DNA of 64,000 nt from a virus. Shown piece by piece: positions 1 to 64,000 of this stretch. Made by a program: the position numbers and the translations under genes. Numbering within the stretch: position 1 is the first letter of the stretch; each line of letters begins with the position of its first letter. The DNA lies in the IMG/VR virus record IMGVR_UViG_3300025137_005088, positions 3,066-67,065 of that record; one strand, 5' to 3'. Below the pieces are notes generated by a model. The model had not been told where the DNA came from and did not search any database. It worked only from the letters and a program-made list of their open reading frames with translations.

Positions 1-469
1 CATTATCAAAGTTTGTTTGACGTTTTGTATCATTGTGCAAATCTAAACTTTCATACTCATGTTTAACTGCACTCCAATCTTTCATCCATGTTGTACTCAG
101 CTCAGGCTTGCATGTTCTACATCTGAAGTTACACAAGTTACTCATTTTTAATTCTAATACTGGAACAACAAACGGCATCTCCGTTGTACATGTTGTAGGG
201 ATCATGTGTTGTCTAGTCTTGTTCATGCTTTGTCGCATACTAACTGAACCTTGGTCTTCCATATCCCAACACTGAAAACAATGTTTATTGCGTACACCTG
301 TTAATAAATCTTTTCTTAGTTGCTGTTGACGCTCACTGTTCCATGCTTGCTCGAAAGTTATGTCTTTTATATTGCCTAATGTATCTCTACTACGACAACA
401 AGGAGTTATATCACCATTGGGTCTGGTGCTTAGGTGTGTAAATGGTAATGCACAAAATGTATCAGTCAT
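1..469 (-). CDS. N-terminal twitch-domain radical SAM protein (3' end outside window)
   Basis: Not in the ORF track; translated by hand from ATG at 469 (ATGA overlap with the stop of 466..1440): MTDTFCALPFTHLSTRPNGDITPCC...HCFQCW...LELKMSNLCNFRCRTC. CxxxCxxC motif present; frame open to position 1. Confidence 0.88.
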   Translation of the reverse strand, partial: MTDTFCALPFTHLSTRPNGDITPCCRSRDTLGNIKDITFEQAWNSERQQQLRKDLLTGVRNKHCFQCWDMEDQGSVSMRQSMNKTRQHMIPTTCTTEMPFVVPVLELKMSNLCNFRCRTCKPELSTTWMKDWSAVKHEYESLDLHNDTKRQTNFDN

Positions 470-1440
470 GCTGTTTCCAACCATTTAGTTGTATTAAGGT
501 CAGCCGCACAGTTGCACCATTGTTTTGCACATATAACAGGATCATTTTCAAGTGCGAATCCAGTTTCAATATTACCTAGTACTCCGCCTTGCTTGCACGT
601 TGCTCTATATACACTACCGTCATTGTCTATCATCAGTGTTTCAATACCAGCCATGCACTTCCATTTTTTAAATGTATTCCATTTGTTTTTGGTTAGTGTA
701 TTAACATTGTCTAACCATTGTTCTTCTTTGGTAAACAATTCACAATTTAATTCTGCTGTACCTGCACGATTAAAACTTTCCATATAGTCTAGCTCAGCTT
801 GATTATAATAATTCTCTGCTCCAGCGTATTGTATACCAGCAAACTTCATACCACTGCTATAAGGTTTATTCATTTCACCTGTCTGTAGATTGGTCATTGG
901 TCTAATACGTCTTATATTAAATTGAATTTCATTTGCATTGAGCCATTCAACTACTGAATGTATCTCTTGTAATTTTCCAGGCAAGTACATTAAATGTACT
1001 TTTACTTGCTTGCGATTTAAATTACTGAGTACATGTTTCATATGATCTACACGCAAATATTCAAAGTGCCAACTGAATATCAAACTGTCAATTAACTCTA
1101 ATGCACGTTGATATTTTTCCAATGGTAAACTACCATTTGTTATAGTACTGCATTCTTCTACTCCGTAACGACTAAACAATTCTAATATATCTAGTATACG
1201 CGGGTGTACAAAAGGCTCACCACCAGTTATGCTCATGCGTATTTTTTTGTCAGCATAAAACTCACGCATTGTTTTCACAGCATATTCGAACTTTTCAAAA
1301 GGCAAGTGCTTGCTTTTGTTGTCGTGTAGGTCTGCACCACAATAACTGCAATCAAAGTTACAGCGTCTACCCATGTTCCATTCAATGCGTACCCACTCTT
1401 TATACTTTTTATTGCTGTGTTCTACTCTTACTAATTGCAC
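466..1440 (-). CDS. radical SAM protein with C-terminal twitch/SPASM-like domain
   Basis: CNFDCSYC, ITGGEPF, TITNGS; C-terminal WKCMAG...ATC...CAKQWCNC. Confidence 0.9.
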   Translation of the reverse strand: MQLVRVEHSNKKYKEWVRIEWNMGRRCNFDCSYCGADLHDNKSKHLPFEKFEYAVKTMREFYADKKIRMSITGGEPFVHPRILDILELFSRYGVEECSTITNGSLPLEKYQRALELIDSLIFSWHFEYLRVDHMKHVLSNLNRKQVKVHLMYLPGKLQEIHSVVEWLNANEIQFNIRRIRPMTNLQTGEMNKPYSSGMKFAGIQYAGAENYYNQAELDYMESFNRAGTAELNCELFTKEEQWLDNVNTLTKNKWNTFKKWKCMAGIETLMIDNDGSVYRATCKQGGVLGNIETGFALENDPVICAKQWCNCAADLNTTKWLETA

Positions 1441-2711
1441 TAAAACTCACCTTCCAGTTCAGGTATATAATCTAGTACATTTGTTCCTCTTATATGATCT
1501 AGTTCTCTAGTAAAATGTTTGAATAATTCCCATTCTTTTTCTTTGTATTTGGGATTTTCAAGTGCCGTTCTTATGCGATCCATGGCATGATAGTTTTTAT
1601 CCCATTTATCTAATACACGTTGTTTGATATGAGGTGGCATATTATTGATGTCTAGATAAGCAGGCTTTGATACTAGATCTGCAAAATTATTTGGTCTTTC
1701 ATATCTAGTTGGACTGTCACTGGTTCTGTCGGCTACCAAATGCAACCAATGATCTAAATCTCCAGTAACTTGGTCTATCCAGTCAGATAAATTTTGTAGA
1801 TCAAATATATTATATGTGCTGATTGCAATACTAAAATGTCCTTTTACATTATCAAATTGATCATACCATTTTAAGTTTTGTTCCAACTGTTCTATTGTTT
1901 GTACATTACTACCTCTGATATACTGATAAAGATTACCAGTTGCTTCTATGCTGATATTGAGTATAATTTGTTTGAAATGAGGCCATAACTTTTTAAGTTT
2001 CTCAGGCACCCTTGTTCCGTTTGTGGTGTATCCTAATATAACATTACTAGCACTGCCATTTGCAATCAATATCTCTAGCACTTCGTACATACCGTCCTGC
2101 ATCAGAGGTTCACCGCCTTTGAAGTCAATGCGTTCCATTTGACTAAGTTTGTCTTCCATGTTTCTATACAAACTAGGATCTATACTCCTAGCTGTCGAAT
2201 CGCCTACATGCCTGTTAAACTGTGGATTTATTTCTTGTAACTTTTTATCTTCTTTGAACCAATGTGTGCTTCCCCAACTGCCACACATTCTACACTTTAA
2301 ATTACAGGTATTACCGAAGTTTAAGTCCATGTGTTTTAAGTTCATTGGAGGATTATCTAGGTAAGCGTCAGGTCTATTGTTTATTTTTGACAACATCCAT
2401 TGTCGTCTACTAATACCTGCGGTGCTTTCATTTTTCCAACAATCTTCACACTCCGGTGGTTTTTCTTTTTTTAACATTGCTTGTCTTAGGTTTCCCATTC
2501 CTTCCCAAGCATCTTCTAGTGTATGACCTTTATATATATTCATATGTTCAGTTCCAGCTTGCAGTCCAAGCCGATTGCTAGAAGTAAACTTACAACAAGG
2601 TTTGATATCTCCATTGGCGCCGAGTGTAATACTGGTCCATGGCACTATACAAGTAGGAAGATCACTAGGCCAAGCATCACCTATCCTATAATCTTTATTA
2701 ATACGGGTCAC
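1440..2711 (-). CDS. N-terminal twitch-domain radical SAM protein
   Basis: TCIVPW...KPCC...ECEDCW, then GNTCNLKCRMC, FKGGEP, TTNGT. Confidence 0.9.
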   Translation of the reverse strand: MTRINKDYRIGDAWPSDLPTCIVPWTSITLGANGDIKPCCKFTSSNRLGLQAGTEHMNIYKGHTLEDAWEGMGNLRQAMLKKEKPPECEDCWKNESTAGISRRQWMLSKINNRPDAYLDNPPMNLKHMDLNFGNTCNLKCRMCGSWGSTHWFKEDKKLQEINPQFNRHVGDSTARSIDPSLYRNMEDKLSQMERIDFKGGEPLMQDGMYEVLEILIANGSASNVILGYTTNGTRVPEKLKKLWPHFKQIILNISIEATGNLYQYIRGSNVQTIEQLEQNLKWYDQFDNVKGHFSIAISTYNIFDLQNLSDWIDQVTGDLDHWLHLVADRTSDSPTRYERPNNFADLVSKPAYLDINNMPPHIKQRVLDKWDKNYHAMDRIRTALENPKYKEKEWELFKHFTRELDHIRGTNVLDYIPELEGEF

Positions 2712-4114
2712 AGTAATTCTGCCAATATAGGAAACACCTCCGGAAACTTGTTCCCCCAGTTGCGTTGTTTATTAATTAAATTTAACCATTGTTTGGTTTC
2801 AGGAAGTCTAGCACTCCAGTCTTCTTGATTCATAAAGTTAATGATACCTTTATAACGTTTAATACCATATGGATTATCTAAAAATGTTTCTTTATCAATA
2901 CCAGCTTCTTGAACACCAGTAAATCTATGCCAGTTTTCATCTATCCAAGGATAAAACTCTTGTTCATATTTGTCAGTTACCTGCTGTTTAATGTGTTGGG
3001 GTAATACTTTTAGGTTAAGTTGTGGTGGCCAATAAGCAAAATGCATGTTAATTCCACCTGCACCCAAGGGCCATTTGTTTATTTTCTTAAACCCTTGATC
3101 AACTTTCCACTTGACAAACTCTGGTATATAATGTACATTAAGAGCCATAATGGTAGTAGCTGTGGTAACTTCTACTTGCGGAGCAGTTTCATCCAGTTTC
3201 CAAAACACTTCTTCTTGATGTTGCCACACACTGGGATAGCGTATATAATCGTTGTGTTCACCATGTGCATCTATGCTGTAGTGGAAACGTACACGTTTAA
3301 ACTCTGCCCACAGATCAAATAGATCATCACGCCATTCAACTGCATTTGAGTTGTAGCGTAGTTCTATATTCTTGGCATAACCTTGTTTAATACATTCTTC
3401 TAATAGATCGTAGTGTTGATCAATAATTAAACTTTCACCGCCAGCAAAGTATAGTTGATACATGTGTGGAACTTGTTCCATAAGCTCTTTCCAAAAGCGT
3501 GGATTGTTCATGTGCCAGTTGTATGTTGCTCCGTGATTCTTTCCTTTGTTTTGCCAACCTTGACTATTTTTTAATTTTTCATTATCTATTTGTGGATAAA
3601 TGCTGTTCCATTCTTTTACCCAACCACTTGAATCATGTGGGCTACACATAACACACGCTAGCTGACACTTTGTTCCCATACGCAAATCAATATAGCGTAT
3701 TTTAGGCTCTACTCTGCCGTCAGCTTCTGTAGCTTTGGCTAGGTCAAATAGGTCATATCTATTGCCCCAATAGTCTGTCTCCCAGTTGCGTTTGCTTAGA
3801 TGCCCAGCTTCCTCCTCTTTGTAACACTTTAAACAAGGTGCTGGCTTCTCTCCACGCAACATCATTTTGCGAACATTACGCATGTAATCCGAATTCCATG
3901 CATCAGTTAAACTGGTGTGATTGAAGTTAGCGGGAACACCGTCGTCGTTTTTAACTACGCCAACTTCACCGCCGCCAACTTTTTTACTACTATCTGGGTC
4001 TTGAACACTGCTGGCATTACTTGTACAGCATGTTCGCATTTTGCCATCTGGTCTACTTGATAAGTGTAACCAAGGTAACGCACAAAATGTTGGGCTAATT
4101 TTGTCTGTTTTCAT
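2708..4114 (-). CDS. N-terminal twitch-domain radical SAM protein
   Basis: FCALPWLH...RTCC...PCLKCY, then GTKCQLACVMC, FAGGE, YNSN, YIRYP. Confidence 0.9.
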   Translation of the reverse strand: MKTDKISPTFCALPWLHLSSRPDGKMRTCCTSNASSVQDPDSSKKVGGGEVGVVKNDDGVPANFNHTSLTDAWNSDYMRNVRKMMLRGEKPAPCLKCYKEEEAGHLSKRNWETDYWGNRYDLFDLAKATEADGRVEPKIRYIDLRMGTKCQLACVMCSPHDSSGWVKEWNSIYPQIDNEKLKNSQGWQNKGKNHGATYNWHMNNPRFWKELMEQVPHMYQLYFAGGESLIIDQHYDLLEECIKQGYAKNIELRYNSNAVEWRDDLFDLWAEFKRVRFHYSIDAHGEHNDYIRYPSVWQHQEEVFWKLDETAPQVEVTTATTIMALNVHYIPEFVKWKVDQGFKKINKWPLGAGGINMHFAYWPPQLNLKVLPQHIKQQVTDKYEQEFYPWIDENWHRFTGVQEAGIDKETFLDNPYGIKRYKGIINFMNQEDWSARLPETKQWLNLINKQRNWGNKFPEVFPILAELL

Positions 4115-4129
4115 ATATGTATTTAACTA

Positions 4130-5212
4130 CTATGTAAATTGTTCAGCAAAGGGATCAAATTCTGTTCCGCACTTCATAGCACATACACCTAATTTTCCTT
4201 GCTTTACACTGGGTAAATTCCAACTATTTTCAATATTATTTAACAATGATCCTTGCATAACTGTGTGTAGATCATTGTTTATTACATCAATTCCCTCTTT
4301 CCCGCCGGCGAGATCAATATGTTCCCACACTTGTTCTATACGATAATCTTTGTGCCACCACTTGTACATACGACCAGCAACCCAACAACAAGGCATTAAT
4401 AATCCTTCTGCCGTAATAAAGATTGATTTTTCTTCAGCTACTTTGCATTTTATATCACAACTATCATAATATTCACGCATACTTCCATAAGTTTTTTCTA
4501 TTTCTTTTTGTTTTAATAGTGCTAGGTTTTGATTGCTTAATTGTTTGGGCTTTTCTAATAGCTGTGTTTCAATACCTTTTCTATTTTTTGCCTGGTGCGT
4601 GTCTTTCTTTTGACTATTAGCATTAAAGAATCTGCCTGACTTTTTCTTTTGAAAACGTTCTACACCCCATGATTTAGCAAGTGCTTCAGCTTCATCAACC
4701 TGATGTTCATTATGTCCAAATATAATGTAGTCCCAACGTGCTCTACCGCCAGCATCAACGAATGCTCGCATGTTGCGTTCTACTATATCCCATACAACAT
4801 TTTGCCTATACAGATGATTAGTGTCGCTAAGACCGTCAACTGAGAATATAACGGTACCTTTCTTTCCAATTGTTTTAGCAAGTGCTTGCCACCATTTAAC
4901 ATCTTTTGCTCCAGCGTTTGTGTTCATACTTAGCCACATATCTTTATTGTGACTTCTAAAATATTCAAATACTTCCAGCGTATCCTTGGCTACTATAGGA
5001 TCGCCCAGGTTACCACACATGTACATGGTGTTTAATTGTTTAATAAAGTCAGGTGTAAAGATCGCTTGACAGTCTTGTAAACTTAATTCACTATTATCTA
5101 TGTGGCGGTTGTCTACACCACCATTTTCATTTCTATCACACATTGGACATGCCGCCTGACACTTTTGCGTAATTTCCAAATGCACTGATCTAATATCTTC
5201 ATAGCTATACAT
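4130..5212 (-). CDS. radical SAM protein with C-terminal SPASM/twitch domain
   Basis: CQAACPMC, GNLGDP, NTNAG, FSVDG; C-terminal KC...LMPCC...CAMKC. Confidence 0.88.
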   Translation of the reverse strand: MYSYEDIRSVHLEITQKCQAACPMCDRNENGGVDNRHIDNSELSLQDCQAIFTPDFIKQLNTMYMCGNLGDPIVAKDTLEVFEYFRSHNKDMWLSMNTNAGAKDVKWWQALAKTIGKKGTVIFSVDGLSDTNHLYRQNVVWDIVERNMRAFVDAGGRARWDYIIFGHNEHQVDEAEALAKSWGVERFQKKKSGRFFNANSQKKDTHQAKNRKGIETQLLEKPKQLSNQNLALLKQKEIEKTYGSMREYYDSCDIKCKVAEEKSIFITAEGLLMPCCWVAGRMYKWWHKDYRIEQVWEHIDLAGGKEGIDVINNDLHTVMQGSLLNNIENSWNLPSVKQGKLGVCAMKCGTEFDPFAEQFT

Positions 5213-5429
5213 CTAATATCAGTTTTACATCCTTGCCAGGACCTACACGACTGGGCAGGTCTCCGTATGTATTTACATACCATTCAATCACTGCACGGTA
5301 CCATAGTTGACTGTTGTGATGTGCTTGTTTGTTGAATTGATGAATATTGTTGTTGGTTGCCGCCATAGCACTCAATGCCCTAGCACTTTCTATTTGTAGA
5401 TCTCTCAGTTTTAGATCGTCTAAATTCAT
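5205..5429 (-). CDS. hypothetical protein (74 aa)
   Basis: Tiles between neighbours with short overlaps; no recognisable motif. Confidence 0.7.
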   Translation of the reverse strand: MNLDDLKLRDLQIESARALSAMAATNNNIHQFNKQAHHNSQLWYRAVIEWYVNTYGDLPSRVGPGKDVKLILDV

Positions 5430-6457
5430 TTCTTTCCAATCAACATAAACCTATTATAAAGTTGCGTATCCAATTCACCTTCATAGTATATTGTACGCAT
5501 TGGATATTTCTTTTTTGCTTCTTTAACGTTTTTTACACAATTAATATGTTGTGGATTGCTAAAATAATCATTTGTTTGTAAACACACTAAAGTATCCTTA
5601 GGCAAACGCTCAAACCAAGTTTCGTTCATGTGTTCACAACTGGTGTTTATAACTAGGTCAGGCTGAACCCAAATTTCTACGTTGTTGCCTTCCATATTTT
5701 TGGTTCCTACTATAAAGCTAGCTTCATCGTCGTAGGTAATATCATCAACATCTTGCCATACACTCTTAAACTGCCACTGGTTATTAGTTTGTATATAGTT
5801 AAAATCATCTGCCATTTGTATGCACTGAACATCTTTTTCAAGACTTAAATATTTTTTAATATCAAAATTTTGAAAAAATAACTGTGCAACAGTAGCATAC
5901 CAGCCTCCGTATTGTACTACTGTGCCTAACTTAGGAGGGTGTGCTATTCCTGTTTGTTCTGTTACAATTTTTTTAAGTTCATCTACCATCCATAACTTGC
6001 TACACATTTGTCCTCTGCTGAAATGCTCATTCAGACTTGCCTGTGTTTCCCATTTAATGCACCAACTGCTGATTCTTCTAATATATTCGTCGTCGATGCA
6101 GTGTGCGATATAACGAGCTATCTTTCTATGCGTGACATATTTCCAGCCTATATGATGTGACATTAGTATGTTAATAAATTCTTCACTGAATTCGATTCGT
6201 CCTCTGTTTATTTCACCAACTATTAATCTTTTTATTTTCCAAATATTACCATGTAATACTGCTTTTTTAATATTCATAAACATATCAAGTTGAGGATGAT
6301 CAATATGTGTAAGATATTCTTCAATTCCGTGTATCCAAAAGAAGTCTAACGTGGGTTTGTATATTATTAATTGTTCCCCGTCTTCACCTTTAATTACCTT
6401 TTCTTCACCTATTAGGAGTTTACCGTCTTCGTTTATTTCGTCAAGTTGCGGCATCAA
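5426..6457 (-). CDS. putative class I SAM-dependent methyltransferase-like protein with N-terminal extension
   Basis: VVQYGGWYA glycine loop, acidic residue after the next strand (SLEKD), DLVINTSCEH. Confidence 0.6.
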   Translation of the reverse strand: MMPQLDEINEDGKLLIGEEKVIKGEDGEQLIIYKPTLDFFWIHGIEEYLTHIDHPQLDMFMNIKKAVLHGNIWKIKRLIVGEINRGRIEFSEEFINILMSHHIGWKYVTHRKIARYIAHCIDDEYIRRISSWCIKWETQASLNEHFSRGQMCSKLWMVDELKKIVTEQTGIAHPPKLGTVVQYGGWYATVAQLFFQNFDIKKYLSLEKDVQCIQMADDFNYIQTNNQWQFKSVWQDVDDITYDDEASFIVGTKNMEGNNVEIWVQPDLVINTSCEHMNETWFERLPKDTLVCLQTNDYFSNPQHINCVKNVKEAKKKYPMRTIYYEGELDTQLYNRFMLIGKK

Positions 6458-7145
6458 ATGTCTCCTTTAACCATTCAAAATCATTAATAAGATTTAATGT
6501 TTTTGCATTATTTTTATATGCTCGACCAAAGTCAGCGCCTTGCTTTGCTCCTAGTATTGCGTATTCACCGTTCTGTCTCGTATCGCCTTTGCTTTGCCAT
6601 ACCTTTAATCTGTACTCATTGTCAGTATTATCACCGTGTTCAATGACAGCACTGGCTAGTTTAGTACATTCTCTAAATGCACTGCGCCATGCATTAAAAG
6701 GATCTGTATTAAATGCTGTAATATTACTCACTTGAAACTTGGGCACAAATGGACAACCTATACTTGTTGTCATATCTACATTCCAATCCTTTGCTTCTAA
6801 TAGTGCTTTGCGTGGGAACAGCTTTGCTCCGCCATATCCATACAATAGATCATTTACTGGATTTTGACTACGCCATACAAACACACAGTCACTTTCATAC
6901 ACTCCGGGCCAATGTTCTTTATTATGTCTCGGTGTAAACTTAAAATTAAACTGTTCGTCTATAATAGCATCAGCATCAATTACATAAAAGTTTCTCGTTT
7001 CTGCTAGTTTAGCCGCGGCTTTGTGTGCCGCAAAAATGCCTTTAACACCCTGTACACGCTTGGCGAGGGGTGCGAACAGTTGTAGTAATTCAAAGTTGTC
7101 ATCAGCATATGGCTCATGATAGCTAATCTGAATAACATCTAACAA
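6441..7145 (-). CDS. GT-A fold glycosyltransferase-like protein
   Basis: ISYHEP, AAHKAAA, FYVIDADA (DxD), YGYGGAKL; paralogous to 29334..30311. Confidence 0.7.
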   Translation of the reverse strand: MLDVIQISYHEPYADDNFELLQLFAPLAKRVQGVKGIFAAHKAAAKLAETRNFYVIDADAIIDEQFNFKFTPRHNKEHWPGVYESDCVFVWRSQNPVNDLLYGYGGAKLFPRKALLEAKDWNVDMTTSIGCPFVPKFQVSNITAFNTDPFNAWRSAFRECTKLASAVIEHGDNTDNEYRLKVWQSKGDTRQNGEYAILGAKQGADFGRAYKNNAKTLNLINDFEWLKETFDAAT

Positions 7146-7168
7146 ATTAAATTCTCCATATATAGTTT

Positions 7169-7196
7169 ATTATACACGTTAATTGCAAAAAGTCAA
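7169..7196 (-). promoter_or_regulatory. sigma70-like promoter
   Basis: Minus strand reads TTGACT-N16-TATAAT, then a GGAG RBS before the TTG start at 7145. Confidence 0.65.
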
Positions 7197-7310
7197 TTAC
7201 TCATATATAAAAGGATCTTTGTCCTTTAGTTCTTTCATTTTCTTTTTACGCCATTTGTACTCTTTGTATTTGGTCCAAGGTAAAAGAATAAAATCGATTA
7301 TTGTTTGCAT
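7197..7310 (-). CDS. small basic protein (37 aa) ending DPFIYE
   Basis: Below the ORF-track cutoff; hand translation MQTIIDFILLPWTKYKEYKWRKKKMKELKDKDPFIYE with AGGAG RBS; fills the intergenic gap. Confidence 0.75.
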   Translation of the reverse strand: MQTIIDFILLPWTKYKEYKWRKKKMKELKDKDPFIYE

Positions 7311-8275
7311 AGTTGCTCCTTTATATATTCTATAGTATAGATTAATCCCAGTCGTCTATCAACAGTGGGACACCATCTTAAAACTTGACTAGCCAGCAAT
7401 ACCTCTGGTTTACGCCTATTAGGATCGTCTACCGCACTGTCTTGATATACTATTTCACTGCTACTACCAGTTAGTTCTATTATTTCTTCAGCTAGCTGTA
7501 ACAGCGTTACTTCATCTGGGTTGCCTATGTTAATTGGGCCTGCATGTCCTGAGTTCATTAAACGTCTCAGTGCCGTTGCTGTGTCTGAAACATAACAAAA
7601 GCTTCTGGTCTGACTTCCGTCGCCATGCATAGTAAGTGGTTCATTTTGTAGTGCTTGTGTAATAAAATTACTAACAGCTCTGCCATCTGTGAGACTCATA
7701 TACGGACCGTATGTGTTGAATATTCTAGCAATACAAGTATCAGCACTGCTGATATTACACATGGTTTCTGCTACACGCTTGCCTTCGTCATAACAAGCAC
7801 GTGGGCCTAGTGTGTTTACATTACCCCAATACGTTTCTTCTTGCGGATGCTTTAGTGGGTCACCGTATACTTCGCTGGTACTGGCTTGTAACATTCTGGC
7901 TCCAGCTTGTTTACTAATGTTTAACATGTTGCGAACACCATCTATATTGGTCATTAGTGTATACCACGGATCTGTTTGATAGTGTACAGGACTAGCTGGG
8001 CAAGCCAAATTATATATTTGTTTAAGAGGATCAAACATGCCCATTGGCTGAGGCCACTCATAACCGTCTCCTATACTGTTGAGAAGATTATCTGTTACAT
8101 CACGTTGTATAAAATAAAAATTATTTCTTCCTCTAAATTGTGCTAAATTAGCGGCACTGCCTGTATAGAAGTTGTCTAGTGCTACTACTGTTTCGCCATG
8201 GGCTAACAGTTGTTTACACAATTCAGTTCCTATTAATCCTGCGGCGCCTGTAACCATTACTGTCATATGTACCAA
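7298..8275 (-). CDS. UDP-glucuronate decarboxylase (UDP-xylose synthase)-like extended SDR; probable start 8266
   Basis: TGAAGLIG, LACPASPVHYQ, ASTSEVYGDP, CYDEGKRVAE, RIFNTYGP, GDGSQTRSFCYV. Confidence 0.88.
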   Translation of the reverse strand: MVHMTVMVTGAAGLIGTELCKQLLAHGETVVALDNFYTGSAANLAQFRGRNNFYFIQRDVTDNLLNSIGDGYEWPQPMGMFDPLKQIYNLACPASPVHYQTDPWYTLMTNIDGVRNMLNISKQAGARMLQASTSEVYGDPLKHPQEETYWGNVNTLGPRACYDEGKRVAETMCNISSADTCIARIFNTYGPYMSLTDGRAVSNFITQALQNEPLTMHGDGSQTRSFCYVSDTATALRRLMNSGHAGPINIGNPDEVTLLQLAEEIIELTGSSSEIVYQDSAVDDPNRRKPEVLLASQVLRWCPTVDRRLGLIYTIEYIKEQLCKQ

Positions 8276-9033
8276 TATCCTAACTTTTTGAGACTAGCTA
8301 TTTTAGCACTGTCTCCTAAATATTCTTTTGTATTATCCCAATCCTCATATGCATAATTTCCAGTAACATGCCATATTGCCCAATCATTTGCTTGTACGAA
8401 GTTGTGTCCAGTGGGAAATTGTATAGGATCTAATAGGTCAACTTGTGTATTTGTTAAATGTTTAATATGAGTATTAACAAATAATTGACAAGTACTTGTG
8501 TAACCGTTAGCATACAAGTAATCTGTATTACACATACTTATGTTAGTTTCAGTTGCTCGCATTCCGTACATACCTGTACCACAGTTATAATCACCATGCG
8601 TCTTCAAAGGATAACCTAACCATGCATATTGTTTTACACTTTGACATAGTTGATCTGCACCCAGGGCAAAGTGTTGTTGTACTGTTTGAGTATAATCTTT
8701 TTGTGCTACACAGTCAACATCAGTATAAAACCAATTTTTGCCTTGTTGCATAATCTGTTGACCAATAATAAATTTATATACAAACACATGATGACTGCCT
8801 TGTGGTATGTGTACTGTGGGAACACGTGACTGCATTGCGTGATAGCTTTGCAAGTCTAATGCTACATACAACATGGGTATACCCAACTGTTTACAACTCT
8901 CTGTCCAATTCATTGTTAGTGGTAATACCGTTTCGTCTCCCATACACCAAAACACTGTGTCTGATTCAACACTATCGCAATAATCTCTAATTGATTCTAG
9001 CACTAGAGTCTCCCTGATAAAATGCTTGCACAC
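8263..9033 (-). CDS. nucleotide-diphospho-sugar transferase (GT77-like); probable GTG start 9003
   Basis: LYVALD, WFYTDVDCV (DxD), CGTGMYGMRAT, LLDPIQFPTG, AIWH. Confidence 0.7.
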   Translation of the reverse strand: MCKHFIRETLVLESIRDYCDSVESDTVFWCMGDETVLPLTMNWTESCKQLGIPMLYVALDLQSYHAMQSRVPTVHIPQGSHHVFVYKFIIGQQIMQQGKNWFYTDVDCVAQKDYTQTVQQHFALGADQLCQSVKQYAWLGYPLKTHGDYNCGTGMYGMRATETNISMCNTDYLYANGYTSTCQLFVNTHIKHLTNTQVDLLDPIQFPTGHNFVQANDWAIWHVTGNYAYEDWDNTKEYLGDSAKIASLKKLGYWYI

Positions 9034-11326
9034 TAACAGTATTCATACTGTGTGCTTTTGCTGTAATAGGACCTAGTGTAGCATCAATACCAAAATCACT
9101 GTCACTCACTGACTGGTTAATAATTAAACTTATTATATGTTCATAACTGTCCATAAACTCTGTATCGCCCGGTTGTATATCGATTGGTTTGCCTTTTGTA
9201 ATCCAATCATTTACTATTTGTTCCAGTGTTGTGTCCTCTGTTACTTGACCAATAATATATCTATCATTATTGTCCCTATCCAAGAACCCTGCTTCTCTGC
9301 AAAGATAAACTAACCCATAAGCATCTACTACAAGATCCACTTGCGGAAAGCCTTTGGGTAACATATTGTGTTCAGTAATGCAATGCATAGTGGGTGCATC
9401 TATACCTTTACTGAGTGCGTTTAGTGCATAACCATAATCAATATGCAGGCGGTTTAAGTTCTCGCTTTTGCGTCTTTGTTCTACTTGTTCAAATATACGC
9501 TTCAGCTTTGTTCTATCTCCGAATGTACTAGCATCAGTTGGCTCTCTAAAGTTTTCTCTCAGTGTAATAAAGTCAAGTTGGTTACCACTTGCTACATTAA
9601 TTTCTTCAATTAAATCTAATACTTCCAACAGGTCTTCCTCTAGTCCTGGAAGTATAACATAATTAAATCCGAATCGCAACTGTTTATTATTGAGCTTTTT
9701 ATATTTTAAAAAGTCAATGGCATTTTGTTTTACTCTAGTAAAGCCTTGTTTGTGTTTGGTTACTTGTGTGTACACATCCTGATTACTTCCGTATAAACTT
9801 ATACGCAATACTTCTAATTTAAACAAGTCTTGGTTAGCTTCAACAAACCGTTCAGTGAGCATAAATCCGTTTGTATACAAACTAAACTTAAATCCTCTTG
9901 CATGTCCAGCACTAATTAATTTCATTAAGTCAGGATTGGTAAGTGTTTCTAATCCTCCACTTAAATAAAATCTATACGGATCGTCTTGTGGACTGGTATT
10001 AATTAAATTTAATAAATGTGGAGTAGCTTCACGCAACTTGGACTTTTTGTAAGAGGCATTTGTATCCATGTTACGACCACAAAACGTACACCAAAACATA
10101 CAGCTTTGTCCAATATGCAATCCTATTCTATGTGGATATCCGTATTCATTTTTTAATACTTTTTGTATTGTACCACTTTGCATCAAGGGTATAATTGTAT
10201 TTTTCCAATATTGACTGTTGCGTATGTCTTCAATAATACACTGTTGTACAAAATCACTACTGCGTAATATTGAATTTATATCTAATAATTTGTGTTGACT
10301 TACCAGTAATTTTTGTTGTATAGTTTGTTGTGTAACAAACGGAGTAGCACTGTAACAATCAATTACTTGTAAACAATGTTCTAACATTTGATATAGCTGT
10401 GGATCATATCTACTGTGTGCATAGCCTGCTGTTATGATACTCTGTGCTAGGTATAATCCAAGTATTTGTACACGATCAAAGTCTGGACTGTGTCTTATAA
10501 TATCTAAATGCTGTTCATACAGTTGTTGTACACTGGTACAAATAGTTTCAGTTATCCAACGAGTGTTGTCTGCGGTGTTGTACAATACAACACCATTTAC
10601 AAATGCGTCCAGTTGTCTATCTAAACTTTTGCCATCATCTTGAGCAAATTCATATATTTTATTATCTATCGTGATTATTCTTTTGTTAGCACTGTCACGT
10701 TCAAAGTCCACACTAACTATAGTTCCTGCAAAGTCCAATAACCAAAATACACCCCGTGGTGTTTGTGTTGTTTGCAATACTTGACAACTGTCTTTTTTAA
10801 TTATTTTTCTTAATATTGTTAATACATGTGGACCTATATCTTCTAGTACACTAATAGTAGGATCACTCACATACAGTTTACCATGTCTTTCAGTATTGTT
10901 TTCACTGTTCCATACGATATTAATTGTTTTAGGTTGTTGATCAGTTTTATCTGCAATTTCTTGTATACGATTGCTGTACTCTAATTCTAAACCAACTACC
11001 AGTTTACAATCGTTTTGTTTTGCAAGTTCTACCAAATGGTCATGCTGTTCAAGTGAGCGAACAAACGGTTTTTCTACAAGTATGTGTCTATGATCAGATA
11101 AAAGTTCTACTGCACTGGCATAATGATCGTCTGGACTATTAGCAATCCAAATATGATCACTGTCTAAACTAAGCAAGTTATCCACACTGCCAATTTGATT
11201 ATTATGAGTATAAAACTGTGTAGTATACTCATTTTTATTTGCAACACGATCTATTATTTGAGCCCAGCGACCGCCGCCTACTATTCCGAGGGTACGCACA
11301 CTTCTACTCCGTACTGCTTGGTCCAA
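8987..11326 (-). CDS. fusion of Gfo/Idh/MocA oxidoreductase and DesII-like radical SAM (NDP-4-amino-4,6-dideoxyglucose ammonia-lyase); probable GTG start 11299
   Basis: N-terminal GIVGGGRWA, HILVEKP, DIGPH; C-terminal CMFWCTFCGR, SGGLETLTNP, YTNGF, LDFITLRE, DYGYAL, VYLCREAGF, which match DesII-family motifs. Confidence 0.85.
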   Translation of the reverse strand: MDQAVRSRSVRTLGIVGGGRWAQIIDRVANKNEYTTQFYTHNNQIGSVDNLLSLDSDHIWIANSPDDHYASAVELLSDHRHILVEKPFVRSLEQHDHLVELAKQNDCKLVVGLELEYSNRIQEIADKTDQQPKTINIVWNSENNTERHGKLYVSDPTISVLEDIGPHVLTILRKIIKKDSCQVLQTTQTPRGVFWLLDFAGTIVSVDFERDSANKRIITIDNKIYEFAQDDGKSLDRQLDAFVNGVVLYNTADNTRWITETICTSVQQLYEQHLDIIRHSPDFDRVQILGLYLAQSIITAGYAHSRYDPQLYQMLEHCLQVIDCYSATPFVTQQTIQQKLLVSQHKLLDINSILRSSDFVQQCIIEDIRNSQYWKNTIIPLMQSGTIQKVLKNEYGYPHRIGLHIGQSCMFWCTFCGRNMDTNASYKKSKLREATPHLLNLINTSPQDDPYRFYLSGGLETLTNPDLMKLISAGHARGFKFSLYTNGFMLTERFVEANQDLFKLEVLRISLYGSNQDVYTQVTKHKQGFTRVKQNAIDFLKYKKLNNKQLRFGFNYVILPGLEEDLLEVLDLIEEINVASGNQLDFITLRENFREPTDASTFGDRTKLKRIFEQVEQRRKSENLNRLHIDYGYALNALSKGIDAPTMHCITEHNMLPKGFPQVDLVVDAYGLVYLCREAGFLDRDNNDRYIIGQVTEDTTLEQIVNDWITKGKPIDIQPGDTEFMDSYEHIISLIINQSVSDSDFGIDATLGPITAKAHSMNTVSVQAFYQGDSSARIN

Positions 11327-12768
11327 CGATCAGCATCTTCTCTTGTGTTAACTAAAGGTTCTCCCTTTATGTTTAAACTTGTATTCAATAGCATAGGGCA
11401 ACCTGTGTCAGCATACCAACGCTCTAGCAGTGTTCTTAGTCCAGGTGAACTTTGTTTAGTTACAGTTTGTACTCTACTTGTATTATCATAATGTATAACG
11501 GCAGGAAATAGGTCAGGATATTTGCATACACTCACGTACTGCATAAAGTCTCCAGTCATTCCTTCAAAGTATTCACTTGCATGTTCTGCAAGGATTGCTG
11601 GTGCAAAGGGTCTGAAACTTTCTCTGTGTTTAATTTTGTTGACCAAGTCCTTAACTCCAGGTCCACGGGGATCAGCAAGAATACTACGGTTGCCAAGAGC
11701 CCTAGGACCAAACTCAGCACGACCTGAGGCCACGGCAGTGATCTTGTTGGAGTGTAACTTTTTGAGTATGCTCTCAGTTGGATATGTGCCTTCAATGTTG
11801 TGTCCTAAGTATACATGCGGCATCTCTAAGAATTGTTTTGTTTGTGCTAGTACACAACCTATTGCATTGCCAGCATCGCCTGGATTAGCTGGTACATGCA
11901 CATTGGTAAAAAACTCTCCTGCCAGTGGATTAGCAACACAATTTAATGCACAACCGCCTGCTATTATTATGTTACTATACTTAGCATCTGTCATAACGTA
12001 TGCACTGCGACATAGCTCTGTGAATATTTCTTCGTATATACGCTGAACTGCGGCGGCAATGTCAGCATAGTCTTGTGGTGTGTTTAGGTCAGGTCTCCAA
12101 TCCAAACAACCTCTGTGGCAGTTGCGTTTGAATATAGTAAATGGATGATAACTTGTTGGTATTTTTTCAATAAAGTCACGTTTGATATCTGCATACAGTC
12201 TGTCTTTGTCGCCTATAGCTGACATACCCATGAGTATGTATTCATGTTCTTGTGGCTTTAGTCCTATACGCTGTGTCATAGCACTGTACCATATACCTAT
12301 ACTGTCTGGATAACTTTGACTCCATAGTTTTTTAAGTTTACCTTTTTCACCTGTCCATATGCTAACAGTATCCCATTCGCCAATTGAATCAACTACTAAT
12401 ATTACTGCACGATCATAAGGACCTGTGTAATATGCATAGGCTGAGTGGCTCAAATGATGACTAGTTGTAGTGCAACTAGGTGCCTTATTGTGGAATTTGC
12501 GTATATATGTAGTAGGTGATTCCTTACCCAGTAGTGCGTATTGCTTTGCGTACAACTGACGAGTCTTTTTAAGCCACGGACGCTCATAATAGCATATTCT
12601 GTCTGGTTTACCGTACTGTAATGCTTCATCGATTATGGATTGATTAAGATGTTTATCATTCTTAACTCTACTGTAACGTTCTGCATGGCCCGCAAACTCT
12701 AGTCCAGTGTCTGTAAACACTGCTAAACTAGCATCATGTGCCATGCCTGTCCAACCCCAAGTAATCAA
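11281..12768 (-). CDS. O-carbamoyltransferase (CmcH/NodU/TobZ family)
   Basis: HDASLA, ERYSRVKND, HHLSHSA, GGCALNC, EFGPRALGNRS, RESFRPFAP, LLNTSLN. Confidence 0.95.
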   Translation of the reverse strand: MITWGWTGMAHDASLAVFTDTGLEFAGHAERYSRVKNDKHLNQSIIDEALQYGKPDRICYYERPWLKKTRQLYAKQYALLGKESPTTYIRKFHNKAPSCTTTSHHLSHSAYAYYTGPYDRAVILVVDSIGEWDTVSIWTGEKGKLKKLWSQSYPDSIGIWYSAMTQRIGLKPQEHEYILMGMSAIGDKDRLYADIKRDFIEKIPTSYHPFTIFKRNCHRGCLDWRPDLNTPQDYADIAAAVQRIYEEIFTELCRSAYVMTDAKYSNIIIAGGCALNCVANPLAGEFFTNVHVPANPGDAGNAIGCVLAQTKQFLEMPHVYLGHNIEGTYPTESILKKLHSNKITAVASGRAEFGPRALGNRSILADPRGPGVKDLVNKIKHRESFRPFAPAILAEHASEYFEGMTGDFMQYVSVCKYPDLFPAVIHYDNTSRVQTVTKQSSPGLRTLLERWYADTGCPMLLNTSLNIKGEPLVNTREDADRWTKQYGVEVCVPSE

Positions 12769-13293
12769 TTAACCGCCTCCTTGAAACATTAAAGGTGCAT
12801 CTCGTGGACAGCTACTCACCAGTAAAGAGAACAACGGATCAGGTGCTTGTTGCGGATCTATATTTTCTAATTTTACAAACTTTTCTTGTATCATGAACGC
12901 ATCTTTTTCTAACTGTTGTCTACATGTAACTTCTTCATATGTACCATCATGGTATTGTAGGAAATGTACTAGTTCATGTACTAGCACTACTTCAAAAAAT
13001 CTATCCTCAACCATATATTGTGTTGGCGAGTTCCGAATGTGTACAGTATTAGTATCATCGTTATAATAACCTGCTACATCACACTCCGGTCTTGGTTCTG
13101 CATATACACCTGCACATATTTCTTTTTGTGTATTGATTATAATGTCAGGATAGGCCCAGCCTCCATATACATAATCAGTATGCTCTTCAATAAAACCTAT
13201 CATATCTGGAACAAGTGCTTGTAGATAATTTACTCGTGCATCTGCTAGCGCCATTGTAGGAAATAACAAAGTAAACAAAAATACTCTAATCAT
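12769..13293 (-). CDS. exported HExxH zincin-like protein
   Basis: N-terminal signal-like MIRVFLFTLLFPTMALA; VAGYY; LVHELVHFLQ; downstream Glu (LEKDA). Confidence 0.65.
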   Translation of the reverse strand: MIRVFLFTLLFPTMALADARVNYLQALVPDMIGFIEEHTDYVYGGWAYPDIIINTQKEICAGVYAEPRPECDVAGYYNDDTNTVHIRNSPTQYMVEDRFFEVVLVHELVHFLQYHDGTYEEVTCRQQLEKDAFMIQEKFVKLENIDPQQAPDPLFSLLVSSCPRDAPLMFQGGG

Positions 13294-13308
13294 AATCCAA
13301 TACCCGCA

Positions 13309-13698
13309 TTATAGTTTACCTTCTTCTCTCATTTTAGCACGAATCTTTGTCGCACTAATGTCGTGTACTGCTTTGCCTAAGTCATGTTCCGTAAATGAAT
13401 ATCCTACACCTCTACCATAACTAATATCAACAATATTAGGTACTAACATAATTTCAAAGTCGTCTCCTATAACATATCCTTTGACATATAAATGTCCTGC
13501 TATATCATTAGTTACTTGATCAAAGTCAAAAGGGTTATCTAAATTACCCATTCCGGCATCAGCACCTTGTACATCTCTGACCATAATCATTACTTGTCCT
13601 GTAATTTCAAGTGCCTTTTCAAAAAGTTTTGAATGCCCTTCGTGCCACGGTTGCCATCTGCCTAACATTTGTACTGTTGGTTTTTTATAATCAAACAT
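13309..13698 (-). CDS. HxGH nucleotidyltransferase (cytidylyltransferase/ATP-sulfurylase-like fold)
   Basis: GRWQPWHEGH, NPF, ISATKIR. Confidence 0.85.
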   Translation of the reverse strand: MFDYKKPTVQMLGRWQPWHEGHSKLFEKALEITGQVMIMVRDVQGADAGMGNLDNPFDFDQVTNDIAGHLYVKGYVIGDDFEIMLVPNIVDISYGRGVGYSFTEHDLGKAVHDISATKIRAKMREEGKL

Positions 13699-14116
13699 TG
13701 TTATTATCCCTGAAACGTTTTAATACTGGTTCTAATTGTTGTGCTGTATCACTAAACCATTCGCTAACATGATAGTCACATTCAGGTGGGTTTTGAAATA
13801 TTTTATTAGTATCCTCAAAACGTCCTTCTTTTATAGTATCCATCCAAACTGTGTAGTCTGGTGCAAATTCTATACGGGCTTGTTCGGTGGGGCACACAAA
13901 GTCAGCAACTGCAATTTTGCCAGCCATCTCTACTCCATCAGCCAAGTGTCGCATACGTTGTGCTTGTCTAATTCTTCCTTCGGGTGTAAAGTCCCAATCG
14001 TCATATTTTTTTCTAACTGTATCGGCGTTTATGTGTACTCCTTCAATTAGTTCTGCAAATGGTTTTGCTAGTGTAGTTTTTCCACTACCCGGCAGACCAA
14101 ATATTAATATTTTCAT
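13691..14116 (-). CDS. adenylyl-sulfate kinase-like P-loop kinase
   Basis: GLPGSGKTTLA, NADTVR, DFTPEGR, DFVCP. Confidence 0.8.
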   Translation of the reverse strand: MKILIFGLPGSGKTTLAKPFAELIEGVHINADTVRKKYDDWDFTPEGRIRQAQRMRHLADGVEMAGKIAVADFVCPTEQARIEFAPDYTVWMDTIKEGRFEDTNKIFQNPPECDYHVSEWFSDTAQQLEPVLKRFRDNNNV

Positions 14117-14627
14117 CTAGTGTATCCTTTATTAATTTATACGGTATTCCAACACTCTCTAATAATCGTATTAGTCTTATCTCACTACCTTTCATTATTG
14201 TGTCCATTGAGTTATTATCTACAAATCTTTCTAAGTAATCTATCTGTTCATTTGTTAAATTCATATCCCATCTTTTTTGTATAGTATCGCCTGTTTTATC
14301 TTTAAACACACCACTGGCCCACAACAAATCATTCTCTACTCCATAGTTGCAGTAGTAGAATTCAAAATTCTCTTGCTCAAGACGCCACAAATGTTCTTTC
14401 CAGTCAAACTTGTAAAAACAAATGTCATTGGCATTTAGACCTTGGACAACAATGTGTTTATACTTGTTTATTATATTGTCTTTATGCAACTGTGTCAAGA
14501 TATCATAATAGTTGATATAGTTTCCGTAATCCAAAGTATATACAGTATATTCATGTTCTTTGGGCAACGTGCTTAGCCATGTTGATCCCGGTTTGCTTTC
14601 ACCGTTGCCAATTACTAACACTTTCAT
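14085..14627 (-). CDS. hypothetical protein, possibly degenerate SGNH-like
   Basis: N-terminal VLVIGNGES and HIVVQ spacing echo the two neighbouring SGNH-like ORFs; no C-terminal catalytic His seen. Confidence 0.5.
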   Translation of the reverse strand: MKVLVIGNGESKPGSTWLSTLPKEHEYTVYTLDYGNYINYYDILTQLHKDNIINKYKHIVVQGLNANDICFYKFDWKEHLWRLEQENFEFYYCNYGVENDLLWASGVFKDKTGDTIQKRWDMNLTNEQIDYLERFVDNNSMDTIMKGSEIRLIRLLESVGIPYKLIKDTLDENINIWSAG

Positions 14628-15469
14628 CTTAGTTTTTCCAATGCTTTGCGTACAGCCTTTCCAACTTTTTTATTACCTGCCTTATTAAAATGTCCGATAA
14701 AAGTATCACTACCGTCTCTGCTTATTTTAGGATCTATAGGAGCAAATATATGATATTTTTTATTAAGGAACAGGTCCATACTACCTTTGCCTACTCCCCA
14801 AGGATAAGGAACATCTAAACGTGTTCCATGTTCAAATTGAGGCGTAACTTGTTCAACTTCATTTACCCATCTAAGGTAATACAATGGTGTCTGAGTTTCT
14901 CTGCATCTTTCGTCTATAAGTGTAGCACAACTTTGTACCACATGCTTGTTAGTCATACCTTGGAACATGTGTTTTCGCCACTCAGTTTCATTATTCATGT
15001 TGCCGCCGAAATCGCCTTTGCCGTTAGCACTGATAAAATTAAAATATTTGGCAGTACCTTTACCCTGATACATATCAATATTTTCTGCTCGCACGTCATA
15101 CTCATGCCAAAATCTGTCACCTATATGTCCTGGTTCATTCCATGTGCATCTAGGTTCATATGTTAATTGTAATAATACATAGTCAAAGTCTTTAAGACGA
15201 TTTTTATTGTAGTAGTGTTCAAGCACTGTAGCATGTTGTACTATGCCTCCGCCACTAACTGTGTAAAGTGTATGATAGTTTTTTGGATCTAAACTTTCAA
15301 CCCAGCCGCCGTTTACATCAAGTGTTTCTCTACCTAATCCGTTGTCTACTTTCTTTGTAGTGCCGTCGGATTGTAGCACATCACTGTACATAATATAGGT
15401 TGGATCGTATGTGTAGCTTCCTGCACTAAAGCTACAACCAAATACCAATACATTTTCATTGTAGTCCAT
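14624..15469 (-). CDS. SGNH/GDSL-fold protein
   Basis: VFGCSFSAG, SGGG, VLLQLTYEPR, GHFNKAGN. Confidence 0.65.
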   Translation of the reverse strand: MDYNENVLVFGCSFSAGSYTYDPTYIMYSDVLQSDGTTKKVDNGLGRETLDVNGGWVESLDPKNYHTLYTVSGGGIVQHATVLEHYYNKNRLKDFDYVLLQLTYEPRCTWNEPGHIGDRFWHEYDVRAENIDMYQGKGTAKYFNFISANGKGDFGGNMNNETEWRKHMFQGMTNKHVVQSCATLIDERCRETQTPLYYLRWVNEVEQVTPQFEHGTRLDVPYPWGVGKGSMDLFLNKKYHIFAPIDPKISRDGSDTFIGHFNKAGNKKVGKAVRKALEKLR

Positions 15470-16115
15470 CGCCTAAACCTTTTTTGATCATCTGTCCTAA
15501 AACAGTGTTTCCTTTTCTTGTAAAGTGTAAATCTGGATTATGTAAATCCTTTTTGTTCCATAGTTGTTCAATTGCGGGCTTTACATCTAAGTACTCAATA
15601 TATTTATATGGGTACTTAACTCCAGTAAAGCTGTAGCTGTATGTGGGCAATCCTGTTTGTTGTGCTAGATGATCCAAGTGACTTGCACATGCTTTAGTTA
15701 GTATATCCCAACTGTTTTCCATTTGCCAAAACCAATCACTCATTCCTTGTTGCCATTTGAAATTATATTGGTTAGCAATTTTGTTTTGCACTTTAGGTAA
15801 TCCTCCTAGTCTATTATGAAATGCATTATCTATTTTCCATGCAAAAACATTGAGTCTAGATGTATAATACTCAAGTTGTTTCTGTATTACAATTCTAGGT
15901 TCCCATGTCTCTTGTATAATTATAGCACTATATTTTTTTATGTCAATTGATTCTAAACATGCACAGTAGCTCATAATGCCACCTCCAGGATGTGCATAAA
16001 CTTGATATGGTTGATCAAGTTCATCATACCAGCAATAGTCTGTGTGTAGTGTTTCTGTTGTGTTGTCGTAGCTGTACCAGCCCATACTAAAACTACAACC
16101 TAATATTAATATCAT
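15456..16115 (-). CDS. SGNH/GDSL-fold protein
   Basis: ILGCSFSMG, PGGG, IIIQETWEPR, DLHFTRKGN; paralogue of 14624..15469. Confidence 0.68.
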   Translation of the reverse strand: MILILGCSFSMGWYSYDNTTETLHTDYCWYDELDQPYQVYAHPGGGIMSYCACLESIDIKKYSAIIIQETWEPRIVIQKQLEYYTSRLNVFAWKIDNAFHNRLGGLPKVQNKIANQYNFKWQQGMSDWFWQMENSWDILTKACASHLDHLAQQTGLPTYSYSFTGVKYPYKYIEYLDVKPAIEQLWNKKDLHNPDLHFTRKGNTVLGQMIKKGLGDGLQ

Positions 16116-17386
16116 GCGTTAGCCTGTTCAACCAGTGTTTTCATATTTCCAAAGTTTACACTTTGATGGTGTGCATTTGCTACTCTAGGATCACGTAGCA
16201 CTTGTAAAAAGTTTTCGTATTCAGGATGATCGGGTTTCCAACAAGCTCTAACTTCAAAGTCAATCATGTGTCCCCAATCAACTATAAGTGTAAATGTTGC
16301 TCTACTATACTTTCCAGGTCCTGACCAACGATCTGTTACCATTTGTATAAAGTCTGGTATCTCTTTATAGTTACATGTTTGTACAACAAAGTTATGACTC
16401 ATTGCTCCGCTGAGTAGATTACTTGTATTGTAACTATTTTTAGTTTTTGTGAAACTAGGTATTTGACTGTAAACATAATCTACATTACTGACTAGTTGAT
16501 CCCAGTGACCTCCTAGTCTTGTTTCTTTTTCATATGTTTCTTTTTTACCAGCATCGAAACTAAAAACAATTTGTTTAATTTGTTTATGAACTTTGCTTAT
16601 ACTATCCCATACCTTTGGAGTAAGCATTACACCGTTTGTTTGAAAATTAAGCCATGTGTTTGGTCTGTCAGTAAGATCCATTTCTTGTAGACGTTCTCTA
16701 AATATCTTACTACCAAAAGGATCACCTCCGCCTGTTATCCATATATCAAATTGATAATCTTTAGGCGCCTTCATTATTTCATCAAATAACTTATCTGTTA
16801 GTGATTTTCTTTGATCATATTTTTCACCCTTAGAATGAATAATTTTACTATTTCTACAGCTAGGACAATATAAGTTACAACTTTCATCTGTACCAACTTG
16901 TATATCGTGTGGCAAGTAATTGGCTTGTGTGCTACGGTTTTTCAATGACTCAACAATAATTGGATCTACATTATATTTTTGAGGATTGTCTATTACATTA
17001 GTTATTAGTGGCAATGCTGTTTCTGCATACTGAATTTTAGGACAAGTGTTGTGTTTGCAATGGGGCCAGTTTGCTCCGTCATACAACTGATTACGAATTT
17101 CTTGTGCTTTAGGTCCATTCCATATCTCTTCCATTGTGCTTACATTTAGATCGCCTATGACTACTGGTAGCCAAAAAGGACAACACATGAAAACTGCACC
17201 CATATTATTAATTTCTGCTCTATTAAAAAAATAACTGCAATATCTTCCGTTAAGATCTTTTTTAGTACCCGCAATAAGACTATCGTCTTGATAGAAACTT
17301 TTAGGTTTCCATCCTTTAGGTTGACCCTTAGGAACAATATCAGGTGTTGAAGACTGCACTGCATCTGCTACAGAGATCGATGTCAC
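16112..17386 (-). CDS. N-terminal twitch-domain radical SAM protein
   Basis: YCSYFF...FMCC...HCKHNTC, then SCNLYCPSC, TGGGDPF, QTNG. Confidence 0.9.
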   Translation of the reverse strand: MTSISVADAVQSSTPDIVPKGQPKGWKPKSFYQDDSLIAGTKKDLNGRYCSYFFNRAEINNMGAVFMCCPFWLPVVIGDLNVSTMEEIWNGPKAQEIRNQLYDGANWPHCKHNTCPKIQYAETALPLITNVIDNPQKYNVDPIIVESLKNRSTQANYLPHDIQVGTDESCNLYCPSCRNSKIIHSKGEKYDQRKSLTDKLFDEIMKAPKDYQFDIWITGGGDPFGSKIFRERLQEMDLTDRPNTWLNFQTNGVMLTPKVWDSISKVHKQIKQIVFSFDAGKKETYEKETRLGGHWDQLVSNVDYVYSQIPSFTKTKNSYNTSNLLSGAMSHNFVVQTCNYKEIPDFIQMVTDRWSGPGKYSRATFTLIVDWGHMIDFEVRACWKPDHPEYENFLQVLRDPRVANAHHQSVNFGNMKTLVEQANA

Positions 17387-18134
17387 AGCGTTTTCCTTTT
17401 GCTAATAATAATTTGTATTTGTTATATTGGCTATTATTCCATACGTCTACAGGACTTGTATTCATATCAACTTTGCCCACAGGATTACGTTTACCAAAGT
17501 CCCACGGACACAAATACATTGTACCGTCAATATATACAAATGCTTCATTTTCTACTTTTTTGCAGGGTAAGTTTAAACTTTCAGTTTGGTCTTCCCATGG
17601 ATGCGAGTACAGTTCAGTAATTTTAGCACATCCTGGTCTTACATTATTCCAATAATCTAAAAACATTTCCTGTTCCGCTTTAGTATCTGGCAAGTTAATC
17701 ATTCTCACCTCACAATCTATCTCAGGGTGATTGTCTACAAATCTTGTAACATTTTCATATACTCTGTCAAAACTTATACCTCTAGTTTCGTCAAAAGTTT
17801 TTTTACTAAAACCATCAACACTAAAACGTATTATATCAACAAACGGAGCAATCTTTCGTTCTGTTTTTATAGTCATAGGTTCGCCGTTACTATTAAGTTC
17901 AACTATAGCAGTAGGATCTTCTTTAATATATCTAGCTATATCAGGCAAACGTGTATCTACTAGAGGTTCGCCTAGTCCAAATGGTCTGTAGACAATACCC
18001 ATATTTCTAGTATCATCTATTATTTTATAGATCAGATCTATATCCATATGCTCTTTAGGGACTAAGTGATTAGGACAAAACCAACAAGTTGCATTACAAA
18101 ATGTTGTTGTTTCTAGTTGTAGGTATTTAAACAT
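17340..18134 (-). CDS. radical SAM protein with C-terminal twitch domain (BtrN-like architecture)
   Basis: CNATCWFC, GLGEP, NSNG, FSVDG; C-terminal PC...YLCPWD...LCSRC. Confidence 0.9.
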   Translation of the reverse strand: MFKYLQLETTTFCNATCWFCPNHLVPKEHMDIDLIYKIIDDTRNMGIVYRPFGLGEPLVDTRLPDIARYIKEDPTAIVELNSNGEPMTIKTERKIAPFVDIIRFSVDGFSKKTFDETRGISFDRVYENVTRFVDNHPEIDCEVRMINLPDTKAEQEMFLDYWNNVRPGCAKITELYSHPWEDQTESLNLPCKKVENEAFVYIDGTMYLCPWDFGKRNPVGKVDMNTSPVDVWNNSQYNKYKLLLAKGKRCDIDLCSRCSAVFNT

Positions 18135-19138
18135 AATAGTTTCTCAAATTGATCCTTCGGTAATGTTGTTAACCTGATAGCTGTACTACTATATTCAGGT
18201 TGCTTACCATACAGTATCTTTTGAGAATCTAATCTATTGATTATATCTTCTGTTGGTTCAAATACAACATGATTAATAGTTGGCTCGCTATATATTTTAC
18301 AATTACTAAAATATTTATGTGCGAACTCAATACCTTCTCTGTTGCGTTGCAAACTCTTATCTACTATATAATGATGTTTATGTAAGTACTCAGCTAATCT
18401 AAGCGTTATACTACTAACACCCATTATGGGTCTAATCTTTGTTATTTGTTCTATAGTATTTTTATGACCTTGAAGTATACCTAATCTAGCACCCGCAAGT
18501 CCCCAACTTTTACTGTAGCTAAATGCCAACAGACAGTTTTCGTATTTGCACAGATCAAAATAACTTTCTGTACAAAAGTGTCTATATGTGTTATCAATAA
18601 GCACAGTCATATTTGGATATGCTCCGCAAATATAATCTATAAATTTTGCACTGTATACTTTACCACTTGGATTATTTGGACTACAAATATAAAATACATT
18701 AGGTCTATGTTTTTCGATAGCTTCTAATATGTCATCTTCATTTTCACTGCATTCAAAAATATTACTTGTAAGATCTACTGCATTAGTCATAGCACCTCTG
18801 TACGTGGGTGTAATAGTTAAAAACTTGCTAGTTTCATCTAGTGTAGCTTCAAATGTTAATCGTATAGCTTCGTCACATCCACAAGTAATTAATATGTTAT
18901 CTAATGTAGTGTTGTAATAATCTGCAAACATTTCATAATAACGATAGTAATCTTCATACTTCATTGAGCTAGACAAATCTAAAAAATGTTTTATAGCTTT
19001 TTGTATATGACCACACAATACTTCGTCTTGATTTTCGTTTCTATCTAAATTAATATACCCAGCTTCAATTTTTTCTACTCTGTTTACTAATCCGCTCCAA
19101 TGTGGTCTATTAAGTTTTTTAATACTATCTCTAATCAT
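18113..19138 (-). CDS. PLP-dependent aminotransferase class I/II (HisC/CobD-like)
   Basis: GCDEAI, CSPNNPSG, IDNTY, SYSKSWGLAGARLG; start moved to ATG 19138 (track gives 19213). Confidence 0.88.
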   Translation of the reverse strand: MIRDSIKKLNRPHWSGLVNRVEKIEAGYINLDRNENQDEVLCGHIQKAIKHFLDLSSSMKYEDYYRYYEMFADYYNTTLDNILITCGCDEAIRLTFEATLDETSKFLTITPTYRGAMTNAVDLTSNIFECSENEDDILEAIEKHRPNVFYICSPNNPSGKVYSAKFIDYICGAYPNMTVLIDNTYRHFCTESYFDLCKYENCLLAFSYSKSWGLAGARLGILQGHKNTIEQITKIRPIMGVSSITLRLAEYLHKHHYIVDKSLQRNREGIEFAHKYFSNCKIYSEPTINHVVFEPTEDIINRLDSQKILYGKQPEYSSTAIRLTTLPKDQFEKLLCLNTYN

Positions 19139-20522
19139 TAAACACAACCTCAGCCTCAGCTTTTTGCTCTTCAGTTCTTTCAAAATAATATTTGTGTTCA
19201 ATGTCTCTACCATAGATAGGATAGTAAAAAATATCTTTGTCTTTAGGTATTATGTTTTGTACTTTTTCAGCAAAAGGTGTATCTTCAAAACTCATACACT
19301 TAACATTGATTTGATCTTGTGGATAGTCTTCAACAAGATTGCTAACCTTTTGCAACACTTTATCTATTGTAAACTCTACATGAAAACTAAATTCCAAGAA
19401 CACACCTTTGTCTAATAGGTCTCTATATTTTTTCTCACCGCCTGTGCCGTTTGTGCTTATTCTAGTTTCATATCCTTTTTCAAACGCTATATCTACCAGG
19501 TCTGCTATCTGTGGATTAAGTGTTGGTTCTCCTCCGGTAATATAAAGTCTTCGACTGGGCTTTTTAGGAACATAAGGATCAACTAAAGTTAATCCATGTG
19601 TAAACTCGTCTGTGGTCATGTGTGGGCTTGCATTATCATGTACACCATTTAGCAACTTGCCTGTGTCATCAAAAGTTGGTCCAGGACAATATGCACAATC
19701 ATAATTGCAACGTAATCCAATATGAAAATGTACTTCAGCCATTGGCATTGCCATACCTCTACCCATTGCTACAATATTATCATCTGCTTTTGAAATTGGT
19801 AATTCTTCTAACTGCCAATGATTAAACTGTTTGTTTGTAACAAAATATTCTAACAATTCTTCTGTTTTTGCTTTTGGTTGTAGCAAGTCAGCATCACAAA
19901 AACATGCTTTGGTTTTACATAAAGTTTCTGTATTAAGTTCTAACTTGTCATAATCTTTCCAATGACCATCGTGACTTGCAATATGTCTCACATTTGCACA
20001 AACACCACTACAAATTTCACCAACTGGATTAATACTAAAGTTGGTTTTGTATATAGGACAATGCCAGCCTCTCATATCCATTTGACGCATTTTTAAGGCT
20101 ACCATGCTTATGCGTTTGTATTCCATTTTGTCTGTTAATACATAAACTGGATTCTCAACATACACAGGTTTTTTATAACCAATACTGCCATCATCTCGTA
20201 TTAGTATGCCAGTATCGTCTGTACCAATCCATACATTGCCATTCATATTTCTTGTTACAAGTTGTTCAACAATTTGTCCATCTTCATAACGGTTAATATT
20301 ACGAGTAACTTTGCTTATGGCATAACCATGTAGTTTGTCGTCTTTATACTGTCCTGCATATGTTTTGTCAATACCTAATCCTTTGCGTTTACCATCAGTA
20401 TATTCAGCAACTGAATCTTCCATCTCGCCTGGACCGGAGTAACCATTTCTCAGCATTTTTTTAGTTACTTTCATGGTACTCGCTTCCTTGTCTAAAAAAA
20501 TCATAATCTGGATATTCTCCAA
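19131..20522 (-). CDS. MORN-like repeat + twitch + radical SAM protein; probable start 20474
   Basis: EYTDGKRKGLG and YAGQYKDDKLHGY; WHC...CKTKACFC; then CNYDCAYC, ITGGEP, STNG, SFHVE. Confidence 0.85.
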   Translation of the reverse strand: MENIQIMIFLDKEASTMKVTKKMLRNGYSGPGEMEDSVAEYTDGKRKGLGIDKTYAGQYKDDKLHGYAISKVTRNINRYEDGQIVEQLVTRNMNGNVWIGTDDTGILIRDDGSIGYKKPVYVENPVYVLTDKMEYKRISMVALKMRQMDMRGWHCPIYKTNFSINPVGEICSGVCANVRHIASHDGHWKDYDKLELNTETLCKTKACFCDADLLQPKAKTEELLEYFVTNKQFNHWQLEELPISKADDNIVAMGRGMAMPMAEVHFHIGLRCNYDCAYCPGPTFDDTGKLLNGVHDNASPHMTTDEFTHGLTLVDPYVPKKPSRRLYITGGEPTLNPQIADLVDIAFEKGYETRISTNGTGGEKKYRDLLDKGVFLEFSFHVEFTIDKVLQKVSNLVEDYPQDQINVKCMSFEDTPFAEKVQNIIPKDKDIFYYPIYGRDIEHKYYFERTEEQKAEAEVVFND

Positions 20523-21126
20523 CTTGAGACATTATAAAATCTTGTTTTCTAAAAACTAAATCAACTTGATGTAAGGCACCATGTTCGTAATCCATGTTTA
20601 CAATATCCCACAGTTTAAATCCGATGTGTTCAATATCAGATATAAGCTCACCCATATATGGTAGTTGTGCTTCTACTATCATTAAATCAAACTGACAACA
20701 GGTAGCAACACCACCTCGTATTATGTCCAGTTCGTATCCGTCAACATCAATTTTAACCAGACTGTTCCCGCCACGCCATCTAGGAGTTATATCTAAACTA
20801 TCCAGTGTTGTTATTTTACTTGTATACCCAAAGGCTTTACCTTCATGTACTAAATTTAAATCTATATTTTCTTTTATTTGATTTCCTAGTGCTACATTTA
20901 TAAGTTCGTAGCTGTATTTTTTATAGTTTTCGTGTATCTCATCATTATGATTTACGTCAGGTTCGATTAATACATGATGTGCTTTTGGAAAACTAAATTG
21001 TAACCAAGGAGTGCCTGTGTGTACTCCAATGTCTAGTATATATTTTATGTCATACCCGCTTTGTTTTAAAAATTGTAAGCTATCTTTTATTCTGGGAATA
21101 CGATGTTTAATCATTGCCAACCTCAT
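20461..21126 (-). CDS. FkbM-family methyltransferase
   Basis: ILDIGVHTG, LIEP, NVALG, VKIDVDGYE, QVDLVF. Confidence 0.88.
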   Translation of the reverse strand: MRLAMIKHRIPRIKDSLQFLKQSGYDIKYILDIGVHTGTPWLQFSFPKAHHVLIEPDVNHNDEIHENYKKYSYELINVALGNQIKENIDLNLVHEGKAFGYTSKITTLDSLDITPRWRGGNSLVKIDVDGYELDIIRGGVATCCQFDLMIVEAQLPYMGELISDIEHIGFKLWDIVNMDYEHGALHQVDLVFRKQDFIMSQVGEYPDYDFFRQGSEYHESN

Positions 21127-22540
21127 ATAGTCCTAATTCGCCAGCTTCGAAGTTTTTAGGCTGTGGCGACCATACTCCTATTAGTGCGTTTTTATATTCC
21201 CAATAGCTTTGTGGACGCATATCCCACACTCGCCAATTACCGTTTCTAGCAATACCCAACTGTGTTTGATCTAATGTTTCATGAGACAATATGTCAGGAG
21301 TGCAACACATTTCTTCACTAACTAAAATACCTCTATCTGGGTGCATTAGATTCTTCACAGCATGTAGTTTTTTCCATGCAGTAGTTCCGTGTGTTGCATC
21401 ATGTATTGCAAAATCTACTGGACCATACTTGTCCATTAATTGTTTACAAGTGTCAGGTTTATAGCAATCTACACCAAGCTCTAGTTTTACTCCTTCAATT
21501 TTGCTAGCAATTTTTAGATCTTCTACTTGCTGTCGCCCTAGTGCATCTTCAGGTATACTGGTTGGTGTTAGCTTATCAACTCCAATTATAGTTGCTTGAG
21601 GGAATAGTTTTTGTAAAAATTGTAAGTGTTCTCCTCTACCAATACCAAGTTCAACAATAGTATAATTTTCATCTAATCCAAATATTTTATTTGTCCTTTT
21701 GAGATGTTTAACTATTAAATCATATATTGCACAGTATCTTCTTTTCATTCTACGTTCAACACTTCTAGTAGGATTGTCTATCATATCAAATGCAATGCTA
21801 CTGTATGTTTCAAAGTCTACCGGAGTACCTAATAAGAAATTGCTTTCGTAATCACCTTGTCCTAGCTGTTTTACCTGAGTCCTTCCGTGTGGTCTGCCAC
21901 TTAAAAAATGTCCACTTGCAGTTCTAATCCAATCACCATAGTGTGTTGTATCTCTTTTTCCTTGTACAAAGTTATATGGCGGCACATGTTTAGTTTCAGT
22001 AACAAAGTTTTTTTCTTCATGCCTAGTTACATTAAACCCTTGCTCGTCTTTATAAGTTGTTGTTTTACCGCCTACTGCATTTACTATTGTACCATCTTCT
22101 AGTGTTCTACACCCTAGTCCATCTATGTTTGCTTCTTCTAATCCACAAGGCACATCATTTAGATACCATTGTCCTTCTCTTGGTTCGGCAATCATTCCAT
22201 CTACACGACCTATAAATTTTACGCCTTTATGTACAGTTTCAAGTATGCCATATCCACAAGGTTTATTATTACTGAACTGTCCATAATACCTAGCACCAGT
22301 GGGCCATACATGCACACCAAACCCTTGTTTTTTATCCAACAAGTTTTGCCCTATATAAGTTTCGCCATGATCCCATTCTTTAGCGGACATGCCGGTAACT
22401 TTATTGTAATCAAACTCAGCCGCACACTTTCCTGTTAATGGCAGATTATAAAATCCTAAGCCATGTTCAAACTGTGTTCCGTGTCGGTCTTGTACGACTT
22501 GTCCAATATATGTTCTGGGTGGCTTATAGTAGTCCCTCAT
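21107..22540 (-). CDS. MORN-repeat + class I SAM methyltransferase fusion
   Basis: YIGQNLLDKKQGFGVHVWPTGARYYGQFSNNKPCGYG; C-terminal VELGIGRG, IIGVD, DFAIHDATH. Confidence 0.8.
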   Translation of the reverse strand: MRDYYKPPRTYIGQVVQDRHGTQFEHGLGFYNLPLTGKCAAEFDYNKVTGMSAKEWDHGETYIGQNLLDKKQGFGVHVWPTGARYYGQFSNNKPCGYGILETVHKGVKFIGRVDGMIAEPREGQWYLNDVPCGLEEANIDGLGCRTLEDGTIVNAVGGKTTTYKDEQGFNVTRHEEKNFVTETKHVPPYNFVQGKRDTTHYGDWIRTASGHFLSGRPHGRTQVKQLGQGDYESNFLLGTPVDFETYSSIAFDMIDNPTRSVERRMKRRYCAIYDLIVKHLKRTNKIFGLDENYTIVELGIGRGEHLQFLQKLFPQATIIGVDKLTPTSIPEDALGRQQVEDLKIASKIEGVKLELGVDCYKPDTCKQLMDKYGPVDFAIHDATHGTTAWKKLHAVKNLMHPDRGILVSEEMCCTPDILSHETLDQTQLGIARNGNWRVWDMRPQSYWEYKNALIGVWSPQPKNFEAGELGLYEVGND

Positions 22541-23283
22541 GCAAACTTTTCCTTGCAGTAATCGTAGAACTCTATATCCTTTGTTGTTGTTTCTTTCACT
22601 AGCTGTTTCTCGATGTTTGTTAGTTCCTCATAATTTAGATAGTCAATACCATGTTGACTTAAATTAAACTTTGTATTATGCTCATAGCTAATACTTAGAT
22701 TGGGTTTTATATCATATTGCTTGGCTACTTTGTCAAACTGTTTTAAGTAATTATCCTCCATAAAAAACATGTGATCTAGTTTTTGTATATTCTCAATAGC
22801 TTGATCATATAGTTCTTGTTCATAATCGGTATCAATTTTCCTTCCGTAATCAATACGCAAACACTGTTCATTACTAAACTTCTGATATTGTGCATACACA
22901 GGAGTTGGATGTAATCTACTACAATTAATAATCCAAGTTGTAAAGTCAATATCAGTAATACAACTATGCACATTAATCATTTCTAATTTGAAATAATTAT
23001 ATGCACTCATGATCCTTTTGATAGGATCTCTAAGTATAGTAGCATACTTTACAGAATTTTGCAAGTGTTTATCTAAGTCAAAGCTAACACCATGTCCAAT
23101 TATCAAACGAACATTTTCATCTTTACAGTTTTCTATTAGAACTTTATGTTGATTGGATTGTTTAAAGTTAAACACCAACTCATGTGGAACACGCTGATAG
23201 GCAAATGTACTATTTGTTCTATACCTGTCTACTAGTGTGGTTCCTCCATTTTTAAGTATGTGAAATACTGCTAGTGTTTCCAT
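22537..23283 (-). CDS. sulfotransferase (family 2-like)
   Basis: 5'-PSB FHILKNGGTT; 3'-PB LRDPIKRIMSAYNY; C-terminal DIEFY. Confidence 0.82.
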   Translation of the reverse strand: METLAVFHILKNGGTTLVDRYRTNSTFAYQRVPHELVFNFKQSNQHKVLIENCKDENVRLIIGHGVSFDLDKHLQNSVKYATILRDPIKRIMSAYNYFKLEMINVHSCITDIDFTTWIINCSRLHPTPVYAQYQKFSNEQCLRIDYGRKIDTDYEQELYDQAIENIQKLDHMFFMEDNYLKQFDKVAKQYDIKPNLSISYEHNTKFNLSQHGIDYLNYEELTNIEKQLVKETTTKDIEFYDYCKEKFA

Positions 23284-24104
23284 TTATCTTCACACCTCTT
23301 ATAAAATTCTATGTCTGCTTGCAAATCTAATTCAACAAGATATTTTAAGTCTTCGTCTAATTCATGATACTTAACATACGCTAAATTGTGTTTGCTTAAA
23401 TCATGTGTTGTTTCATTTGTATAGACCATTTCTTTCCATGCATTTAAGTCTAGTCTATAGTGTGCTAGTAAATCATCAAACCTAGTAACAATATCGTCTT
23501 CTTGAAAAAATACATGATCCATTTTGTTCATTACTCGTTCCCAAGTGATATTCATATTGTGTGTTTCTATTAGATTTTTTTCTTTTATCTTTTGTTGTAT
23601 TTTTGTATTGTCAACATAGCTTGTGTCTTTTTCAACGTCCCATGTAAGCACTGTGTTTAGATACATATCGTTCATTGTAAACATGTTTTTCAATGTTCCA
23701 TCATTAAACCAATCGGTATGATCTACATGTTGATACAAATAGTATTCGTACTGCTTTGTAACTGGCATCGGACGTAGCACATCTTTGTTTATGAACCACA
23801 TATAAAAATCAATATCAGGACTGTCTGGATTCATATAAAGCATTTGTGTACGATAAAAATTATACATGCTCATTATTCTACTGATAGGATCTCTAACACA
23901 AGTAATGTAAATTAAGTTGCTAGCGAGCTGTTCTTCGTAGTATCCTATTTGTACACTGTGTCCGAAAACAACTTTGGATTTGTCTGTAACTGTATCACCA
24001 AGGTCAGTGATTCTGAAACTATCGTTACTATTCCTGTATCTTTCTTTAAGTGTTGTTCCGCCTGTTTTAGGACAATGAGGAAAGATGATAATATTACTTG
24101 TCAT
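23271..24104 (-). CDS. sulfotransferase (family 2-like)
   Basis: HCPKTGGTT; VRDPISRIMSMYNF; DIEFY; paralogue of 22537..23283. Confidence 0.85.
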   Translation of the reverse strand: MTSNIIIFPHCPKTGGTTLKERYRNSNDSFRITDLGDTVTDKSKVVFGHSVQIGYYEEQLASNLIYITCVRDPISRIMSMYNFYRTQMLYMNPDSPDIDFYMWFINKDVLRPMPVTKQYEYYLYQHVDHTDWFNDGTLKNMFTMNDMYLNTVLTWDVEKDTSYVDNTKIQQKIKEKNLIETHNMNITWERVMNKMDHVFFQEDDIVTRFDDLLAHYRLDLNAWKEMVYTNETTHDLSKHNLAYVKYHELDEDLKYLVELDLQADIEFYKRCEDKWKH

Positions 24105-24654
24105 TGTACGTTCCAGTCTGAATTTTTCTTTTACACTTTCTTAAAAAATTGTAATCTATGCTGTTGGCTACTTGATAGTCTCCTCGTAGTGCAGTATCTA
24201 GTTCATTGCTTTCAAATCTAGTGTTAAAATTTATAGTTTTACAATCTGTTTTTAAATACTTGCTAAGTTTCTCTGCAAGAAAGTCTAAAGTAAAATCTTT
24301 ATGATTCATAACTTGTTCTTTTGGGTAAAGCGATCCTTTAGTAGGGTTCCATGTGATATAATTAATAAACCCTATAAATTTGTAATTTTTTTCTACTAGT
24401 TCTTTAGTTTCGCTAGTGTGTATATCTAAACTTTTGGTAATTATATTTCTTTCTTCAAACACTAACTCTTCAAAAGTTTTTCCTTTTGAATCACCATCAC
24501 TATCTAAAAAATCCATTGTTTGTTCTATAGCTCTGTCAAATGGATCTCTTAATATTAAAATGTCAGCATTCTCTGTTACTAGCTCTAAGTTGTATATGTT
24601 AGCAATCTGTTCATGCCAGCAGTTTGGAATATAGTGTAATTTATTCATACTCAT
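24094..24654 (-). CDS. divergent sulfotransferase-like protein
   Basis: ILRDPFDRAIE and ANSIDY resemble the neighbours; the 5'-PSB lysine motif is absent. Confidence 0.5.
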   Translation of the reverse strand: MSMNKLHYIPNCWHEQIANIYNLELVTENADILILRDPFDRAIEQTMDFLDSDGDSKGKTFEELVFEERNIITKSLDIHTSETKELVEKNYKFIGFINYITWNPTKGSLYPKEQVMNHKDFTLDFLAEKLSKYLKTDCKTINFNTRFESNELDTALRGDYQVANSIDYNFLRKCKRKIQTGTYNDK

Positions 24655-25688
24655 ACAGCTACCGCTTCTTTAAACTTGCTTAAAATCAAATCAGTATTGC
24701 AAAAACAACTTGTCTTTTCACATGTGTATGCATAAGCAGGCATTCTAAAAGTCTTAAGGTTCTCTATATGTCCAAGCCACCTTATAGTTCCATTCTCATC
24801 TTTACCTTCAGGTAAACATGCGGCTCCACTAATATATCCAAGTTCATTAACAAACAAACCATCTATACCAGCATTACACTTCCATCCTCTGAATTGATTT
24901 TTCTTTGCACTGTACAGTCCATTTGTATCTAATATAGTTTCTTCTTTGTATCTACCATCAGCCATTTTGTAAACCGCTGTAGCATCAATCGGCATACTGT
25001 ATTGTTCGAAGCTAACATCTGGATTAGCAGTTTTTCTTTTGAATGCCAATTTCTCATCAATCTTTTCTTGTTGTTCTTTTGTATATACATGTGGTCTTTC
25101 TTTTTCAGTTAACCAATCTGCAACAATAGGAACTTTCTCAACAAAAAACTGTCCCATGTATGGTTGTGTCTTTAGCATTTCAAAAAACTCAATACACTTA
25201 TCAAAGTATACTTGTTGTGGATGCATCATAATACGCACTCCTAACAGTGTATAAGGCCATAGTGTATCAATAACTTTAACACAATGTTTTAAACTTGTTT
25301 TTTCACTATGAAAGCTAAAACTTATCCAACGAAAACTTTCCTTGTGTTTTTCCCAAAACTTAAGACTTTTACTTCCGTTTGTAGTCAATCCGACCTGCAC
25401 ATTTTCTTCTACTAACCAAGTTAAGAAATCATCAAACACAGGTAATGCGGTAGGCTCGCCTCCTGTAAAACTTATTACAAGTTCTTCATCCTCATTGAGA
25501 TAGCTTTTAATCTTAATTACAAATTCTTTGTATACTTCCAAGTCAAAAGCAGGACTACTACCTTCGTAGTTGTAAGGGTGGCAGTATGCACAACTGAAGT
25601 TACACTTGTTGGTCAAGTTCCAGTTTATATGAAAGTATTTGTTATACTTTTGCTTAATCTCTATAAGCTCTGCACTATCCGACAGCAT
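24651..25688 (-). CDS. radical SAM protein with C-terminal twitch/SPASM-like domain
   Basis: CNFSCAYC, FTGGEP, TTNGS, SFHSE; WKCNAG...AC...CEKTSCFC; same architecture as 466..1440. Confidence 0.9.
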   Translation of the reverse strand: MLSDSAELIEIKQKYNKYFHINWNLTNKCNFSCAYCHPYNYEGSSPAFDLEVYKEFVIKIKSYLNEDEELVISFTGGEPTALPVFDDFLTWLVEENVQVGLTTNGSKSLKFWEKHKESFRWISFSFHSEKTSLKHCVKVIDTLWPYTLLGVRIMMHPQQVYFDKCIEFFEMLKTQPYMGQFFVEKVPIVADWLTEKERPHVYTKEQQEKIDEKLAFKRKTANPDVSFEQYSMPIDATAVYKMADGRYKEETILDTNGLYSAKKNQFRGWKCNAGIDGLFVNELGYISGAACLPEGKDENGTIRWLGHIENLKTFRMPAYAYTCEKTSCFCNTDLILSKFKEAVAV

Positions 25689-26691
25689 CTACTGTTTTCC
25701 CCTCAGTAAGTTTATAACCAATTGCCTGATTAAATTCTGGATCTGGTACTACGTCAAAACTTCCAACTTTCAGCATTCCCCAAGTTAGCATATCAAATCT
25801 ATTTCGAGTATCAGTCTTTTTAATCTTATAACCGCCCCAGTAGTTGTCTAAACTGTGATTTAAATGATCTAATGCTTCTTCATGTGTTCTCCGATCACCA
25901 CACCAAAACATTAGTTCACCTGCATAACAACATTGTTGTTCTACTAAATCAAAACTACTACTTGTCATTTTTATTGCATTGTACTCATTATCGTCATACA
26001 TTTCAATCATTATGTTATCGTAGTCATACCCAATTTGTGTAGGATATAAAAATATTTCACCTGGATTTCGTTCCATACTAAAACGATCAACCCATTCATC
26101 ATCTAAGTAATGAAACTGATGATTAAACTTTAATCCAAAGTTTTGTAAGTTTGTTTCCTGTGTAACAGTTGTGGTTACATCTCTTAATACTTTAAGTGAA
26201 TGAAAAATATGAACTAACTTTTCAATATGTCTTGTGATTCCTTGGTCATTAAGTACGCGATAGATTAGTATACATTGTGTTTGCATTGGATTAATAATGT
26301 CTTGATGTACTATTAGTCCCCATTGGTGATCTATTTTTCCTGCATCCATTTTATACCAATCTTGTAATGGGACGATCTTTTCTAATGTATTTTCAATTTG
26401 AGTAAATGCCTGTCCATTACTCATTACTGTATGTCCTAAAATTTCACTCAATGGAATGTTAGCAGTGTTATATCCATCGGCAATTTTATTCCATTCTTCT
26501 ATTTTATCATTTAGAATAGGAACGATTTGATATAATCTTTCTAATGCGTGGTGTTTATGATACACATTCCAATGCGTTACTTCCGGAACTCCAACAATAT
26601 CCAACCCTAAATTAAACCAGTCTGCAAATATATCGCATTTGATTAGTTGGTTTTCTTTTTTATCGTTTTGCAATTTAAATTCAAACTTCAT
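25675..26691 (-). CDS. hypothetical protein
   Basis: Long ORF; start moved to ATG 26691 (MKFEFK) to avoid a 128-nt overlap; no family recognised. Confidence 0.7.
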   Translation of the reverse strand: MKFEFKLQNDKKENQLIKCDIFADWFNLGLDIVGVPEVTHWNVYHKHHALERLYQIVPILNDKIEEWNKIADGYNTANIPLSEILGHTVMSNGQAFTQIENTLEKIVPLQDWYKMDAGKIDHQWGLIVHQDIINPMQTQCILIYRVLNDQGITRHIEKLVHIFHSLKVLRDVTTTVTQETNLQNFGLKFNHQFHYLDDEWVDRFSMERNPGEIFLYPTQIGYDYDNIMIEMYDDNEYNAIKMTSSSFDLVEQQCCYAGELMFWCGDRRTHEEALDHLNHSLDNYWGGYKIKKTDTRNRFDMLTWGMLKVGSFDVVPDPEFNQAIGYKLTEGKTVDAVG

Positions 26692-27979
26692 ACTTGTTCC
26701 ATATTTTATAAAGCTCTGCAAAGTCAGAATTAAAATCTGTCTTACGCATTTTATCAATACTGCGAATGTACTTGTTGAGGGGAAGCCACTTGTCGCTCCA
26801 GTCCTCACTGTTCATAAAGTTTGTCATGTGCTTTAATTCTTGCACTTTATTCTTCTCTGGATACTTCAACATGAAGTTATCAATTTTTTCTGTAACAATC
26901 TGTTTCATTTCTTTAGGTAATACTTTAGCACACATGTACTGTGGATAGTGTAACACACCAGGATGAAACATTCCTTGGTGATCATGTATTCCAATTTTTT
27001 TATAGTTTTGGTCAAACAAAAACTGTGCAAAGTCTGGCAAATACCAAATGTTTAATGCACTTACAGTACATAATACTTTACCAACAATATGGTCAGCCGC
27101 GTTTTCTACTTTGTCTAGTGTTTCGTGTACAGTTTGCCAATTAGTTGGATAGCGTAACCATTTGTTCATTTCGCCTATTCCGTCTATACTAAGCATAAGT
27201 TCTACAAACTTAAAGTGACCCCACAGTTCTAATATATCATCTGGCATAATAGTACCGTTGGTATGATAGCGTAGTTCTATATGTTCAGCATGTCCACTTT
27301 CGACACATTTCTTTAAGAAACGTTTATGGTTCTTTAAGTATAAAGGCTCGCCTCCTGCAAATATAAAGTGACGCATGCCAGCTAACAAAGGATCTATCTC
27401 TTGTTCCCAAAACTCGTCATCAGCGGCCCAGTCATATTTGTTGTTGCAATGGTCTTGTATTTTCCAATCCCAGTCACCTTTTACTTCAGGATTGTCGTGA
27501 CTTAGGTCTCTGATCTTTTCTGCATCTTTGACCCACTTACTTGAATCAGTTGGTCTACACATTACACACTGTACGTTACAAGTATTACCTAAACGTAAGT
27601 CTAATGTAATCACATCTTGGTCTAAGTATCCGTCTTCTTTAGTGCTTGTAATTAGTTCGTCAATATATTCTCTGCCAAGTTTTTTAGCCCATAAATTGTT
27701 TTCATTCATTCTGTGACTGCGTATGCCAGCCGCTTCTTCTTTCCAACAATGCTTACAAGCAGGCAATGCTTTACCAGCTATCATATCTTTTCTAGCATTT
27801 TTGAAATAGTAACTATTCCATACTGCATTTATATCAGCATTGTTTAAGTTAATACGTTTATCTTGTGTAGGCTGAGCTAGACAGCAAAGCAAGGCTGTGC
27901 CGTCTGTATAAGTTGCCATGTGCATCCATGGAAGAATACAAAATTTCTTTCCATAGTCTTCTAAAAAATCTTGTGCCAT
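26681..27979 (-). CDS. N-terminal twitch-domain radical SAM protein
   Basis: FCILPWMH...LLCC...ACKHCW, GNTCNVQCVMC, FAGGEP, HTNGT. Confidence 0.92.
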   Translation of the reverse strand: MAQDFLEDYGKKFCILPWMHMATYTDGTALLCCLAQPTQDKRINLNNADINAVWNSYYFKNARKDMIAGKALPACKHCWKEEAAGIRSHRMNENNLWAKKLGREYIDELITSTKEDGYLDQDVITLDLRLGNTCNVQCVMCRPTDSSKWVKDAEKIRDLSHDNPEVKGDWDWKIQDHCNNKYDWAADDEFWEQEIDPLLAGMRHFIFAGGEPLYLKNHKRFLKKCVESGHAEHIELRYHTNGTIMPDDILELWGHFKFVELMLSIDGIGEMNKWLRYPTNWQTVHETLDKVENAADHIVGKVLCTVSALNIWYLPDFAQFLFDQNYKKIGIHDHQGMFHPGVLHYPQYMCAKVLPKEMKQIVTEKIDNFMLKYPEKNKVQELKHMTNFMNSEDWSDKWLPLNKYIRSIDKMRKTDFNSDFAELYKIWNKYEV

Positions 27980-29331
27980 TATTCTACCAACTTTCTAATA
28001 TTTTCATACAACTCGTCATCGACAATACTAAAGTTGGTATTACGTTGCTTGTCCCATACCTGTGTCATCTTTACAAAGTCTTGTAACTGTTCTTTCCAGT
28101 TATCTAACTGCGGTTGTTCTAAATATCCTACAATACCATCTACGCTATTTTTTATCAACCAATTCTTCTCATATAATATATTACACTTTTCTTTGAATTC
28201 GAGCAATCTATTTTTTGCATTGACTCTCATTTCAACAGGTAAATTTCTCACATCTAAATACGGAGGATGTGTATTAATTAATATGTCAACGCCAATACTT
28301 TTCCATTCTAGTTCTGGTTTTCCTGCATAAAATTCTTCACCTAACTCGTGTGCAAGCCATAGTATTTCATGTATTCTGTTCACATTATAAATTTGTAACA
28401 CAGGACTTATATTGCTAGAAACGTTTGGTAAACTTAATATGCTTCTATAGTTTCTCAGTATAACGTCCCAACTCTTGGTGCCTCGTATGAATTCATTTAC
28501 AACACCTATGCCATCTAAACTAGCGTTGATGTCCACGCTTTCGAACTTACCAATACTATCTAAAAACTTTTGGTTTGCATTTGTACAGTTAGTATTCATA
28601 AAAACATTAATGTGCTTGCTGTGACCTTGTTCGGCGGCATAATTCAAAAACTGCATATTATTTTGAATCATAGTAGGCTCGCCTCCGGTCATGTAAACTT
28701 TTCTTAGTTTAGGCATCCAATCGTAAATATCTTTCCAAAAATCATCAGCATCGAACTTTTCTCTATATTCTTTACTATTGATCCAATCTGGACGTTTTCC
28801 ATATGTCTTTTCTTGTATACGAGTATAATCTTCTTCAACATCGGTGAGCTTTACATCTTCTTTAGCAATAGTACTACTGTTAAAACTGTTGCACATTCTA
28901 CAACTAAGATTACACAAATTACCTAAACGCAAGTCTAAATAAAGGGGGTCGTGTTCTGGTAACTCAAAGTCATTGTTATAGCTTGCTTCAATGCGTTCAT
29001 GAATAGCGTCTTCGCCTATACGGCGTTCCCACTCCTCATTGTGCATTTGTCTAAAACTTTTTTTACCTACTTCTTCTTGTAAGTAACAGTGTTTACAACT
29101 ACTAATTTCTTCACCTTGGATCATTGACATGCGTATATCTTTCATGTCTTTTCCGTTCCAGGCTTCTTTTAGTGTTGTACTATTGATGTCCAGTATTTTT
29201 CCATCTTCGCTACGTAGGACACTGGGTTTGGCAATACAACAGAAGTCAATGCTTCCGCTGGTATTGACCATCATGCTCAACCATGGGTAAACACAGAATG
29301 TCTCTCCATACAATTCATCCCAATCTGCCAT
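27979..29331 (-). CDS. N-terminal twitch-domain radical SAM protein
   Basis: FCVYPW...DFCC...SCKHCY, GNLCNLSCRMC, TGGEP, NTNCT. Confidence 0.92.
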   Translation of the reverse strand: MADWDELYGETFCVYPWLSMMVNTSGSIDFCCIAKPSVLRSEDGKILDINSTTLKEAWNGKDMKDIRMSMIQGEEISSCKHCYLQEEVGKKSFRQMHNEEWERRIGEDAIHERIEASYNNDFELPEHDPLYLDLRLGNLCNLSCRMCNSFNSSTIAKEDVKLTDVEEDYTRIQEKTYGKRPDWINSKEYREKFDADDFWKDIYDWMPKLRKVYMTGGEPTMIQNNMQFLNYAAEQGHSKHINVFMNTNCTNANQKFLDSIGKFESVDINASLDGIGVVNEFIRGTKSWDVILRNYRSILSLPNVSSNISPVLQIYNVNRIHEILWLAHELGEEFYAGKPELEWKSIGVDILINTHPPYLDVRNLPVEMRVNAKNRLLEFKEKCNILYEKNWLIKNSVDGIVGYLEQPQLDNWKEQLQDFVKMTQVWDKQRNTNFSIVDDELYENIRKLVE

Positions 29332-29333
29332 GC

Positions 29334-30311
29334 TTACCCAATACTGTCGTCGACTTGGTCTTCTCTAATCATAGCACCCAGTCTATGTGGGTTTTTATAA
29401 ACCGTCTTAAAAAATCTACTTCCTACGTGGTCCATGTCTGTAATTTCAAAATCCAAGTCACTCCTAAGTTTATCACCTAGTTCAATTGTTTTAGCTTTGA
29501 GTTTGTCCCAATTCCAACTTACACCAGTATTTACACACATTTCACCACCGCCTTCAAACTCAGGAAACAGTTCTTCGTTAAACATTTTAGTTAACCAATC
29601 AAAATCTCTAACATTGCGCCAATCCCATTTACGTCTTTCAATATTGGTCATATAGCATCCGAGTCTTGCACCATATATCGCCCATAGTCCATTAACAGCA
29701 TCTTCACCTACTGTCATCCATACTAGCAATCTTTTATAATTTTCGTAGTGTATTCTTTTAATGTCTGCAGGATCAACTACATCACCGCCTTCTAATCCCA
29801 TCTTAACGCCTTCTCGGAAACCGGCACGCCATGCTTGTAATGGTGATCCGTTATTAGCTACATCACAATATACATTGTTCATCTGTATATAACGTATGTT
29901 CCAACAAAAGTCAACCTGTGCGGCTTTATCACTTTCAGGAGCCGCTTCGTGTGTACGCATTCTATTAACTACATCAACGGGCCAACACTTGATGCCGCCA
30001 TTGCCATATACCAATCCGTTTACTGCATTTTTTCCTGCCCAGCTAATCACATCAGTTGGAGTAATTCTATTCATATCTAGTACAGCATTAAAAAAATCTT
30101 CTCTTACAATATTATCTGCATCGACTGTAACAAATCGTTCAGTTTCAGCTAGTGCCGCCGCGGCTTTGTGTGCGGCATCGCTACCCCATACTCCGTGACT
30201 GCGTTTTGCCCACGGACATTTATCTTGTAGGTCTGCCCAATTTTGTTCTGCGTTAGGCTCGTCATAGCTGATATATATTATATCAAATTCTGTAACTGGC
30301 GTTAGTGTCAT
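29334..30311 (-). CDS. GT-A fold glycosyltransferase-like protein
   Basis: ISYDEP, AAHKAAA, FVTVDADN, YGNGGIK, AWRAGFRE; paralogue of 6441..7145. Confidence 0.7.
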   Translation of the reverse strand: MTLTPVTEFDIIYISYDEPNAEQNWADLQDKCPWAKRSHGVWGSDAAHKAAAALAETERFVTVDADNIVREDFFNAVLDMNRITPTDVISWAGKNAVNGLVYGNGGIKCWPVDVVNRMRTHEAAPESDKAAQVDFCWNIRYIQMNNVYCDVANNGSPLQAWRAGFREGVKMGLEGGDVVDPADIKRIHYENYKRLLVWMTVGEDAVNGLWAIYGARLGCYMTNIERRKWDWRNVRDFDWLTKMFNEELFPEFEGGGEMCVNTGVSWNWDKLKAKTIELGDKLRSDLDFEITDMDHVGSRFFKTVYKNPHRLGAMIREDQVDDSIG

Positions 30312-30314
30312 TGT

Positions 30315-31322
30315 TTACTCCGATTGGTTAATGTAGTCAAATGTTAGATCGACATTGGTTTCTCTACATAAAATTCCACATTTAGTTAAGTCTAAATTTG
30401 GTGTAGATATTTCTAAAGTTCTATCCCATCCGATACTTTTCAATGGTAGAACAATATGTTCTAGTAACTGACTTGGATTCACTGGATCTGTTATATATAA
30501 TCCTATATCAGTATATATTTTACTGTCTTGTGGGTTTTGAAAATTACTTCTGAATTGAGTGACCTCACCTTTTTTAATTATTGTAAAGTCTGTCGCAACG
30601 TCTCCAAAAACTTTAGTAGGTTTAGCAAATGATCTTCTTCTGCTATATCTGGTTCTATAATCTATTCCTGTAAAGTTTGCTTTTCTCTGTAGTCTATAAC
30701 TAGAAAATATTTTCTTAGTCATAATACTCATTTCACCTAGTCCGCATATTCTTCTCAGTGGAGCCATATCAAAAATCATATAGCCTTCTTCAATTAATTC
30801 ACCAGGATCAATTTCTATTGTTTTAACTAGATAGTTAGGATCGTTCTCTCTAATAAGAAAAAGTGTTATAGGGTCGTACTTTCCATCTTTTTCTGGATTC
30901 AAACTGATGTTTCTAAAAAAACGTTTACCTGTCATTCTATATAGTGTGTCTTGATTAAAGTTTACTTCCATTTTCCAACTATTAATGTATAGTATAATAT
31001 TAATATCAGCTTTAACTTTTTGATTAACTGGTACCATACTCAGTCGTCTTTCAGCTTCTTTAATTCTCAAAACTGCTGATTTTTCAACTAATCTAAGTTC
31101 GTGGTCAACATCAACTACAGCAAATTTTTTAGGATCAACATGACCCATAAGTATTTGTCTAGCATCGTCACTGTCTGTTACAATAAAAGGACTTTTTATT
31201 TGATCCTTTTCTCTATTTGTAACCGTGACAATATCACCTGCTTCGTCATCATAATAAACACACCACTTGGGTGCAGATTTATCGCTCTTGTAATCTCTGA
31301 GTAAGGTTTGTTCTGAAGACAT
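30315..31322 (-). CDS. hypothetical protein
   Basis: 335-aa ORF coupled to its neighbours; two weakly similar segments (LFLIRENDPNYL and LYITDPVNPSQL). Confidence 0.75.
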   Translation of the reverse strand: MSSEQTLLRDYKSDKSAPKWCVYYDDEAGDIVTVTNREKDQIKSPFIVTDSDDARQILMGHVDPKKFAVVDVDHELRLVEKSAVLRIKEAERRLSMVPVNQKVKADINIILYINSWKMEVNFNQDTLYRMTGKRFFRNISLNPEKDGKYDPITLFLIRENDPNYLVKTIEIDPGELIEEGYMIFDMAPLRRICGLGEMSIMTKKIFSSYRLQRKANFTGIDYRTRYSRRRSFAKPTKVFGDVATDFTIIKKGEVTQFRSNFQNPQDSKIYTDIGLYITDPVNPSQLLEHIVLPLKSIGWDRTLEISTPNLDLTKCGILCRETNVDLTFDYINQSE

Positions 31323-32193
31323 CTACTATTTCATCTGTTAAAAACGTTTCATCACTATAATGAATAATTCCACTGCCGATAACGCTATTTTCTATTTGTA
31401 TTTTCTTGTTATTGGTTACCCAATAATTTAACATATCAGTCCAGTTACCAGGAGCTTCGTCTGGATTGTTAAACACACCATGTGACAGTGTATGCAAATC
31501 GTAATGATTATTAAGTTTTACACCAATATCGTCTGTATGATCAACAAAGTGTGTAATTACATTACCCAAAACATTTTTTTGAAAATACTCTGGCTTTTTA
31601 TTTGGAAACACATGATTGTATACGTCTCTCCAGTTTTGTAATACAGGGTCAGCCATTTTAAACCATTCTGCAACTGTTTTATCCTTTTTATCAAAATACA
31701 TTAAGTTATAAAAATATCTAGGTAATTTGTATTGTGTTTCGTATTCAAATCGCCAAGTTTTGGGAACAGGAAAGTTTCTATAAGCAAGTGCATCAATGGG
31801 AACACTTATACCGTTCCTAGATGACATCACCGACCAAAGATCATTTACATCAACGTTTATGAATAGTGTATCATAATCAACATATATTGTTTCTTCATAA
31901 GGTGTTGCGTGATAAACTTGCCATAAGTTCATTCCGTGGAACCCATCTTTGTGGGCACTGTTTCCGTATGGTAATTCTATCATATAGTCAAATACATGTT
32001 CATAAAAACTTTGTACATTGCCTAGTTGACCTTTATCTACAATCAGTGTAATACTTGCATCTGGATCACATACTTTTATGCTACATGCAAGTGCATAACA
32101 ATATCGAATATTGTCTTCACCTGTATTAATACCTAATGTTACAAAACCTCGTTTAGGTGCATCATTATTTTCAATTTCAATTTCTTCAGACAC
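31279..32193 (-). CDS. GT-A fold (GT8-like) glycosyltransferase
   Basis: YALACSIK, FDYMI, TPYEETIYVDYD (DxD), IIHY. Confidence 0.7.
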   Translation of the reverse strand: MSEEIEIENNDAPKRGFVTLGINTGEDNIRYCYALACSIKVCDPDASITLIVDKGQLGNVQSFYEHVFDYMIELPYGNSAHKDGFHGMNLWQVYHATPYEETIYVDYDTLFINVDVNDLWSVMSSRNGISVPIDALAYRNFPVPKTWRFEYETQYKLPRYFYNLMYFDKKDKTVAEWFKMADPVLQNWRDVYNHVFPNKKPEYFQKNVLGNVITHFVDHTDDIGVKLNNHYDLHTLSHGVFNNPDEAPGNWTDMLNYWVTNNKKIQIENSVIGSGIIHYSDETFLTDEIVDVFRTNLTQRLQER

Positions 32194-33097
32194 TGGCTTT
32201 TTCTTTCGCTAAATCTAATAGAGTTTGGTAGTGCCTATCTAATGCACGTTTATTCATAATATGTAAGTTTTGATCTGTATGTCTGCACAGTATATTTTTC
32301 CATTGCTCTGTTCTATTGTGCTTTAAAAATACAACATCATTTAATCCATTTACTTGTGCAATGTCATCTTTTTGATCCATGTTTAACAACGGCTGGGCCA
32401 TAAAATCATGTACAAAGTCATCGTTATTCATACCATTCATTAGGTGTGTTGCAATGCTAACACAAAAGTCGGTTCTAAATAACATTTTTGGAAATTGGTA
32501 TAGCAAGCTATAATATTCCCAATTATCCTTTACATGACTCCATATATCAAAGAACAATTTGCTTTCTTCACTTTGGTCAAAATAAACTATAGTACTCCAC
32601 CAATGGTGTATACCTGCTTCATTCAAAGTTATTTCGTTTGTATATGGCATATCTCCACCTATATACTGTGCGTATCTATGCATTGCAATAGGCATATCAG
32701 TTTCAAAAATATAATTGTAAAAGTCGTTCATCAACAAATAGTCTGTGTCGAGTAACAGTGTACGCTCATAGGGTGTATGATCGAAAACTGTGTGTTTGTT
32801 ACTATTCCAAAAGGGTGCATTAAATTCGCTCCAAGGACTGTCTTGGTGCCTTCTTATATTAGTTCTTTTTTCAGTTACACTGCCGTCAATGATAATATTA
32901 TCAAATGAATCCTCAATGAGATTTTTGTCGTGACTGGTATTCATCCATTCTAACGTACCATCATCAGTAATAAGTGTAACAGGCATATTTAATTGTTTTT
33001 TTGCATACTGTGATGCTAGTATTGCAAACTTAGCATAATCTAATTCTTCATTGTTATAGCAAAATAAACAAATGCCATTTCCTTGTTTTTGTGACAT
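32186..33097 (-). CDS. GT-A fold (GT8-like) glycosyltransferase
   Basis: FDNII, TPYERTLLLDTD (DxD), FRTDF, LHIMNK; paralogue of 31279..32193. Confidence 0.72.
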   Translation of the reverse strand: MSQKQGNGICLFCYNNEELDYAKFAILASQYAKKQLNMPVTLITDDGTLEWMNTSHDKNLIEDSFDNIIIDGSVTEKRTNIRRHQDSPWSEFNAPFWNSNKHTVFDHTPYERTLLLDTDYLLMNDFYNYIFETDMPIAMHRYAQYIGGDMPYTNEITLNEAGIHHWWSTIVYFDQSEESKLFFDIWSHVKDNWEYYSLLYQFPKMLFRTDFCVSIATHLMNGMNNDDFVHDFMAQPLLNMDQKDDIAQVNGLNDVVFLKHNRTEQWKNILCRHTDQNLHIMNKRALDRHYQTLLDLAKEKASV

Positions 33098-33100
33098 TCA

Positions 33101-33448
33101 CTACCAATCCATCAGACTTTTAATATTTCGAGCTTTCTTAATTTTTTCTGCTTGTACTTTGTATTCATTACTTGCCTCTGAATAAGCACTTACCATTGTT
33201 TCTAAAAATTCACTCAGATTATCTATTAATATCGGATTCTCTTTAGTGTCTATTAGAATAGCTTCTTTCCTGTCCATGTCAAGTAAAGTTTTTACGAAGC
33301 TAATGGTAACTGCATCAGCAAAAAATACGCCCTTGGCATAATGTACAGTTTGTAAAACTTGAGTTCGTTGTTTTAGAGTGCGTTTCTGATTACCTAGTGT
33401 AATTCGATAATTTGCAAACTCTAGAGCTTTCTCGAGTCTCTCATCCAT
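33101..33448 (-). CDS. hypothetical phage protein (115 aa)
   Basis: AAGGAG RBS; helical ORF MDERLEKALEFANY. Confidence 0.8.
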   Translation of the reverse strand: MDERLEKALEFANYRITLGNQKRTLKQRTQVLQTVHYAKGVFFADAVTISFVKTLLDMDRKEAILIDTKENPILIDNLSEFLETMVSAYSEASNEYKVQAEKIKKARNIKSLMDW

Positions 33449-33473
33449 AGAGTTTCTCCTTTAGTTATATACT

Positions 33474-33503
33474 ACTATAACTTATTTATGTAAGGTTTGT
33501 CAA
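33474..33503 (-). promoter_or_regulatory. nested sigma70-like and late-like promoter
   Basis: TTGACA (33503-33498)-N18-TATAGT, with CATAAATA (33490-33483) inside the spacer. Confidence 0.6.
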
Positions 33504-33511
33504 CTGTTTTT

Positions 33512-34675
33512 TTAATAATCATCTACACTTGTAAAGTCGTTAACAATAGCAAATGTCGGAGCAGGTGTTACATCAAAGCTAGTTGTACCAATAGTGAGTG
33601 TATCTGGCATCAAGTAGCTTACTGTAGGAGTAATTGTTCCGTCGACGAAGTTGTTATGTGTAGTATCGTCTAACACCATCTTAAATTGAACACCAGCTCC
33701 GTTATCAATATACTTGCCGTAGATTCTAAATTTTAACTGTTGATAGGTGCTATAAGCACTGTATGCACTAACATATATTGAGTAACTGTATGATCCGCCA
33801 ATAATTGCAGGATCTGCAAAGCCAGGATAGTTTCCAGGTCCAGAAATATATCCGTAGCCATATCCGTAAGATCCATATCCATATCCGTAAGATCCAACTT
33901 TTCTACCTATTGTAACACCACTAGATGTAAACAATAACCCTTCGTTAGTGTTTGTATCTGATCCATCACCGTAATTTGCAGTGAGATCATAAAAGCCTTT
34001 GCCTTCACTGGTTCCACTTGTTGTTGCGGCGCTTTGTGTCATTGTGTCCCAATTCATAGTAAGAACACCCATTTCGTTAATAACATCACTCCAGTTGTAA
34101 TATCCAGCAGTTGATCCGCCTGTCATGTTTAGTGATACTCTTAATTGTCCGCCGCCATTAAAAAAGTATCTAGCAGAATTATAGTCTGCCCAATTAAATT
34201 TATGTTCACCATTGAGCTGGTTATTCCAAGTTGTTGTTCTTGCATATCCTGTAGAAGTAGCGTTAAAAGCACTTGCATTGGTCGCATCTATTGTTAAATG
34301 TTTGTTGTTTAGTAGGATAGGGCTAAACTTTGTTCTAACTAAGTTTATATCTTCTGCTCTAATAGCTGTGCCCGCGGCTATAGTTGTTCTATTAGTCGGT
34401 ATTGCAAAAACTAAAACATTGTCTGTTAGGTCTGTGTGATTAATACTAATATTTGTTCTAGATACTAGTTCTTGTAATCTTTCTGCTGTAATAAGAGTGC
34501 CGTCAGCTAGTGCATCAGATAAATTAACTGCACCCCAGCCAAATTTATGTGTTGATATTCTATTAGAATCAGTTACAGCCGCAGTTGGATATTTGTCTCC
34601 AAAAACTTTATTAACATCAACAGCAACAAGATTATATTCTTCGTTTGTTGCTAGATCTCCAACAGTACCTACCAT
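33512..34675 (-). CDS. virion structural protein (tail/baseplate-associated) with Gly-Tyr-rich segment
   Basis: Thr/Ser/Gly-rich; ARYFFNGGG; last gene of the structural block. Confidence 0.65.
   Translation of the reverse strand: MVGTVGDLATNEEYNLVAVDVNKVFGDKYPTAAVTDSNRISTHKFGWGAVNLSDALADGTLITAERLQELVSRTNISINHTDLTDNVLVFAIPTNRTTIAAGTAIRAEDINLVRTKFSPILLNNKHLTIDATNASAFNATSTGYARTTTWNNQLNGEHKFNWADYNSARYFFNGGGQLRVSLNMTGGSTAGYYNWSDVINEMGVLTMNWDTMTQSAATTSGTSEGKGFYDLTANYGDGSDTNTNEGLLFTSSGVTIGRKVGSYGYGYGSYGYGYGYISGPGNYPGFADPAIIGGSYSYSIYVSAYSAYSTYQQLKFRIYGKYIDNGAGVQFKMVLDDTTHNNFVDGTITPTVSYLMPDTLTIGTTSFDVTPAPTFAIVNDFTSVDDY
33848..33895 (-). repeat. imperfect tandem repeat encoding GSYGYGYGSYGYGYGY
   Basis: Plus strand ccatatccgtaagatcc occurs twice, among repeated atatcc hexamers. 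Confidence 0.85.
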
Positions 34676-34676
34676 C

Positions 34677-35588
34677 TTACTTTGATCCCACTACTACTTC
34701 TATTGTACCTACTTCATCAGTAGTTTTTTCTTCTAATGATCTACCTATAACTTCTTTCCAACTATAGTCATCTGGTGCTACTATTCCAACTCCGTCTGTT
34801 CCGCTTGACACAACCCTGTCGCCTTTGCCTATTTTTCCAATAATTTTACACGGAACTCTACCTGATAGTGCAACAAATGGATGTGTAGCATCTGTACCTG
34901 CGGCGGCATTCATTTCAAAGCCCGGTGCTGTACTAATAATTCCAAAGGCTTTAATGTCACTGGCTGTAGTTGTTTGTGTAATTTCTTTTGCACCACCAAT
35001 TTTTACTATTGTACCTGCGGTATATTCTGCATCAGCTTCATAACGCTCTGCAAGGTCAGCATATTCTGCACTTGTAGCAATACCTCTAAATTTATAATGT
35101 GTTGTATTGTTCATTGTTACACCAGATTGTATACTAGGAAACTGTGTACTAAGTGCAGTAGTACCGTCTTCTAATTTTTCATCATTGTGTGGTGTCCAAG
35201 CTACAGTATCATCTGTGGTAATTGTTACAATATTTGAATCAACAATCATTTCTATTGTTTTATGGAAATTCCCCCCAGTGTCTTTTCTGTTTCGGAATTC
35301 AATTTTAGTTGTACCTGAACCACTTAACAATATACTCCAAATACCATTGTCGTAAACTTTTAATTGACTGCTAGATGTATCATACCAAAGTTGTCCTTCA
35401 GTTGGATTACTAGGAGCTGTTGCATTTGCAAAATTTTCTAACAAGTGTAACATGTTTTCGTTTAATGTTTCACCGAAGCGTGTAAAGTTTTTACCAATCA
35501 ATCCAATACTAGTACTGGTGTCAACTGTTCCGTCGTTTACAACTATTGCTGTTTTATTATTTTGACTATAATCTATTGTATATGGCAT
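34677..35588 (-). CDS. tail fibre-like protein with C-terminal autoproteolytic chaperone-like (peptidase G2-type) domain
   Basis: LLENFA, PTEGQLWYD..QLKVY; YADLAERY, VALSGRVPCK, GDRVVSS. Confidence 0.65.
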   Translation of the reverse strand: MPYTIDYSQNNKTAIVVNDGTVDTSTSIGLIGKNFTRFGETLNENMLHLLENFANATAPSNPTEGQLWYDTSSSQLKVYDNGIWSILLSGSGTTKIEFRNRKDTGGNFHKTIEMIVDSNIVTITTDDTVAWTPHNDEKLEDGTTALSTQFPSIQSGVTMNNTTHYKFRGIATSAEYADLAERYEADAEYTAGTIVKIGGAKEITQTTTASDIKAFGIISTAPGFEMNAAAGTDATHPFVALSGRVPCKIIGKIGKGDRVVSSGTDGVGIVAPDDYSWKEVIGRSLEEKTTDEVGTIEVVVGSK

Positions 35589-35600
35589 ATCTTATTCCTA

Positions 35601-36203
35601 TTACAAGTCTGCAAAACTTGATCTGATTCTTAATGTATAAATTACCTGTATTTTTCTATTTGCACTTTTCTGTACAGGATGAAAGACTACATGTGTTAAC
35701 AAATCGTTGTTACCACTATAAATTCCAAGCTCGTCGAAAACATATGTATCGTTCATACTTGTAGCTGTATCTGTTGTGTCTTGCCCAGTTACAGTACCGT
35801 AATCTAATGTACATGTTGTTACTACATCAGTGAAAGTGTTAGGTGCAGTATGAGCTATTTCTGTGCCATTTGTAGCACTTCCGCTTACCGACTCATCAAC
35901 TGCTTGACTAAATGTTTGGTTGTATAAAACACCACTAGCACTATTAGTGTTAGTTGCTTTATACGTTACTGTTCCTAATCCGTCAATAGTTGTACCACCG
36001 TTACCAAATCGCATTGTGGCGATATGATGATTACCTGTGTTACCTGCTTCATTTGCTAGTAGACTAGCTAGTGCAACACTCATATTTTCATAGTTGATTG
36101 CATTTCTTCTGCGTACCAATACTTCACCAGATTTGGGATCCCATATTTTAATATGTCCCTCAATTCCTATTAATGATGTATCGTTTAAATTATCTAGACT
36201 CAT
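35601..36203 (-). CDS. baseplate/tail structural protein
   Basis: GHIKIWD, RNAI, FGNGG, FDELGIY, THVVFHPVQKS; start moved to ATG 36203, downstream of the late promoter. Confidence 0.65.
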   Translation of the reverse strand: MSLDNLNDTSLIGIEGHIKIWDPKSGEVLVRRRNAINYENMSVALASLLANEAGNTGNHHIATMRFGNGGTTIDGLGTVTYKATNTNSASGVLYNQTFSQAVDESVSGSATNGTEIAHTAPNTFTDVVTTCTLDYGTVTGQDTTDTATSMNDTYVFDELGIYSGNNDLLTHVVFHPVQKSANRKIQVIYTLRIRSSFADL

Positions 36204-36222
36204 TGCTCTTTCCATTATAATG

Positions 36223-36230
36223 TATTTATA
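36223..36230 (-). promoter_or_regulatory. T4-type late promoter
   Basis: Exact TATAAATA overlapping the stop codon of the 3804-aa gene. Confidence 0.7.
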
Positions 36231-39200
36231 TCGTTCCTTTGCCTGCATTTCTAATGAATGCATGTTCAGGCGAAATTCCTGCGGTACTTAGGCTTGTACC
36301 ACTATCGTTGTATGCTAAACGTAGTCCGTCCCCATAATGTGAGAATTTTTCTAGTGTTGGTATTCGTGTACTTGGTCCTGTGTTCCATATTTCGTCACCT
36401 ATGCTGTGTGCTTTTGGACTAGTTCCTAATGTACCTCTTGTAACTCCAATGAGTTTACATACTGTGCCCGCACCGCCGACTGGTTCAATAGCTAGGTATT
36501 CAATACGTTCTGTTCCTATCCATGCAACGCCTGGCACTAAATTATTATTATCACCTACACCAACTGTTAATGCATCATCAAATGCAGTTATATCATGAAC
36601 TGTAATTTCATTACTTGATACTGTAATATTAGCAAATAATTCAGCTTTCTTTAAATCTATAATAGCATTACTTGAATGTATCCCTTGTGGTTCGTACATA
36701 TTAATCCTAAACGCTCTACTGTCAGATGTCACTGTACTACCACTAGCATTTGTTTGTACTAGTATGCTTATATTTTCTGTATAGTCTGTTGGTACAAGCT
36801 CTTTGCCCCAGCCTTCTAATACAGTTTGTTGGAATACGTTGCCATTATAATCATCTGTGAAACTTGCATTTGCAGTTATAAATTCTGATGTATCAATATC
36901 ACCTGTAGGTGTACTAGTAAAGTCACCACCAAGTAATACTGTATCACCTTCCCAAGTTCTTGTACTATGATCTTCGTACTTGAGAGTAACAACACTATTT
37001 CTTTCAATATCTTCTATTTCAATATTTGTAGATTCGCCATGTGTGTTACTTTCCATACTGCTTAATAGTTTAGTGTGGAAAGGTTTAATACTGTTTACAT
37101 ATTCTTCTACAACATTTATATCATATGATTGATACTTGTCTTTGTTTGTTAGCAATGGTCTCTTAATTCCTAGATGTGCAAATGTAGTTTTAAAAGCAAA
37201 ATCGTCTGCTGTATTTTGTAATATTGCTGTAAACAATAACTTAAACCATAGTTGATTATACTTAACATGATGTGTTCCAATAAAAATTTCACTTCTAAGC
37301 AAGTCCATTAGTTTGCTTATAACATTATCACTACATGCATCGAATGGTGTTACATCTAATCCAATGGCGTCAAATCCGTTGCCGAACTTCGATTGGTTCC
37401 ATACCTCTTCACTTAGTTGTACAGTTGCTTTTTCTTTAAACACAAGTTTGTCAGCACCATTAATATAATAGTACATCTCGCTTCTATCTATGTCTGCTCC
37501 TGGGCTAGTGCTTTTAACTAAAATGTAACTACCATCAACTGGGTCACCTGCACTAACATAGTCTGTCCTAGTATTGTATACAATGTCAGCTACTGTATTT
37601 GGATTAAATCTAAAAGTTTCATTATCTTCAGAATCTTTTTCAACTAAATGCCAGTCTACTAAGTTAACATAATCTTTAATTTTATAAGTTACTGCTCCTT
37701 CTATAAATGTACTTGAAAATGCATTTTCCCAGTTATTAATTTCATCAACAACATTTACAGTACTTAATAATGAGTTTACACTATGTACAAAGTTTTGTCT
37801 AGCTTCTTTTACATCTCTATACAAACTTTGTCTTGGACGAGTTTGAAATCCATATCTGTTGTATTTGTGCAGTTTGAGATCAGGTAATGGTTGCCCTCTC
37901 CATACGCTGATATCGTCGGCTTGTGTACTTTCAATAAAGTTATAGTCATACACTTTACTCCAGTGACTCATGTCTGTGTCGAGGCTTGGTTGACTATTTT
38001 GATTATTTGCTTGTAGGCTTGTGTAAAAGTTTGCGCCTTCTTTTACTACTTGATCATCAGCGTAAACTGTTGTGTTATTCCAAGTCGTATAAGTTTTGTT
38101 AACACTATGTCTATTAAATCCAGCTAAACTATCTCTAATTTTTATATGCAAATATTCTGGTATAGTTATGTTAGGATCTTTTTCAGCAAGCATTACCCAG
38201 TCTTGCATTGGCAATGCTAGGGCAGTATTCTTTTGATTAAGTTGTGCCACTGTGTCATTGTTAACAAAATTTCTAATATTTGCTAGTAACAAGGTATCAC
38301 TACCTGCTTGTGCCGCCCAACTTAAATCAAATGCATTTGGATTAAGCATTATTTGTGCTAGTTGAAAAACATTATAATTGCTTTTTCTAATACTATTAAT
38401 TTTGTTTTTAATCCAAAAATAGTAAACAGTCTCAGTTTGCTTGCTTGCTTCATTGTAGTAGTTTTCTTCAGTCCAGTTGTATATAGTTTGACCATTTATT
38501 ATAACACTATATGCTTCGCCGCTAGCTTCTTTATTATCAACTATTGCTTTTTGTGTTACTAACTCGCTCCACTGTTCTGGAGGTACAGGACTTGCTGTCC
38601 ATTCGTAAATGTCTATACTCGAGCCATCAAATAGTTTCCCCCAATTATTTTGTTGGTAATCTATTGTACTTTGCTCATAGTCTAAGTATACTGCGGTGCT
38701 AGTATTCCACCATCTTGCACCTAGATACTCTCTTCCCCACTGTTCGTCATTCACAATACTACCATCTATATTATTAAAATTATAATTTGCAATATCGTTT
38801 GTAATTTTATAGTCAATTTCTTTATCAACAAAACCAAATATAATTCCTTTAACTGGATCATAAACTTCTAGTGTTGTAATAGTACTTTGTTTCTCTGCAT
38901 CATACAATTTAATATTTTCTACTAGATCATTTCTTGCTTGTGCAATACCAGTTCTAACTTGCTTCCATTCACCTATATGACCGTTAGCATCACTCCAAGT
39001 ACCAGTCCAACTATATACTGCACTTTGTCCTGTTCCGTCATCATCTACATAAGCATAAATTGGATTTGCTGAAAGTGTTTGCCTAACGCCTGCGAAATTG
39101 TATTTGTAAACATTATTTACTTTCACTTGTCTATCTGCTTCTAGTGCAGTATAAGTTGAGAAACGCATTTCTCTTAAAGGATAAATGTTGCCGGTATTGC

Positions 39201-42200
39201 CGTTTTGCTCAATAAATTCATCAATGAAAAACTTGTTAGTTTGATTTGATACTTTGGTTACTTTGTGTATGCCGTCTATATTAGGAACACTGTTACTTCC
39301 TCTTATTAAAACATAATCTCCAACACTTAGATTGTGTGCTTGTACATCACCTGTTTGTCGATTAATTTTTATTTCAGCATCATCTCCGGCGTCTGGTCCT
39401 GCACATATATCAAATGTATACATACCAAAGTCCATTGTTTGATAAACTTGATAGCCTAGGTTATAACTGCCAAACTCACTATTATCTGCAACCCATATAG
39501 CAAAAATATTTGGATCACTTGTATCTTTTGTAAAAACCGGATTACCATTTGAATCTACCAATGCTTCAAACACTGCACTGGTTGCACTTACCGTTGCACT
39601 CAATGTTTGTGCAGTTATACCTATAGTTATATTTGCTGTTCCTGCTCCAATAACCATTGTACCGTTTGTACTTGAAAGTTTTAGCTTGTTGCTAGCATTT
39701 GTTGCACTTACTCCAGCAATATTTGCATTATTAACCTTCTCTACGATATCAGTAATGCTCAATCCAACATTACTTGTAGCAGTTGTTGTACTTGCTGGTA
39801 CAAGTCCACTTGGTAAACCTATTGAACTATTTGCTGTTCCTGTGCCAATAAACAAGTTAGATAGCGTTGAATTAATTTGTAGTACATTAGTATTACTTGT
39901 TCCTGCCGATGCAGTAATACCTATTAGTCCTGCTTCATTGATTTGATCTATTGTTTGTTGTAGTGATAAAGGTAGTTGTAAGTTTTGTGTATTGGATGAT
40001 GCACCTATGCTTTCAGTTGCTGAACTAAATCCAACATTTGCATTTTCAGTTCCGACACTTATTGTTAATGTAAATGTTACTGCCGGAGTGTTTGTTGTTT
40101 TAGTAATTTTTAGTCTACTGCTAGCATCAGCACTTGCTGTTATATTGCTAATTCCTGCGTCATTTATTTCTTGTACTATATCAGTTAGTGTATACAATTT
40201 AAATGCAGGTGTAGTTATAGTTGCTACTACTGTGCTTGGCGCAAATGTAGTTGAAGCGTTCGCACTATTCTTGAGATATGTTGCAATATCGTCTGTATAT
40301 GTACCGCTGTTCAATGCGGCTTGCGAATCAGTAATATCACTTGGTGCTACAACTTGCGTACCTGCAACAACTTGTGTGCCTGTATAGCTTGTACCTTTTA
40401 TATTATTAATAGTAATTAAGTCCTGGTCTAACAAAAACTCTGCAGGTTGTTGTGTACTACCACCGCCCTGGATAAGTGTAAGTAGATGACTTATGTTCAA
40501 TCCTGCATTGTTTGTATAGTATGTTGTAATCCAAGTTGTCCATGCCGCCACACTATTAGACGCAATGTATGCCGCTCTTAAACCTTCAATTCTACTAATT
40601 CTAGTTGTAGCTGTGCTTGATATAGATGATTGATTTTGTATCCAACTAGTATTAAAACTATTTTCATATGCCTGCTGGGCTGTGATGTTTGTACTTGCAT
40701 TCTGTGAATCATTAAAGTTAATTGTAGTGCCATCAATAATTAATGTAGCAGTTGCACTACCTTGTATAGTTGGATTAATGGTTGTTCCTACCTTATTAAT
40801 GTCTGCAAAAGTAACTGTAGACACAATATTAGAAAAAGTAATTATAGTATTAATAGTAGAACTAGAACCTAGTATTACTGTCGATCCATGTGGTACTATA
40901 TCGGTACTAGCAATGTCTACTATGCCAGCTACTTGAATTACATTTGTAGTTGTACTGGTAGCACTTTTGCTTAGTGTTATAGTGTTTCCATCAATAACTA
41001 ATGTTTGTCCAGTACTCGGAATAACTGGTAATTGTACTGTGCCTGTTAGTTGAATAGGATTGCTAGCAGTTGCTAATCCACTAGCTCCATCTTCATCTAT
41101 CATTGACCAGGTCCTACCTTGATGTAAAACTTTTTCGTTAAATTTGTAACTTATATTGCTATCCCATATACCAATATCTTGCCAATTACCACTGTGGTCA
41201 TATGATGTTTTTACTTCTTCTGGAAACTTTTCAAAATCTTCTTTGTTTATAACTCTATAATCTGCTTCACTTAATAATGGTAAACCAGCAGTTGTGTAAT
41301 CTTGTGCAAATAACTCGTCGCTTGAATCTTTAAAAGTGTTTACTGGTCTTGTTAAAAAGTTGCTTTCAGTACTATCATGTACTTTAAGCGGACTAGTTTG
41401 GTCAATGTCAATTACAATATCGCTGAGTACATCAAACTTTTGTCCTGCACTAATTCTTACAGGTTGTGGACTTGTTTTTAGTAAGTCCGGAGTAATTTGA
41501 AATTCTAATGTGCTTCGTTTGGATGTGTCACCAAAGTCTGCAATTCTTACTGCCCATTGCTCTAATAGCTCTGCACTTGCTTCGCCGTCGAATAATTCTT
41601 GGTTACGCATAAATGCAGTGAGTGCATGATCTGTACCTTTATATTTGTAACTGCCTTTGACAAATTCGTAAAGACTATCATCATCAAAGCCTAAGTTTTC
41701 GCTCCATTTTGGTTTGTTATATCCTGCATTAAACCTTGCAATGTCACTTAATTGTTTGTTACTCAATGTATTTGTTCTACCTAAGTATTGATCTACTTCT
41801 CTAGCTGTAGTATCAAAGTTTGGTATAACTGTGTTATCATTAACTATATAACCCGGTGAATATAATTTACCATTCCAGTCTTTAGTTCTGCTACCACTCC
41901 ACACTATTCTATTGTGTCTTTGTGCAATACTTGAATCGTATATTGTATCATCAAAGTTAGTAATGTTGTCAAATATAAACACATGTTCTAGTTGTACTTT
42001 GTATAATCTTATTCCGTACAATCTAACACTATCTGGATCCTTAATTTGAAATACAGTTTCGCTATCAAGCTCCATGCTCTTCCTATCAATAATTAAATCT
42101 GAACTAGATATTTGCTTACCTGTTTCGTTAATAATATTATACACACCATCATATTTTTTATTGATATTATCAAAGTATCCATCTAATCCATCGTTAACTG

Positions 42201-45200
42201 TTACTTTAGTATCGTCTGGAATAAGCGTAATATCAGTTGTACTGTTTCCTATTGCCCATGTTACAAAGTTAGCCGCCGAACTTCTCCATTGCTGTGTAAA
42301 TCCCAAGTTGTTTAGATAATGACCATATCCATTTATAAAGTTATAAACTTCTTGAATTGATCTAAGTTCTGTATTGTAGTCCAACTGAGTTGTAACTTCG
42401 TCAAACGCTGTGTAACGCAGAACTTCCACAGTATTAGTTCCTTGAAACTGTACACTAATACCTTGAGTTGCTGTATTTGGGCTATTATATGTAAAATATG
42501 ATAGACTGTTATCAAAACCGTTAAGAGTGTATCCGTTTGCTGTTTTACTAATTTTAATACCACCGAAGAAAAACTCCACATCTGGCTTGCTAGTATACAT
42601 CACTGTTGAAATATTTTCCTCAGGAACAAATACTCGACCTTTATCTTGACTGCTTTCTAATATAAACTGATTATTTCTATTTACAAATCCGCCTGCTTTA
42701 ATTATTGGTTGAAAACTTAAATTTTCTAATCTGTTTCTCAGTGTGTCTGCACTGGTTCCATACAAATTACTAAATTCAATAATTGCATTACTAAGTCCAT
42801 TATAATAATGTGTAGCATTTTCAGCAAGTATAGGATCTAGTTCTGCACTTCCTGTTGAGATACTCAGTAGTGGTCTATTAAAATATTGTGTTCCTTGATT
42901 AGTAACACTGGCACTAACAATACTTCCATTTTCTACAAATACTGTTATCTCACCATTAATACCAAAGTTATCATTTACTGTTACAGTAGGTGCAACTGTA
43001 TATCCGCTACCAGGATTAATAATTTTAATGCTTTCAATAATCTTTCCTATTATTGAACTTCCACTGATGTCAGTATTTTTCCAACTATCTAGTTTAAGTT
43101 TATCTGTATCAATTTCTTGTGGATGATCATAACCTATTAAATTTTTAACTTGTCTTCTAGCTGTTCTAAAATAGTTGTTTAGTGCAATTAGTGGTCTTGT
43201 TCTCAAGAATGCAAGTGTTTGTGCTAGTTTACCTGCACTTGATCTGCGCCATACTGCTTCTACCGGACCCCAATCACCATAAACAAAATCCTGAGATGCA
43301 TCTCCTGAAGTAGGAGCTGGTACCACTCCAGCTGTGTCAGGATCGTTCATTATACCACCGGTTGTTACAAGTGTATTATTATTCCAATCATAATTTTTAT
43401 ATGTGTAATTGATGTTATAAGTTTGACTATTAACACCTAACGCAGGATCGCTTGTTTGTCCAAACTCAAGTGCTAATAATAGTGCTGAACGCTTTGTAGC
43501 GTCTGTCCAACTGTAGTTTGCGTCCCACCATGTTGGTTTAGTATTATGACTCAACATCTCCCAAGGATGGGTATGCGGTCTATCTGTATTGAAATAGTAA
43601 ATGTATAGGCCTCTCCAGCCGCCAATGCCGGGTCCTACACTGCTATAGTTCCAAGTCCATTTGTCACTGCCATCGTAGTATGTGCTACTGTTTAACGCTG
43701 TAATATTGTTCTTAGATTTGTATTTGTTAAACTCGCTTCTAATAGAATTATTCACTTCATCCCATGTATATACTGCTGGTCTGTGTGCATTTGGAAGGTA
43801 TGTACTAACATTAAGAGTATTAGGTAAATCTTCTCCTAAGTTATTATAAATTCTATTCTCAAGATCCCATATACCTGCATCAATAGGATTAAATCCTACT
43901 TGCTGTCTATTGTACATTTCTGTACCCAGTCTTACATGCACACTTCCATCATGTCCTAAAATAACATTGTCATTAAATAATTTATCACTATCTTTACTAT
44001 AGTCACTTCTAAGCTCTGGTACATATGGTTTAATCAATCCCAGTTTAGCCGCACTAGGAGGAACAAAACTTACACTATTTCTCTTGTACCATCTTATGTG
44101 TGCATTGTTTAAACCTGAGCCTGGAAAACTATTAATACCTGGTGCAGTAATAGTAACTCTGTTTTGATTAATACGATAATCTAAATCTTTAACAAGTGAT
44201 TTCCATGAGTGATTGCCGTTACTATCTGGAATTTGAATCCAAACTTGTACATGATTAAATGTATCATCATAGTTGTTAATTTCTTCTGGTAATTTAAACG
44301 CTGGTGTTTGATCTAATATCCAACTTACATCTGCACTTTTATAATCTCTATACATAGCCATTTCACTATGAGCAAATGGACTATCTGCATTCTTACCTAA
44401 GTGAAGTGCTTCTAGTGTTTTATCAACTAGAGTATAAATTGGTAGTGTTTGATCTAAACTTTCGTGTAGTTGTACAATTTTAAGTTTAAATTTTTCTTTA
44501 AATTGCTCATAGTTTGAACTTGCAAATTGTAATGCACTGTATGGATTAGTTGATACATCTACTAGTAACTGATTTAGCAATTCAGTACTGTAAGGTTGTT
44601 GTCTAATTGTACCGCCTGTATCACCTACTTTTACTATATTTCTGTAGTTGTTTGTTCCATACCAATTACCAGTGAACAAAGGATTACTGGTCATCTGACT
44701 ACTAAGGTGTTGAATTAAATCACCGTAACTTATTTTGTTAAAATCTAAGTTTTGTGCATTGTGTACTTGTGTAAGTGCCGGTTCAAATTCGCCTTCGCCT
44801 GTTGTTCTATAATCTTTCTTTGAAAAGAAACTAAATTCGTATATATCATCTTTAGTCAATCCACTAGTAATACTAATAACATCTCCAGTGTGACTGAAGT
44901 TTGTAAATGGATCACCATTTTTTAGTACGGTAACATTTGTCTCACTCGGATTATCGCTTAAAAATATTACACCAAAGTTTGCTGGGTCAGCTACAAGTCT
45001 ATACTTTATGCTGTTTACTGTAGGAGTTCCAATTTGTATCTGAAACTGATTATCAGTTCCGGCTGTTCTAACAAGTCCTGTGCCAAGTGCCGAGCCATCC
45101 ATATTCACAAACTCTATTTCAGCTTGTGGAAATAGTGTAGTTATTGCGTAGTTATTGCTGTAGTGAAAAAATAGTGTAGGTAACTTGCCGCCAACTCTTT

Positions 45201-47640
45201 GTACTCTGCCAGATAAAACAGATAAACTTGGTTGACTGCTTACTCCTAACAATCCAAATTCTTTGAATATGTTGTAGCATCTATCACCGACAAAACTTGT
45301 ATGTCCGACATCTACTTTAAGAGGTACACTAGCATCACTTATTACTTTTCTAATTTTTTTGTGTATGGGTTGTCCATTTCTTAAGGGTGTCCAACCATTG
45401 TGATATCTACCTGTGGTTAAGTTAAAACCAAAGAAGTTCTCTGGCGACTCGAAAAAGTCATCATCGCCATTATTGACAGGAGTATCCAAGTATCTATAGT
45501 AGTAATAGCCTTTAATTTCTACTTGGTTACTCTTAGATAAGTCTGTACTTTGATTTACATATGTGAATCTTTTGCTTAGTAAATTTGTAACAAAATTAAG
45601 TCCTGGATTATTTCCATAGTCAACATACTCAGGATTGAACCCTAGTGCATCATCATAATCATTTGTTTCACTGTGTACAAAATCAAATATAGTAGCACCA
45701 AAATAGTCACTGTTTGGATATTTTGTCGAATCATCAATTTTTACAAGATCAGTATCATATAGCTGTACTTTCATACCCTGACTTCTATGTTGCTTTTGTT
45801 GACCGTATACCCAACGTGTACTATTCCAATATATCTCAGCACCGCTAAACGGAAAACTTCTATCACTTATGCCAGCCGCAGTATCTTCTGGTGCATTGTG
45901 TACAAAATTAAATCCATTTAATATTACAACTTTATCACCACTTACCAACTGTGTTGCACTGTTAGTTCCGTCGTCATTATATCTTACCTGTAGAGTAATG
46001 CTTGAACCCACACCAGAAACTTCAAATATTTTATTTTTGTATATATTATTTGTAGATTCTAAAAATAGTACAAAATCACCATTCTCTAATTCAACAGGAG
46101 TAACTTGTTTCCAAAATTCTTTGTTTTCGCCATGTATTGGATTGCGTATTTCGCCATGTGCTTGCACACATTCCCAAAATGTAGTTACCAGATTAGGTGT
46201 TACACCACTAATAACCTTTACTAAAGCCCCAAAGATATAACCTTTATTGGACCATTGTTCTGTAAAGTTACCAGGAAATAAATTGTATGACGATTGTCCA
46301 ACTATGAGTGTTGCTGGATCTATTTTGTCTTCTAGTACATGATCTATATTTAAAATATGTTTTGTACCAGTATTGTATTTTTCTATTCCAGCTCGATATT
46401 CAATAATAGGTCTTACTGCTCTGTATTTGTCTAATGCATAGAGATCATCTTTAACATCTGCATAGCCATCATATATTAAGCTATTAGCAATAGTTTGTTC
46501 ATGTACCCAAAGATTAGAACGTGACCATGCATTTTTATCTAGACCAGTACGCTGTTCACATGTATAATCTCTAGTGGTCATTCTATGTTCTCTGAGATCA
46601 AAATTCTTAAAGTCAAATGCAAACTTATCGCTATCAAATCCAGCTGGTTCTTGACTACTATAAGTTGTTACGTTAGCCCATACTCTTTTTCCTTGTTGCC
46701 CTTCGTACTGACCTGGTTCAAATTGTTTCGTTAGTTGAATACCGGCAGTATCACCTACTCCGTCTACAATAAAAATTGCATCGTTTAAGTAATCACTTGA
46801 CGTAGTATAAGAATAGAATGTGTGTATTTCTATTTCTTCATTAACTGCCGGAGCAGTCGTTAGTGTTACCATACCAGTGACTGAATTATATGTATATGCT
46901 GACGTCAACTGTCTTACATTGTTAACATATACTATGTTTCTAATAGCACCAGTAACTGTAGCTGTAAACATATTGTTGCCAGGTACAGTTTGTGTAAATC
47001 TATCCACTGTGTGCGGAGAAAATCTAACACGCATGCCATTTTCGAATGTAAGTGCTCTACCATTTTTCTGTACAGGAGTTGTGTATGTAGTTTCTCCAAT
47101 AATAGTATCAATATCAAATGCACTTGTATATTTTAGTTCACTAGGAGGAAGGACGTCTAGTACCCAATAGTATCTATGATGATTTATAAACATATCATAG
47201 TTAATTGGTAAATCAAGTGTAAATGCTTGTTCGTTTAGTATTTTACTATGATTATTTGTATTGACTTCATTATACTTTAAACTACGAATTAAATCATCAT
47301 ATGCCAAGGCTTGATCAATACTGTTATCATTATTTTTGTTAACCATACCTGGCGTAAATTGATAAGTGTCGTTACTTCTTCCATCAACCAGATAGCTATC
47401 ATCTAAGCTAGGAGTAAACCTATCATCACCTATAGTTTTTCCAACAAAATGTTTGACAGGTTCTAAGCTACCACTTGACATTAATTGTTCAAGTGTACTA
47501 TCAAAAAACTGATTGTTTACTGTTGTTTGTAAGATATCAGGTAATAGTTCACTTACCCGCCTGCTTCCAGTTTTTTGTAAACTTTCACCTGGTCGATTTA
47601 TTTTAGGAACTATAGTTGGGTTAGTTTTACGTTCACTCAT
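36226..47640 (-). CDS. giant (3804 aa) baseplate/tail structural protein, in the gp7-like position
   Basis: Directly follows the gp6-like gene; N-terminal ELLPDILQT; C-terminal IKPFHTK; GSGYT repeats; Thr/Ser/Asn-rich beta modules. Confidence 0.7.
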   Translation of the reverse strand: MSERKTNPTIVPKINRPGESLQKTGSRRVSELLPDILQTTVNNQFFDSTLEQLMSSGSLEPVKHFVGKTIGDDRFTPSLDDSYLVDGRSNDTYQFTPGMVNKNNDNSIDQALAYDDLIRSLKYNEVNTNNHSKILNEQAFTLDLPINYDMFINHHRYYWVLDVLPPSELKYTSAFDIDTIIGETTYTTPVQKNGRALTFENGMRVRFSPHTVDRFTQTVPGNNMFTATVTGAIRNIVYVNNVRQLTSAYTYNSVTGMVTLTTAPAVNEEIEIHTFYSYTTSSDYLNDAIFIVDGVGDTAGIQLTKQFEPGQYEGQQGKRVWANVTTYSSQEPAGFDSDKFAFDFKNFDLREHRMTTRDYTCEQRTGLDKNAWSRSNLWVHEQTIANSLIYDGYADVKDDLYALDKYRAVRPIIEYRAGIEKYNTGTKHILNIDHVLEDKIDPATLIVGQSSYNLFPGNFTEQWSNKGYIFGALVKVISGVTPNLVTTFWECVQAHGEIRNPIHGENKEFWKQVTPVELENGDFVLFLESTNNIYKNKIFEVSGVGSSITLQVRYNDDGTNSATQLVSGDKVVILNGFNFVHNAPEDTAAGISDRSFPFSGAEIYWNSTRWVYGQQKQHRSQGMKVQLYDTDLVKIDDSTKYPNSDYFGATIFDFVHSETNDYDDALGFNPEYVDYGNNPGLNFVTNLLSKRFTYVNQSTDLSKSNQVEIKGYYYYRYLDTPVNNGDDDFFESPENFFGFNLTTGRYHNGWTPLRNGQPIHKKIRKVISDASVPLKVDVGHTSFVGDRCYNIFKEFGLLGVSSQPSLSVLSGRVQRVGGKLPTLFFHYSNNYAITTLFPQAEIEFVNMDGSALGTGLVRTAGTDNQFQIQIGTPTVNSIKYRLVADPANFGVIFLSDNPSETNVTVLKNGDPFTNFSHTGDVISITSGLTKDDIYEFSFFSKKDYRTTGEGEFEPALTQVHNAQNLDFNKISYGDLIQHLSSQMTSNPLFTGNWYGTNNYRNIVKVGDTGGTIRQQPYSTELLNQLLVDVSTNPYSALQFASSNYEQFKEKFKLKIVQLHESLDQTLPIYTLVDKTLEALHLGKNADSPFAHSEMAMYRDYKSADVSWILDQTPAFKLPEEINNYDDTFNHVQVWIQIPDSNGNHSWKSLVKDLDYRINQNRVTITAPGINSFPGSGLNNAHIRWYKRNSVSFVPPSAAKLGLIKPYVPELRSDYSKDSDKLFNDNVILGHDGSVHVRLGTEMYNRQQVGFNPIDAGIWDLENRIYNNLGEDLPNTLNVSTYLPNAHRPAVYTWDEVNNSIRSEFNKYKSKNNITALNSSTYYDGSDKWTWNYSSVGPGIGGWRGLYIYYFNTDRPHTHPWEMLSHNTKPTWWDANYSWTDATKRSALLLALEFGQTSDPALGVNSQTYNINYTYKNYDWNNNTLVTTGGIMNDPDTAGVVPAPTSGDASQDFVYGDWGPVEAVWRRSSAGKLAQTLAFLRTRPLIALNNYFRTARRQVKNLIGYDHPQEIDTDKLKLDSWKNTDISGSSIIGKIIESIKIINPGSGYTVAPTVTVNDNFGINGEITVFVENGSIVSASVTNQGTQYFNRPLLSISTGSAELDPILAENATHYYNGLSNAIIEFSNLYGTSADTLRNRLENLSFQPIIKAGGFVNRNNQFILESSQDKGRVFVPEENISTVMYTSKPDVEFFFGGIKISKTANGYTLNGFDNSLSYFTYNSPNTATQGISVQFQGTNTVEVLRYTAFDEVTTQLDYNTELRSIQEVYNFINGYGHYLNNLGFTQQWRSSAANFVTWAIGNSTTDITLIPDDTKVTVNDGLDGYFDNINKKYDGVYNIINETGKQISSSDLIIDRKSMELDSETVFQIKDPDSVRLYGIRLYKVQLEHVFIFDNITNFDDTIYDSSIAQRHNRIVWSGSRTKDWNGKLYSPGYIVNDNTVIPNFDTTAREVDQYLGRTNTLSNKQLSDIARFNAGYNKPKWSENLGFDDDSLYEFVKGSYKYKGTDHALTAFMRNQELFDGEASAELLEQWAVRIADFGDTSKRSTLEFQITPDLLKTSPQPVRISAGQKFDVLSDIVIDIDQTSPLKVHDSTESNFLTRPVNTFKDSSDELFAQDYTTAGLPLLSEADYRVINKEDFEKFPEEVKTSYDHSGNWQDIGIWDSNISYKFNEKVLHQGRTWSMIDEDGASGLATASNPIQLTGTVQLPVIPSTGQTLVIDGNTITLSKSATSTTTNVIQVAGIVDIASTDIVPHGSTVILGSSSTINTIITFSNIVSTVTFADINKVGTTINPTIQGSATATLIIDGTTINFNDSQNASTNITAQQAYENSFNTSWIQNQSSISSTATTRISRIEGLRAAYIASNSVAAWTTWITTYYTNNAGLNISHLLTLIQGGGSTQQPAEFLLDQDLITINNIKGTSYTGTQVVAGTQVVAPSDITDSQAALNSGTYTDDIATYLKNSANASTTFAPSTVVATITTPAFKLYTLTDIVQEINDAGISNITASADASSRLKITKTTNTPAVTFTLTISVGTENANVGFSSATESIGASSNTQNLQLPLSLQQTIDQINEAGLIGITASAGTSNTNVLQINSTLSNLFIGTGTANSSIGLPSGLVPASTTTATSNVGLSITDIVEKVNNANIAGVSATNASNKLKLSSTNGTMVIGAGTANITIGITAQTLSATVSATSAVFEALVDSNGNPVFTKDTSDPNIFAIWVADNSEFGSYNLGYQVYQTMDFGMYTFDICAGPDAGDDAEIKINRQTGDVQAHNLSVGDYVLIRGSNSVPNIDGIHKVTKVSNQTNKFFIDEFIEQNGNTGNIYPLREMRFSTYTALEADRQVKVNNVYKYNFAGVRQTLSANPIYAYVDDDGTGQSAVYSWTGTWSDANGHIGEWKQVRTGIAQARNDLVENIKLYDAEKQSTITTLEVYDPVKGIIFGFVDKEIDYKITNDIANYNFNNIDGSIVNDEQWGREYLGARWWNTSTAVYLDYEQSTIDYQQNNWGKLFDGSSIDIYEWTASPVPPEQWSELVTQKAIVDNKEASGEAYSVIINGQTIYNWTEENYYNEASKQTETVYYFWIKNKINSIRKSNYNVFQLAQIMLNPNAFDLSWAAQAGSDTLLLANIRNFVNNDTVAQLNQKNTALALPMQDWVMLAEKDPNITIPEYLHIKIRDSLAGFNRHSVNKTYTTWNNTTVYADDQVVKEGANFYTSLQANNQNSQPSLDTDMSHWSKVYDYNFIESTQADDISVWRGQPLPDLKLHKYNRYGFQTRPRQSLYRDVKEARQNFVHSVNSLLSTVNVVDEINNWENAFSSTFIEGAVTYKIKDYVNLVDWHLVEKDSEDNETFRFNPNTVADIVYNTRTDYVSAGDPVDGSYILVKSTSPGADIDRSEMYYYINGADKLVFKEKATVQLSEEVWNQSKFGNGFDAIGLDVTPFDACSDNVISKLMDLLRSEIFIGTHHVKYNQLWFKLLFTAILQNTADDFAFKTTFAHLGIKRPLLTNKDKYQSYDINVVEEYVNSIKPFHTKLLSSMESNTHGESTNIEIEDIERNSVVTLKYEDHSTRTWEGDTVLLGGDFTSTPTGDIDTSEFITANASFTDDYNGNVFQQTVLEGWGKELVPTDYTENISILVQTNASGSTVTSDSRAFRINMYEPQGIHSSNAIIDLKKAELFANITVSSNEITVHDITAFDDALTVGVGDNNNLVPGVAWIGTERIEYLAIEPVGGAGTVCKLIGVTRGTLGTSPKAHSIGDEIWNTGPSTRIPTLEKFSHYGDGLRLAYNDSGTSLSTAGISPEHAFIRNAGKGTI

Positions 47641-50600
47641 TAGTAGCCTCCGCCGCTAGAACTTGATCCACTGCTTGAACTTGCAGAATTATTACCAGTA
47701 GTATTTTCACCAACTGTTGTTAGGTTTGCTATACTAGTGCCAGTTACTGAAATATTATTTGATTTTACAACTGGAAGAAATAATTCATCACTGCTACTGC
47801 TTATTTCAAATAGTGCAATACTATTTTTTGGATTAGCAACACTTTCGATTGTAATCTGACTTATTTCACCAATCATGTTGTTGTGTATAAACGCCGCCAT
47901 TTCAGTAAAGTAAAAATCTTCACCAAAGTCCCAATTATCAATATTAAAGTATGTATCAATTAAATTTATAACTCGTTGTTTAATCTCTGTGTCACTTAGT
48001 GAGGTATTTGAAGTTTTGGTTACATTAAATTTAGCTTGCAATTCTCCACTTGCTAAATCTCCAAACAATATTTTATACTTAACAGGTCTGTATATCACTT
48101 GATCACTAATACTCTTCTTGCTGTTTAAACTATCAAACGTATCAGTAAGTTCACTTATAGTTGGTGCATTGGGCTTAGTTTCTGGTCTAGTATCATACAA
48201 TGCCCAATTCCTAAATGTAGTATTATAACTGTCTAGTAACACATAGGTATCTATAATATTAGTTGTGCTTGGATCAATCAAATAGTTGATATCAGCTATT
48301 CTATTGTACTGTGTATGTAAACTACCTATACCATTTACAACTGTGGTTCCGTCTGTATCATCCTGTACCGTATAATCAAAACCATTTACAGTTTTAGTGC
48401 CTAACTTAATTGTTTGTGATCCTACGATTCTTTCAAATGCTTCTGGATCATTTGGATATCCGTCGTTATCTGGATCAGCAAGCGTAACCCTCACATTGTG
48501 CGGATCTGAATATCCATCTGCATATATAAAATATCCATATGCATTAAACTGAAAGTCTTTTCCAATTGGATTAGGGTCTGTTTCACTTGTAGGATTGATA
48601 CTTAGAATTTTTACATTGTCTCTGAGAGGTTTAAGTGTTTCACTACTAAATGTTTCTGCAAAATTTAAATTAGTAAATTTAAGTTTCTTAGGACTTCCTA
48701 CAATAAATTGTGTTTTTCTTGTAAGCATTTCCCATTCATTTACACCATAGTTTAATCTAATTATCCAACTATTATCAATGCCTGTACTCGAACCGTCGCC
48801 TGCGTATTGTAAACTAAAGCTAGATACATCGTTTAGTGTTTCGCTGTTAACTGACAAGTTAGCACTTTCAATTACAATCCACTTTTGACTTGCCGCATTA
48901 TAGCGTAGTCCAAAACTATTATTACTGTTAATTTTAGCAATAACGTTTGATCGTGTAGTTTTATCTAAGTCTGTGCTAAGTTTTGGAACTAATCTTCGTA
49001 TTCTACTAGAGCTTCCTACGACACCACTTAAAACTACACTACCTTTTCCTGTATTGTCAATACCTATTGGATTACCAGCACTATTATCGTCTCCTAATCC
49101 ATCTTTATAAAGTCTATCTACTTTAATCCATTGTGTTTTTGCATTAAGTATAATACCTTTTACAGTCGCGCCGGTGCCGCTTCCGCCTGTAATACTAATA
49201 TTAGTACTTTGGTCATATCCACTACCACTATTTGTAATAGCTACTGTAGTTACTGCACCATTTGCTATTGTACAAGTTGCTGTAGCACCTGTACCTTTAC
49301 CTGTGATTACCACAGTTGGTGTGCTAGTATATCCAGTGCCGCCAGTTGTTACGCTAGCACTACTAATATATCCCATTTTATATGGTGAATCAATAAATTC
49401 TACTAATCCATTGATATCTGCTTTTTTAAGTACGCTGGTAGTTGTTTGACCCATTCTTTGAATAATACTATTATAGGTTATATAACCACTACAAGTTCCG
49501 CTTCCTTTTGTAATTTGATTCCATCTGTACACATTTGATTCACTGCCATCTGCGTTAAAAAATATTATACCATCAGTAGTATCATTGAAATCTTTATTAG
49601 CATCATGTGTAGCTGAACTGTACCCTTGTCTATTATAGTAAAAATTAAATATTTCTGGATCAGCTAGAATTGGTTTAACATACTTGTCATATATTTGTGT
49701 GCCGTTTAAACTTGTAGGCAAACTTACAACACTTCTAGATGTTGCTCCATTTTCATAAAGATACACATCATCGGCATACTGTGTTGCATCACTGTATGTT
49801 GCTGTAGGATCATATATGTCACGGAATCTGCTGTGACCACTGTGTACTCTGTTCACACTTTTAATTTTACGAATATTTTCACTAGCTGTTAGAGGTGCAA
49901 TAGCATAGTCATCTGCTGTTACCATTCTATCCTGTGTTGTGAAGAATCGAGGAGCATTCGCTTTGATACTAGCAAGACTTTCTCTTTCACTTGAATTGCT
50001 TACTACACTTTTTAAACTACATCTAAATTTTGCCTGATGTGTGTTTCCGCTTCGGCTAATATATGTAACATTAAAGCCAATACTGTTAAAACCATCTGGT
50101 GTTAAGCTATACGTTCTGTTTAATCCTGTTCTGTACCAAACTCTAATAGTACCACGTGGAATATTACCAAATCTTCCGTCAGCAAAAAGTATACTAATCT
50201 GGTCATTTTCTCTACTACTGATACTGTAAATATCTCTAATTTTATTTTGTTTTGCATTGAACAGTGTATTAGCACCAAATAGTCTATCTACTCTAGTCCA
50301 TGTTTTTAATACTTGACCTACTTCGTCTACAGTTTGAACCCACACTTCACCGTTAGCAACATTATCACTATTAATGTCAACTGCTAAATTTGGTAATCCG
50401 TTGTCGATTTGAAAATCTTTAAAGTTTAGTGTCCCTTGTTTAAATCCTACAAAGAATCCAGTGTTTGGTGAGCCAAATCCACTATTGTCATTTCTATAAA
50501 GTAAATCAACTGCTGTATAAGGATCAGGGTCTTTTTCAATCACTGCATTTATAGTACTGTTAATATTTGGATTGTACAAACTAAATGTTGCATTAGCATT

Positions 50601-51215
50601 ATTAATTTTGTTCGAAAACTCTCTACTAATTTTGTTGTTTGTACTATTTGTTCTATAAATTTCGTTTGAGATACCTTCAATTATTGTTTTGCTAAAAGGC
50701 GATCCAAACTGACTACTACTTTGAAAAATGCTATTCATAATAGCTAAGAAGTTTTGATAGCTTGCAGGGTTTGTTACGTCTTCAAACTGTGTAACAACAT
50801 TTGCAAGACTTTCACCTGTGGCATCAAATACTTGTTCGTCGGTTTGTACACTATCAATCTTTAAAAAGCCATTTGATACAACGTTTCTAGTAGGAGTGTA
50901 ACCTAAGAATTCAGCAATACGCAAGGCGCTTTCTCTGCGTTCTGCTGTACTTAGATAGTTTTCTCTTTGTCCTAGGTCTGCTCTAAATGCTAAGTTATGT
51001 CCTAAGAATGCAATCAATTCAATAAGTGCTATAAATTCACTTGAATTAATGTAATCATTAAAATTTTCTGGATAGTTTGTGCTGATGTAATCAACCATTG
51101 CTGATCTGATTGTTTCAAAATCATATGCTTTTAGATTTGCTTGAGCAAAACTTTCGTATGCTACCGTAAAATCCTCTGCGGCAAATAAACTACTCTGACG
51201 TGCGCCTTGTGCCAT
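47640..51215 (-). CDS. baseplate wedge subunit, T4 gp6-like
   Basis: YDFETIR, ENYLSTAERRES, FADGRFGNIP, ESLASIKANAP, QDRMVTADDY. Confidence 0.88.
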   Translation of the reverse strand: MAQGARQSSLFAAEDFTVAYESFAQANLKAYDFETIRSAMVDYISTNYPENFNDYINSSEFIALIELIAFLGHNLAFRADLGQRENYLSTAERRESALRIAEFLGYTPTRNVVSNGFLKIDSVQTDEQVFDATGESLANVVTQFEDVTNPASYQNFLAIMNSIFQSSSQFGSPFSKTIIEGISNEIYRTNSTNNKISREFSNKINNANATFSLYNPNINSTINAVIEKDPDPYTAVDLLYRNDNSGFGSPNTGFFVGFKQGTLNFKDFQIDNGLPNLAVDINSDNVANGEVWVQTVDEVGQVLKTWTRVDRLFGANTLFNAKQNKIRDIYSISSRENDQISILFADGRFGNIPRGTIRVWYRTGLNRTYSLTPDGFNSIGFNVTYISRSGNTHQAKFRCSLKSVVSNSSERESLASIKANAPRFFTTQDRMVTADDYAIAPLTASENIRKIKSVNRVHSGHSRFRDIYDPTATYSDATQYADDVYLYENGATSRSVVSLPTSLNGTQIYDKYVKPILADPEIFNFYYNRQGYSSATHDANKDFNDTTDGIIFFNADGSESNVYRWNQITKGSGTCSGYITYNSIIQRMGQTTTSVLKKADINGLVEFIDSPYKMGYISSASVTTGGTGYTSTPTVVITGKGTGATATCTIANGAVTTVAITNSGSGYDQSTNISITGGSGTGATVKGIILNAKTQWIKVDRLYKDGLGDDNSAGNPIGIDNTGKGSVVLSGVVGSSSRIRRLVPKLSTDLDKTTRSNVIAKINSNNSFGLRYNAASQKWIVIESANLSVNSETLNDVSSFSLQYAGDGSSTGIDNSWIIRLNYGVNEWEMLTRKTQFIVGSPKKLKFTNLNFAETFSSETLKPLRDNVKILSINPTSETDPNPIGKDFQFNAYGYFIYADGYSDPHNVRVTLADPDNDGYPNDPEAFERIVGSQTIKLGTKTVNGFDYTVQDDTDGTTVVNGIGSLHTQYNRIADINYLIDPSTTNIIDTYVLLDSYNTTFRNWALYDTRPETKPNAPTISELTDTFDSLNSKKSISDQVIYRPVKYKILFGDLASGELQAKFNVTKTSNTSLSDTEIKQRVINLIDTYFNIDNWDFGEDFYFTEMAAFIHNNMIGEISQITIESVANPKNSIALFEISSSSDELFLPVVKSNNISVTGTSIANLTTVGENTTGNNSASSSSGSSSSGGGY

Positions 51216-51577
51216 TATTCTTCACCTGTAAAGTTAAGAAACAGTTCTTCTGCTGTTCCTGTGTCTATGTATTCTAATCTAACCTTTATCTCTAAACTAT
51301 GTTCAGTAGGTTTGCTTAATAGCGTTTCCAACACATTCCAACGTGGATCATTGTTAACTATTTTGTCAACATCATCTCTTGCTTCTTGCTCTGTCGCTTC
51401 ATCTAAAGGCTCAAATACTAATTCAGGTAGTATACTACCAAAAGTAGGATTACCTACTCTTTCTCCACGACGAGTATGAAAATGATTAAGCAAATCACGC
51501 TTTGCAAGATCAGCATCTGTAAGTGTTTTTGCACCGCTAATACTGTCTATTGTGCTATATCCGATATAGGTTACCAT
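51215..51577 (-). CDS. baseplate wedge subunit, T4 gp25-like
   Basis: TRRGERVGNPTFGS, LVFEPLD, NDPRW. Confidence 0.92.
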   Translation of the reverse strand: MVTYIGYSTIDSISGAKTLTDADLAKRDLLNHFHTRRGERVGNPTFGSILPELVFEPLDEATEQEARDDVDKIVNNDPRWNVLETLLSKPTEHSLEIKVRLEYIDTGTAEELFLNFTGEE

Positions 51578-51582
51578 ACTAT

Positions 51583-51590
51583 TATTTATG
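51583..51590 (-). promoter_or_regulatory. late-like promoter variant
   Basis: CATAAATA a few nt upstream of the gp25-like start. Confidence 0.5.
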
Positions 51591-51609
51591 GTAAAATTAA
51601 GTACCCGGT

Positions 51610-52506
51610 TTATATTTTTATTGTAGTTCTTATCAAATCACCTGTTTTCATGGTTTCAGTGATTGTAAGTGTAGTTCCATCAACAGTAAAGTCAAATAAG
51701 TGCTGTTGAATGTTATCATTAATAGTTACTGTAAGTTTTTCCATTGGAGTCATACTAGCAGATTTAGACAGTGTAAACGTATTAGTGCCGCTGTATACGA
51801 AATTTTGTACTATAAGTGTATCATTATAGTCTTTAACTATTTGTCTTTGTTTTCCTTCTGGGGTAAACGATAAAAATTTTAGTGTTTCAGCATAATAGGC
51901 AAATCTTGCTCGACGAAGTTGATCTGTATTGAGTGTACTTTTTTCATTGACCTCTCTGATACTAAAAACGCCTCTACTTCTGTACCAAGTTCTATTTTTT
52001 GGAGTTCCATAGTCTGCTAATCTTAATACAGTTGCAATTTTAATACATAAATCTTTATTAATGGTACTGTTTACTATCATGTTTGCAACTGTCTCATAAT
52101 CAAGTAATCGCAATGGCTTTAATAAATTGTATTCAATGGCACCTTGTATACTTTGAAATAACTTGCCTGTTGCCCAATGATATAGTATTATTGCATCATA
52201 TGCACTTCTACTCATAGTAGTAACATTATTAGCTATTAACTGACTTTTAGCAAGTAACTCTTGTTTATTATATGATTCTTGCCAAAGATCAAATGCTTGC
52301 TGTTCTGTTAGTCCTGTATTATATTCACCTTCGCCATATGCTGTAGTATCAAATCCGCTATAGCTACTAAAAAATCCTAATGCTAACAATCTTGCATTTT
52401 CACTAGAAGTAACATTTTCTAAAGACAGTTGTGTAGTATATGCTGTTTCATCTTTAACAGTAAAATCACTCCATATCTTTTTAAATTTGTTTTCAACTGT
52501 GTCCAT
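51610..52506 (-). CDS. baseplate-associated protein with a degenerate GH24 lysozyme-like domain
   Basis: TTAYG, LTEQQAFDL, SRSAYDAIILYHWATG resemble phage lysozyme motifs; lies between gp5- and gp25-like genes. Confidence 0.45.
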   Translation of the reverse strand: MDTVENKFKKIWSDFTVKDETAYTTQLSLENVTSSENARLLALGFFSSYSGFDTTAYGEGEYNTGLTEQQAFDLWQESYNKQELLAKSQLIANNVTTMSRSAYDAIILYHWATGKLFQSIQGAIEYNLLKPLRLLDYETVANMIVNSTINKDLCIKIATVLRLADYGTPKNRTWYRSRGVFSIREVNEKSTLNTDQLRRARFAYYAETLKFLSFTPEGKQRQIVKDYNDTLIVQNFVYSGTNTFTLSKSASMTPMEKLTVTINDNIQQHLFDFTVDGTTLTITETMKTGDLIRTTIKI

Positions 52507-53912
52507 TACCGTGGTCCTACTTTTCTTGGATTAACTGAACTTGCATTAGAGCTTGTGGCGTTTGCATTTGCATTAGGAGATTGATTATTGTTTATTTTAG
52601 TCATATCTACATCTTTAGCAGTAAATTCGGCAGTAGCACTTGCAACCTGTGGCAACATCTCTTGTTCTTCTGCATGTCCTCCCCACGGTTCAGCTTCTGG
52701 AACTCTTCCGTTTATGCTTTCTTTAACTGAAGTATTCACTGTTAAATTATTTGCTACAGTTTTAGTTGCCGCTGTAGCTTCTGGACCATTCAAATCAATT
52801 AATGTCGCTGTAGTTCTCATATTTCCTTTAGCTCTGATATGTCCATTTAAATCTGTCGTTAATTTAATATCTTTATTGGCATGCAAATTAAACTCACCTG
52901 TTGCGGTTTCTATTGTTGCACCATCTTCTCCTCTTGCTTTCATAGTAATTTTATCTGCATCTAGATTAAAGTTTCCTTCGCAATACAAATTAAAATCTGT
53001 TTTAGTATGCATACTAACAGCTTCTTCGGAGTATATATCTATTTTACCATCATTGCTCATTTGAATCCAACTACTGCCACTTTGATTGATTATATAGATC
53101 ATTCCAGTGCCATCATGCATTAGTATTTGTGCACCGCCTTGACTTGCAAGTCTAACTAAATTACTCAGTCCAGATTTTCTATTTTTGTCTGGTGTTAAAC
53201 AAGTATCGCTATTTGGAAGTGTTCCATCGTCCATAACAAAACTATGTCCGCCGGGTGTATTAAATCCAAACACTTGGGTTGGACTTTCTCTTCGTTGACT
53301 ACTACTGCTTAATCCTCGTAGACTATCTATACCAACACCTTGCCCAGTAAGAGCTTCTCCGTCTTTGCTTTTATCACTGTTCTCTTCACTACCTTTAACA
53401 GTCATCCCAGATGCTCTGGGTCGTTTATTTTTATCTTGTGTTTTTTTAACACTAGGATCTAGTGTAGGTCCTAATGTATCCGCTTCGCTGTCTACAAATG
53501 CCGCCGCATTGCTAGGCACACTAGCATTCCTAGTAACGTCAGGAAGCACACCTACCATTACACCTACATCACTGTTATTAGGAAAAGCTACTAGTATTTG
53601 ACTTCCTGGTGCAGGAGGATGACTGCTCATACCGTAACTATTTGTAGCGTTTGCGTATTGATATGATCCTCCGTATGGAGTTGCACGTCTTATACGATGA
53701 TATTGCTGTCTTTCATCTTTACTATCAACATTACCTGCATAGTTTTCACCGACAAGTTCAACATACATAAACCCTTCATATCTATCATCTACAGTATCAA
53801 TAACTTTTGCGATAAACAAACCTGTGTACTTTTGAAGGCCGTTTACAGATTTAGACATATCATAACCTTTTTCAAAAGTTTGATTTATGTCGTTCATTCC
53901 TTTATATCTCAT
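52506..53912 (-). CDS. baseplate central spike, gp5/VgrG-like (OB fold + beta-helix)
   Basis: TPYGG, PPAPGSQILVAF, TPGGHSFVMDDG, ILMHDGTG, beta-helical repeats. Confidence 0.82.
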   Translation of the reverse strand: MRYKGMNDINQTFEKGYDMSKSVNGLQKYTGLFIAKVIDTVDDRYEGFMYVELVGENYAGNVDSKDERQQYHRIRRATPYGGSYQYANATNSYGMSSHPPAPGSQILVAFPNNSDVGVMVGVLPDVTRNASVPSNAAAFVDSEADTLGPTLDPSVKKTQDKNKRPRASGMTVKGSEENSDKSKDGEALTGQGVGIDSLRGLSSSSQRRESPTQVFGFNTPGGHSFVMDDGTLPNSDTCLTPDKNRKSGLSNLVRLASQGGAQILMHDGTGMIYIINQSGSSWIQMSNDGKIDIYSEEAVSMHTKTDFNLYCEGNFNLDADKITMKARGEDGATIETATGEFNLHANKDIKLTTDLNGHIRAKGNMRTTATLIDLNGPEATAATKTVANNLTVNTSVKESINGRVPEAEPWGGHAEEQEMLPQVASATAEFTAKDVDMTKINNNQSPNANANATSSNASSVNPRKVGPR

Positions 53913-53916
53913 ACTG

Positions 53917-56721
53917 TTATCCTATCATAATATCTTTTAAAAATTGTGGTGCATTTTTAGCTCTTATTCTGCCATTAGCATCAGGTAGTCCTCCCCAATA
54001 AGGACTGCCTCCTTGTGCTTGTCCAAATTGTTTAGCAATATCTACATGAAATCCATTATTTCCCATATAGCCGTTACCAGCACCTATGCCAGTTGCACCT
54101 GCACGTTTAGCTTCAGCTAAAAAGTTTTGTATTAGCGGAACGTCTGCCGGATTGCTTAAACTTAAATTTCTACCAGCGGCATTTTGTATTCTAATATCAG
54201 CCGCCGCACCGTTGTCATGTCGTGTTGTACCTGTTCTATTTCCACCGGAAGCTATATCGGGTTGTCCTCCACTGTATACAACTACACTTAGCCCGCTGTT
54301 ATCAGCCGCAGTTTGTAATATATTTTTAAGTTCAGATTTGATTTCTTGATTTCGTATTGTGCCATTAGAATTAACTTGAGATTCTGTTACACTAGGATTG
54401 GCTACATCACCATCTTCTACTTCACCTAAGTTAGGCCCAGGTTGCTGTTCTGTTTCTGAACCTGGTTGTTCACCTTCGCCTTGCTCTTCTGGGAGTTTCA
54501 ATGCTGGAGATTGTTTTTCTTCTTGCATGTCCATTTGACCAGTACTTAAATACTCCCACATCATACCTACATTTGTATTTGTATCTCTATAACTCTGCAA
54601 TGTCATTGTGAACTGTCCATCAGTATAGCTTACATCTACTGTGTGAACTCTAAATAATCCAACAATACCATAGTTTGCTTCTGGTATCCGCATAAGACCT
54701 GTGTCTGGGTCTGGATAAGTTGGGAAATCTAAATTTAAAAAGTAACTAACACCTCCTCTAGTATAGTTGGCACCCTCTAGTGTTGACTTACGACTTTTAG
54801 GTCTACCTAACCAATAAGGATCTCCTCGTACTGTGATTTGTTGCTGTACTAGATCACCTAAACTTTCTAAATTTAGTTCTACTGCACCCAAGAACACTGC
54901 ACCTGCTGTGTCGCCTTCATCTGGTCCGTTGGTTGCTTTGCTGTTAATAGGCGCAATATCGTGAGTAAGAGGAAAATTATCATATTCATCATTATTTTTG
55001 TTAACACCAAATAGCTCGCTTTGTGTTAAGTATCTTCCAGACTGGTTATTAAATGCTCCGTTGTTTACACGATTTTCTGCTTTTATTTGTTGTTCAAGTA
55101 GTATGACCTGATCTTCTAGAGGACCTTTAGATTGTTCTAGTGTTTTTATTTCTTCTTTTGCGTCTTTGATCCTATTTTGAGATTGTACAACTATACCACT
55201 ATTGTGTGCATCTTCATTTGGATTGAAGTTATCTGCCGAACCGTTGGCTTGCATTGCATTTCTAGCATTCTTAAGATTACCTTCGTTTTCTCTAATGAGA
55301 GCGTTTTGTGCATTAATTTTTTCATTGACCTCTAATAGTGCAGTTTTTTTAATATTAAATTCACTACCAGGTGTACCTTCTCCGCCAAATGTATTAGCTA
55401 CAAATCTACCAGCGCCTTGATTTAATGCTTGTATTTGATAATAAGTTGTGTTAAGATAGATATCTAAGTTTAAAACTTCAGTGTTTAGTCCTGTATGATA
55501 ATAATCAAAACGTTTCTTTAAAAGATCTTTTCTAATAATGCTTTGTAAACGTTCTTTTTGTATTGACCTACTCTTAATAACTTCTTCGTATGAATCAACA
55601 TCATGATGAAGTTCAGGTACAGCAATAGCATGTACGTTAATTGTTATTTCTTTAGCCCAATCTCTTGATATTGGATCGTACATTTGATACACAGTATCGG
55701 TATCGAATACAATCCATTGACTTAAATCTTTCCATGTAGTTGCTTTAGCTTTTGCATCATTGGGATTGTCTTTGTGAAAGCCTCCTTCATCTGTTGGAAG
55801 TTTTCTATATTCTGTTGTTTGAAATAACGCCATTACAATAAGGTCAGTAAGTCTTGTGCCTTTTGGTATAGTAAAAGTTAAATTTCCAGTACCAGTTACA
55901 CTAACATTTCCTAAGTCGACATTACCCGCAGTTGTGTTTTCACCAGTTGGTCTCGATCTGCCAAACTCATCTGGAGTGCTAGTGCTTTGAGACGAGTCTG
56001 GGCTTGATCCAAAAGACCATTCTAAGAATGGGCTAGCTTTTTCAGTAACACCAAATACATAGTCATGTGATAAAGATCTACCTGAGCTATTTGCAACTTG
56101 TTTATCTTCTTGAATATTAACTTGTTTTTGCAGTCCTTGTAAGAATCCTCCAAAAGTACTTGCCGCTACAGTCATGTCTTGTTTTGTAGTAAGTATTAGT
56201 TTTTTGAAAGCATCTTGTGTTGTTTCAATTAAATCTGCTCTGTACTGTGTGGCGCCTTCATTGTATGCAAAGTCTAGAGAGGTCATCGTACACATCCAGT
56301 AATAAGGTGGTGTAATGTTCTGTGTCGGTGCTCCGTCTTGTTCGTATCCTATAAACTTTAGTTCTAACAAGTATGCGGCTTTTAAATGATTTACAATTCC
56401 TAAATCTTGAGCGGCTCGAGCAATTCTTGTATATAGTGTAGCACCACCTGGTTCAACTAAGCTGAAACTAAAAACATTTGCTACTGCTTCTCTGTTAACA
56501 GCTTGTTTGTTAAATGCTAGTTTTAAATTTTGTTGCACACTTTGGATATTAATCTCGGCTTCTACACCGCTTTGAGCAATTATTTTTACATTGTTTGAGT
56601 TAATAACTTGATCGTACTTGTTCACATCTTCTGGACGTACCATATACATAGTCCAGTTATAGGTTACATTGTCATACCCATTGAGTATATTATCTTCATA
56701 GAATTGAACTTTTCTAGCCAT
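53917..56721 (-). CDS. baseplate hub protein with C-terminal peptidase M15-like (LAS) domain
   Basis: YLLELKFIGY, VRGDPYWLG, GQFTMTL; C-terminal RHDNGAAAD and GFHVD. Confidence 0.65.
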   Translation of the reverse strand: MARKVQFYEDNILNGYDNVTYNWTMYMVRPEDVNKYDQVINSNNVKIIAQSGVEAEINIQSVQQNLKLAFNKQAVNREAVANVFSFSLVEPGGATLYTRIARAAQDLGIVNHLKAAYLLELKFIGYEQDGAPTQNITPPYYWMCTMTSLDFAYNEGATQYRADLIETTQDAFKKLILTTKQDMTVAASTFGGFLQGLQKQVNIQEDKQVANSSGRSLSHDYVFGVTEKASPFLEWSFGSSPDSSQSTSTPDEFGRSRPTGENTTAGNVDLGNVSVTGTGNLTFTIPKGTRLTDLIVMALFQTTEYRKLPTDEGGFHKDNPNDAKAKATTWKDLSQWIVFDTDTVYQMYDPISRDWAKEITINVHAIAVPELHHDVDSYEEVIKSRSIQKERLQSIIRKDLLKKRFDYYHTGLNTEVLNLDIYLNTTYYQIQALNQGAGRFVANTFGGEGTPGSEFNIKKTALLEVNEKINAQNALIRENEGNLKNARNAMQANGSADNFNPNEDAHNSGIVVQSQNRIKDAKEEIKTLEQSKGPLEDQVILLEQQIKAENRVNNGAFNNQSGRYLTQSELFGVNKNNDEYDNFPLTHDIAPINSKATNGPDEGDTAGAVFLGAVELNLESLGDLVQQQITVRGDPYWLGRPKSRKSTLEGANYTRGGVSYFLNLDFPTYPDPDTGLMRIPEANYGIVGLFRVHTVDVSYTDGQFTMTLQSYRDTNTNVGMMWEYLSTGQMDMQEEKQSPALKLPEEQGEGEQPGSETEQQPGPNLGEVEDGDVANPSVTESQVNSNGTIRNQEIKSELKNILQTAADNSGLSVVVYSGGQPDIASGGNRTGTTRHDNGAAADIRIQNAAGRNLSLSNPADVPLIQNFLAEAKRAGATGIGAGNGYMGNNGFHVDIAKQFGQAQGGSPYWGGLPDANGRIRAKNAPQFLKDIMIG

Positions 56722-57020
56722 TAGTTTGTCCCGGTAGGTCTGTAATTCTTAGGTGCAACTATCCTAGTTCCTGAGATAAAATCCATTATAGGATCAGTAA
56801 GTGTATCTCTATTGTAATGTGCAAATACCCACCATAGTCTCGAACTTCCGTACATGTCATATGCTAGTAAATCTGGTCGTTTGTTATATTTTGGTTGTAG
56901 TACTAGTGAAGTTGTTTCTTCTGTCAGATTGTCAATGGTCAATGGAGGTTGATACAAGTCTAAGTATTTTTTATTGACAGATGTTGTAACATAGTTACTT
57001 TTATTATCGTATCTCTTCAT
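56721..57020 (-). CDS. baseplate wedge subunit, gp53/LysM-like
   Basis: RPDLLAYDMYGSSRLWWVFAHYN. Confidence 0.85.
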   Translation of the reverse strand: MKRYDNKSNYVTTSVNKKYLDLYQPPLTIDNLTEETTSLVLQPKYNKRPDLLAYDMYGSSRLWWVFAHYNRDTLTDPIMDFISGTRIVAPKNYRPTGTN

Positions 57021-57622
57021 TAAATAAATCCATTTTGATATGCTTTGCCACTAATAAAGTCGTTAGTAGTAAATTCTCTTTTTTGTCTGTCTGGGTTTTG
57101 CTGTACTGCTAATCCAACAAACATGTTCATCATTACTGGTATCTGTGTATCTCCATCAAACAATTTTAGATCTACATTACTATCATATGTTGTACTAAAC
57201 TGTGTTACTACAACAGGAACATTATTAAACTGATTCTGTCCAAATGCACTAAAATTTAATACTGGAGGAGGAGTACCTGCTACAGGTGAGTTTTGATTGA
57301 CTCCAAAAAACATTTTTGAAACACTTCTCAAAAAATGTAATACAGCATATGTATATCTAGCTTCGTCGTCTGTAACACTAGCAAATTGACAAGTCAATTG
57401 TATGTCTGGACTTGGCGTATTTCTATACGCTTGGTATGTATAATTTGTGTGTGTTAGGTCATAAGGCGAGTAACCTACGCTTTGTGAATATGTAATATCG
57501 GGCTGTATAGGAAACATAATGCCTCTATGGACTTGAAGTGGGGCCGCTGGTCCATTGAAGTAAATTGCAGGAGCATTTCTTTTTAAGGTCAGTTTAACAC
57601 GATTTTTACTTAGAACTGTCAT
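57020..57622 (-). CDS. tail tube initiator / baseplate tube-like protein (gp48/gp54-like)
   Basis: FPIQPDI, HFLRSVSKM, PPPVLNFSAFG, NVPVVV; immediately upstream of gp53. Confidence 0.65.
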   Translation of the reverse strand: MTVLSKNRVKLTLKRNAPAIYFNGPAAPLQVHRGIMFPIQPDITYSQSVGYSPYDLTHTNYTYQAYRNTPSPDIQLTCQFASVTDDEARYTYAVLHFLRSVSKMFFGVNQNSPVAGTPPPVLNFSAFGQNQFNNVPVVVTQFSTTYDSNVDLKLFDGDTQIPVMMNMFVGLAVQQNPDRQKREFTTNDFISGKAYQNGFI

Positions 57623-58199
57623 TAATTTTGTCCTTTACAAATCTGTACATATCGGGCTCAATAGTGCCAAAAAATTCTCTGAAAACCATCATCTTTTGAT
57701 TATCATTTAAGCTATCGTTCTTCATTACATCTCTAAAATCAGTAGCACTCATACCACCTTCTTGAATTGGTACTTCAAGCACATACGCTCCTTGGTCACT
57801 AGGTACCATTTCAGCACCTGATTTATAATCTCTGAGAAAACCGCCTCGTTTTAATCTACCCGCATCCTTAGCACTAAACACTAATACCACCGCCGTATCA
57901 TCAGGGTTTTTACCTGTTAGTTTTACATCTGGTCGGTATGGTTGTGTTTGTACAACTTTGTCTATTGGTATGTTAAACATGCCATTCATAATCTGTTTCT
58001 TCTCTTCAAAGCTAAACGGATCACGATCAGATGTTGCAGTCTTGCTAACTGTAGTAGCGATAAATACGTTAGAGGAACCAAACTGTTCCACTAGATTCAT
58101 ATACACTTTGTGATGACCTTTATGCATTGGCTGAAATCTTCCACCATAGAACACAGCAATATCTTTTGCTATGTCTTCTCTCAGTTGTGTTAATCGCAT
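57606..58199 (-). CDS. HxGH nucleotidyltransferase (NMNAT/cytidylyltransferase-like)
   Basis: GGRFQPMHKGH, DPFSFEEK, MSATDFR. Confidence 0.85.
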   Translation of the reverse strand: MRLTQLREDIAKDIAVFYGGRFQPMHKGHHKVYMNLVEQFGSSNVFIATTVSKTATSDRDPFSFEEKKQIMNGMFNIPIDKVVQTQPYRPDVKLTGKNPDDTAVVLVFSAKDAGRLKRGGFLRDYKSGAEMVPSDQGAYVLEVPIQEGGMSATDFRDVMKNDSLNDNQKMMVFREFFGTIEPDMYRFVKDKINDSSK

Positions 58200-58217
58200 G
58201 GTCTTCTCCTATAGTTG

Positions 58218-58225
58218 TATTTATA
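58218..58225 (-). promoter_or_regulatory. T4-type late promoter heading the tail/baseplate operon
   Basis: Exact TATAAATA followed by an AGGAG RBS and ATG 58199. Confidence 0.8.
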
Positions 58226-58246
58226 GGATAATTATATATGTAGTTA

Positions 58247-58275
58247 TTGACAAGCACATGTTAACCATGTATACT
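58247..58275 (+). promoter_or_regulatory. sigma70-like early promoter
   Basis: TTGACA-N17-TATACT upstream of the gp55-like gene. Confidence 0.8.
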
Positions 58276-58297
58276 AAGTTCAAGTAAGGAATTATCA

Positions 58298-59176
58298 ATG
58301 AGAAAACAAAATTATTTAAACAATAAAGACATGCTTAAAGAAATACACAAAAGTAAGTTAAGCTATTGCTATGTGTTAGACGACGAATATAGTAGATTTG
58401 ATGTAATTGTTGAATCAGAAGATGAAATTACTGCTCCAGAAGTTGTACAAACAGCAAAAGAAAGTAGAGCTAGACAATTAAGCATTCAGGCATACGAAAC
58501 TGCTTATTTAGATTGGTATGATAATACCAGTAGAAAACAAAGTCAAAAACCCAAACAAGTAAATTATAAGATCGATCCAAGCACAATAGACGAAAAAAGT
58601 CTAGTGTTTAGAGTAATGACGTTTGAACATGTACCATTAGAACCTGGTAGAAAAAACAAACCCAAAACTGTAGCAGATCATCATAGTAAATGCAACTTTC
58701 CTCCATTTAAACATTTTGCATATGTGGATAACGAAGCTAAAGAATGCTTGCGTAGTCATTGGGAAGGTGGACTAGATAATGGTAAATTTAATGTACAGCA
58801 TGGTACCATTACAAATAATCTAGCTAAGATGTATATTAAACTGTGCGAACGTTACAGTATGCGTAGTAACTGGCGTGGATACACATATGTAGATGAAATG
58901 CGTAGTCATGCACTATTACAATTATCACAAATCGGATTGCAGTTCAATGAGCTAAAAAGTGAAAATCCATTTGCATACTACACAGCCGCAGTTACCAACA
59001 GTTTCACTAGAGTATTAAACTTGGAGAAGCGTAATCAAAACATTAGAGATGACCTATTGCAAGAAGCAGGTCAGATGCCTAGTTGGACACGCCAGATTGA
59101 ACATGAAATGGCAGAACGAGCTAAATGGGACGAAAAAACAGACAAAGAACGTAAAGAACACGGATATAATGTTTAA
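58298..59176 (+). CDS. late-transcription sigma factor, T4 gp55-like
   Basis: NYLNNKDML, NWRGYTYVDEM, KSENPFAYYT; upstream of gp47/gp46 as in T4. Confidence 0.88.
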   Translation: MRKQNYLNNKDMLKEIHKSKLSYCYVLDDEYSRFDVIVESEDEITAPEVVQTAKESRARQLSIQAYETAYLDWYDNTSRKQSQKPKQVNYKIDPSTIDEKSLVFRVMTFEHVPLEPGRKNKPKTVADHHSKCNFPPFKHFAYVDNEAKECLRSHWEGGLDNGKFNVQHGTITNNLAKMYIKLCERYSMRSNWRGYTYVDEMRSHALLQLSQIGLQFNELKSENPFAYYTAAVTNSFTRVLNLEKRNQNIRDDLLQEAGQMPSWTRQIEHEMAERAKWDEKTDKERKEHGYNV

Positions 59177-59179
59177 GTG

Positions 59180-59208
59180 TTGACAAGGTATAGTTATGAA
59201 GCTATACT
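59180..59208 (+). promoter_or_regulatory. sigma70-like early promoter
   Basis: TTGACA-N17-TATACT. Confidence 0.8.
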
Positions 59209-59241
59209 AAGTGAGAGTTTAAACTGAGTGAACGGAAATCC

Positions 59242-60258
59242 ATGACATTTTTTAATCGTGCGGCTTGCTTTACGGACATACACTTTGGAAACAAAAACAA
59301 TAGCAAGCAACACAATCGTGATTGTGAAGAGTTTGTTGATTGGTTTGTAGCACAAGCAAAAGAACAAAACTGTGAAACGTGCATTTTCTTAGGAGACTGG
59401 CACCATCATAGATCCAGTGTAAACGTTAGTACTCTCAACTATAGCGTAGAAAACGTTGCCAAACTAAGCAAAGCATTTAAACAAGTGTATATGATTACTG
59501 GTAATCATGATCTCTATTATAGAGAAAAACGTGACTACAACAGTTTACCATATGCAACACTATTCGACAATGTACAGTTAGTTAATGACCAAACATTAGT
59601 GCAAGATGAAGTTGCACTTGTTCCTTGGTTAGTAGGCGATGAGTGGAAACAGATCAGTAAGACCAAATGTAGATACATGTTTGGACACTTTGAACTTCCT
59701 TACTTTAAAATGAATGCTATGGTAGAGATGCCTGATCATGGAGGTCTTAATGCAGAATATTTGCAAGGACCCGAGTATGTGTTTACAGGACATTTTCACA
59801 AGAGACAAAACAAAGGCAATGTACACTACTTAGGATCACCTTTTCCACATAACTATGCAGATGCATGGGATGACGAACGTGGTATGATGGTACTAGAGTG
59901 GGGTGGCAAACCCGAGTATATAGACTGGGAAGGCCCACGTTACAGAACTGTTGCATTGAGTAGACTTATAGACGAACCAGATTTAATCCTCAATAGTAAA
60001 ACTTATTGTAGAGCTACATTAGATATCAATATCAGTTATGAAGAAGCTAGCTTTATTAAAGAAACTTTCAGTGAGCAGTATGGTGTAAGAGAGATAACAC
60101 TTATGCCTAGCAAAAAAGAAGAACATGCACAGGACTGGAGAGTTGTAGAAGATATAGAAGTTGAAAATGTTGACCAGATAGTGTATAATAGTTTAAATGC
60201 TGTGGATAGTGACATGATTGACAAGAAACTGCTAGTGGATATATATAACAACCTATGA
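59242..60258 (+). CDS. recombination endonuclease subunit, gp47/Mre11/SbcD-like
   Basis: DIHFG, LGDW, GNHD, GHFE, GHFH metallophosphoesterase motifs. Confidence 0.95.
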   Translation: MTFFNRAACFTDIHFGNKNNSKQHNRDCEEFVDWFVAQAKEQNCETCIFLGDWHHHRSSVNVSTLNYSVENVAKLSKAFKQVYMITGNHDLYYREKRDYNSLPYATLFDNVQLVNDQTLVQDEVALVPWLVGDEWKQISKTKCRYMFGHFELPYFKMNAMVEMPDHGGLNAEYLQGPEYVFTGHFHKRQNKGNVHYLGSPFPHNYADAWDDERGMMVLEWGGKPEYIDWEGPRYRTVALSRLIDEPDLILNSKTYCRATLDINISYEEASFIKETFSEQYGVREITLMPSKKEEHAQDWRVVEDIEVENVDQIVYNSLNAVDSDMIDKKLLVDIYNNL

Positions 60259-62024
60259 TTACTATTGAAAACCTAACCGTAAAGAACTTTATGAGTGTCG
60301 GCAATGTTACACAAGCTGTACGTTTCACTGAAAACGGACTGACGCTTGTACTGGGTAACAATGTTGATCTAGGAGGCGACGGCAGTAGAAATGGTACTGG
60401 TAAGACCACTATCATTAATGCACTCAGCTATGTAATATATGGCAATGCACTAACTAATATTAGAAAAGATAATTTAATTAACAAAACTAACGGCAAAAAT
60501 ATGATGGTTACGTTAGATTTTGAGATTGCTGGTAAAAAATACCGTATCGAACGTGGCAGAAAGCCACAAGTGCTTAAATACTATGTCGACGAATTGAATG
60601 TCGAAGAAGATGAAGCACAGGGTGAAAACAGACAGACTCAAGTACAAATAGAAAAACTATTTGGAATGAGCCATGATATGTTTAAACACATTGTTGCACT
60701 TAACACATATACAGAACCTTTTCTCAGTATGCGAGCAAACGATCAGCGAGCAATTATTGAGCAGTTACTAGGTATAACAATGCTTAGTGAAAAATCGGAG
60801 GTTCTTAAAGAACAACAAAGGCTAACGAGAGATGCAATCAAAGAAGAAGAGTATCGAATTAACGCAGTTGAAGAAGCAAATTCCAGAATTGAGAAAAGTA
60901 TCGGTGATTTGGAACGCAGGCAGAAAATTTGGCGGGATCAGCAAAAAATTACTGTCGAAAGTATCCAACAGCAAATCAACACACTAGAAAAAATAGATAT
61001 CCAAATAGAACTTAGTAATCATACATTACTAAGTGATTACCTAGAAAAGAAAAAGCTGAAAGACGAAGCAGAACGTTGGCTATCTAGTATTCAAACTGAT
61101 AATATTAAACAAGAAAAACTTATTACAAAGTTAGATAGAGAACTTGCACTACTAGAAGATCACAAATGTCACAGTTGTGGACAAGATATCCACGATACTA
61201 AACAAGAAGAAATACTGTCTAGTAAGCAAGAGCAACGCACAGAAGCTAACTCACATATACTGTCTAATAAAACACAAGAAGCTGAGTGGATAGAAGCTGT
61301 GTCATCACTAGGTGAACTAGGGCATATGCCAGTCACACATTACACTACAGAAACAGAAGCACATAAGCACAATAATCAACTTGAAACATTGCGTAGTCAA
61401 GTAACTAATAAACAAAGCGAAAGTGACACTTATCAAGAGCAAATAGAAAGTCTGCGTAGTACTGGTGTGCAAACTGTAACTTGGGATAATATGAATGAAC
61501 TTAATAATATAAAAGATCATCAGGACTTTTTGTACAAACTGTTAACAAACAAAGACAGTTTTATCCGCAAACGTATTATTGAACAGAACTTGCAATACTT
61601 GAATAGTAGACTTGCATATTACTTGACAAAACTTGGACTACCACATGAAGTACAGTTCCAGCCTGACCTAACAGTTGAGATAACAGAACTGGGCAGAGAT
61701 TTAGACTTTGATAATCTAAGTAGAGGCGAACGTAATAGACTTATACTAGGATTGAGTTGGAGTTTTAGAGATGTATTTGAAAGTATGAATACACCTATTA
61801 ACTTTATGGCCATTGACGAACTTATTGACAGTGGCATGGACACCAACGGTGTTGATGCAAGTTTAAGTGTACTCAAAAAGATAGAACGTGAACGTGGTAA
61901 AAACATCTTCTTAATCTCACACAGAGATGAACTGGTAGGTCGTGTTAATACTATACTACAAGTTATTAAAGAAGGCGGCTTTACTACATTCAGCACAGAT
62001 ACAGAGTTTATAGATGCAAAATAA
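60255..62024 (+). CDS. recombination ATPase subunit, gp46/Rad50/SbcC-like
   Basis: KNFMSVG, NGTGKTT, coiled coil with CHSC zinc hook, LSRGE, IDELID, ISH. Confidence 0.95.
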   Translation: MITIENLTVKNFMSVGNVTQAVRFTENGLTLVLGNNVDLGGDGSRNGTGKTTIINALSYVIYGNALTNIRKDNLINKTNGKNMMVTLDFEIAGKKYRIERGRKPQVLKYYVDELNVEEDEAQGENRQTQVQIEKLFGMSHDMFKHIVALNTYTEPFLSMRANDQRAIIEQLLGITMLSEKSEVLKEQQRLTRDAIKEEEYRINAVEEANSRIEKSIGDLERRQKIWRDQQKITVESIQQQINTLEKIDIQIELSNHTLLSDYLEKKKLKDEAERWLSSIQTDNIKQEKLITKLDRELALLEDHKCHSCGQDIHDTKQEEILSSKQEQRTEANSHILSNKTQEAEWIEAVSSLGELGHMPVTHYTTETEAHKHNNQLETLRSQVTNKQSESDTYQEQIESLRSTGVQTVTWDNMNELNNIKDHQDFLYKLLTNKDSFIRKRIIEQNLQYLNSRLAYYLTKLGLPHEVQFQPDLTVEITELGRDLDFDNLSRGERNRLILGLSWSFRDVFESMNTPINFMAIDELIDSGMDTNGVDASLSVLKKIERERGKNIFLISHRDELVGRVNTILQVIKEGGFTTFSTDTEFIDAK

Positions 62025-62256
62025 TTGGAAGCAAGAAATATTTTGGGAACATTACTGTGAAAAACAACAAGGTGTTATGGGATTTCCAAAAGGTACAGAG
62101 TGCGATTGGTGTGGGGAAACAGAAGCAACAGGAAATAAGATTCAAACTAAAAAAACTGTTGGTGAAAAACTTTATGGGTATCACCCACAAGAATTATTAA
62201 CAAAGAAAATTTTACCCATTGATGTATTTTATAAACTTTTTGGACAAAAACTATGA
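62014..62256 (+). CDS. small putative zinc-binding protein
   Basis: HYC...CDWCG. Confidence 0.65.
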   Translation: MQNNWKQEIFWEHYCEKQQGVMGFPKGTECDWCGETEATGNKIQTKKTVGEKLYGYHPQELLTKKILPIDVFYKLFGQKL

Positions 62257-62576
62257 GAGATCACGAAGACGATGACTACACAATACACATAGATAGCTTT
62301 AATAATAAAGGTCAAAAAGGAGACGACGACTTCGAAACTTGGTTAGAAACAGAAGCTCCTCTTGTTTCTCCTTCTACTATCACAGCAATTGATAACTCAT
62401 ACACAGTTGATTTATCACAACAGGCTACATGCACAAGTACAATGATATCATCAAATGTTGGAACTATTACTATAACTGGACTAGATCATCATGCATTGAG
62501 TAAGCAAAAAAAATTACCTATTGATATATTATACAAATGGTATCCTAGACAAATGAAAGAGCAAAGCGATGACTAA
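62253..62576 (+). CDS. hypothetical protein (107 aa)
   Basis: ATGA-coupled; acidic N-terminus and Thr/Ser-rich middle. Confidence 0.65.
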   Translation: MRDHEDDDYTIHIDSFNNKGQKGDDDFETWLETEAPLVSPSTITAIDNSYTVDLSQQATCTSTMISSNVGTITITGLDHHALSKQKKLPIDILYKWYPRQMKEQSDD

Positions 62577-63258
62577 TACTTTTATGTTTGATGTTGACGG
62601 AACTCTAACTGACCCTAGAAGACAAATTAATGTAGAATTCGAATACTTTATGAAGCAATTTGTAAACAAGCATAAATGTATGATTGTTACCGGAAGCGAT
62701 AGACCTAAAACTATAGAGCAAATCGGACTAGACTTAACTGTTAGATTTAATAGAGTTTATCACTGTAGTGGAAATCATGTTTTTGAAGATGTAAACGAAG
62801 TTAGACGTAGTGACTGGTCATTATCCAATGATCAAATACAATTCTTAACTGAGTACTTGCACAACGTAAAGTATCCAGAGATGACTGGTAATCACATTGA
62901 ACAACGCACAGGCACAGCTAACTTTAGTTTAGTTGGCAGGAACGCCGATTGGGAACAACGTGAAAGATATGCCCAATGGGACAAATCAAACAAAGGCAGA
63001 GAAACTGTAGCTATGTACTACAATGAACAATTTAGCGACAGTATTGCACAAGTTGCTGGACAAACAAGCATAGACATATTTAAAATAGGCTGTGACAAGA
63101 GTCAAGCTATAAGAGAACAAAAGGGAAAAACAATTTATTTCGGAGACCATTGTCACCCAGGAGGCAACGACTATACAGCCGCCATGGCAAGTACCACATA
63201 TTATAACATAGAAAATGGATATAAAGAAACTTGGGAAATCTTAAAAAAGATGTACTAA
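62569..63258 (+). CDS. HAD-IIB phosphomannomutase (eukaryotic PMM-type)
   Basis: FDVDGTLT, VTGSD, IEQRTG..NFS.VGR, GQTSIDIF, YFGD...GGNDY. Confidence 0.88.
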   Translation: MTNTFMFDVDGTLTDPRRQINVEFEYFMKQFVNKHKCMIVTGSDRPKTIEQIGLDLTVRFNRVYHCSGNHVFEDVNEVRRSDWSLSNDQIQFLTEYLHNVKYPEMTGNHIEQRTGTANFSLVGRNADWEQRERYAQWDKSNKGRETVAMYYNEQFSDSIAQVAGQTSIDIFKIGCDKSQAIREQKGKTIYFGDHCHPGGNDYTAAMASTTYYNIENGYKETWEILKKMY

Positions 63259-63263
63259 ATCGG

Positions 63264-63293
63264 TTGACAAAGGGCTCAGAAGATATATATAAT
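63264..63293 (+). promoter_or_regulatory. sigma70-like promoter
   Basis: TTGACA-N18-TATAAT upstream of the GIY-YIG gene. Confidence 0.65.
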
Positions 63294-63310
63294 TGTTGCA
63301 GTAGACAAAC

Positions 63311-63739
63311 ATGCAATGGACTTATCAAGGCAAACAAGTAGAAGAAATTAGTGAGGAATACATAGGATTTGTATATCTTATTACCAACCTCACAAACGGC
63401 AAAAAATATATTGGCAAAAAACTAGCACAATTTAAAGTAACTAAAAAACCCCTTAAAGGCAAGAAAAACAAAAGACGTTCAACTAAAGAAAGTGACTGGA
63501 GAACCTATTGGGGAAGCAGTGACAAGCTAAATGCAGATGTTGAACATTTAGGCCCAGAAAACTTTACAAGAGAAATACTATTCTACTGCACTAGCAGAGG
63601 CGAACTAAGTTATTTAGAAGCTAAAGAACAGTTTGATCGTAAAGTACTAGAAACTGAAGAATACTACAACGGCATTATAAACGTAAGAGTTGGCAGTTCT
63701 AAGGCACTTATTGAATCACTAAACAGACACCAGTCGTAA
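63311..63739 (+). CDS. stand-alone GIY-YIG nuclease (142 aa)
   Basis: GFVYLITNLTNGKKYIGKK, YWGSS, SYLEAKEQ (Glu), YYNG (Asn). Confidence 0.9.
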   Translation: MQWTYQGKQVEEISEEYIGFVYLITNLTNGKKYIGKKLAQFKVTKKPLKGKKNKRRSTKESDWRTYWGSSDKLNADVEHLGPENFTREILFYCTSRGELSYLEAKEQFDRKVLETEEYYNGIINVRVGSSKALIESLNRHQS

Positions 63740-64000
63740 TATACCCTCTCTATTAGAGCATTGAGGAGTCGCCATTGAATTGGTTAGACAACGGATCTTG
63801 CTGAGGGACACAAACCAAAAGAGTGGGCTCTACTGTGCCATTGTAACCCACGGATAGCTCAAAAGTCGTCGTTATGGCTTAGAGTGTTTCTGCGTTTTTA
63901 GCAGTATGTAAAGGGGTAAAGCAAAACCGCCTCTGCCTAGCAATAGGTTTTACTATAACGGAGCGATTGTAAGCGGGGTAATGACCTTTAGCTTTTTTTT
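63740..64000 (+). ncRNA. candidate structured non-coding RNA
   Basis: No ORF in the track; about 44% GC by hand count, above the AT-rich background; several helices including a GCAA-tetraloop hairpin (63935-63948). Confidence 0.55.
63971..64000 (+). terminator. intrinsic terminator
   Basis: AAGC-GGGGT-AATG-ACCTT-TA-GCTT stem followed by a T run to the window end. Confidence 0.6.

What the first reader, a model, noticed from the sequence alone, without database searches (positions are those of the whole stretch)
63264..64000. Self-contained unit: promoter, minimal GIY-YIG nuclease, ~260-nt structured RNA, terminator
Seen: in a window whose other intergenic gaps are under ~100 nt, a 261-nt ORF-free, GC-enriched tract starts right at the nuclease stop. 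Helices: TTGGTT 63780-85/AACCAA 63813-18; GTGGG 63823-27/CCCAC 63847-51; GCTC..AAGTCGT-CGTT-ATGGCTT..GAGT 63857-85; CTGC/GCAG 63890-904; AGGGGT 63912-17/ACCGCCT 63926-32; GCCTA-GCAA-TAGGT (GNRA loop) 63935-48; then a terminator. The 142-aa nuclease has a Lys/Arg-rich insertion (KVTKKPLKGKKNKRRS) and no visible C-terminal DNA-binding domain. Known: OMEGA/HEARO-type systems pair compact nucleases with adjacent structured RNAs, but those nucleases are RuvC/HNH. Inference: a possible nuclease-RNA ribonucleoprotein (guide, inhibitor or origin-associated RNA). The mundane alternative is an endonuclease II (denA)-like host-DNA nuclease next to an unrelated RNA or origin.
Basis: partly seen in the sequence, partly recalled or inferred. 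Interest (0 to 1): 0.85.

Follow-up and report, generated by a model that had tools for sequence, protein, structure and literature searches.

The report
New large structured phage RNA
The gene-free stretch after a small nuclease gene encodes a real, intricately folded RNA of about 335 bases, conserved in many uncultured marine phages and matching no catalogued RNA family, but it does not appear to depend on the nuclease.

Summary
The tract 63740-64000 is the first ~260 nt of a ~335-nt RNA cut by the contig end. Its single-sequence folding energy is unremarkable (z +0.76), but comparison proves structure. In 39 relatives 96.5% of 55 proposed pairs form, against 35-47% when partners are slid, and 23 pairs change on both sides. 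There are two tertiary helices: a loop-loop contact and a 7-9 bp pseudoknot seen with at least 10 different complementary sequence pairs. No Rfam 15 family, tRNA or tmRNA matches. About 150 IMG/VR stretches carry it, always on the strand of the upstream genes. TTGGTT/AACCAA does not, and the 'terminator' is an internal hairpin. The nuclease is an intact SegE/I-TevI-type GIY-YIG catalytic domain. The pairing with the RNA is mostly synteny. The RNA also follows a PD-(D/E)XK nuclease (4 loci) or unrelated genes. Thirty-four nuclease loci and five 80-169 kb records lack the RNA. An unexpected feature is two exposed 8-11 nt motifs, one in the hairpin loop at 63975-85 and one in the 3' tail. They change in parallel and stay identical across 9 sequence variants, which points to one shared trans partner. 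Function is unknown. A nuclease-RNA particle is not supported.

The parts
63264..63293 (+). Sigma-70-type promoter, TTGACA-18 nt-TATAAT
   Evidence: 12 of 12 consensus matches. Kept at 10/12 or better at a fixed -47 from the start codon in 14 of 68 nuclease loci, all in the close clade. It is not present in the other RNA-bearing clades L012 and L018.
63311..63739 (+). 142-aa stand-alone GIY-YIG nuclease (SegE/I-TevI-type catalytic domain only)
   Evidence: Pfam PF19835, E 4e-36, residues 3-123. phrog_447, E 1e-39. AF2 pLDDT 92.3. Best PDB fold is the I-TevI catalytic domain 1mk0, prob 0.98. G19, V21, Y22, Y33, G35, R87, E103 and N120 are invariant in 20 homologues. One copy in the 67-kb record.
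63744..63807 (+). RNA 5' domain: H1 CCCTC 63744-48 / GAGGG 63803-07; H1b GCA 63758-60 / TGC 63799-801; variable hairpin H2 63768-63789
   Evidence: H1 has 3 of 5 pairs with changes on both sides and 95.9% of cells paired. H1b has 1 compensatory change. H2 was read by eye: different self-complementary sequences, often with GNRA loops.
63808..63822 (+). Conserved A-rich single-stranded linker ACACAAACCAAAAGA
Evidence: Nearly invariant in 39 sequences.
63823..63851 (+). H3: GTGGG/CCCAC plus TAC/GTA, with conserved loop TGTGCCATT
   Evidence: 8 pairs, 100% of cells paired, 5 pairs with changes on both sides, for example TGGG/CCCA to CAGG/CCTG. Kept in the distant clade.
63853..63890 (+). H4: closing GA 63853-54 / TC 63889-90; GCTC 63857-60 / GAGT 63882-85; AAGTC 63863-67 / GGCTT 63876-80; loop GTCGTTAT 63868-75
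   Evidence: 8 of 11 pairs change on both sides. In the broad set, 10 of 11 do.
63891..63903 (+). H5: TGC/GCA hairpin whose loop (63895-97) contacts the H6 loop (63924-26)
   Evidence: Loop-loop pairs are 100% paired. The types are UA 34 / CG 5 and UA 21 / GC 17 / GU 1.
63912..63932 (+). H6: AGGGG / CC-G-CCT, the family's invariant signature AAGGGGT-N8-9-ACCGCCTC
   Evidence: Invariant in 65 distinct sequences. The signature retrieved 62 CM-confirmed loci among 93 new pattern matches.
63935..63948 (+). H7: GCCTA-GCAA-TAGGT hairpin, with a GNRA loop in many members
   Evidence: 3 of 5 pairs change on both sides. In the broad set, all 5 do.
63955..63961 (+). 3' strand of pseudoknot PK2 (ATAACGG), pairing with the H4 loop at 63869-63875
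   Evidence: 7 pairs, 97.4% paired. With the loop-loop contact counted in, the figure is 98.2% against 33-62% when slid. Pair types are CG 16 / UA 14 / AU 2 at one position. Entirely different complementary pairs occur in L097 (8 bp) and in at least 8 variants in the distant clade.
63971..63994 (+). H8 hairpin (AAGC..GG / CC..GCTT) with motif M GGGGTAATGAC (63975-85) exposed in its loop
   Evidence: The stem differs and stays complementary between sub-clades; this was read by eye. M co-varies by identity with a second copy, M', in the 3' tail.
63993..64000 (+). Internal T-run. The window and contig end here, while the RNA continues about 75 nt: H9 hairpin, GAC, then M' AGGGTAATAAC
   Evidence: The window ends at the contig end. 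The full length is seen in L006 3430-3740 and 38 other relatives. H9 has 12 pairs, 100% paired, with G-U pairs that fit only the + strand.

Best explanation
The tract is the 5' three quarters of a previously uncatalogued, compactly folded non-coding RNA of about 335 nt, read from the + strand.

Shown:
- It is the last element of the rightward (early/recombination) gene block of a lineage of uncultured marine T4-like, probably jumbo, phages.
- It sits just before the convergent baseplate-hub genes.
- Its fold has nine helices tied together by a loop-loop contact (L5-L6) and a long-range pseudoknot (H4 loop with the H7-H8 linker).
- The fold displays two copies of one 8-11 nt single-stranded motif, M in the H8 loop and M' in the 3' tail. 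The copies are kept identical while their sequence drifts between lineages.

Inferred:
- In this phage it is made as the 3' part of a transcript that starts at the consensus promoter in front of the GIY-YIG gene.
- The RNA acts in trans as a scaffold. It offers two equivalent sites to one partner: a dimeric or repeated RNA-binding protein, or two copies of a complementary nucleic acid.
- It works independently of the GIY-YIG nuclease. The nuclease more likely belongs with gp46/gp47 as a small structure-specific or host-DNA nuclease, replaceable by a PD-(D/E)XK enzyme.
For: Structure in the close clade:
- 55 pairs on 39 sequences are 96.5% paired, against 35-47% when slid. 23 pairs change on both sides, against 3-6 when slid. 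0 of 500 shuffles reach this.
- The two tertiary helices (10 pairs) are 98.2% paired, against 33-62% when slid.

Structure in the broad family:
- 65 sequences are 93% paired, against 39-51% when slid. 25 of 32 pairs change on both sides. That alignment was fitted to the model.
- PK2 is re-invented with at least 8 further complementary sequence pairs in the distant clade and with an 8-bp pair in L097.

Strand and expression:
- G-U pairs, for example in H9 and H7, would be C-A mismatches on the other strand.
- Metatranscriptome contigs bridge the ORF into the RNA: X1 63365-63809, and X3 63389-64000 plus 36 nt beyond.

Not a known family:
- 0 Rfam hits at gathering score on the window.
- Only chance-level rows at E<=10 or E<=1 on the tract, on six full-length loci and on two distant members.
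- No tRNA or tmRNA.

Selection: RNA core nucleotide identity to six relatives is 72-97%. The nuclease ORF is 73-90%, the PMM-like gene 66-75% and gp46 74-81%.

Independence from the nuclease:
- The RNA lies behind PDDEXK_15 (4 loci) or behind other genes.
- The nuclease lacks the RNA in 34 loci with at least 1 kb downstream.
- Five nuclease-bearing records of 80-169 kb have no hit.
- Neither Melnitz nor L016 has it.

Twin motif:
- Each variable column of M has the same position of M' as its best mutual-information partner: 0.96, 0.82, 1.0 and 0.62.
- 9 different 7-mer cores are each shared by both copies, in 45 of 45 sequences.
- No complement was found in the loci: 21 hits against 25 expected, with no positional cluster. 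None was found in the window.
Against: - No function has been tested, so 'trans-acting scaffold' is inference.
- The RNA abuts the nuclease stop codon in most loci. H1 starts 5 nt after the stop, so translation and folding could be coupled.
- In the close clade 90 of 96 pattern matches have the nuclease upstream. The other 6 are 4 chance matches and 2 contigs too short upstream. A functional tie in that clade cannot be excluded.
- Two unrelated nucleases occupy the slot in front of the RNA, which may not be coincidence.
- Contigs from RNA libraries cannot show ends, strand or level, and may contain DNA.
- The single-sequence fold is no better than shuffles.
- Loci come from fragmentary contigs, so 'no RNA' means none within the DNA held.
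- The model E-values are rough.
Confidence: 0.55

Rival explanations
1. Nuclease-RNA ribonucleoprotein. The RNA binds the minimal GIY-YIG enzyme (or, in other phages, the PD-(D/E)XK enzyme). It supplies specificity, inhibition or activation, with M/M' as lineage-variable twin 'guide' segments.
For: - The RNA directly abuts the nuclease stop codon in most loci.
- The nuclease has no DNA-binding domain.
- Two unrelated small nucleases occupy the same slot just upstream of the RNA.
- M/M' are exposed, variable between lineages and have no internal partner.
- Both genes sit behind one strong promoter in the window's clade.
Against: - The RNA occurs with MazG-like or nucleosidase-like genes upstream and no nuclease hit (4 loci). 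In 8 loci it lies about 1 kb beyond the nuclease.
- The nuclease, at 70-89% identity, is common without any RNA hit.
- The M variant does not track the nuclease type: AGATGAA occurs with both GIY-YIG and PDDEXK.
- Stand-alone GIY-YIG enzymes of this size are widespread in cultured cyanophages. Their flanks were not searched for the RNA. Blastn of two distant members found nothing in the phage collection.
- Two searches of the paper library found no RNA-guided GIY-YIG enzyme (121 papers holding at least 3 of 4 terms, 12 listed, 5 papers holding all terms, 4 listed).
Confidence: 0.1
2. Cis-acting 3' element of the operon. The fold protects the early transcript from 3' exonucleases, or it insulates convergent early and late transcription. 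H8 plus the T-run would act as a leaky or regulated terminator.
For: - The RNA is always the last element of a same-strand gene block.
- In T4-like contexts it faces the 3' ends of the convergent hub genes.
- A hairpin followed by a T-run lies inside it.
- One RNA-library contig reads through the T-run.
Against: - A 335-nt fold with two tertiary helices and invariant loops is far more than end protection needs.
- The T-run is lost in several sub-clades while H9 and M' stay conserved.
- The terminator scan finds nothing.
- The identity-covarying twin motif has no role in this model.
Confidence: 0.15
3. Homing-endonuclease neighbourhood. The small nucleases are (ex-)mobile free-standing endonucleases that settled next to a highly conserved RNA gene because that gene supplies their cleavage site, as recalled for T4 SegB beside tRNA genes. 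The RNA has its own, separate function.
For: - The domain is the SegE/I-TevI type.
- A different nuclease family occupies the same slot in 4 loci.
- The RNA is a sequence-conserved island where many contigs break.
Against: - The nuclease is near-universal and vertically conserved in the clade. It is 73-98% identical while its neighbours drop to 30-76%.
- There is a single copy per record.
- It lacks the DNA-binding domain that Seg enzymes carry. Their length of about 200 aa is recalled, not tested.
Confidence: 0.1
4. Self-processing RNA. The conserved core is a ribozyme, or the substrate of a specific RNase, that cuts at the two identical sites M and M' and releases the ~70-nt H9 segment or a defined 3' end.
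For: - Two identical exposed motifs flank a conserved hairpin.
- The core is invariant and pseudoknotted, like catalytic RNAs.
Against: - There is no match to any self-cleaving ribozyme family in Rfam.
- No internal guide complementary to M was found.
- The contig data give no evidence of ends.
Confidence: 0.07

Closest known systems
Large 'ornate' phage-associated non-coding RNAs of unknown function (GOLLD, ROOL, HEARO as Rfam families)
   Same: A long, multi-helix, pseudoknotted RNA found by covariation, encoded in phage DNA, with no coding role.
   Different: No sequence or structure match to any of the 4227 Rfam 15 models. It is shorter, at about 335 nt. It has a different gene context, at the end of the gp47-gp46 block. 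It also carries the identity-covarying twin motif.
OMEGA guide RNAs (TnpB, IscB, IsrB omega-RNAs)
   Same: A structured RNA next to a compact nuclease gene, here on its 3' side as recalled for TnpB. It has short lineage-variable exposed segments.
   Different: - The nuclease is GIY-YIG, not RuvC/HNH.
- RNA and nuclease are separable in both directions.
- The variable segment is duplicated inside the RNA rather than single at one end.
- The locus is syntenic, not transposon-like.
T4 Seg-type free-standing GIY-YIG homing endonucleases and the I-TevI catalytic domain
   Same: Pfam SegE_GIY-YIG domain. Best solved-structure match is the I-TevI catalytic domain 1mk0. Conserved GIY...YIG...R...E...N positions.
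   Different: It has a catalytic domain only (142 aa) and no linker or DNA-binding domain. It is conserved and single-copy in its clade rather than sporadic. It is not inside an intron.
T4 translational operators (gene 43 hairpin bound by DNA polymerase; RegA sites)
   Same: A short A/U-rich motif shown in a hairpin loop. The T4 gene 43 leader read contains TAATAAC in its hairpin loop region. The same 7-mer is the core of M' in the window's clade, and M differs from it at one base.
   Different: - The location is the 3' end of an operon, not a ribosome-binding site.
- The distant clade has other cores.
- No RegA gene is in the 67-kb fragment (uninformative).
- A 7-mer match can be chance.
- The roles of gp43 and RegA as RNA binders are recalled, not tested.
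phi29 packaging RNA and type III antitoxin RNAs (recalled comparators)
   Same: Phage-encoded structured RNAs that work through loop-loop contacts (pRNA), or through repeated identical motifs recognised by one protein (ToxI-type).
   Different: There is no Rfam match. The repeats here are 2 copies of 8-11 nt about 70 nt apart, not tandem ~36-nt units. No endoribonuclease toxin gene lies alongside, and the phage is T4-like rather than phi29-like.

Membership tests
Any Rfam 15 family | Covariance-model match at or near the gathering score | tested here: not met
   0 matches on the window at gathering score. Only snoRNA, CRISPR-repeat or sRNA rows at E 0.9-4.9, far below gathering score, on the tract, on 6 full-length loci and on 2 distant members.
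Group I intron carrying a homing endonuclease ORF | Interrupted host gene: exons on both sides, with ribozyme core flanking or following the ORF | tested here: not met
   The upstream PMM-like ORF is complete and ends with a stop at 63258. Only 52 nt, holding a promoter, precede the nuclease ORF. Downstream lie convergent genes. There is no Intron_gpI hit.
tmRNA / tRNA-like | ARAGORN or Rfam detection of a tRNA-like domain and tag frame | tested here: not met
   0 genes in the window and in 13 full-length loci. No tmRNA family in the Rfam searches.
OMEGA-type nuclease-guide RNA system | RuvC or HNH effector (TnpB, IscB or IsrB) | tested here: not met
   The only Pfam hit is SegE_GIY-YIG. The fold matches I-TevI.
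OMEGA-type nuclease-guide RNA system | Obligate linkage of the RNA with its nuclease gene | tested here: not met
   The RNA occurs without GIY-YIG in 8 loci with enough upstream DNA. The nuclease occurs without the RNA in 34 loci, 5 long records, Melnitz and L016.
OMEGA-type nuclease-guide RNA system | A variable, unpaired guide segment that matches target DNA | tested here: inconclusive
   Variable exposed motifs exist (M, M'), but as two identical copies. No matching target was found in the loci or the window. Host genomes were not searched.
Seg-type free-standing homing endonuclease | N-terminal GIY-YIG catalytic domain | tested here: met
   PF19835, E 4e-36, full profile coverage. Invariant motif residues.
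Seg-type free-standing homing endonuclease | C-terminal DNA-binding region and sporadic, mobile distribution | tested here: not met
   The protein ends 19 residues after the domain, and the model shows one terminal helix. It is present in 90 of 96 pattern loci in one syntenic slot. Single copy.
   The scan finds none in 63100-64000. An imperfect hairpin plus T-run exists, but conserved structure continues beyond it, and one RNA-library contig reads through. True 3' ends cannot be seen in contigs.
T4 gene 43-type translational operator | Hairpin overlapping the ribosome-binding site of the regulated gene, bound by its own product | tested here: not met
   M lies at the 3' end of the operon with no gene downstream on that strand. 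The only likeness is a 7-mer, and only in one clade. Binding is not testable here.

The most novel reading that the evidence does not exclude
The RNA is the specificity module of a new kind of RNA-directed system. Its two identical, lineage-variable, exposed 8-11 nt motifs would act as twin guides that base-pair with a repeated or two-stranded trans target in host or rival-phage nucleic acid. The small domain-less nucleases encoded directly upstream (GIY-YIG, or PD-(D/E)XK in other lineages) would be interchangeable effectors recruited by the scaffold.
Probability: 0.07. Interest if true: 0.95.

Novelty: categorically new. Interest (0 to 1): 0.72.

Why it matters
Large RNAs with tertiary folds are rare, and almost all known ones do something fundamental: catalysis, ligand sensing, or scaffolding of ribonucleoproteins. 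This RNA has nine helices and two tertiary helices. It is conserved at least as well as the neighbouring replication and recombination genes across about 150 contigs of an uncultured, probably jumbo, marine phage lineage. It is present in metatranscriptome libraries and absent from Rfam.

Its twin motifs stay identical while drifting in sequence. That is an unusual evolutionary signature, and it gives a direct experimental handle on the partner. Mutate one or both copies, swap variants between lineages, or pull down what binds.

The work also corrects a tempting inference. A compact nuclease next to a structured RNA is not by itself evidence of an RNA-guided nuclease.

Tried and rejected
- Single-sequence folding gave no signal on either strand: z +0.76 and -0.24.
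- Rfam gave nothing real at gathering or permissive thresholds on the window, on full-length copies and on distant members.
- ARAGORN found no tRNA or tmRNA.
- The group I intron reading was rejected for lack of exons and of a model match.
- RNAalifold's long-range ACC/GGT pairing is invariant, and L097's GGC would break it. I did not adopt it.
- Cultured phages:
  - Blastn of the unit hit only the nuclease ORF of 4 Melnitz records.
  - Two distant RNA members gave no match.
  - Covariance models found nothing significant in the whole records of Melnitz, PA5oct or Phosso: E 0.08, 0.98 and 0.34.
- Search for a partner of M/M': no complement inside the RNA, in the flanking loci or in the window.
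- RegA family search in the 67-kb record: nothing, and no control genome matched either, so this is uninformative.
- Read laying showed no cover over most of 62000-63140 in four RNA runs. The runs were chosen with 63000-64000 and are contigs, so this says nothing about relative expression.
- The search of earlier findings was not open.
- One paper search was wasted on loose terms.
- Searches for an RNA-guided GIY-YIG enzyme found none.
- The catalogue of 8495 IMG/VR candidate RNAs (PMC10690425; I read passages found by term search) does not mention GIY-YIG in its main text. Its supplementary tables are closed, so short pieces of this RNA may already be listed there.
- Bacterial genomes and the metagenome collection were not scanned.
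Full report
**Where we are.** The window is the last 64 kb of a 67,065-nt IMG/VR virus record and ends exactly at the contig end. CheckV rates the record 19% complete, which suggests a genome of several hundred kb. The right-hand end reads, on the + strand: a gp47-like gene, a gp46-like gene (60255-62024), two small ORFs, a PMM-family HAD protein (62569-63258; Pfam PMM E 2e-24), then the unit in question. The nearest cultured gp46 proteins are only 44-48% identical: Sinorhizobium phage Phosso, Pseudomonas PA5oct-like jumbo phages and Agrobacterium Atu_ph07. The nuclease is 78% identical to a Methylophilales phage Melnitz protein and 34-41% identical to cyanophage proteins that are mislabelled 'NAD synthetase'.

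**The observation.**
- Promoter: 12/12 match at 63264-63293.
- ORF: 63311-63739.
- After the ORF comes a 261-nt stretch with no + strand ORF of 30 aa or more. Its GC is 0.42-0.47, against 0.354 for the window.
- The claim that all other gaps are short did not hold in a crude gene call. Five other stretches over 120 nt lack an ORF of 70 aa or more, and three of them are 584-996 nt and AT-rich.
- On its own the tract folds no better than shuffled sequence, with z +0.76 on + and -0.24 on -. Rfam and ARAGORN find nothing.

**Comparative evidence for structure.**
- A protein-seeded scan of IMG/VR found 576 relatives of the nuclease among 598 pattern matches; the best 80 were kept. Of those 80, 13 carried a blastn-detectable homologue of the tract directly after the stop codon. 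Their alignment showed obvious compensatory changes.
- A signature pattern then fetched 96 stretches. 92 are true homologues and 4 are unrelated chance matches.
- I aligned 39 representatives that are under 96% identical (A1).
- A hand-built structure of 55 pairs forms in 96.5% of cells, against 35-47% when the 3' partners are slid by 1-3 columns. 23 pairs change on both sides, against 3-6 when slid. 0 of 500 column shuffles reach the observed values.
TTGGTT/AACCAA is not: 41.8% paired and no covariation.
- Two tertiary helices emerged.
  - The H5 loop pairs with the H6 loop, with pair types UA 34 / CG 5 and UA 21 / GC 17 / GU 1.
  - The 8-nt H4 loop pairs with the linker after H7 (PK2). This gives 7 pairs, 97.4% paired, with CG 16 / UA 14 / AU 2 at one position.
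  - PK2 is rebuilt from wholly different sequences in L097 (an 8-bp pair). In the distant clade it occurs with at least 8 further complementary pairs.
- G-U pairs fit only the + strand.

**The RNA is longer than the window.** In every relative with more sequence, conservation continues past the T-run. It runs through a 12-bp hairpin (H9, 100% paired) and a conserved tail ending in AGGGTAATAAC, about 75 nt beyond window position 64000. The terminator scan does not call it, and the T-run is degenerate in some sub-clades. One contig from an RNA library runs 36 nt past the window end.

**Family size and limits.**
- On 66 aligned hits (65 distinct), 93% of cells pair, against 39-51% when slid. 25 of 32 pairs change on both sides. 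H6 is invariant (this alignment was fitted to the model).
- The distant clade has a larger 5' domain.
- No Rfam family matches these members either.
- No cultured phage has the RNA by blastn or by model search of Melnitz, PA5oct and Phosso.

**Is it tied to the nuclease?**
- In the window's clade all 92 loci share one gene order: gp46 - small ORFs - PMM-like - nuclease - RNA - convergent 82-aa gene - baseplate-hub gene (phrog_150). The nuclease stays 73-98% identical there, while the PMM-like protein falls to 39-76% and the hub protein to 30-54%. Co-occurrence in this clade is therefore synteny.
- In the wider family I parsed 60 of the 62 hits, dropping two truncated ones.
  - 49 have the GIY-YIG gene upstream, at 48-80% identity. 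It is usually adjacent. In 8 loci a 323-356-aa ORF lies between them, and in 2 loci about 200 nt lie between them.
  - 4 loci have a 172-173-aa PDDEXK_15 protein in that slot instead (PF24608, E 3e-25).
  - 2 loci have a MazG-like ORF upstream and 2 have a nucleosidase-like ORF. Both labels are by eye.
  - 2 loci lack upstream DNA.
  - 1 hit lies inside a long ORF and is false.
- Conversely, a broader model (R2) hit only 8 of the 54 nuclease loci searched (56 sources, including 2 Melnitz loci). 34 loci with at least 1 kb of downstream DNA have none.
- Five nuclease-bearing records of 80-169 kb have none.
- The close relative L016 has the nuclease, a small ORF and a short leader element shared with L097, but no large RNA.
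- The consensus promoter is conserved only in the window's immediate clade, in 14 of 68 loci.

**The nuclease.**
- It is an intact catalytic domain and nothing more. PF19835 covers residues 3-123.
- The AlphaFold model has pLDDT 92.3. The best solved fold is the I-TevI catalytic domain (1mk0, probability 0.98, E 0.1).
- The motif residues are invariant in 20 homologues, and the Lys/Arg loop is family-wide.
- No solved structure matches by sequence.
- It sits after gp47/gp46 and can be replaced by a PD-(D/E)XK enzyme that PHROGs labels a resolvase. I infer that it serves recombination or DNA processing. This is inference, not a test.

**An unexplained signature.** The H8 loop (M, window 63975-85) and the 3' tail (M') carry the same 8-11 nt motif.
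- In 45 distinct distant-clade sequences, each variable position of M has the same position of M' as its best mutual-information partner: 0.96, 0.82, 1.0 and 0.62. No other strong partner exists.
- Nine different 7-mer cores occur, and each is shared by both copies. At least 7 of 9 positions are identical in 45 of 45 sequences.
- The window's clade shows the same behaviour: L175 and L097 change both copies alike.
- No complement is present in the RNA, the loci or the window.

Two sites that stay identical while drifting suggest one shared trans partner. The core in the window's clade shares a 7-mer with the loop region of the T4 gene 43 leader, as read. That may be chance, and the distant clade differs.

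**Expression.** 22 runs on record as RNA hold part of the stretch. In four runs laid, contigs cover the ORF and the RNA and bridge the stop codon. Contigs cannot give ends, strand or level, and they may include DNA.

**Verdict.** This is a real and apparently uncatalogued large structured RNA family. The RNP interpretation is unsupported and function is unknown. The best handle on function is the twin motif.

**Literature.** Two searches found no RNA-guided GIY-YIG enzyme. The IMG/VR catalogue PMC10690425 was checked through passages only, and its supplements could not be seen.

Noticed in passing
L227 7327-9315 (gp46 homologue): This gp46-like ORF is 662 aa, against 589-590 aa elsewhere. It has an inserted block near the N-terminal ATPase motif that looks like an intein by eye.
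   Followed up: no
L190, L210, L227, L271 (e.g. L227 9825-10343): A 172-173-aa PDDEXK_15 nuclease (PF24608; phrog_244, labelled 'RusA-like resolvase') replaces the GIY-YIG gene in the slot between gp46 and the RNA.
   Followed up: partly
Many loci (e.g. L005, L007, L008, L011, L118, L128, L137) and the window itself: Contigs very often end inside or just after the RNA. This fits assembly breaks at a sequence-conserved island shared by co-occurring strains.
   Followed up: no
L097 3110-3190 and L016 3685-3775: A ~95-nt leader element with covarying hairpins lies upstream of the L097-type RNA. It is also present in L016, where the large RNA is absent.
   Followed up: partly
window 18135-19130, 20523-21106, 25689-26680: Three AT-rich stretches (GC 0.31-0.33) of 584-996 nt hold only ORFs of 62 aa or less. 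They have no Rfam or tRNA hit.
   Followed up: no
L182 and L227, upstream of the RNA: Repeated CTTAGGCA-like words lie just upstream of the RNA in distant-clade members. They may be a phage-specific promoter or processing signal.
   Followed up: no
G000 and G001-G005: CheckV completeness of 19-46% for contigs of 67-169 kb implies genomes of roughly 350 kb, that is an uncultured marine jumbo-phage lineage.
   Followed up: no
Cyanophage records: Homologues of this GIY-YIG protein (phrog_447) are widely annotated as 'NAD synthetase'. This looks like a propagated mis-annotation.
   Followed up: no
L275 6911-7924 (Sinorhizobium phage Phosso): A 1-kb unannotated gap lies beside a Holliday-junction resolvase gene near gp46. 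It has no hit with the RNA model.
   Followed up: partly
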